Of a DNA stretch of 25,311 nucleotides, positions 1 to 25,311 are shown in pieces. Every line of letters begins with the position of its first letter. Position 1 is the first letter of the stretch. Source of the stretch: a virus (taxonomy: Duplodnaviria > Caudoviricetes); the IMG/VR virus record IMGVR_UViG_3300006029_000081, positions 1 to 25,311 of that record; one strand, given 5' to 3'. The position numbers and the translations under genes were made by a program. The notes under the pieces were generated by a model. The model had not been told where the DNA came from. It saw only the letters and a list, made by a program, of their open reading frames with translations, and did no database searches.

Positions 1-996
1 TTTCTCGTAATTTTCTATAAATAAATCATCTTTAATTTGCAACTCTGCTTCTTTTGCAGTTTTTCTTACATTGGCTAATTCTTCTAATCGCTCTCTAGCA
101 AGTTTTATAATTTCATCTTTATCTTCAGTGGTTGCAAGACCTTGCGCTTCTAGTATGTCATTAAATTGATCATAGTCTCCAGTATAAAACGCCGTAATGT
201 TTTTTGTTGATATTAAATTATTTGCAATTTCAGATTTGATTGCATCTTGTACATTTTTTTCAAACTTGGTTACATTTGCTGCATAAGTACTAGGATTTCT
301 TCTAAACATAGCATAAGCATTAGATCTTCTTTCTGACACCAAAAGAGCAAAAGATGCCGGATCTGTAACGGTAGTCATGAGATTGCCGATGTATTGGTTA
401 ACAAATTCTAAAGTAGCAACTGATTTTACTTCATTATCAGCTTTAGTTTTTTCTGCTATTAAAGTACTAGCTTTGTTGATAGTTTGTGTGCCAATAGTTG
501 ATGCAGCAGCTTGAAACTTAATGGCCCTGTCAGGATCTATTTTACTTATAACATTTGCATAACCTTGTATGTTAGAATTAATATCAACAATTAGTTGATC
601 TAGGTTAATGTTTTCATCTGTTTTAATTCTTTCGTTAATGTTGTAAAATTTAATCTGAATATCATTTAATAAATCTTGTTCTAATAAAGCACCTTGAGAT
701 GCTCTTGCTGACGCACTAAAAACCGTATCACCTTCTTCAAACAATTGATTTACATCTAACCCAGTATCTATAGCATCCTGCAGCTGTTCTAAGGTAACTT
801 TATTTTGTACTCCATACAACTTACCCTCTTTTTCTGCTTTAGTTGCAAGTTTTTCAAATGCTATGTCAGAGATTTTATCTAACCTAACCTCAAGAGCTTG
901 TGCTGCTCTTATACTTTCTCTTGACGCAGCAAAATCTAAAGGAGACTGCTGATCTAATGTAATACCTCTTCTTCTATATCTAGGGTCTTGTGCCAT
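1..996 (-). CDS. Internal virion (ejection) protein, N-terminal part; truncated by window edge
   Basis: Not in ORF track. ATG at 996, own translation MAQDPRYRRRGITLDQQSPLDF... open to position 1; helical, Ala/Glu/Lys-rich; follows tail tube genes as T7 gp15 does. Confidence 0.75.
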   Translation of the reverse strand, partial: MAQDPRYRRRGITLDQQSPLDFAASRESIRAAQALEVRLDKISDIAFEKLATKAEKEGKLYGVQNKVTLEQLQDAIDTGLDVNQLFEEGDTVFSASARASQGALLEQDLLNDIQIKFYNINERIKTDENINLDQLIVDINSNIQGYANVISKIDPDRAIKFQAAASTIGTQTINKASTLIAEKTKADNEVKSVATLEFVNQYIGNLMTTVTDPASFALLVSERRSNAYAMFRRNPSTYAANVTKFEKNVQDAIKSEIANNLISTKNITAFYTGDYDQFNDILEAQGLATTEDKDEIIKLARERLEELANVRKTAKEAELQIKDDLFIENYEK

Positions 997-1006
997 ATAT
1001 AATTAC

Positions 1007-1525
1007 CTATCCGATAGCGGAAGTATCTCCGCCAATATCAAAATATGAACTAGGTCTTGTTGCTACTTTTTCTCGAGCAGAACCAATCATTTTATATCTG
1101 TACCCAGCTTCTGCTAACTTTGAGCCTGCACTTAATAAGCCACTACGGTACGCAGTATCACCAGCATTACCATAAATTTGTGCTTGAGTTCCTCCAGCTA
1201 ACAAAGCATTTTCTGCATTTTTAATATCTCTCATAAAATCTCTACCTGCATTAGTTCTGCTAATAGTATTTACTAAAGCAGTAGATCCTTCAAATGCAAC
1301 TACACCACCAGCATATCCTCTAGTAAGGTTAGCTGAAATTTTTTCATTTAATGTTCTTAATGTTTCATTAGCGCGCTCTTCGTATTGCAAGGCTTTTCTT
1401 TCACTCTCAGCTCTTGTTTGCTCTGCTTGTAACTTATACATAGCTTTTTGATCTCTAGCTTGAGTATATGATTGATATGCCCCTAAGGCAGAACTTGCTA
1501 CTGTTAATGCTACGGTCCAACTCAT
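1007..1525 (-). CDS. Small internal virion protein (T7 gp14-like position)
   Basis: Hydrophobic Ala/Ser N-terminus, Ala/Gly/Gln-rich helical body, directly after tail tubular B. Confidence 0.7.
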   Translation of the reverse strand: MSWTVALTVASSALGAYQSYTQARDQKAMYKLQAEQTRAESERKALQYEERANETLRTLNEKISANLTRGYAGGVVAFEGSTALVNTISRTNAGRDFMRDIKNAENALLAGGTQAQIYGNAGDTAYRSGLLSAGSKLAEAGYRYKMIGSAREKVATRPSSYFDIGGDTSAIG

Positions 1526-1527
1526 AG

Positions 1528-3480
1528 TTATGTTCCTTGATGTACTGACACTTTATATTCTAATCCTAACAAAGTAAATTTTAATGGAGCAGATTGTGTA
1601 ACTGTAATTTGACCATTATTACTATAGCCAAGTATACCATGCAATGACTTAGTTCCTGTAAATTCAGGGACTACTGTATCTAATGCTCCACTACCTAATG
1701 ACCTAATTGCAATAGGGTTGTCATTAATAACAATGTTTTGCGTTTTAAGAAGCAATGCATTTACTTCAATAATTCTTTTTCTAAAACCAATCCTAGTTCC
1801 TGATGATATTTTTAGATCTAAAGGCATAGTTTTTACCTCAAGCGCAATAGGCAGTCCAACCTCAGATGACGTTGCTGGTGGATTTACAAAAGTAACTGCT
1901 GCGTCTGCTACTTGATTTGCCTCAACGTAACCATCTGATAACACATTTACTGTAGCTCCACCTATATGAGACATATCTAAACTAGTAGCAGTAGTACCTT
2001 TTACTGCAGAATCAGTAAGAAATGTAGTATCAAAAACCTCTACATAATATTTATCAGAACCGCTATCAGCTCGCTTAACAACTGTATATATGTCTGTAAT
2101 ATCTACCCCTACATCAATATAAGATCCGACTGTAGTAAATTCACTAGGAGCTATAACATTTTGTGATCGTAATAAAGAAAATACAGCCATAGACCCATCA
2201 TCGCCATTTACCATAAGTAATAAATCGTTTTCGTCTGTAGCAACTGCACGTCTAATATCCATGCGAGTAGGGCTTTTTAGTAAATGACCTGCAAGCAAAG
2301 AAATCTTAGATGATAAATACGTTAATTGTGTATCTGAGAATGCTATTTCTGATAAAGACTTACCTTGCCTTTGTACAAATAATATGCCTGATTCTAACTG
2401 TTTTACCCTTATTCCTTCTTTAGATCCATTTCTTGATGCTGTAGAAAAGAAAAAGTCTGTTGGTGTTATTGGGCTTAACCCTTCCTGAGGAACAAAGAAT
2501 TCTGCTCCTGAAGTAAAAACCTGTAAATTTCTACCAGAAATAATATCGGTAATAGCATTAAAAGTATTGGTATCGAGAGTAGCTTCAACAGCATCATCAT
2601 CTAATCCCTCTACTGGTTCAAAATCAAAAAACAATCCTACCTTAGAACCCCATACAGTTGATGGTCTTGATTTACTGCCACCAAAATATAAACGTCCTTG
2701 ATGAAAGGTAACTGATCTTGGGTATCCACGAGTAGCTGACCACACTGATTCATATCCTGTTTCTAGCTCCCAATCAGCATTAGCAATTTGTGATGTATCA
2801 AAAAACGGAAACTCTGTAACTACGTTTACTTTAGTTGCTGAAACAAGCTCTACAATTCTTGCGCGCCCTTGTGGTTGCACATTAATATATTGGCCTACAT
2901 GGGCAGCAGTAAATATAGAATGTTGAGAAGTTAATTCTACCTTTCCTGTTACAGCGCTTGGAGTTAAATGACCAGCAGAGCTAGTATCAAAAATAACAAT
3001 AGTATAAGCATGTCTTGGCACAGAATTAAATGTAATAGTGCTAATTGTCCAATCTGTATCAGATGCACCACGCACTATTTTTACAGGAGGATTATCTTCA
3101 TGCACTACAATTAATGTATCAGCAGATTGTGTCCAGCACATATTAGCTAACAATGCACTGGTTATATTAGTACCTGACTCTGTATGTACTAATGCTTTGT
3201 TTTTGTATACAAACATAGTATCGTTTGTAAAACACAACATATAACTATCGTTTACAGAAAATTCAAATGGTACTAAACGCACACCATTGGCAGGCGTTCC
3301 TGTTAATTCATTAATAAATTTAGTTCCGGGTCTACGAGTAACGCCACCTTGTGGTTGACATATAACATTCTTTGCAGTCTCAACTGCATTGTCATATGCT
3401 TTTAAATCAACACGAGACCTCAGTAAAGGATCTAGCTCTCCTGAAGTAAAGTTTGTTTGTATATTTACAAACCTAGCCAT
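1528..3480 (-). CDS. Tail tubular protein B (nozzle, T7 gp12/P22 gp10-like)
   Basis: N-terminal QTNFTSGELDP..RVD, QGGVTRRPGT and YPRSVTFHQGRLYFGG motifs; beta-rich 650 aa; synteny. Confidence 0.9.
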   Translation of the reverse strand: MARFVNIQTNFTSGELDPLLRSRVDLKAYDNAVETAKNVICQPQGGVTRRPGTKFINELTGTPANGVRLVPFEFSVNDSYMLCFTNDTMFVYKNKALVHTESGTNITSALLANMCWTQSADTLIVVHEDNPPVKIVRGASDTDWTISTITFNSVPRHAYTIVIFDTSSAGHLTPSAVTGKVELTSQHSIFTAAHVGQYINVQPQGRARIVELVSATKVNVVTEFPFFDTSQIANADWELETGYESVWSATRGYPRSVTFHQGRLYFGGSKSRPSTVWGSKVGLFFDFEPVEGLDDDAVEATLDTNTFNAITDIISGRNLQVFTSGAEFFVPQEGLSPITPTDFFFSTASRNGSKEGIRVKQLESGILFVQRQGKSLSEIAFSDTQLTYLSSKISLLAGHLLKSPTRMDIRRAVATDENDLLLMVNGDDGSMAVFSLLRSQNVIAPSEFTTVGSYIDVGVDITDIYTVVKRADSGSDKYYVEVFDTTFLTDSAVKGTTATSLDMSHIGGATVNVLSDGYVEANQVADAAVTFVNPPATSSEVGLPIALEVKTMPLDLKISSGTRIGFRKRIIEVNALLLKTQNIVINDNPIAIRSLGSGALDTVVPEFTGTKSLHGILGYSNNGQITVTQSAPLKFTLLGLEYKVSVHQGT

Positions 3481-4094
3481 TAATACCTCACATTAATTAA
3501 TGAGAAATCCTGTATTGCATTAGTTGGCTTACCTTGCCCATCTATAGTCATAGCCTGACGCATATATCCACCACGACCATTTTCTCCCGGAGTTCCCTCT
3601 GCTACAATTTTCCAATATTCTAATTTTTCATTTTGATCCGTAATAGGCATAGCTAAATGCCAAGCCATTTGATACTTTAATAATTGAACAAAATAACTAG
3701 GTAAAGCAAATTCCGGTACATTAAATTGATAATCAACAAAAACTTTTTCATAGTCTGTTAATATTTTATCTCCAAACAATCTATACTCACGCATTCTTGC
3801 AGAGCCTACAGTGCCTTCGTTGTATAATGCTGAAGGAACACCTACCATGTCAGATGGTAATTGATATTCATATTTGTATTCATTAGTTGGAGTAGTAATC
3901 AGTCTTGCAAGTTGTACTTTTTTTGATGAAAAAGACCAAGGGTAATTAGTAATAACTTTTATTTTTATATCAGAATAGAGACTAGCACAAATATTAGATT
4001 CATCTGTCCCTTCTGTAAAAGACGATATAGGATTTGCACCTAACATAATTAATGCATCAGAACATATTTTTATATCGGTATCACCAGTTGCCAT
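3480..4094 (-). CDS. Tail tubular protein A (adaptor, T7 gp11-like)
   Basis: ICSDALIMLGANPISS, YPWSFS, YEYQLPSD motifs; 204 aa; between capsid and tube B. Confidence 0.88.
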   Translation of the reverse strand: MATGDTDIKICSDALIMLGANPISSFTEGTDESNICASLYSDIKIKVITNYPWSFSSKKVQLARLITTPTNEYKYEYQLPSDMVGVPSALYNEGTVGSARMREYRLFGDKILTDYEKVFVDYQFNVPEFALPSYFVQLLKYQMAWHLAMPITDQNEKLEYWKIVAEGTPGENGRGGYMRQAMTIDGQGKPTNAIQDFSLINVRY

Positions 4095-4114
4095 TTATCT
4101 TTCTCCAGATATGC

Positions 4115-4141
4115 AAATAGGTAGAGGCCGAAGCCCCTACC
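4115..4141 (-). terminator. Hairpin terminator/attenuator after capsid genes
   Basis: Minus strand GGTAGGGGC-TTCG-GCCTCTACC (9 bp, one G-U, cUUCGg loop) then TATTT; same position as T7 T-phi. Confidence 0.75.
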
Positions 4142-4164
4142 AAATGCACGATTATCACTACAAA

Positions 4165-4437
4165 CTAAGCTACAGAAATATCTGTACCTGCTGACACATC
4201 TACAACGCCTGCTGCACTGTTGCTTAACACAACGTGCATAGTAGCGCTGACAGTAGAGTCAGTTTTGTATGCGAAAATTAAGTCACCAACTTTTAATAAA
4301 GATGATGCGCTATTAAAATAACCAGATGCTGCTACTGTTGCCTTTGCATCTGTACTTGAGTAAGTCCACATTTGAGGAGCTGTACCCGCTTTAGATTGTG
4401 CGCCAGCTGGCGACAATTTGGTTACATCATAAGCCAT
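4165..4437 (-). CDS. Putative capsid decoration/minor capsid protein
   Basis: 90 aa Ala/Ser-rich beta protein immediately after capsid gene, strong SD AAGGAG, upstream of the terminator. Confidence 0.6.
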   Translation of the reverse strand: MAYDVTKLSPAGAQSKAGTAPQMWTYSSTDAKATVAASGYFNSASSLLKVGDLIFAYKTDSTVSATMHVVLSNSAAGVVDVSAGTDISVA

Positions 4438-4454
4438 GTAGTTCTCTCCTTAAA

Positions 4455-5282
4455 TTAAGATTCGTTTGCTTGAACTTCAACAATACCTTCGCCATCAATA
4501 GCAATTGAGCAAGCTGAAAGCATTGCATTTACTAAGTGTGATGTTTTTTCAGGTACATAGTTGATTTCAGTTTTAGGACCAATGCCTTCGCCATAGCCGA
4601 TAGCAGTTTTATGAAATGCTAGGCAAGAACGAATACTTGAGCCATCAATAGAAATACCACCTTCAGTACGATCACCTAAAGTATGGAATTTAAATCCTAA
4701 GAATGTATCAAGTTCACCAGACACTAACGCACGTACTGTATTGAAATCAGCAGATGTTACTGATGTTTCGCTAAGTAAGTTTGATAGGTTATTTGCATGA
4801 ATAATCATGTGTCTATCTTCTGGTGGTACATTGTTTGTGTCCATTGTTTTCTTAGTGTCACGAAGTTTAGCCACTGTAAGGTTTGTACCGCCATGAGCGA
4901 CTGTAGAACCTTTACCTGCTAAAAGTGCATCAAGAATAAGTTGATCTTGACGACGACCAATAGCGTTCGATACAACTTGAACTAACTCTTGTCTTTCTTC
5001 AAAATTAACTTTTTGTTGCATAAAGATGTCTGAATACTCAGCAGCGTTCCAATCTTGCATTGTTGCAGTAACTTGTGAGAAATCAGTATTCAATGGCACA
5101 ACGTCAGTTTGTGGTACACGTAGTGTAGCCACGCCTTTCCCAACTTTCGGGAATTTTACTATATTGCCTTCAACGCCTCGTCTTTGTCTTGTAGCTTCTA
5201 CAAGAGCAGCTTTACCTTGGTAAGCCTGTTTAACTTCGGCATCAAAGAGCGTAACAAATGCGGGGGATAATCCAATCGACAT
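4455..5282 (-). CDS. Major capsid protein
   Basis: FVTLFDAEVKQAYQ, AIGRRQDQLI, VRALVSGELDTFLGFKF motifs; follows scaffold; strong SD TAAGGAG with A/T-rich enhancer. Confidence 0.92.
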   Translation of the reverse strand: MSIGLSPAFVTLFDAEVKQAYQGKAALVEATRQRRGVEGNIVKFPKVGKGVATLRVPQTDVVPLNTDFSQVTATMQDWNAAEYSDIFMQQKVNFEERQELVQVVSNAIGRRQDQLILDALLAGKGSTVAHGGTNLTVAKLRDTKKTMDTNNVPPEDRHMIIHANNLSNLLSETSVTSADFNTVRALVSGELDTFLGFKFHTLGDRTEGGISIDGSSIRSCLAFHKTAIGYGEGIGPKTEINYVPEKTSHLVNAMLSACSIAIDGEGIVEVQANES

Positions 5283-5320
5283 TTATTTTCTCCTTAGAAA
5301 TTAATAAATAAAAAATTAAT

Positions 5321-5422
5321 CGCTTTGGTATGCCAGAGATTCTGGGCCGGTGCTTGCTACTTACGATAGCCATACGACAAGGTTACTTGTGTTAAAGGGT
5401 TGCAGAATTGCAATAAGCCTTA
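5321..5422 (-). ncRNA. Candidate structured cis-regulatory 5' leader of capsid mRNA
   Basis: Four adjacent hairpins plus GUAUG/CAUAC closing helix in the 175-bp scaffold-capsid gap. Confidence 0.5.
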
Positions 5423-5428
5423 CCAGCT

Positions 5429-5457
5429 ATCCTACCACAGATAAGGCTTTTGAGCAA
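5429..5457 (-). promoter_or_regulatory. Sigma70-type promoter for capsid gene
   Basis: TTGCTC-17 nt-TAGGAT with extended -10 TGn; -10 box flanked by 8-bp inverted repeat AAGCCTTA/TAAGGCTT. Confidence 0.55.
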
Positions 5458-6267
5458 CTATCCAGTAAAGTTTTGGGCGAATGCCTTTTCTACCTTGGCT
5501 CGGTAGACTGGATCTGTTTTGTATTTTTCATCACCGACCATAGCATAAAGTTCTTCTTTGGTTGGCGCACCTTCTACAGGTACTGTTTCTATAGGCAATC
5601 TACCTTCATATGATTGTCGTATTTTTTCAATAACAGAAATGCCTTGCGCAGTTCCTGCCATAAATTTAAACTCTTCATAATCATCTTTGCTAAGAATTCC
5701 TTTTTGTACTAAACCGTTACCCCATTTAGCTAAACCGTTAATTCTAGCATCAGCATTAGGACCTAAAGATTTTTTTTCTTGCTCTATATTTATCCTTGTT
5801 GATTCAACTTGTTCTTGAGACATACCTACTACCTCACTAACTAAAGAATCTAATGCTGCTTGACTAATACTGTTTTCTTTTGCCCATTCAACAACATGTT
5901 GTCTAACAGGATCATCCTCAGGAGTTTCACCAAATACTTCAGTGTTATAGTTTCCATCCTTAGGTGCTTTGTGATTTCCAGATGATATTTGTTTGCGCAA
6001 ATCCATCCAAGATTTAGCAATACCTTCTAAGTCAGGCTCTGCTCCATCTTTACTCCAAAAGTTTTCAGGCCACCACTCTGGTCTTTCTAATGGTTCATCA
6101 TCATCATCTTCTAACTCTCCTTGAGCTTTTAACATCTCAGGATCACGATGATCAATTTCTGTTTCTTTTGGATCTGTACTAACTTCCTCTTCTAATGTTG
6201 CATCGTCGAGTAGGCCAGTCGATTCTTGAGTTTCCTCAGTTGTACTAGGCTCGATTGCTTCTTCCAT
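5458..6267 (-). CDS. Capsid assembly scaffolding protein
   Basis: Highly acidic N-terminus, RPEWWPENFW, C-terminal DEKYKTDPVYRAKVEK; directly upstream of capsid. Confidence 0.85.
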   Translation of the reverse strand: MEEAIEPSTTEETQESTGLLDDATLEEEVSTDPKETEIDHRDPEMLKAQGELEDDDDEPLERPEWWPENFWSKDGAEPDLEGIAKSWMDLRKQISSGNHKAPKDGNYNTEVFGETPEDDPVRQHVVEWAKENSISQAALDSLVSEVVGMSQEQVESTRINIEQEKKSLGPNADARINGLAKWGNGLVQKGILSKDDYEEFKFMAGTAQGISVIEKIRQSYEGRLPIETVPVEGAPTKEELYAMVGDEKYKTDPVYRAKVEKAFAQNFTG

Positions 6268-6530
6268 TATAATTTCCTTGCTCTAATTATCCTTGCTTCT
6301 AAATCTCTAATTATTGAATTTTGCCCTTCTCGATAAAACGCATAACTAGAGTCGCTACCCGGCAAGGCTACGGGTTGCTCTAAGATAGTTTGGCGTAGCC
6401 ATTCCATCATTTTTATTCCATCTTTACTACCAAATACTCTTAAACATAATCGGTCTGTATCATCTTTTTTTTGTTTAACATCACGCACATCAAGCGGTAA
6501 TGCTTGTTCTAAGTCATCCCATCCAGCCAT
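6267..6530 (-). CDS. Bbp19-like small phage protein
   Basis: VFGSKDGIKMMEWL...AFYREGQNSII pattern typical of the gene between portal and scaffold in BPP-1-like phages. Confidence 0.7.
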   Translation of the reverse strand: MAGWDDLEQALPLDVRDVKQKKDDTDRLCLRVFGSKDGIKMMEWLRQTILEQPVALPGSDSSYAFYREGQNSIIRDLEARIIRARKL

Positions 6531-6531
6531 G

Positions 6532-6861
6532 TTATTCTCCTATTTCTGCATCTTGCATTAATGGTCTATTAGACCTGGGGTTATTAGGAACTGAAAAATA
6601 TCTATTACCTTTTTTTATAACTTTAAAGCCTCTTGCTACTTCACCTTGTATAGCTTTATCCCAAGACTCATGTTTTTTTCCTTTTACCAGAATATAACTT
6701 TCTCTAGGTAAATTGTATTTCTTTCTTTCTTCTTCTGTTGTTGGAGCTACAGAACCCCAATGCCCTTTATTTTCTTTTGTGCCATCACCAGTAGGCCCCA
6801 TGCCAGCAGACTTTGCTCTGTCGTAATCATACCCTATACTTTCAGCATCAAACATTCCCAT
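6532..6861 (-). CDS. Hypothetical protein
   Basis: 109 aa ORF coupled by stop/start overlap to the upstream gene. Confidence 0.75.
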   Translation of the reverse strand: MGMFDAESIGYDYDRAKSAGMGPTGDGTKENKGHWGSVAPTTEEERKKYNLPRESYILVKGKKHESWDKAIQGEVARGFKVIKKGNRYFSVPNNPRSNRPLMQDAEIGE

Positions 6862-7199
6862 TATTTTCTTGTCCCTATTATATTTGGATTTGTCATCATT
6901 GAATTGTCGTCTTCAGGATTTTTAAAAGGTGATTTACCTTGCTTTATTCTCATTTTGGCATGATCAATAGCCTTTTTTACCATAGCTGCAGTAGGTTGCT
7001 GTTTATTTAAAATTCTATTTAATTCTGCTTTTGTAGTAGATGGAACAATCATAGGTATCTCTACCTCTTTGCCATCTATACCATATCCTACAGAATGTTC
7101 GGTTACTTTTTTGCCTTCTTTATTAATATGAACACCCTTCCAACCTGAATACTTTTTTCCATCAGCAGGGTTATGTCTTGGCCCATAATCTTCTTCCAT
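6861..7199 (-). CDS. Hypothetical protein
   Basis: 112 aa ORF, SD AAGGA, in operon directly after portal. Confidence 0.75.
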   Translation of the reverse strand: MEEDYGPRHNPADGKKYSGWKGVHINKEGKKVTEHSVGYGIDGKEVEIPMIVPSTTKAELNRILNKQQPTAAMVKKAIDHAKMRIKQGKSPFKNPEDDNSMMTNPNIIGTRK

Positions 7200-7202
7200 A
7201 AT

Positions 7203-8780
7203 TTATCCTTGTTGATCTAGCATTTGTTCAGCCATTTCGCCTGCAGCTTCTGGATTTTGTTGCGCTGCTTGCTGTGCTACTGCTGCCATCTGTTGTTGCA
7301 TTAATTGTCTTTCTTCTGGAGTGGTTCTAATTTTTTGTGGTACTCCTAATTTGTCAGCAATGTAATCTAACATAACATCTGGTTTTATAGACATTTGCCC
7401 TTGAGGTCCAGCTTGTTGTGCTATTTGTGCATACTGCATAATTGCTTGTATTTCATCCATGTTTTGTGCCATAGCCAATGGTGACACTGGAGAAATCTTA
7501 ACTTCCAAACCATTAACTTTTAGCGGTAAGTCTATTATGCCACGTTGATCCATAACCTGCAGCATTTTGCTTACTAGAGGTATCATTGTTTCATTAATTA
7601 ATCTTCCAAAAGCAGATCCTAAATTTTGTGACAACTCTTTCATACGCTCAATTACTTCTGTAGCACTACGCGCTGACATGTTGTCTGGTGGTAAAGATTC
7701 ATCTAGTAATGTTTTTTTAATATTAAGACGTAAATCATTAATAATAATTTGAGATACATTAAAGTCACCAGCTCTAGGTAAAGCTCGTAAAGATTCACCT
7801 TGTGGCCCGCCATTTCTTGCAACAGGGATAATAGCTCCGGGCATAATTTTAACTGTATTTGGATTTAATACCCCATCGTCTGCAGCAGTATATACACCAG
7901 TAATAGCTAATGATGCATTTTTTAATAACAACTCTAAGGTTTTATTTAATGTTTTTATATCAGGTAATGCAGTAATTAATGGTCCACGGCCATATGTTTC
8001 GCCAGAAACTTTTGCATATCTTGATACTACCCAAGGACTATAATCCATTCTTTTATAAAGTAGTTCTTTTTTAGATTCTTTATGAATGACATGATAGCAA
8101 TAATCTCCACGTTTTTGGTCTAAGATAGTTGCTTCAATTAAATCTACTTCTTCTGTAGGCTTCTGATTAATTTTATCTTGTAAGTCTTTTGGTATTTCAA
8201 TATCAGGCCATTGCGCTTGTATTGACTCACCTTTGATTCTCATTCGTCTATAAACATTATCTACTTGACCATTAGCCCCTTCTTCTATAGATACTAAATA
8301 TTGTGGAACTGGTGTAAAGTTTATTGGGTTTATATCATCTCCGGGCTGCACCATCATAACCGCAGTGCCTACTGATAGATCTAACAAAAACTCACCAATA
8401 GCTACATCAAAGTTAGATTGTTTTAATGAAGAAAATAACTTGTCATTAAAAATGTCTAATGCTGCTTGAGCATCACTTATTCTATCTTCTGGAATGTCTG
8501 GTCCGGGTTCTAGGCGACACCACTTTCTTTGTGGAGGGAATATGCCTGATTGCATTCTGTTAGCAAACCTTTGAGTAGAGCTAATAGCAGTAGAATCAAA
8601 CACACGATTCATTTTTTTGCTACCACCTATCTTACCATCATAGTGGCCATCATAAAGATTTCTTTGAGGTAGAGCAAACTCGTAGCATTCTTCATACAAG
8701 TCCCTAAAGTCATCTTTTTTTCTTAATGCTAAATCATGTCTTTTTAAAACATCTGCTGCGCTTAATCTCATCATTTCCAT
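7203..8780 (-). CDS. Portal (head-tail connector) protein
   Basis: VFDSTA, GETYGRGP, RSATEV..R..E, LGSAFGRL..E motifs of T7 gp8-type portals; Gln-rich C-terminus. Confidence 0.95.
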   Translation of the reverse strand: MEMMRLSAADVLKRHDLALRKKDDFRDLYEECYEFALPQRNLYDGHYDGKIGGSKKMNRVFDSTAISSTQRFANRMQSGIFPPQRKWCRLEPGPDIPEDRISDAQAALDIFNDKLFSSLKQSNFDVAIGEFLLDLSVGTAVMMVQPGDDINPINFTPVPQYLVSIEEGANGQVDNVYRRMRIKGESIQAQWPDIEIPKDLQDKINQKPTEEVDLIEATILDQKRGDYCYHVIHKESKKELLYKRMDYSPWVVSRYAKVSGETYGRGPLITALPDIKTLNKTLELLLKNASLAITGVYTAADDGVLNPNTVKIMPGAIIPVARNGGPQGESLRALPRAGDFNVSQIIINDLRLNIKKTLLDESLPPDNMSARSATEVIERMKELSQNLGSAFGRLINETMIPLVSKMLQVMDQRGIIDLPLKVNGLEVKISPVSPLAMAQNMDEIQAIMQYAQIAQQAGPQGQMSIKPDVMLDYIADKLGVPQKIRTTPEERQLMQQQMAAVAQQAAQQNPEAAGEMAEQMLDQQG

Positions 8781-8782
8781 AG

Positions 8783-9055
8783 TTATGCCTTTTTATTTTT
8801 TGCTGCAAAATTACGAGCAGCCTCTTTACTTCCAAAGCCCCACTTCTTTAATGCAAGTTTTAATCTAGTTGGTCTGCCTTTTGAATCTTTTAAAGGGCCA
8901 GCCATCCCCCCAAAACGAGCAGCAAAAGACACACGCCTGCCGTCACTCCCAGTCCTTTGGGGGCGTTTAAGATTTGAACCTTCAGTTCTTTTAAAAAATT
9001 CACGACCTTTTTCATTGAGTCCTCCACTTGGGTTTTGATGTTTCTTTGCTACCAT
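8783..9055 (-). CDS. Small basic conserved phage protein
   Basis: HQNPSGGLNEKGR...RRVSFAARFGGM...PTRLKLALKKWG; Lys/Arg-rich. Confidence 0.75.
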   Translation of the reverse strand: MVAKKHQNPSGGLNEKGREFFKRTEGSNLKRPQRTGSDGRRVSFAARFGGMAGPLKDSKGRPTRLKLALKKWGFGSKEAARNFAAKNKKA

Positions 9056-9198
9056 TATGCTGTTGTTTTTTTCTTTTTCTTAGGAAAACCAGCTACCATA
9101 TTTTTATATGCCTTGTCTGATATAGTAGATTTAGATTTAGGTCTGCTAGTACCAGCTTTCTTTCTTGCATTTATATTTGCATATAATCCTTTTCCCAT
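9055..9198 (-). CDS. Small basic protein, 47 aa
   Basis: Not in ORF track. MGKGLYANINARKKAGTSRPKSKSTISDKAYKNMVAGFPKKKKKTTA; SD AAGGAG; TAATG overlaps at both ends. Confidence 0.8.
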   Translation of the reverse strand: MGKGLYANINARKKAGTSRPKSKSTISDKAYKNMVAGFPKKKKKTTA

Positions 9199-9347
9199 TA
9201 TGCTACTCCTTTATTCATATTTTTTTGAATTGCATTAGACCTTTTGGTTTCATAAGAACTCATCTTTCCATCTTTGTTTAAATCGCCTTTTTTCTTTTTC
9301 ATTACTTTTTTAGCTTTTTTCTTCATGCCGATGTAATTATCTACCAT
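9198..9347 (-). CDS. Small basic protein, 49 aa, with EF-hand-like loop
   Basis: Not in ORF track. MVDNYIGMKKKAKKVMKKKKGDLNKDGKMSSYETKRSNAIQKNMNKGVA; fills the gap exactly; alternative start at 9326. Confidence 0.75.
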   Translation of the reverse strand: MVDNYIGMKKKAKKVMKKKKGDLNKDGKMSSYETKRSNAIQKNMNKGVA

Positions 9348-9624
9348 TATTTTTTATCCTTTTTTCCGTTTCTTTAATTAAATCATCACCTGATTGTAAT
9401 TTTCTTTTTCCTTTCATTTTTTCTTTAACTTTTTTCATCATAGCTTTTAGATCGATTTTACCTTCATCCATTGTTCCTGCAGTAGAATAAAAATTATCAA
9501 TTAATTTTTTATGAAGCTCTGGGTTTGTTTTATAAATTTTTTCCATATCCATCGGCTTACCTGCTTTATTAAACTTAACACCTTGTTTTTTAAATTTTTC
9601 AATAATTGCTTTTTTATCTGCCAT
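9337..9624 (-). CDS. Hypothetical Lys-rich protein
   Basis: 95 aa ORF overlapping both neighbours by 11 nt. Confidence 0.75.
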   Translation of the reverse strand: MADKKAIIEKFKKQGVKFNKAGKPMDMEKIYKTNPELHKKLIDNFYSTAGTMDEGKIDLKAMMKKVKEKMKGKRKLQSGDDLIKETEKRIKNNGR

Positions 9625-10201
9625 TTGCTTTTCCTTTAATGTTATCGCGATAGTCTAATAGATACAACTTGTAGTCTTCAGAAAACTTTTTACGCCTAAG
9701 TGGTTTATTTTTTTTACCAGCCCACCAGTAATTTTCCCATAAATTCTTTACGTTTTGTGATCCAGTCGTTACTAAAGCTATATTTGCTTCTGGTTTTTGC
9801 AATAAATCAAACAATGCTAAAGCTGTTTGCTGCCCAGTTGTAAGCTTGCTTGCATCTAACATTTTGTTATCTACTATGCGATTTATGTAAGCAGGAACTT
9901 TTTCTTTGTTTTTAGTTAAAATGATCTGAGCGCGTTTGGCTGCTGTATATAATGACGCAGGCTCAAACTGCATAAGACCACGCCCAGCTCCATTAACTTC
10001 AACCCCATGTCTCATTGTTTTTTGTATGGCTTTAGGGTCTAGTTGTGATTCATGGTAGGCTATTGGAAGAACTACTTCATCAACAATACTCTCTCTGCTA
10101 ATCATAGGATCTTGCTCTCTTTTTACCTGTATTGCAAAATCTAGAGCATACTTAGAGTCATCGTCTTTTAATATTTCACTTCTAATGTTTTTTAGGCCCA
10201 T
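9614..10201 (-). CDS. Lytic transglycosylase (SLT)/lysozyme-fold protein
   Basis: IAYHES (catalytic Glu) followed by AGRGLMQF, the SLT motifs I and II. Confidence 0.7.
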   Translation of the reverse strand: MGLKNIRSEILKDDDSKYALDFAIQVKREQDPMISRESIVDEVVLPIAYHESQLDPKAIQKTMRHGVEVNGAGRGLMQFEPASLYTAAKRAQIILTKNKEKVPAYINRIVDNKMLDASKLTTGQQTALALFDLLQKPEANIALVTTGSQNVKNLWENYWWAGKKNKPLRRKKFSEDYKLYLLDYRDNIKGKANGR

Positions 10202-10207
10202 AATAGA

Positions 10208-10432
10208 TTACGCAAGTGTATCGTCATAACCCAGTGAATCTGTAGTATCTGCTACAGGACTAACAGATGATTTAGTTAATAATCCACCAGACCTTCTTCT
10301 AGCTCTTCTAGAAGCCGCTCTTTCTTCTGCAGCTCTATCACGACCAGCTATCTTTATTGGTTCTGGTTTTGGCGCTGGCGCTGGCGCTGGCTTTGGTTTT
10401 GATCCTGTTATTGCTTTTACTACTGAACCCAT
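10208..10432 (-). CDS. Small virion protein (T7 gp6.7/7.3-like)
   Basis: MGSVVKAITGSKPKPAPAP N-terminus, Arg-rich stretch then GGLL; typical of small genes upstream of podovirus portals. Confidence 0.6.
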   Translation of the reverse strand: MGSVVKAITGSKPKPAPAPAPKPEPIKIAGRDRAAEERAASRRARRRSGGLLTKSSVSPVADTTDSLGYDDTLA

Positions 10433-10441
10433 ACTTTACTC

Positions 10442-10690
10442 CTATCCAAGTGTTGTTGTTATTTTATCATCTTCTTCTATGCCAGTTTCTGGCGTAAGTC
10501 TTGCTGAAGACAATAACATTCTAGAACCACCACCACGTCTAGCCATTCTTTTAGCAGCCATCTCTTCTTTTAATGTACGCCTTTCATCCATAGCAGCTTT
10601 TTTAGCTGCCTCTGTTTCTTTTCTTTGTGCTTCTATTTGAGCCATTGCTGCTGAATTATCTGGCTTGCCACCAAAAAGACTACCCATCAA
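10442..10690 (-). CDS. Small virion protein (T7 gp6.7/7.3-like)
   Basis: MGSLFGGKP N-terminus, coiled coil, RRGGGSRMLL, ends TTLG. Confidence 0.6.
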   Translation of the reverse strand: MMGSLFGGKPDNSAAMAQIEAQRKETEAAKKAAMDERRTLKEEMAAKRMARRGGGSRMLLSSARLTPETGIEEDDKITTTLG

Positions 10691-11183
10691 CCTTTCTCCT
10701 CATCATATAAAAATCTTTCTTATCTTCACTGTACTGCGTTAATAAACCTTCTTGAACAAAACCAATAGCACTTGCCCATCGTAATGCTCTATTATCTGTT
10801 GATAATACTGTAATTTGTAGTCTATGTAAAGAAAATAATATCTCGCAGATATCAAAGAATGTTAATGCACCTTTAGTCATACCTATGGGATATCTTCTAG
10901 CTTTCTCATCAAACGTTGACCATGCCTCACCAAGCCCCTTCCAAATAAGCACAACGCCAAAAATAGCGATAACATCATTATAATGCATGACAGTAACACA
11001 TGGGCCAAGAAGAGACTGGCGTTCAATACCTTGTTTTCTAGTGCTATCCGACATCGATGAAATCCCATAAGATTTTAATCCTTTATAATTATTAAGGTGA
11101 TATGGTTTAAATGTATGATAACTTATATTATCAATATTAGGCATATACCTATTTAAATATTCTTGATTAAGAAAAGATGTCAA
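10680..11183 (-). CDS. GNAT-fold acetyltransferase-like protein
   Basis: LHRLQITV...N.RALRWA..IGFVQEG C-terminal GNAT/RimJ-like motif. Confidence 0.7.
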   Translation of the reverse strand: MTSFLNQEYLNRYMPNIDNISYHTFKPYHLNNYKGLKSYGISSMSDSTRKQGIERQSLLGPCVTVMHYNDVIAIFGVVLIWKGLGEAWSTFDEKARRYPIGMTKGALTFFDICEILFSLHRLQITVLSTDNRALRWASAIGFVQEGLLTQYSEDKKDFYMMRRKVDG

Positions 11184-12723
11184 AGTCTGAGTTCGCTATA
11201 TTTTGAGATATAATAGAACTTGCTGCTAATGGACTTTTTGTTAGCCGCTTATGTTCACCCCCACCTAAAAGCAAATATCCAAATGCATCACCAATGTGTG
11301 AGTGTTCATTTTTATTAGGACTATCTTTAAATCTTTCCTGCCCTGCACCTACACTAATACGCCTAAAATGATACCCTCCAGATAAGGATTTACGTAAACG
11401 CTTGCATTGTGTATGTACTAACAAACCGGGCTTACCTTCTATTAATCTTTGCATCGGAGCAGCCCCTGCTTCACGCCTTACTCTAAAATTATTAGATGGA
11501 GTTGGTTGCGCTCGTAACCCTAGCGTTCTTAAATAGTCAAATGCAGTAACTTCATAGATAGCATCACGTTGCATACCAGCAGGATCTCCCCATATTAGTA
11601 CCTGTGCTTTAGGGTATTTAGCATTAATTTCAGCTAATAACTGTTGGCCAAATCTTTCTAATCCCATATCTTCAGTAACAATTTCATCAAACACAACCCA
11701 TCTTCCGTTTGCTAATCTTTGCCCTATAGCTGCTGCAGGAGTTAAACCAAAGTCTAATCCTATTTGTAGTGGTTGTGTAGGATCATATTCTATTTCTAAT
11801 GATGACATTAAATTATCATCATACTCAGACCAAACTGATTTTCCTTCTTGTACATAAGTATATTTACCTTCTGCATAACAGCGCACCCAATCTAAGTTTT
11901 TACCTCCAAGCATTTGCATATAGTAACCACTAGGTAGATTACCTACATTTTCAGCTTTGCTGTTAAGCGTCCACCATCTCCCTCCAGAAAAAACATGATC
12001 ATTTGCTTCTGGGTTATCTGGTAAATTTTCTAATTCTACTTCTTTTACTCCACCCGGTTGTTTAAAAAAATCCCAACCATACTTTCCAGAAAGCTTTTCT
12101 TTCTCACTTAACCTAAACCACCAATGATCGTCATCCATTGGGTTGGTATCCATCCATACTCCATGCCATGTAGGACCGCCATCACGCTGAGTAGGATAAC
12201 GACCCACACGATGAGTAAGCCCGTCAATAACTGCCTTAGGAAGTTCTCTAGCTTCATTTACCCATGCTCCTGTTAATTCTAGTGATAAAAGTTTTCTTAC
12301 GTCTTTAGGTTGGTCCAATGCTAAAAAAATCACTTCACAATCTATTCCCGCAGCATCGCCACGAGATGGGAGACGAATGTGATGTGTTATAGGAGGCGTA
12401 TATAACATCGGACCAAAAGTGTTTTCAGGAAATAATTCCTGCCAAGTTTTTATTGTGGTAGTCTTTAATTCTGGGTACGAGTTTCGTACAATAACAAATC
12501 GAGTGTAGCGAACGCCATCTTGAGGAGAAGGCTTTTGCCTAACGGCACGCATCATGATTTCAGCAGCACAAGCGTAGGATTTACCGGACCCTACTGGACC
12601 CATAAGACCACGAACAAATTTATTGCTTTTTAAAAAATTGTAAACAACAGGGCTAGTGCTAAAATCTAAATCAATTCCGGGACCTGTTAATTCTTTTTTA
12701 CTACGAATTTTTTTATTGCTCAT
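11167..12723 (-). CDS. terL: Terminase large subunit
   Basis: Walker A GPVGSGKS, Walker B region AWVNEARE, DTNP motif, nuclease IGLDFG and SHIGDAFGY. Confidence 0.95.
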   Translation of the reverse strand: MSNKKIRSKKELTGPGIDLDFSTSPVVYNFLKSNKFVRGLMGPVGSGKSYACAAEIMMRAVRQKPSPQDGVRYTRFVIVRNSYPELKTTTIKTWQELFPENTFGPMLYTPPITHHIRLPSRGDAAGIDCEVIFLALDQPKDVRKLLSLELTGAWVNEARELPKAVIDGLTHRVGRYPTQRDGGPTWHGVWMDTNPMDDDHWWFRLSEKEKLSGKYGWDFFKQPGGVKEVELENLPDNPEANDHVFSGGRWWTLNSKAENVGNLPSGYYMQMLGGKNLDWVRCYAEGKYTYVQEGKSVWSEYDDNLMSSLEIEYDPTQPLQIGLDFGLTPAAAIGQRLANGRWVVFDEIVTEDMGLERFGQQLLAEINAKYPKAQVLIWGDPAGMQRDAIYEVTAFDYLRTLGLRAQPTPSNNFRVRREAGAAPMQRLIEGKPGLLVHTQCKRLRKSLSGGYHFRRISVGAGQERFKDSPNKNEHSHIGDAFGYLLLGGGEHKRLTKSPLAASSIISQNIANSDFDIFS

Positions 12724-12874
12724 CGTCTATATCTTTAAACTTCATTGTCATCATACGTTTAAGTTCTAAGTTTTCTTGATACAGTGTATCTATAATTTCC
12801 ATAACCCTAGAGTTATTAAGATGAGCCATTTTAAACTCTTCACGTAGCTGATCAATTGATTGCTTAATGTCCAT
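12713..12874 (-). CDS. Hypothetical coiled-coil protein, 53 aa
   Basis: Not in ORF track. MDIKQSIDQLREEFKMAHLNNSRVMEIIDTLYQENLELKRMMTMKFKDIDDEQ; SD GGAG; overlaps both neighbours. Confidence 0.75.
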   Translation of the reverse strand: MDIKQSIDQLREEFKMAHLNNSRVMEIIDTLYQENLELKRMMTMKFKDIDDEQ

Positions 12875-13124
12875 GATCTTTTCTCCATTGCTTCCAAAGT
12901 TGTAAAGTGTGTATTGCTTTATCTATATCTTCATCACCATTACCTTTTAGGTCAACCCTTGTGACATATTTAATAATGGTATGTTGCATTGCATTTAAGT
13001 TATTAGCCATAGAAAATTGCATAGGCTGTATTTTCATTTTAGTATAATGATCTCCTCCCACTTGAGAATCAAATGATAAAGCTTTAAATTCTTTATAAGA
13101 TACTTTTGGTTTATTCACTGTCAA
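12864..13124 (-). CDS. DUF3310 family (T7 gp1.7-like nucleotide kinase domain)
   Basis: QVGGDHY...IQP...IIKYVTR...KG...EDIDKA motif. Confidence 0.8.
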   Translation of the reverse strand: MTVNKPKVSYKEFKALSFDSQVGGDHYTKMKIQPMQFSMANNLNAMQHTIIKYVTRVDLKGNGDEDIDKAIHTLQLWKQWRKDHGH

Positions 13125-13524
13125 TTATCTCTGGTGCTTTAACATTAATACCGATAACACTTGGCTTATCAGATTCTTCTGGGTTATCTAGCATACCACT
13201 GGCTTTTGCTAATATTCTTAATATAGCTGGTTTATCCCAGAATTCTATGGCTATATCTCCATCTTGATTTATTTTAATAGATTTTATAGCTTGCATTGCA
13301 TGTTCGGGAATATCTTTACTTGCTTTGACTTTTACTTTGCCAGTATGATCCCACTCCATTACGTCACTAATTTTAGTATTCGCTATAGATAAAAGACTGT
13401 AGGCAACTTGCTCCCTGTTTGCAGCAATAGTAGTACTACGCTCTAAACTTCTTTGTAGCGTTTTAACTCCCCCATACCCAGCAAGACTAGGTATAGGTTT
13501 GCTTTTGTTTTTAGATTCAGCCAT
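13111..13524 (-). CDS. terS: Terminase small subunit (probable)
   Basis: IA..KISDVMEW...AIKSIK...IEFWDK..IL.ILAK..GM pattern; upstream of TerL. Confidence 0.7.
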   Translation of the reverse strand: MAESKNKSKPIPSLAGYGGVKTLQRSLERSTTIAANREQVAYSLLSIANTKISDVMEWDHTGKVKVKASKDIPEHAMQAIKSIKINQDGDIAIEFWDKPAILRILAKASGMLDNPEESDKPSVIGINVKAPEIIDSE

Positions 13525-13832
13525 TAAAAGGGTATATCGTCCTCAAGTTCGTTAATGGATTCAGCCACAGGTTGACTCGCCGGCTGCGTATCTTGTACTG
13601 GTGCGGGTGGTTTGGAACCGGTACTCTCTCCAACAGGATTACCCATCTTAAGTTTAAGCCATCGGTTTCCAGTAGCTTGCGAAGTGTTTTCATAGATATT
13701 AACGTATCTGATAACCCCGTCTGCACATAACAATTGTCCTTGAAAATCGGCATGCCAATCTTCTGTTTTATCCTGTTTAAATGCTTTTCCTTCAGCGCCT
13801 TCTTTTAGTTCTAGTTTATTTGGTTGAGCCAT
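13524..13832 (-). CDS. Single-stranded DNA-binding-like protein
   Basis: Short beta domain, Pro/Gln linker, acidic C-terminal tip ELEDDIPF. Confidence 0.65.
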   Translation of the reverse strand: MAQPNKLELKEGAEGKAFKQDKTEDWHADFQGQLLCADGVIRYVNIYENTSQATGNRWLKLKMGNPVGESTGSKPPAPVQDTQPASQPVAESINELEDDIPF

Positions 13833-14199
13833 GCTCTTCTCCTATAAAGTCATATAAATGTATTACAGCCGCGCCCTTTGGTATCGCTTCGCCTCTAGCT
13901 ATCTCAATATAATCTATCTGACTATCATCATTATACATATCCGCTTTCATAAGTGCATCTAATATAGCTTTCAAAGTATTGTCTAGATCAAACTTTCTTT
14001 TAGATCTAGGATGAATCATCACGCTAATAGCAACTCGATTTTCGCCAAATGACTTGGCCCCGCTTTGTTTTACAATAAGATCAACTTCCTTAGTAAATGC
14101 AACCCCTTCCTTGCTAATAAACCTACGATGGCCATTTGCGCGCCAATAACTATTAACACTTGGTGGGTAAGGCAGCTGTAACCTTACTGTTGGTCTCAT
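13816..14199 (-). CDS. rusA: RusA-family Holliday junction resolvase
   Basis: LPYPPSVN, DLDN..KA..DAL, DDSQI motifs. Confidence 0.92.
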   Translation of the reverse strand: MRPTVRLQLPYPPSVNSYWRANGHRRFISKEGVAFTKEVDLIVKQSGAKSFGENRVAISVMIHPRSKRKFDLDNTLKAILDALMKADMYNDDSQIDYIEIARGEAIPKGAAVIHLYDFIGEEHGSTK

Positions 14200-14381
14200 A
14201 ATCTATTTAACCGACTACGAATGTCTTTAGTTAAATGTGCTTTGATTGCCTCATTAATAAGAGAGGATTTTGTTTTTTCTTGTTCCTTTGCTGCCTGTAC
14301 TAATAACTCTTTACTTTGCGGTGTTAACCTTACTAAAAATGGTGTTAAATCACTCACATTAATCTCCTTTATATTTAACAT
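14196..14381 (-). CDS. Ribbon-helix-helix (Arc/CopG-like) DNA-binding protein
   Basis: PFLVRL strand, helix, then SSLINEAI helix; real start possibly GTG at 14357. Confidence 0.7.
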   Translation of the reverse strand: MLNIKEINVSDLTPFLVRLTPQSKELLVQAAKEQEKTKSSLINEAIKAHLTKDIRSRLNRL

Positions 14382-14610
14382 ATGGTTTCTTTTTTCTCTT
14401 GTTTGGTACAGCTTTTTTCTTTTCTTTCATTAGTGCTTTCTCCTGTAAAATATGTTCCGCTAGAAGATGTACGCTCATACCCTTGTCTTGGTTCATAGGA
14501 AATCCCTTAGTAACTTTCCAATAACCATCCGACCTTGTCCATCTATACTCTAGCGGCTCACCCTTGTTAAACTCTTTGCATATTAATTTATAAAACTCTC
14601 TAAGCGTCAA
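14359..14610 (-). CDS. Hypothetical protein
   Basis: 83 aa ORF overlapping neighbours. Confidence 0.65.
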   Translation of the reverse strand: MTLREFYKLICKEFNKGEPLEYRWTRSDGYWKVTKGFPMNQDKGMSVHLLAEHILQEKALMKEKKKAVPNKRKKKPYVKYKGD

Positions 14611-14866
14611 TATTACAACTTCGAGTCATCTTGCATGGTTTATGAGTATCACGATACCTAATGGTATTATTAGTCATGTCTATACTCTTGATCACTGTCC
14701 CTTCAGGTAATTTAATATAATCCTGTAATAAACATCTTGTTGCTTTCGTGTCTGGATGGTGTAGGGATACATAGAGTTGCGCCACTTTGCAATTAGAAAA
14801 ATTCCCGACATACTTCCATTCGTCTATTTCCGTAACACTAATAATCATTACAAATAAATATTCCAT
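14600..14866 (-). CDS. Hypothetical protein, first gene of leftward operon
   Basis: 88 aa, SD TAAGGAG. Confidence 0.75.
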   Translation of the reverse strand: MEYLFVMIISVTEIDEWKYVGNFSNCKVAQLYVSLHHPDTKATRCLLQDYIKLPEGTVIKSIDMTNNTIRYRDTHKPCKMTRSCNIDA

Positions 14867-14928
14867 GATTACTCCTTAAATAAATGGATTACCTATAAAC
14901 CACCGGAACGTAGTTCCCCTATAAATTA

Positions 14929-14956
14929 AGTATATCTTAGGGATACCCTGTGTCAA
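14929..14956 (-). promoter_or_regulatory. Sigma70 promoter of leftward operon
   Basis: TTGACA-16 nt-TATACT; spacer holds palindrome AGGG-TAT-CCCT. Confidence 0.75.
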
Positions 14957-14959
14957 TAG

Positions 14960-14988
14960 TTGCATTACAATTAGTTTAGTAGTATAGT
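14960..14988 (+). promoter_or_regulatory. Divergent sigma70 promoter pointing into ORF-free region
   Basis: TTGCAT-17 nt-TATAGT, back-to-back with the leftward promoter. Confidence 0.65.
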
Positions 14989-14994
14989 TCTATT

Positions 14995-15232
14995 ACGGGG
15001 CCATAACCCAGCCCACCGGCGGTAGAGCATGACCAATGGTATAAACGAGTTGAATCAGAGGTATCCTTACAGGTACAGTACTCTGGGTATGTAGGTAGAC
15101 GCTACATATAAACATGATAAACGAGAATGCTCACACTCTATGTGTTCTTCCTGTTTTTTAACGGGTGAGATTCTAGTTGTCTGTAGAAACATGTAGGCAA
15201 TAACAGGTTGGCTCTTTTGGTTAACCTTTTTT
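14995..15232 (+). ncRNA. Candidate ~240-nt structured non-coding RNA, family not recognised
   Basis: Own promoter and terminator, 7-8 consecutive helices with G-U pairs favouring the + strand, possible pseudoknot, no credible ORF. Confidence 0.65.
15205..15232 (+). terminator. Rho-independent terminator
   Basis: AGGTTGGC...GTTAACCT stem (two G-U) followed by T-run. Confidence 0.65.
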
Positions 15233-15292
15233 ATAAAAAAAAAGTAAAGCGGTCCTGCTGATCACCGGTTAGGGCTATCTGAAAAACCCAGC

Positions 15293-15352
15293 AAAAAATT
15301 GAGTCAGACCCCCAGGTACAAGGCCAAGGGGTCCCCCCCCAAGGGTGCCGGC
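15293..15352. other. G/C-run element, candidate packaging site/genome terminus
   Basis: AAAAAATT then GACCCC...GGGGTC inverted repeat and a C8 run in an AT-rich genome; coincides with oligonucleotide-usage shift. Confidence 0.45.
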
Positions 15353-15490
15353 TCAGAAATAAATATTATCCTCTGGGCCTAGCAGAATTTATAATATCTA
15401 CTCTGTAAATCCATACATGTATTGATAGGGTCTCGCTTGTATATATAAACATAGGGGTATGGCCTGAAAGTTTAAAAGCTTAACGGGCGT

Positions 15491-16096
15491 TTAGCTATTC
15501 AATTCTTTGCGCAAATCCTCGGGCTTCTCACCTTGTAACAATCTTTTCTCTAGGCTGAGCAATTGCTGCTCACTAGACACACACTCAAATAAACTAGTTA
15601 CTTCCCGGTTGTATGATTCCATTGATTGTTTCGAGTCTTTACTCTTCGCTTGTTTGCTTATGTCCTTGTTTTTATTAGTTCGCTTTGCTTTAATCATGCT
15701 ATTAATCTCAGCGTTATTATATGGCTCAATTGGGGCCTGAGCTATCCGGCTTGCATCCTCGTTGCTAATATCATCATCGTATATTATGCGCCGTGTTGCG
15801 CCTTTAATCATCGTATAATGTCCGCTTATCTTTTTTACAATCTTTAATCGTTGTAACCGGCTCATGTGATAACTAACAGTCTGAGAGGTTACTCCCAAAT
15901 CATTAGCGATTCTATTCAACGATACATGCGAGAAGCCCGCCTTATTGCAATAACTTGATAGTACAATTAATACGCGCAAGCTTCCAAGGGTGAGCGGCTT
16001 TTCTAATATATGAAGCGGGACTACTGCGAATTTTCTTTGATCCGGGGCCGGTGTTTTTTCTTTAATCTTTCTTTGCTTTGGCAAGTTATATTCCAT
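15491..16096 (-). CDS. Winged-HTH protein, putative replication initiator
   Basis: FAVVP...LRVLIVLSSY....G...VSLNRIANDLGVTSQTVSYHMSRL: HTH_36-like N-terminus of phage replication proteins. Confidence 0.65.
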   Translation of the reverse strand: MEYNLPKQRKIKEKTPAPDQRKFAVVPLHILEKPLTLGSLRVLIVLSSYCNKAGFSHVSLNRIANDLGVTSQTVSYHMSRLQRLKIVKKISGHYTMIKGATRRIIYDDDISNEDASRIAQAPIEPYNNAEINSMIKAKRTNKNKDISKQAKSKDSKQSMESYNREVTSLFECVSSEQQLLSLEKRLLQGEKPEDLRKELNS

Positions 16097-16124
16097 ACTT
16101 AAATTATACCTATTATATAAATGT

Positions 16125-16154
16125 TTGCTTTATTCGATATCTTTCCGGTATAAT
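16125..16154 (+). promoter_or_regulatory. Sigma70 early promoter
   Basis: TTGCTT-18 nt-TATAAT with AT-rich upstream region, followed by a leader hairpin at 16163-16186. Confidence 0.7.
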
Positions 16155-16187
16155 CTTAATATAGGCGCATGGCTTGCCGCGCGTCTT

Positions 16188-16461
16188 ATCTTAATAACTA
16201 TATAAGGACTAAGAAAATGGACATATACGAAACTCAAGCGATACCACTTAACAAGCTCAAACAAACCGGCTATACCTTTTTTAAACGTAAGCCGGACGCT
16301 AAGGTTGTTTATGTTGTGAACCATTACGACCGCGGAAGCAAAAGTTATTCATGTTCAGATGCCGAGGACATGAACCGAGAAGTATTTATAAAAGCTAATA
16401 AGCCGGTATTCATTGGCTTTGAATATTAATCTTAATAACTATAAAAGGACTAAGAAAAATG
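16188..16461 (+). repeat. Direct repeat of ~32-nt translation-initiation leader (16188-16219, 16429-16461)
   Basis: ATCTTAATAACTATA(T/A)AAGGACTAAGAAAA(A)TG precedes two consecutive genes. Confidence 0.9.
16217..16429 (+). CDS. Hypothetical early protein (70 aa)
   Basis: Start reassigned from 16169 to ATG 16217 behind SD TAAGGA. Confidence 0.8.
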   Translation: MDIYETQAIPLNKLKQTGYTFFKRKPDAKVVYVVNHYDRGSKSYSCSDAEDMNREVFIKANKPVFIGFEY

Positions 16462-16764
16462 CACCCTAAAAAATTTAATGTTTATGTAGATCCGGGCCAC
16501 GCGTGGCTACGGGTTCCGTTATCAGAATTAAACCGTTTAGCTTTAACGTCTAAAATAAGCTCATATTCTTTTATGAATGGTAAATGGGCTTATCTTGAAG
16601 AGGATCAGGACGCGCCCCTTTATTTGGATCGATTAGAAGAGGACGGCTACAAGCCTTTAATTACTTTTGGTTGTATCAATAGAATAATAAGTAACAATCC
16701 GTCTAAAATTAGAAGTTATTCACATTTTAATTATATTAATATTATCTCTAAGGGGGCGATTTAA
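16459..16764 (+). CDS. Conserved early protein with DPGHxWL...YLEEDxD motif
   Basis: Motif recurrent in phage early regions; SD AAGGA. Confidence 0.8.
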   Translation: MHPKKFNVYVDPGHAWLRVPLSELNRLALTSKISSYSFMNGKWAYLEEDQDAPLYLDRLEEDGYKPLITFGCINRIISNNPSKIRSYSHFNYINIISKGAI

Positions 16765-17486
16765 TGCATAATTCAATAATATATCAAGGCCCCTCTTTAT
16801 TGGACGGCTCGCCCATTGTAGTCATTGCGCTTGCAAAATCTAGCAATAAAAAAACCGGTGATATGGTACAGACTTACATTATCCGGGCGGATATGGACCC
16901 GCTAACCGCTTCAAAGTATGGCCATGATTATGCTATATGCGGTGATTGCAAACACCGGGGCGAATCAGACCCGGACGGCCCCGGGAAGCAAGCTAAAAAA
17001 CGCTCATGTTATGTAACGTTATTTCATGGCCCATTGCAAGTATATAAAAGCTTTAAAAAAGGTAACTATAAACCCGCCGAGGATATAGCAAGCCTTGCAC
17101 GTGGCCGCATGGTTCGCCTAGGCACGTACGGTGATCCCGCAGCGGTTTCCTCGCATATATGGGACGCTTTGCTTAAAGATAGCGCGGGCCATACCGGCTA
17201 CACTCACCAAAATAATGCACCGGGCGCAGATGTTAGGCCCGACCTTACCATGATAAGCGCGGATAGTTTACAAGATGCGCGCATCGCATGGAAAAGCAAG
17301 CGCCGAACCTTTCGCATTATAACGGCGGTAAGTGATAAGCAATCGAATGAGATATTATGCCCCGCATCCGAGGAAGCCGGGCGCAAAGCTCAATGTAATA
17401 CTTGCAAACTTTGCATGGGATCGCATCAAACGGCCCCGAGCATTGCAATAGTGGCCCACGGAAACGGAGCCGCGTACATAAACTAA
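16764..17486 (+). CDS. Cys-rich putative Fe-S/radical-SAM-like enzyme
   Basis: CGDC...SCYV, VRLGTYGDP, GYTH, SADS, CPAS...CNTCKLC, IVAHG. Confidence 0.55.
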   Translation: MHNSIIYQGPSLLDGSPIVVIALAKSSNKKTGDMVQTYIIRADMDPLTASKYGHDYAICGDCKHRGESDPDGPGKQAKKRSCYVTLFHGPLQVYKSFKKGNYKPAEDIASLARGRMVRLGTYGDPAAVSSHIWDALLKDSAGHTGYTHQNNAPGADVRPDLTMISADSLQDARIAWKSKRRTFRIITAVSDKQSNEILCPASEEAGRKAQCNTCKLCMGSHQTAPSIAIVAHGNGAAYIN

Positions 17487-17497
17487 ATTAAGGGAGA

Positions 17498-17854
17498 ATG
17501 AAAATGAGTAAACAAGGCGATATAGAAATTAAAAACATGAAGAACGGGTGTAAAAGTAATTCAGTACCACTTACATCTGTTGGCGATTTAAAACGAGTGC
17601 TAAAACATTTTAGTGATAATACTCCAATTGAATTTTTTCTCGGCGATTGTGAGAGTTGGACTAATAAATATACACTCTCTATCGAAACTAATATGTATGA
17701 AGATATAGACGAGGGAAGATCAGTAAATGATAACCCTTTATATCTTGCATTAGCAGTAGGTAATTTGGCTTTGCTCGATTATATCAGGTCTGACAATCCT
17801 GAACTACCTTGTATTGAAGATGTTAAAGATTTTATAGCTAACAAAAAAGGATAA
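17498..17854 (+). CDS. Hypothetical protein
   Basis: 118 aa, SD AGGGAG; start may be 17504. Confidence 0.75.
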   Translation: MKMSKQGDIEIKNMKNGCKSNSVPLTSVGDLKRVLKHFSDNTPIEFFLGDCESWTNKYTLSIETNMYEDIDEGRSVNDNPLYLALAVGNLALLDYIRSDNPELPCIEDVKDFIANKKG

Positions 17855-17855
17855 T

Positions 17856-17904
17856 AAAGTGTTAACTCATAGCGCCTTGCGGGGTGCTATGGGATTATCA
17901 TTTT
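17856..17904 (+). promoter_or_regulatory. Long intergenic stem-loop, RNase III-site-like
   Basis: CTCATAGCGCCT-TGCG-GGGTGCTATGGG core extended by AAAGTG/CATTTT; no U-tract. Confidence 0.5.
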
Positions 17905-17940
17905 AGATAATCATATTTATAAACTATATAAGGAATTAAT

Positions 17941-18096
17941 ATGATAAAGATTATTATTGACCGCATGCAATATGCGGACCGCTACGACTGGGACAAGCTT
18001 TGCAAAGCTGCGAACGTCCCGATTGACTCAGAGACTATTATGATTGAATGCGAAGCGCATCACATAGGCGCGCGCAAGGGGGTGCATAATGAATAA
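17941..18096 (+). CDS. Hypothetical protein, 51 aa
   Basis: Not in ORF track. MIKIIIDRMQYADRYDWDKLCKAANVPIDSETIMIECEAHHIGARKGVHNE; SD TAAGGA; overlaps recombinase start. Confidence 0.75.
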   Translation: MIKIIIDRMQYADRYDWDKLCKAANVPIDSETIMIECEAHHIGARKGVHNE

Positions 18097-18796
18097 ATAT
18101 GTTACGTACTTACGGGTTTCGACTGATAAGCAAAAGCGCAGCGGCTTAGGTATAGAAGCGCAGCGCGCTATGGTTAACGAGCATATAAAGGCTAATTTTG
18201 GCCAGCTCATTACTGAAGTTATCGAATATGAAAGCGGGCGCAAAGTGGATGCTATAGCGCGCCCAATTTTACATAGAGCTTTGCGGCTTATAAAAGATAA
18301 CCCCGGTGCAAAATTATTGCTAGCGAAAACGGATAGAATTGCGCGGGATCTACACTTTATTAGTGGCCTTTTAAAAGATAATGTCCCCTTAATTGTGGCC
18401 GGCCATGAGCACATGACGAAATTGGAATGGCATATGCACGCGATGATCGCAGAACACGAAGCCGAACAAATAAGCCACCGAACCAAAGCTGCACTGGCAC
18501 AAGCCAAGAGCCGTGGCGTTATTTTGGGAGCGCCAAAAGCATTGCTTCCGCATATCCAGAAAAAAGGCGGTAAATCTACGAAGGCAAAAAGTAAAAGTCA
18601 TCGCGAAAAAATGAAGGATATTTTAATACCATTGATGAAGACCCATATGAAAAAAAATAAGGTTCCTGATTATGAAGCAATAGCGAACCATTTAAATCAT
18701 TTAGGTATTAAAACTTTTAGAGGCATTCCATTTAATAAGGGTGCAGTTTACTATTTAATTAACAGGGAAAATTTAAACAATGAAAAAAAATATTAA
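18089..18796 (+). CDS. Serine recombinase (resolvase/invertase family)
   Basis: YLRVST..Q catalytic Ser motif, ESG, RP.L, AKTDRIAR, IAEHE...IS.RTKAAL; short C-terminal DNA-binding domain. Confidence 0.92.
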   Translation: MNKYVTYLRVSTDKQKRSGLGIEAQRAMVNEHIKANFGQLITEVIEYESGRKVDAIARPILHRALRLIKDNPGAKLLLAKTDRIARDLHFISGLLKDNVPLIVAGHEHMTKLEWHMHAMIAEHEAEQISHRTKAALAQAKSRGVILGAPKALLPHIQKKGGKSTKAKSKSHREKMKDILIPLMKTHMKKNKVPDYEAIANHLNHLGIKTFRGIPFNKGAVYYLINRENLNNEKKY

Positions 18797-19748
18797 AACC
18801 GCAGAAGGCAAACTTACTCCGGATGATATTGCAACCGGAAGTACTATAGCTGCAATCATGAACATGAACCCGTATCAAGATGCCGTGGATATACTTAAAC
18901 GCGCATTTGATGCAACCGAAGGGATACCTAGGCCTGAATTAGATTTTGAAGCCTTGCATTGGGGGACCGCTTTTGAGGTCCCTATATTGCATGAAGCATG
19001 TAATCGTTTAGGTTTAGGTGATCCGAAAACTACATTTAAAAAAGCTTTTTTTTCTGAGCATTATCCTATGGCTGTATCGCTAGATGGTATGGTAGCCGGG
19101 CGGGGTAAAACCTTACAGACTGATTATGAAAAAGGCATTATTGTATACGGTCATGAAGGGATTAAGCTTACAGGCCAAGGTGTCATCGAAGCAAAGCTCA
19201 CAAGCCAAGAGCTTGAGCAAGATTTACCATACTACCGAGGGAGACTGCAGCTACAGATGGCAATGGATATAGTAGATGCTCAATGGGGTGCAGTTGCAGT
19301 ACTACATAAGGGTATCAAGCTTATGATACATGTGTTCCCAAGGGATGTTGATACTATGGCTATGATTAGAGATGCAGCTGTAGACTTTGATAGGCGCGTG
19401 CAAAAATACGTAACCAATCAAGAGACAGAATGGTATGAGTTTAAATCGCCAAAATCTGCAGCAAAAATATATGACAGAGCAACGGATGATGAGATAGATT
19501 TATCTGACATTACTCAGGACATTCAATATATTGTAGAAAATCAAGATCAAATTCATGCATTACAAGAAGAGACTGATCACTTACAAGCTAGAGTTATGGC
19601 TCGCATGGGAGATTATAAACATGCCCGTGCTGGACATTACAAAATTGTTTGGGGTGAAAGGACTTATAAACCAACACCTGAGAAAGTTATTCCAGCAAAG
19701 CCGGGTAACACAATCAGACTATCTAAAATAAAAATCAAGGAGATTTAA
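18780..19748 (+). CDS. YqaJ/lambda-exonuclease family recombination nuclease
   Basis: GS.IAAIM.MNPY, WG..FE, SLDG, IEAK, QLQ..M motifs. Confidence 0.85.
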   Translation: MKKNIKTAEGKLTPDDIATGSTIAAIMNMNPYQDAVDILKRAFDATEGIPRPELDFEALHWGTAFEVPILHEACNRLGLGDPKTTFKKAFFSEHYPMAVSLDGMVAGRGKTLQTDYEKGIIVYGHEGIKLTGQGVIEAKLTSQELEQDLPYYRGRLQLQMAMDIVDAQWGAVAVLHKGIKLMIHVFPRDVDTMAMIRDAAVDFDRRVQKYVTNQETEWYEFKSPKSAAKIYDRATDDEIDLSDITQDIQYIVENQDQIHALQEETDHLQARVMARMGDYKHARAGHYKIVWGERTYKPTPEKVIPAKPGNTIRLSKIKIKEI

Positions 19749-19749
19749 T

Positions 19750-20211
19750 ATGGAAAACGAAACAATGACTAAGACAATAGCCGAGGCATTTGTAAAGGCT
19801 CAAATGGATTTTGAAAAGACTGGATTGGATAGTACCAACCCACATTTTAGAAATGACTATGCAAGCCTTGCTGCATGTATTGGTGCAGTAAAAGATGCGC
19901 TCAATGAAAATGGCATATCATTAATACAAAAGACGCATGAGTGCGACACTGGCGTAAAAGTAGAGACTATATTTTTGCATGAGTCTGGGCAGACTATGTC
20001 CGGAGGTATATTAAAATTACCTGCTGAAGCAGAAACTCCACAAAAGTATGGGTCAGCTCTTACGTACGCCCGTAGATACTCATTGCTAGCTGCTTGTGGT
20101 ATACCGCCAGAAAGTGAACTAGATGATGATGCTGAAATTATAAGAAAAAAAGAAGAGAAACCTCAACAAAAAAAAGTAACGAGGACTCCTCCACCAGCAA
20201 AAAAGCTATAA
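19750..20211 (+). CDS. erf: ERF-family ssDNA annealing protein
   Basis: NPHFRNDYASL, GSALTYARRYSL...GI...DDD signature. Confidence 0.92.
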   Translation: MENETMTKTIAEAFVKAQMDFEKTGLDSTNPHFRNDYASLAACIGAVKDALNENGISLIQKTHECDTGVKVETIFLHESGQTMSGGILKLPAEAETPQKYGSALTYARRYSLLAACGIPPESELDDDAEIIRKKEEKPQQKKVTRTPPPAKKL

Positions 20212-20468
20212 GCCTTAGTATCCCCAACAAGGATTCTAAGGCATGCAAAGATGAGGCTGATTTCTTTAAATCTTTCAAAGAGCTAGTAGAAAAAGTTAAA
20301 GCTACTGATCTTAGTTCTTTGGAAAAGGCAAAAAAAATACAGTCTTTATATAAAGTCAATAAGGATACCATTGATAAGACACAACAACCCATGCAACTGG
20401 ACTTTAAATATTTGTGGGATTCATTTTTAAAAGAACAACCAATGGAGGTAACTACTAATGTTAAATGA
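20199..20468 (+). CDS. -1 frameshift extension of ERF (87 aa)
   Basis: A_AAA_AAG at 20199-20205, hairpin 20212-20242, -1 frame open to TGA at 20466-20468 with no usable own start. Confidence 0.75.
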   Translation, partial: KKAISLSIPNKDSKACKDEADFFKSFKELVEKVKATDLSSLEKAKKIQSLYKVNKDTIDKTQQPMQLDFKYLWDSFLKEQPMEVTTNVK

Positions 20469-20748
20469 TTCGAATCATATATACGACCGTTCATCTGACC
20501 TTGAGTTACATAATGAAAGAAACCTAGGTCTTGACATGAGCGTAGTATCTTTATTGCAGTCAGTACTTTATCAGGCAATGCATGATGCTATTAAATTAAA
20601 AAAATCTAATCCATACAAGATCGAAGCTACTCAATGGTTATGTGATGAAGATGACAGAATGTTACAACTCTGTCTTCAGTGTGTTAATATAGATTATTAC
20701 AAAATCATTAGGAAAGTAGCAAAGGACGGATGGAACCTCAGTTTGTAG
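20458..20748 (+). CDS. Hypothetical protein
   Basis: 96 aa, SD GGAGG; L..VL.QA..DA...EA.QWL pattern. Confidence 0.8.
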   Translation: MLNDSNHIYDRSSDLELHNERNLGLDMSVVSLLQSVLYQAMHDAIKLKKSNPYKIEATQWLCDEDDRMLQLCLQCVNIDYYKIIRKVAKDGWNLSL

Positions 20749-20900
20749 TAGTTGATGAGTACGGTGAAAGCCTTCGTGCATTTTATACACGAGAATCTGC
20801 GGAGGCTTTTGTCAAATTAAGGCCAGAATGTAAAATAAATGAACCACATGTTATGTCGCCAGAAGAATTTGATGAGTTATTTGGAGACCCACCGTTCTGA
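20730..20900 (+). CDS. Hypothetical protein, 56 aa
   Basis: Not in ORF track. MEPQFVVVDEYGESLRAFYTRESAEAFV...FGDPPF; SD AAGGA. Confidence 0.7.
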   Translation: MEPQFVVVDEYGESLRAFYTRESAEAFVKLRPECKINEPHVMSPEEFDELFGDPPF

Positions 20901-20999
20901 GCTGTCACAAAGCTCACCATGCAACTTTAATTATAATCTGATAGTAACCCCTCAACTAGATAAAGAACGTGCGACAGAGGCTTCTGTGTGAGGTCGTTT

Positions 21000-21233
21000 T
21001 TAGTGTACTGACTTAGGTTTTGGTTCAACGAGATATAAATCTGCACCTTCGCAGTGAATGAGTAAATAATCATCTTCTTTTTCAGAAAATAATATTTTAA
21101 TCATAGATTGTGTATTATCTTCTAGTAATTCTATATTCCAAATATTCTTACCCACGACTTTATCTAAAGCTTCTGCTTGTTTTTCATCAGCTTCAGAAAT
21201 AAAATCTACATTTATACTATCTTCTTTATCCAT
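21000..21233 (-). CDS. Hypothetical acidic protein
   Basis: 77 aa, overlaps the phosphoesterase end. Confidence 0.75.
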   Translation of the reverse strand: MDKEDSINVDFISEADEKQAEALDKVVGKNIWNIELLEDNTQSMIKILFSEKEDDYLLIHCEGADLYLVEPKPKSVH

Positions 21234-21919
21234 CTTCCACCATCTTTTAAAACCATCGGCATCAGTTTGGGTTGACCATCAAGTATCATTCCACACCCAA
21301 TAATAAATCGTGACTTAAAGTTTTTAGCATATTCAAAGGCAAGCTCTTTTTGATTAATAAGACATCCTGTTTGCATACCCCATACTAATTTATCGGGGTT
21401 AGAATAATAACCAATACTAAACTTAGAATGATAGTGGCCCTGAGAGGTTGACATTCCGTATTGTTGCGCCACCTTCATGACATCAGCTGCCATGCCATGA
21501 GTAAAAAAACATTTTTGTCCGTCAGATAAAGTAACTGTTAAATCATCTACCCATTGCCAGCCTTCACCAACTTGTAAAAATTCATTGTATGATTTTAAAT
21601 ACTCTAAACTTAAACCATGAGAAACTGCTTTACGATACACCAGTGATGAATGGTTAGAATGTACAAGAGTCATCTTTGGAAAAATTTTTTCTAACTCTTT
21701 GATATACTTTCTAGCTGCACGCAACTCATCGCCCGATGATTTTAAATCTGGATGATGATCGTGATATGATAAGGCGTGGCAGTCAATTTCATCACCTTGA
21801 TTTACAACGAGGTCTGGCTTGTATTTCTTTTTGAGTGCAGTCAAAAACGCAAACGCATCAGGATGATGGTAAGGAATATGTAGATCTGATATAACTAATA
21901 CAGATTTATAGTTACTCAT
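21212..21919 (-). CDS. Calcineurin-like metallophosphoesterase
   Basis: SDLH, GDEID, SNH, THG, GHYH motifs. Confidence 0.9.
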   Translation of the reverse strand: MSNYKSVLVISDLHIPYHHPDAFAFLTALKKKYKPDLVVNQGDEIDCHALSYHDHHPDLKSSGDELRAARKYIKELEKIFPKMTLVHSNHSSLVYRKAVSHGLSLEYLKSYNEFLQVGEGWQWVDDLTVTLSDGQKCFFTHGMAADVMKVAQQYGMSTSQGHYHSKFSIGYYSNPDKLVWGMQTGCLINQKELAFEYAKNFKSRFIIGCGMILDGQPKLMPMVLKDGGRWIKKIV

Positions 21920-21931
21920 ACTATAAGAATA

Positions 21932-22114
21932 TCATATATGTTCATCATTTTTAAGGTTTTCTAGTAATAATTCTGTACTAGATTTGTTATCAGTAACATA
22001 CGCACCTGCATCATATATAGTTTTACTTCGATCTATAAACTGATAATACTCATTGTGTATAAAATAAGTACACCCTTGCAATAACAAGATTGTTAGCAAA
22101 AAAATTCTACTCAT
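21932..22114 (-). CDS. Small lipoprotein (possible spanin component)
   Basis: MSRIFLLTILLLQGC lipobox directly after endolysin; start reassigned to 22114. Confidence 0.6.
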   Translation of the reverse strand: MSRIFLLTILLLQGCTYFIHNEYYQFIDRSKTIYDAGAYVTDNKSSTELLLENLKNDEHI

Positions 22115-22544
22115 AAATAAGCACACCGCTACTACTAATACTTAGCATTTGCCTTCTTGGTTTTTCTGTTCCTTTTGGAAAAGCAACATGTATCCAAGAT
22201 CCATGTTCAAGGATTAATTGATCGAACTCTATAGAACTGTTAGCTAGTGTACGCATAACTTGAGGGACATCACCATAGCCCGGACAAGTAAAGTCTGCTG
22301 CAAGACCATAGGTATGGTATGAAGTATCTTTAGATTTTATTACCCGGTTCAAATCCATTGAACGAAAACCAGATGTTACCCATATGGGATTACTATTTAG
22401 TTTAGTTCTTACTTGTTCAAGACCTTCAGCTAAAGTATGTAAGTTAGCAATTTGCACATCGTTAGGTTCGTTGCGTATGTCTAATCGTTTGGCGGTATCA
22501 GATCGAGTTAGCTCATTTAAGCTAAAGTGGGGAGTCAATTGCAT
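22107..22544 (-). CDS. Endolysin, peptidase M15A family
   Basis: LTPHFSLNELT, SGFR, S.H..G.AAD, DQLI.E...WIHV zinc-peptidase motifs. Confidence 0.9.
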   Translation of the reverse strand: MQLTPHFSLNELTRSDTAKRLDIRNEPNDVQIANLHTLAEGLEQVRTKLNSNPIWVTSGFRSMDLNRVIKSKDTSYHTYGLAADFTCPGYGDVPQVMRTLANSSIEFDQLILEHGSWIHVAFPKGTEKPRRQMLSISSSGVLIYE

Positions 22545-22937
22545 TTACTTCGTAAGACCTTTTAACTTTTCAAAAGTTCTAAGACCAGATAAACCAAGCA
22601 TAGCAAGTGTTAGTTCAAGCAACACATCGGTTTGAAACTGAGGCATAGGTATGTCTGTTCCTGTTATTGCCAGTATCCATTGCAGTAATGGTGATAACAC
22701 AAAGAGCCAAGCAAAACCAAAAGCAGCTACCCATCCTAAACATGGTCGCCATCCAGCTACCCATACTGATCGATGGGATGCTTCAATCTTATTCGTTTCA
22801 GCTTGCGCAAGGTTAAGTTGAGCAGCATTATTAATAAGAGTTTTTTCAATTTCCTGTTTTGCTTTTGTTGCGCCATTCTTGTCCGGGATAATTCTATCAA
22901 TTACAGTACCAATTAAAGGTAATATTGTTTGTATCAT
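22545..22937 (-). CDS. Holin (3TM, GTA-holin-like)
   Basis: WVAGWRP..GW, MLGLSGLRTFEK.KG. Confidence 0.85.
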   Translation of the reverse strand: MIQTILPLIGTVIDRIIPDKNGATKAKQEIEKTLINNAAQLNLAQAETNKIEASHRSVWVAGWRPCLGWVAAFGFAWLFVLSPLLQWILAITGTDIPMPQFQTDVLLELTLAMLGLSGLRTFEKLKGLTK

Positions 22938-23032
22938 CTTGTAAAATATACTCCAAATAAAACTACTATAGGTGATATAGGTAAGACTAATAGTAGAGCC
23001 ATTAGTTTTATAAGTAACTTAAATAATAACAT
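22934..23032 (-). CDS. Small membrane peptide, 32 aa
   Basis: Not in ORF track. MLLFKLLIKLMALLLVLPISPIVVLFGVYFTR; ATGA overlap with holin. Confidence 0.5.
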   Translation of the reverse strand: MLLFKLLIKLMALLLVLPISPIVVLFGVYFTR

Positions 23033-23090
23033 AGCAATAAGTAAGCAATAACACTAATGCAAATAAAAGAATAAGCTCTTGCTCGTTCAT
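23019..23090 (-). CDS. Small membrane peptide, 23 aa
   Basis: Not in ORF track. MNEQELILLFALVLLLTYCYVII; ATGA overlap with upstream gene. Confidence 0.45.
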   Translation of the reverse strand: MNEQELILLFALVLLLTYCYVII

Positions 23091-23266
23091 ATTGACATAG
23101 TAACTGTATGTATTAGAACAGCAATAACTATTGCTCCAAATCCTGCTAACGCTCCCCATATAAGTTTGTTTAACATTGTTTCTATGCGATCAAGTCTTTT
23201 ATGTATAGTTGAATACCTTTCTGCACATAGTTTTTCATGTGCGACTAATTCTTCATGAGGACTCAT
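23087..23266 (-). CDS. XhlA-like coiled-coil plus C-terminal TM protein, 59 aa
   Basis: Not in ORF track. HEKLCAERY..I..RLDRIE...IWG then hydrophobic helix. Confidence 0.75.
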   Translation of the reverse strand: MSPHEELVAHEKLCAERYSTIHKRLDRIETMLNKLIWGALAGFGAIVIAVLIHTVTMSI

Positions 23267-23610
23267 ATCTTCATTACCTTATCTAAAGCGTTGTTCAATT
23301 TTTTTTCTATAGCAGGCAATAAACGTAAACCACTATATCCAATAAAGAATGCAATAGCTGGGCCTGCCAACATACTTAACCCAAATATTTCTAGCAGTGG
23401 TGGGATAAAAAATTCTGCACTAATAACTGCAATGATGATTGATAAGCCAAGCTCTTGTCTTGCACGTTGACGATCTACTAACCAAGAAATATGTCCACCT
23501 TTTGGAGTCTTAGACTTTAGTTTCTTAGTGTTGTAATTGAACAGTCCCCCTAGAACAGAAGCGACTATGCAACATAACTTACCACCATATTGTGCTATAA
23601 AGTATTCCAC
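23263..23610 (-). CDS. Holin-like membrane protein
   Basis: Three hydrophobic segments, IAFFIGYSG; start reassigned to GTG 23610 behind AAGGGG. Confidence 0.6.
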   Translation of the reverse strand: MEYFIAQYGGKLCCIVASVLGGLFNYNTKKLKSKTPKGGHISWLVDRQRARQELGLSIIIAVISAEFFIPPLLEIFGLSMLAGPAIAFFIGYSGLRLLPAIEKKLNNALDKVMKI

Positions 23611-24134
23611 GATGCCCCTTGCATAACATCTATTAAACCCTCCACATCTGTACACGCTGCAATAGCTTCTTCTAATCTATTACATTCTGCTTTTATTTCT
23701 GCTCTGTAATCTACTACGTTGCTAGGCATAACTACATCATGTTCATACTTTCTAATTACATACCAATCAGTTGGGGCAAGTAATGTGTTTGTTGTGTGTT
23801 TTACTTCTGCAATCTTTGTAGTTTTTAATCCTTTAGTTACTAGCTTTTCTTCAGTATCTTCCATTGCTTCAGTTTCTGGATTATATGTTTGTACATATAG
23901 TTGATTGCCATCTTGATCTTTTGCATCTACATCTTCCATGGCTTTAGGATTATCTATCTCACCATTCCAGTAGTATCGATCATCAGCTCGTACAGGATCG
24001 GCTTCCCATGTTATACCAATAGCAGTACGTTCCTCTTCTGAGGATAACTGTAACCAGTTTCTAGGATATAGTATTTCGTTATGTGAAAACCCCCTATCCA
24101 TAATAAGAGTTTTCCCGTTTAATTTATATGCCAT
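23595..24134 (-). CDS. Tail fibre-associated/assembly chaperone-like protein
   Basis: YPRNWL, D.RYYW, LLAPTDWYVIRK, YRAEI motifs; follows fibre gene. Confidence 0.65.
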   Translation of the reverse strand: MAYKLNGKTLIMDRGFSHNEILYPRNWLQLSSEEERTAIGITWEADPVRADDRYYWNGEIDNPKAMEDVDAKDQDGNQLYVQTYNPETEAMEDTEEKLVTKGLKTTKIAEVKHTTNTLLAPTDWYVIRKYEHDVVMPSNVVDYRAEIKAECNRLEEAIAACTDVEGLIDVMQGASWNTL

Positions 24135-24143
24135 AATATTCTC

Positions 24144-25310
24144 CTATCGGGCGTTTGAGTTTTTAAAAGGGTTTTCGGCAAATGCCATGTACATGTATGT
24201 ACCACCTGAAGCATTAAATGAACCATGACTAGACCTAACTTTAAAACCATTAGCTAATAAATCTATGCCATAAGTGCTTTCTAATTCAGAAGTATTTTCA
24301 GCAGAACTAGTATGAGCAAATAGTATATTACAAGTCCAATTATAAGGTGTTCTTGCAGAATCCATTGTTTTCCATTCGCCACCATCTGTACTATCTGTGC
24401 GTTTAAAAATAATAAAGGAAGGTCTAAACCCTGTGTATACAAATGGTCCATCAGTAGAGCCATTACCTGTATATTTATCAATTTTACTGTATCCTTCTAC
24501 TTCTGCAAAACAATAAGCTACCGCTGTTGTTGTACCTCCCATATCAGTAGTAAATACATCTGCTGTTGGGAGTGCTTTTGGTAAAGATGCAGCAGCGTTA
24601 GTATTATTTAATTTTAAATAATCTAAACCACCATCTATAGCTGTTGTTTGTGTATACCAATCTCCTGAAGTGCTACGAAGTTTAGTAATAATTAATTTAG
24701 GAGCAACACCCAAACCATGTCCTACTGTATCATCTCCACTAGACTCATTTGTCCAAGTAGCAATACTAAACCCTGCTGTTGGATTTGCAGATACTGTAGA
24801 TGTTATAGTTCCATTTGTGTTAGATGCTGCTGTTGAGTCTGAACCTTTCCAGTTCCACCCTACAAAAGTATGTCCACTTGTATTTACATGAGCATAATAT
24901 GGAGGACTAACAGAAAAACCATTAGAGTCAAAAGACTCAAAATCAAAGTTTGCTTGGTCAAATGCTTGTTCTGCTCCAGTATTATTTGATGAAATACCTT
25001 TTCTTGCTCCGTTTACAGAGTTCATTAACCAATGGTTTACTGCGTTACTTCTGGATTTAATCCAAGTAAAATCAGGTTGAAATTCTAAACCTGTAATTGC
25101 TCTATCTACTGCACCATTACCAGACCAAGTTAAAATATCAAAATGCTCACTACCATCTTCAATAGTAGAATCAGGTAAGTTATATGCATTTATCTTTTTA
25201 AAGCCTGTAGGAGGTGTGTAGGTAAATGGTTGTTGACCAAAGTTTACTGTCCATGTACCACCTGCTACATAAAGAAACGGAAACATTTTAGTGCCATCTG
25301 TTAAATCATA
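24144..25310 (-). CDS. Tail fibre/receptor-binding protein, C-terminal part; truncated by window edge
   Basis: Frame stays open upstream of 25286; NFGQ.PF...PPTGF, FQPDF.WIKSR, VGWNW, GFRPSFII, YMYMAFAENPF. Confidence 0.75.
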   Translation of the reverse strand, partial: YDLTDGTKMFPFLYVAGGTWTVNFGQQPFTYTPPTGFKKINAYNLPDSTIEDGSEHFDILTWSGNGAVDRAITGLEFQPDFTWIKSRSNAVNHWLMNSVNGARKGISSNNTGAEQAFDQANFDFESFDSNGFSVSPPYYAHVNTSGHTFVGWNWKGSDSTAASNTNGTITSTVSANPTAGFSIATWTNESSGDDTVGHGLGVAPKLIITKLRSTSGDWYTQTTAIDGGLDYLKLNNTNAAASLPKALPTADVFTTDMGGTTTAVAYCFAEVEGYSKIDKYTGNGSTDGPFVYTGFRPSFIIFKRTDSTDGGEWKTMDSARTPYNWTCNILFAHTSSAENTSELESTYGIDLLANGFKVRSSHGSFNASGGTYMYMAFAENPFKNSNAR

Positions 25311-25311
25311 T

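Follow-up and report, generated by a model that had tools for sequence, protein, structure and literature searches.

A conserved phage RNA with two predicted pseudoknots in MEP301-like and other aquatic phages, tentatively read as a trans-acting binder of a host protein

Beside the terminase operon of the phage studied here lies a stretch (positions 14960-15232) that had been read, from sequence alone, as a stand-alone and almost completely folded RNA gene of about 240 nt; is there such an RNA, and what would it do for the phage? The window, by which we mean the whole stretch of DNA analyzed (25,311 nt), is an entire IMG/VR record (IMGVR_UViG_3300006029_000081; 73% complete) and belongs to an MEP301-like phage of OM43 bacteria. 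Its gene order is the same as in Methylophilales phage MEP301, to which the RNA region is 82% identical (BLAST similarity over 14914-15186). Every string quoted in the sequence-only reading, including GGGC/GCCC, CAGAG/CTCTG and TATGTAG/CTACATA, lies where that reading had placed it. Leftward in the window lie TerL (phrog_2), TerS (Terminase_2), SSB, RusA and small genes. The following features surround the RNA:

14929..14956, minus strand: divergent sigma-70-like promoter of the RusA-SSB-TerS-TerL-virion operon (11/12 match)
14960..14988, plus strand: predicted sigma-70 promoter TTGCAT-17-TATAGT (-35 at 14960-65, 17-nt spacer, -10 at 14983-88)
A14995, plus strand: putative +1, from the promoter spacing
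15177..15203, plus strand: 8-codon ORF (TTG...TAA), outside the conserved RNA
15205..15232, plus strand: intrinsic terminator-like hairpin and U run (stem 15205-27), kept in L002-L004
15293..15349, no strand: AAAAAATTGAGT and G/C runs, probable genome-end or pac-like site (putative function), conserved in MEP301-like loci
15491..16096, minus strand: HTH replication-initiator-like (Rep-like) gene, converging on the RNA (weak PHROG matches to replication initiation proteins, E 4.5e-06 to 1e-04)

Several details of these genomes were recorded alongside. Imperfect TTTAATCATCGTA repeats lie within the Rep-like gene (15761-15855) and are perhaps origin iterons. In MEP301 a small hypothetical GenBank ORF on the minus strand (gp54; L040:3236-3382) overlaps the 3' end of the RNA; relatives have DUF1289 on the plus strand directly behind the RNA in place of this gp54-type ORF. 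A basic DUF6321 protein is encoded at 8783-9055 (minus strand), and its cluster occurs in 15/21 carrier records covering all head-module groups; its gene never adjoins the RNA, and it may be a nucleic-acid-binding partner or may simply be common.

Homologue alignments indicate that the feature is real and conserved, with a core of about 180 nt rather than the 240 nt first proposed, as nothing is conserved beyond about 15176. The parts of the RNA, all on the plus strand, are these:

14995..15176: conserved non-coding RNA core, from homologue alignments (covariance model match 14995-15174; the window helped to build the model)
14998..15014: P1 hairpin GGGC/GCCC with loop L1 (15002-15010), supported by covariation
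15004..15168: PK1, L1 ACCC (15006-09) with tail GGGU (15163-66), supported by compensatory changes
15015..15040: P2, outer stem ACCG/UGGU, internal loop and inner stem GGU/ACC, supported by covariation
15025..15132: PK2, GAGCAU (15025-30) with AUGCUC (15127-32), supported by covariation
15041..15046: first AUAAAC linker, directly 3' of P2, without change in the pattern-seeded sets, in part because the patterns demand it
15046..15116: P3 domain, variable, with a stem predicted to close it from C15046-G15116 and with P4 (15056-85) and P5 (15088-108)
15116..15126: second linker GAUAAACGAGA, leading into PK2, invariant or above 90%
15150..15165: P7 hairpin CCUGUU/AACGGG, an alternative to PK1 using the same GGG
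15163..15176: 3' tail, with AGG(U) resembling an SD in most members and a conserved YUAU behind it

As a single sequence the window folds no better than shuffles (z -0.76 for 14990-15240 and -0.32 for 14995-15176; minus strand z 0.56), so the case rests on homologues; the minimum-energy fold even puts P1 in the wrong register. Across 51 sequences, 100% of the cells of P1 are paired, with G-C to A-U and U-A changes, and the P2 outer stem is 99.5% paired with both sides changed at all 4 pairs. The pair closing the P1 loop changes from C-G to G-C in 12/80 clusters. When 80 clusters are set out in an anchored table, the ten column pairs that covary most, among them the P2 inner stem (15021-23 with 15032-34), are all predicted pairs of PK2, P2 or P1. 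Compensatory changes in homologues, proposed beforehand as a check, are present in P1, P2 and the proposed pseudoknot, and the many G-U pairs noted for the plus strand do fall on one strand in the alignment. Of the near-total folding that had been claimed, P1, P2 and the pseudoknot hold by covariation, but the last hairpin does not. This stretch (TTGTCTGTA/TGTAGGCAA) reads as the 8-codon ORF and its hairpin is broken in the closest relatives (L002-L004). The DUF1289 gene lies directly 3' of the RNA in many MEP301-like relatives, and the 8-codon ORF is likely a remnant of a DUF1289 gene start, from a likeness of N-termini judged by eye.

The pairing of GAGCAT with ATGCTC, put forward in the sequence-only reading as a possible pseudoknot, is supported by covariation. 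In 64 clusters PK2 has a mean of 5.42 Watson-Crick pairs, compared to 2.78 ± 0.15 (maximum 3.30) in 500 partner shuffles. Five of its pairs rank 1, 2, 3, 7 and 8 by corrected mutual information (80 clusters); in that table the register was picked by best pairing, and the partner shuffle is the fair control. Compensatory changes support a second pseudoknot, PK1, which had been overlooked. Among the matches listed, 104 of the 108 clusters have A-U at its varying pair, the other 4 have G-C, and 0 are discordant (A-U 45, G-C 6 in the pair count of 51); the G-C form was seen in MEP301-like phages and also in L173, from a different head-module group. A C-G to U-A change was also seen in L679 and L697, found by the model in the terminase-seeded sample. 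Two further pairs, U15004-A15168 and a mixed one at 15005/15167, extend PK1. This pseudoknot could form within one molecule or between two, as covariation cannot tell these apart. The hairpin over the tail GGG (P7), with at least 2 C-G pairs, is present in 51/105 clusters compared to 24.7 (maximum 34) in shuffles; a looser test did not discriminate (72 vs 59 in shuffles). Because the tail GGG is shared by PK1 and P7, the RNA may have two alternative states or a hand-over during folding.

Both AUAAAC strands flank P3. The repeat ATAAACGAG noted earlier does occur twice, but its conserved part is AUAAAC only, the GAG after the first copy being variable; among model-found members the first linker shows one change (AUAAGC). 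YUAU is found in 53/103 tails compared to 3-12 in later windows, and is degenerate in our window (GAGAUUCUAG). We also noted that tail UU(n)UAU (48/103) is complementary to AUAAA of the linkers (15168-15176 with 15041-46 or 15117-22 in the window), and a third long-range pairing or a triple helix between tail and linker is possible from this complementarity. Three loci (L260, L311, L453) share a conserved 18-codon ORF 12 nt after the tail GGG, in a frame other than that of DUF1289, which is a possible leader peptide. About 29 columns of the alignment are invariant. For CGG, AU, CCCA and AUAAAC this is in part a product of the seed patterns, and changes at C2, G4, C15 and one linker base do occur among members found by the model.

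The P3 domain ranges from 23 to 147 nt and consists of one hairpin only in L593 and L606; the smallest natural form of the RNA is about 121 nt. Its closing stem was read by eye and from a constrained fold, and the pairs of P4 and P5 are kept through both-side changes in 10 close relatives (the window subfamily). An AGUA...GAA motif, which we take to be a loop-E (sarcin-ricin-like) motif, was seen in the P3 domain of 12/103 members (L179, L206, L333, L461 and the L075 group).

First relatives were found via Rep-seeded loci, and further ones via pattern scans of IMG/VR and metagenomes. Among the matches listed there are at least 252 distinct full-length homologues in 108 clusters at 85% identity, with lengths between 121 nt and about 300 nt (median 188). 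The strict full-length rule was passed by 183/239 matches, and 30/129 candidates were left out: 13 matched the pattern by chance and had no 5' motif, and the others were chance matches too, truncated copies or copies with a variant tail. Clusters L077, L099 and L129, which had been mis-parsed, are excluded from counts out of 105 and 103. We estimate the spread at about 350 viral stretches in IMG/VR (one pattern) and about 780 metagenome stretches, the latter including chance matches. A divergent subclass (L539:303-, L478, L526), known from metagenome contigs only, has a longer second linker before PK2.

Two samples were independent of the seed patterns. In the Rep-seeded one, the covariance model matches 27/39 loci, and the remaining 12 end before the site. 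In the TerL-seeded one it matches 31/46 loci with enough flank (46 of the 80 loci listed). Five non-matching TerL-seeded records searched whole gave 0 matches to the model, which could miss a very divergent copy; one of them (G344) is 100% complete and its TerL is 72% identical, and the other four are partial. The RNA is accordingly an accessory with a selected function, strongly kept in the MEP301 clade and not found in these five more distant records. One pattern (which misses the G7-C17 variant) gave 4 matches in GTDB, all on MAG contigs of 2-20 kb, and the match in a Nitrosomonadales MAG sits among phage-like genes. The model gave no further full match in two samples of 151 genomes drawn from this MAG's own family and order. 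Weak chromosomal matches (L663, L664) were rejected, as the 5' domain is absent. Within what was searched, the RNA is phage-restricted.

How the RNA is transcribed bears on its function. The promoter and start near 14995 proposed earlier were not listed by a consensus scan (3/6 matches at -35), but their spacing is conserved in relatives: 44/80 clusters have a sigma-70-like promoter (at least 8/12), and in 37 of these 44 the -10 ends 6-7 nt before the first A, compared to 7% in shuffles. In 24/80 clusters there is no own promoter and the RNA follows a terminator-like (attenuator-like) hairpin of another structured element; promoter and hairpin occur together in 0 of 80 members. The proposed terminator is present in the window and kept in L002-L004, but a close terminator is exceptional among relatives, being found in 2/98 scorable clusters by a strict scan that missed some seen by eye (L071, L031). 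With close terminators this rare, the RNA would usually form the 5' portion of a longer transcript, unless processing occurs. In one search, the public RNA runs with the sequence held only a small share of it. A 247-nt contig in one run (X1; one study, depth 2.2) covers 14984-15229 with no loose end; its start lies 11 nt upstream of the predicted +1, and seven more of the listed phage pieces are covered by X1 too. In another run (X5) the contig runs through the promoter. These contigs are no evidence for a discrete transcript.

The upstream element was noted separately. It spans 100-130 nt directly upstream of the RNA and has a promoter, a short hairpin (loop about 7 nt), then a long hairpin bearing a complementary bulge, and a U run; loop and bulge covary by eye (29 members). 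It was seen in L054, L056, L062, L130, L165, L180, L195, L206, L210, L224, L255, L268, L333, L470, L510, L533, L608 and others. No match in Rfam reached gathering (best 26 bits vs 59, in L206). It is reminiscent of P4 CI or P1 c4 leaders, and it may be another undescribed phage RNA.

A context survey covered 20 fetched records and the window. The carriers fall into three major-capsid families (phrog_3437, 9953, 371) and have TerL of phrog_2, phrog_38 and one type without an assigned family; their portal families differ too. What lies behind the RNA is a convergent Rep or TerS gene in some carriers and, in others, DUF1289, Rep, a primase-helicase or a RecE/YqaJ operon; an ORF of at least 30 codons starts 9-21 nt into the tail in 14/80 clusters and not in the window. 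Two further arrangements were seen: in L173 and L195 (records G030, G031) the RNA gene is antisense between the TerS and TerL genes, and in the group of L052, L078, L104 and L205 a shorter version of the Rep-like HTH gene (about 141-146 aa) lies divergent and upstream of the RNA, heading the late operon. The only documented carrier host is OM43; for the other hosts we assume related bacteria.

Our best reading, reached by elimination, keeps the protein decoy among the roles first suggested: a trans-acting non-coding RNA that binds and diverts a host protein, a reading we hold tentatively and at somewhat less than an even chance. In its favor are the covarying fold, the RNA's own promoter at fixed spacing in 44/80 clusters and its lack of a fixed downstream gene, its restriction to phages in what was searched and its retention in the MEP301 clade, the lack of a shared phage partner (capsid and TerL families) and the lack of a recurring perfect antisense target of at least 11 nt in the 20 records and the window. 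As the gene has moved about, sometimes with nothing downstream to regulate, the RNA would be self-contained. A host factor would be its partner because the conserved nucleotides persist while the neighboring phage proteins all change. Four observations weaken this reading: close terminators are rare (2/98), which would usually place the RNA in a longer transcript, the 24/80 clusters behind an attenuator-like element without an own promoter suit a cis role, the tail is the ribosome-binding site in a Rep-coupled subgroup, and ToxN, a candidate target, occurs in 1/401 genomes only.

Were the trans-acting reading correct, transcription would start at A14995, likely early and by the host RNA polymerase, and P1, P2 and P3 would fold in order. 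PK2 would then close over the variable P3 domain, and both AUAAAC strands would pack against the P2/PK2 helices. P7 would at first hold the 3' tail, which the 5' loop would then capture, and the resulting PK1 would lock both ends into a stable, compact particle. The conserved RNA surface would be recognized by a partner common to all hosts, for which a general host factor (RNA polymerase, an RNase or a ribosome component) fits better than a rare defense protein. Where the RNA is coupled to Rep, access to the Rep ribosome-binding site is probably controlled by the PK1/P7 switch as well. A bolder form of this reading, which we consider somewhat unlikely, is an end-locked RNA machine exchanged among unrelated aquatic phages, passing from an open (P7) to a closed or multimeric (PK1) state and acting protein-free on a universal host target, as a catalyst or tight inhibitor; it would be an RNA-only host-takeover factor.

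Alternatively, the RNA could be a cis-acting 5' leader, in which P7 leaves the SD-like AGGU open and PK1 covers it, a ligand or protein thereby setting translation of the next gene (Rep, DUF1289 or others), much as in a translational riboswitch or a plasmid rep pseudoknot switch. PK1 and P7 do compete for the same GGG with both under selection, and a start codon lies 11-17 nt into the tail in 50/103 members compared to 16-36 in later windows. Rep starts 12-16 nt after the GGG in seven loci (L046, L065, L080, L153, L440, L501, L561), its start codon falling in the equivalent of the 3' tail region (15163..15176), and DUF1289 is in frame with the tail TTG in L007, L028 and L030. However, ATG alone is not enriched (19 vs 12-25 in 103 tails), YUAU is kept whatever comes next and also in tails without an SD, and the window and many relatives have a convergent gene or terminator and no real ORF behind the RNA. 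For the Rep-coupled subgroup we regard a cis switch over the SD as likely; it cannot be general, and a leader role is an unlikely account of the family.

A new ribozyme, cutting its own tail after docking on L1 and so freeing itself from the message, or acting on another RNA, is decidedly unlikely. The two pseudoknots, about 29 invariant columns and minimal form of about 121 nt do agree with what is given for biochemically sophisticated RNAs in the available part of PMC5737381, and the context is as inconsistent as for phage ribozymes. Against this, there is no Rfam ribozyme match and no hammerhead CUGAnGA, the RNA exceeds the 50-80 nt expected of self-cleavers (excerpt of PMC10085705), and self-cleavage would be of little use where the RNA starts at +1 with nothing behind it.

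We are very doubtful of a nascent antiterminator like HK022 put, which would stay on its RNA polymerase and cause read-through into distant genes. In every case the RNA heads a transcription unit or lies close to its start, and it usually runs in the same direction as early genes; a host partner alone would be needed, given that MEP301 encodes no RNA or DNA polymerase according to part of its description (PMC8024684). But put is a 65-nt double hairpin (excerpt of PMC8632103), the probable genome end and an antisense gene come next in the window, a promoter-like site belonging to the early operon itself lies at 16125-16154, and in 24/80 clusters the RNA comes after, not before, the terminator-like hairpin.

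The replication role suggested earlier could apply to a subset only. ColE1 RNA II is the model for a primer or R-loop RNA, which here would hybridize at a downstream G-rich site. In many genomes the RNA is beside a Rep-like gene or primase-helicase, and G-rich runs lie behind 18/32 promoter-class members; but such a site is absent behind 58/79, the RNA has three orientations relative to Rep, and in the window a terminator precedes the G-rich site. We hold a primer RNA to be highly improbable.

The position of the RNA near a genome end had also suggested a packaging role by analogy to phi29 pRNA. That position is supported in so far as contigs of MEP301-like relatives stop or start about 0-40 nt after AAAAATTTGAGT, clustering there though not at one nucleotide, which supports a genome end near 15300-15340. 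Besides adjoining this probable end site in the MEP301 clade, the RNA has a three-way junction and two complementary segments, and covariation is blind to whether PK1, which would join such RNAs into rings, is intra- or intermolecular. The packaging role itself is unlikely. The same conserved nucleotides occur across unrelated head modules (three capsid families, at least three terminase types), the carriers have TerS and TerL genes, the three-way junction can be dispensed with, as in L593 and L606, and the complete TerL relative G344 has no match. An end-like site lies within 500 nt downstream in 21/79 scorable clusters and in 0/26 of the attenuator-preceded class. Only phi29-like phages are known to need such a packaging RNA (excerpt of PMC5066667), and a pRNA-like ring is exceedingly improbable here. 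That the conserved structure is single-stranded DNA, an alternative raised for the STAXI motif (excerpt of PMC2864571), is barely credible given the many G-U pairs on one strand, the loop-E-like AGUA/GAA motifs in 12/103 and the promoter at start-site spacing, even though covariation alone does not name the molecule.

The RNA is common in abundant marine and freshwater phages, as the IMG/VR estimate above implies. Structured RNAs this complex are rare and are usually ribozymes, riboswitches or parts of important ribonucleoproteins. If it proves to bind a universal host factor or to be catalytic, phages would have a new means of acting on their hosts with nothing but RNA. The function of the RNA is directly testable with the cultured pair MEP301/OM43 and the 121-nt natural minimal form. 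RNA family and fold appear to be new, and the mode of action may be of a known type. The literature searched, the alignment archives of PMC10690425 and the PMC5737381 supplement excepted, holds no description of it. The accessible part of the MEP301 description (PMC8024684) does not mention a non-coding RNA and that of PMC10580990 mentions no such RNA, a term search of a bioRxiv preprint gave no relevant passage, and the motif strings are absent from 8 supplement files of PMC2864571 (where alignment gaps could hide them) and 1 of PMC10085705. A marine candidate of 84 nt, DNAVirus_2050, found once upstream of DUF1289 (excerpt of PMC10690425), may be a fragment of this RNA.

In agreement with the sequence-only reading, which recognized no family, the window has 0 matches in Rfam 15 at the gathering threshold. 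At E ≤ 10 only hits of 15.3 and 13 bits were found, and 30 homologue loci gave one unrelated tRNA only. Among known systems, a tRNA or tmRNA was rejected (ARAGORN found 0 such genes in the window). Antisense immunity RNAs (c4, P4 CI) have complementary target sites elsewhere in the same phage, and such a role was rejected on the absence of a recurring complement reported above. Known self-cleaving ribozymes gave no Rfam match, and the conserved words differ from the hammerhead core. The H-type pseudoknot aptamers preQ1-I and SAM-II/V have A-rich linkers and, like our RNA, combine a stem and a loop pseudoknot with an A-rich strand immediately 3' of that stem; unlike them, it scores at best 13 bits (gathering 39, wrong strand) and has no metabolic gene downstream. 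Two alternative pairings that overlap or abut an SD are found (PK1 vs P7; AGG in most tails), but the consistent coupled downstream gene of a translational riboswitch is absent (14/80; none in the window).

In the rep switches of ColIb-P9 and IncL/M, a 5' hairpin loop pairs just before the SD in competition with a local hairpin. The 5' loop/tail pairing against a local hairpin is alike here, and Rep is next in one subgroup; unlike those switches, no antisense RNA or conserved leader peptide was found, there is a second pseudoknot with A-rich linkers, and most members are not before rep. HK022 put is likewise a phage RNA heading a transcription unit, using host RNA polymerase and no phage protein partner. 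The present RNA, at 121 nt or more with two pseudoknots, is about three times larger than the 65-nt double hairpin of put, and often has a convergent gene next or is placed after a terminator. As for the placing of put between a promoter and terminators guarding co-directional genes, a promoter is found here in 44/80 clusters, a close terminator in 2/98 (strict scan), and the next gene is often convergent.

Like phi29 pRNA, the RNA is phage-encoded, about 170-180 nt long and near a genome end, with a three-way junction and two complementary segments. Unlike pRNA, it lacks an Rfam match, has two covarying pseudoknots and a different helix order, and is carried by terminase-using podovirus-like phages with unrelated head proteins; pRNA hosts have a terminal protein and the gp16 ATPase, as opposed to TerL phrog_2 and Terminase_2 TerS here. 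The complementary segments are two interlocking loops around a conserved junction in pRNA, and the 5' loop and 3' tail here. pRNA is essential in all phages using its motor, and our RNA was not found in G344 and four partial records.

GOLLD, ROOL, raiA and others are orphan RNAs that likewise stand alone and contain multiple pseudoknots, and phages use some of them (excerpts of PMC5737381 and PMC12286853); ours is much smaller, has no Rfam match and is not beside tRNA arrays (1 tRNA in 30 loci). A precedent for a phage pseudoknot RNA decoy is the pseudo-ToxI of phiTE, which neutralizes a host protein (excerpt of PMC3475682). Unlike it, our RNA is single copy with no tandem repeat family at the locus, and a ToxI mimic was rejected, ToxN being present in 1/401 genomes of the likely host order. 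By analogy, the RNA would work most like an orphan protein-binding phage RNA and partly like the plasmid rep pseudoknot switches.

Follow-up and report, generated by a model that had tools for sequence, protein, structure and literature searches.

The window analysed here (the whole stretch of DNA, 25,311 nucleotides) is a linear virus fragment of 25 kb, whose terminase is 87.6% identical to that of the Methylophilales (OM43) phage MEP301 (MW452941.1). The two also have in common the gene order resolvase-yqaJ-erf, and because of these likenesses to MEP301 the host of the window phage is likely to be OM43-like. The Resolvase-domain protein (PF00239) is encoded at 18089–18796 and corresponds to ORF4 of MEP301, and at 16764–17486 lies a gene for a 240-aa protein with a weak match to DUF7227 and a strong one to phrog_2554, a family of unknown function. 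The region around erf contains the following features.

18780..19748, plus strand: gene for a YqaJ/RecE-like exonuclease, partner of erf on its upstream side (PF09588, E 1.3e-6; phrog_434, E 1.1e-24)
19750..20211, plus strand: zero-frame ORF of erf, 153 aa (short form), Erf annealing domain and Lys/Pro-rich linker (PF04404, E 4.6e-19; phrog_2324, E 1.7e-40)
20145–20151 and 20169–20175, plus strand: two further in-frame A_AAA_AAA heptamers, leading into the same open -1 frame
20181..20185, plus strand: SD-like GAGGA, 13 nt 5' of the shift site (anti-SD duplex of -5.9 kcal/mol, top 5% of the gene)
20199..20205, plus strand: slippery heptamer A_AAA_AAG (third base of Ala150, Lys151, Lys152), in slippery phase and conserved as A_AAA_AAR
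20206..20211, plus strand: spacer of 6 nt, the length seen in split forms, with the zero-frame stop TAA (20209–20211) inside it
20205..20468, plus strand: -1 frame ORF of 87 codons, the ERF C-terminal domain (stop 20466–20468; frame open from 20136)
20212..20242, plus strand: 3' hairpin of 11 bp with one internal mismatch (-15.2 kcal/mol, z -3.99, 0/200 shuffles)
20458..20748, plus strand: next gene, 96 aa, without family match; the -1 ORF runs past its start

The erf product scores 69.3 bits against PF04404, for which the curated cut-off is 25, matches PHROG 2324 and 155, and by profile matches residues 12–133 of Gp77 in PDB 9Y6U (E 2.7e-17). An exonuclease gene next door is expected of an Erf-family annealase, and here yqaJ ends 1 nt before erf. 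YqaJ homologues were found on 207 fetched loci, both those in which the C-terminal domain of ERF is in the -1 frame (split) and those in which it is in frame (fused), and homologues of the gene at 20458..20748 on 62, MEP301 among them.

The 3' end of erf reads GCA AAA AAG CTA TAA, and a first-pass annotation had proposed that a programmed -1 frameshift at this point gives two forms of the annealase. All of its coordinates (the end of erf, the in-phase heptamer, the spacer and the hairpin) were reproduced, as was its description of a -1 frame open for 87 codons, with a first ATG at 20391 and an overlap with the ATG of the next gene at 20458. A TTG in the middle of the domain, at 20319, precedes that first ATG. 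The predicted shifted product has 152 + 87 = 239 aa. The check for an indel that had been advised was made on Logan contigs rather than raw reads, and those of runs X10–X15, none of them flagged as a possible source of the record, had no indel at the site. The split layout of the window is shared by contigs of six other runs and by the genome of the cultured isolate MEP301, whose erf has the same heptamer and spacer and a -1 ORF of 82 codons. In the MEP301 record a 133-aa ERF is annotated, followed by a gap of 404 nt (L018 3055–3460) that contains this ORF unannotated; the main text of the MEP301 paper (PMC8024684), the part covered here, makes no mention of ERF or frameshifting. One RNA run (X20) gave a contig covering 19632–19898 only, which ends before the shift site, and another (X24) gave no coverage. 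A search of Rfam with positions 19500–21200 returned 0 matches. Among GTDB genomes, 1 locus was obtained out of 61 candidates (L300), a 3.5-kb contig from a Flavobacteriaceae MAG that bears a split erf and its heptamer; this contig is probably mis-binned phage DNA and of no use for host assignment.

The -1 ORF of the window can be aligned, in the same register, with the C-termini that fused ERFs encode in frame and, by this alignment, is the normal C-terminal domain of the family, carried in frame by other relatives. Because some C-terminal extension is nearly always encoded in frame in more distant ERFs, it is the 153-aa form that is unusual. Over 67 distinct split genes, pattern-selected ones included (first 16 columns skipped; pairs with pS of 0.05–0.55), dN/dS in the domain had a median of 0.229 and was below 1 in 143 of 146 pairs; 23 disjoint split pairs gave a pN/pS of 0.30, and fused pairs a dN/dS of 0.228. 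ATG, GTG and TTG are absent at the start of the domain in 28 of the 29 distinct split junctions described below. Judged from these comparisons, the startless -1 ORF is under purifying selection, and a selected alternative-frame product without a start of its own is what dnaX/IS3-type frameshifting involves. An AlphaFold2 model of the domain consists of a beta-hairpin and four helices arranged as a helical bundle (mean pLDDT 85.8). The domain had no Pfam match above the cut-off, no PHROG match, no usable match in the ESM Atlas and, by sequence, no match in the PDB below E 0.08; a fold search with VIA-align was uninformative, the best hits (Z up to 8.0) being unrelated helical proteins. Prediction of a complex between the domain and the YqaJ exonuclease scored 0.00, which speaks neither for nor against their pairing.

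Several observations concern the joint between core and domain. The protein P0001 is a 237-aa in-frame ERF whose junction resembles the shifted product of the L106/L012 type; known as a protein record only, it would be either a natural one-base insertion or an error. Record 8 of run X15 matches the window up to the last base of the heptamer and then has 358 unlike bases before rejoining (window 20205–20581), and the synonymous distances of core and domain are strongly discordant in several pairs (L010/L086, L011/L088, L070/L072). From such sequence comparisons, C-terminal domains seem to be exchanged at the shift site.

Relatives were fetched by protein similarity and, for 68 loci, by a DNA pattern containing the heptamer, a selection that is biased. 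Out of 220 sequences, repeats of the same contig included, 214 had an ERF match; in 142 of these the C-terminal domain was also matched, and in 72 it was not. Among the 142 two-part loci, repeats and the 68 pattern-selected loci included, 117 carry the domain in the -1 frame, 25 carry it in frame and none in +1. The 81 protein-selected loci provide 29 distinct split and 8 distinct fused junctions, and A_AAA_AAR is found in phase and at the same place in every one of them (29/29 and 8/8), although the junctions are related and are not independent trials, so that these counts overstate the number of independent events. Other Lys-Lys pairs form A_AAA_AAR in 11 of 59 cases, and codon usage predicts 22%; the first A of the heptamer is kept across six different preceding codons (GCA, ATA, ACA, GTA, CCA and TCA). 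The in-phase heptamer is, by these measures, conserved beyond what the protein needs, as in -1 frameshifting of the dnaX/IS3 type. Protein databases give the same picture: among the best 120 of 8000 matches to a fused homologue, 64 of 65 short ERFs finish with KK followed by 0, 1 or 3 further residues, and in each of the 55 long ones KK precedes the same C-terminal domain. Since A_AAA_AAG occurs 30 times in the 25-kb record, counting both strands, the heptamer alone is not rare, and the case against chance rests on its conservation. The two A_AAA_AAA heptamers further upstream are possible minor shift sites that are not conserved family-wide; with the -1 frame already open from 20136 on, a slip at either of them would likewise lead into the C-terminal domain. 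In L177, L200 and L216 the zero-frame stop directly follows the heptamer, like the reversed dnaX described in passages of a review (PMC5009743).

The window hairpin begins 6 nt 3' of the heptamer, as had been claimed, and gives the most stable 40-nt segment of erf. In most split lineages a structure begins at the same distance, but its kind differs by lineage. The L033 group has another hairpin, of about -14 to -16 kcal/mol, and the group of L005, L007, L042, L102 and L110 has an H-type pseudoknot that starts at the position of the hairpin. In 21 sequences (18 split and 3 fused), 97% of the cells of the pseudoknot are paired, and 3 of its 11 pairs have changed on both sides (7 cells), values that were reached in 0/500 shuffles for cells changed on both sides and in 16/500 for pairs, in a test that is generous, since the structure had been derived from these very sequences, which are related, with three of the group (L089, L173 and L185), two of them without stem 2, left out. 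By folding, the stimulator is weak or absent in the split L013, L018 (MEP301, where the predicted structure is weaker than the window hairpin), L167 and L196, and among fused lineages it ranks in the top 10% in just 1 of 8. The stem-loop or pseudoknot 5–8 nt downstream that is typical of dnaX/IS3-type sites is present, if weak in L013, L018 and most fused lineages. A terminator scan flagged the hairpin at 20212–20242 on neither strand; on the minus strand, 20199–20242 reads as a hairpin with a T6 run 6 nt on, loosely terminator-like in look.

A 5' SD-like stimulator, where dnaX/IS3-type frameshifting has one, lies about 10–13 nt upstream of the slippery site and is optional in IS elements. The GAGGA of the window is indeed present 13 nt upstream, where the first-pass annotation had counted it among the signals. 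As a required part it is not upheld, and its conservation is partial: the element is in the top 10% of its own gene's background in 12 of the 29 split junctions (median percentile 0.17), and in the relatives L003 and L004, which are 94% identical to the window ERF, an 18-nt insertion displaces it. The GAGG of the window can also pair with a CCTC just 3' of it. On sequence grounds the SD-like element would be an optional modulator at best. The dnaX/IS3-type signal set that had been taken as established is present as regards the heptamer, the 3' structure and the startless selected ORF, but not consistently as regards this element. Likewise, the conservation that was to be looked for in homologous erf genes extends to the heptamer and the -1 ORF (dN/dS about 0.23–0.30), but not to the hairpin, because the stimulator varies by lineage.

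The first-pass annotation had also held that homologues fused in frame without the signals would speak against frameshifting. Fused homologues do exist, but they keep the heptamer, followed by a -1 stop within 2–8 codons (17 in L044), and one lineage keeps the pseudoknot too, so that they extend the frameshift idea. In that lineage (L047, L048, L050 and L104) an intact pseudoknot follows a spacer of 7 nt, and two codons of the -1 frame precede its stop. Among 80 loci, 60 belong to a freshwater clade of fused genes and have the full junction; the heptamer is present in 60/60 and the -1 stop comes three codons on (two in L277). Across the 44 distinct genes of the clade, the six codons from heptamer to stop have zero third-position changes, the median for such stretches being 21; this value is tied lowest, in 2 of 209 stretches (one other also has zero), in a clade in which 24% of third positions never change. 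Inside the same six codons there are 14 first- and second-position changes. The stop itself alternates between TAA (35) and TAG (9), and two other -1 stops are likewise kept in 44/44 genes. Neither this clade nor L036, L044 and L045 has a strong predicted structure.

Split and fused states are clustered on the trees. The ERF-core tree requires 5 changes between them, of which at least 3 are forced by strong branches, and a quick tree of the domain requires 3, with 1 forced. As ERF cores and C-terminal domains appear, from their sequences, to have been exchanged between lineages, the number of polarity flips is uncertain. These patterns suggest that the cassette likely works in both polarities, extending a short ERF in split genes and truncating a full-length one in their fused relatives, and we lean towards the view that erf is a two-polarity isoform system. 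The freshwater ERFs of L052–L074, which have a different C-terminal domain, carry A_AAA_AAR in the linker with a -1 stop 5–6 codons later in 11 of 15 distinct tails, with no strong structure by folding; wider use of a truncating shift is possible from these heptamers.

Other explanations of the split genes make different use of the same sequences. The break in the frame adjoins a homopolymer and P0001 reads as the shifted product in frame, both of which would suit an assembly error or the tail of a dead pseudogene; the chance of this is practically nil, refuted as it is by conservation in six other runs, an isolate genome and 29 distinct junctions, and by dN/dS well below 1. In transcriptional slippage, RNA polymerase would insert an extra A into the run, and the resulting mRNA, read normally, would give the long form, with a precedent in Thermus dnaX (PMC5009743, in part). 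In its favour are the A run at the site itself and the two others upstream in erf. However, with 6 A in 20 and 7 A in 9 of the 29 split junctions, every run falls short of the run of about 9 A or T of the Thermus dnaX type, the review in its relevant passages citing 9 for efficient slippage, and both the codon phase and the spacing of 6–7 nt to the structure fit a ribosome, so that slippage by the polymerase is very improbable. Hardly credible is an arrangement of two separate genes, with translation of the domain by itself restarting at a weak initiation codon that overlaps the stop of erf. In the -1 frame, the codon across that stop is ATA in the window and, in many relatives, CTG, either of which would be a weak and non-standard start; but it is TTA or CTA in other lineages, and re-initiation leaves unexplained the invariant heptamer, its spacing and its presence in fused genes.

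It is also conceivable, if unlikely, that only the long form matters, in which case the split would be a 1-nt lesion of old date that slippage rescues, and the heptamer of fused genes a relic or a constraint of the protein. That other ERFs nearly always have an in-frame C-terminal extension, that most fused lineages are without a strong stimulator and that the two states cluster on the trees would all agree with this. Yet reversion would take one base, and split genes persist across ERFs that are 49–100% identical; the fused genes of the L047 type retain a whole pseudoknot together with a -1 stop two codons on, and the synonymous positions of the fused freshwater clade are frozen locally, at the site.

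Programmed -1 frameshifting at the conserved A_AAA_AAR and its 3' RNA structure, yielding proteins of 153 and 239 aa, is on this evidence very probably what takes place in erf, and it is, as the first-pass annotation had supposed, the best reading of the heptamer, the stimulators spaced by 6 nt, the selection on a startless ORF and the register of the fused homologues. By analogy with dnaX and IS3, the ribosome would pause at the stem and the tandem tRNA-Lys would slip by -1 on the two Lys codons; the share of ribosomes that slip would produce the 239-aa protein with its C-terminal domain, and the rest the 153-aa annealing-domain protein. In fused relatives, ribosomes slipping by -1 on this heptamer would run into the nearby stop and yield the short form, and selection would keep the two-form output rather than one polarity. 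Because the passages of the Atkins review that treat polarity reversal tie it to frameshift efficiencies near 50% (PMC5009743), the long form may be abundant and need not be the sub-stoichiometric one that the first-pass annotation had supposed.

By its match to residues 12–133 of Gp77, the short form holds the full ring-forming domain, and by likeness to Gp77 and to P22 Erf the window ERF would form rings and anneal ssDNA. In the parts of the sources used here, residues 1–125 of Gp77 from SECphi27 form a 24-mer ring with a flexible, peripheral helical C-terminal domain (PMC13017515), and exonuclease and SSB are among the partners bound by the C-terminal domains of annealases (PMC9512822, PMC11783212). 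Since the short form is a ring domain and such C-terminal domains bind partners, we infer mixed rings, and we put at about even the chance that both ERF forms co-assemble in one ring, with the shift rate setting the number of subunits that bear a partner-binding domain; exonuclease, SSB or replication partners would be the candidates for binding. Taken as a whole, the comparisons incline us, with some reserve, to a model in which marine and freshwater OM43-type phages would set the make-up of their annealase rings by recoding. One slippery site would give a short and a long ERF in every lineage, by extension or by truncation. Changes of single bases in the spacer would reverse the polarity, and the stimulator would have been rebuilt several times; the rate of shifting would be an evolvable dial for the partner-binding domains on a Rad52-superfamily ring, and the shift site would double as a swap point for C-terminal domains.

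If this is true, programmed frameshifting in phages is not confined to virion and assembly proteins but includes a recombination enzyme, and the short ERFs of this abundant group in the databases (65 of the best 120 matches) miss an unannotated domain. It would also provide a natural system for testing why C-terminal domains are needed on just part of the subunits of an annealase ring, which bears on Red-beta/RecT recombineering and on defence systems that sense such rings, among them RAZR, which binds the ring of the Erf-like Gp77 (PMC13017515, in part). The loci would then form a natural set of A_AAA_AAR cassettes that differ in stimulator and include both polarities; they could be tried out in E. 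coli reporters as well as in the cultured MEP301-OM43 phage-host pair. The frameshift mechanism is already known, as is polarity reversal in dnaX; in Erf annealases we found no description of it. The literature listings and open-access passages covered yielded no frameshifting for Erf-type or other annealases, and no recoded annealase appears in the main texts of PMC8024684, PMC10885494, PMC2896510, PMC3711429 and PMC11783212 or in the first 300,000 characters of that of PMC5009743.

IS3-family -1 cassettes use the same class of heptamer with a stem-loop or pseudoknot to fuse an upstream ORF to a downstream one. The erf cassette is like them in its heptamer class, in its stem-loop or pseudoknot and in joining two ORFs; unlike them, the locus is without transposase or IS ends, and the downstream part is a helical domain of 80 aa that is not catalytic. 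The review of PMC5009743, in the passages used here, notes SD stimulators in IS elements, presents ribosomal slippage at paired Lys codons as established for the -1 frameshift of E. coli dnaX (tau/gamma), and reports a reversed-polarity dnaX as proposed for Chlorobium phaeobacteroides. Both dnaX and erf have an A_AAA_AAG site, a 3' structure and an optional 5' SD-like element, and in both the two products differ by a C-terminal domain and the polarity is reversible by one nucleotide. Unlike dnaX, erf is a phage annealase of the Rad52 superfamily, has both polarities among close relatives, and has a stimulator that switches between unrelated hairpins and an H-type pseudoknot. The known phage frameshifts, in the lambda G/GT tail chaperones and the capsid and tail extensions of T7, T3 and A2 (PMC5009743 and PMC10885494, each in part), also make a short protein and a C-terminally extended one from a phage gene, but their products are virion or assembly proteins whereas erf encodes an annealase. 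P22 Erf and Gp77 (9Y6U; PMC13017515, in part), and Red-beta by analogy (PMC9512822, in part), have a ring-forming N-domain, a helical C-domain and an adjacent exonuclease, as would the window ERF if, as its profile match suggests, it forms a ring; in these annealases, as the same portions of the sources describe them, the C-terminal domain is in frame on every subunit, unlike in the erf of the window.
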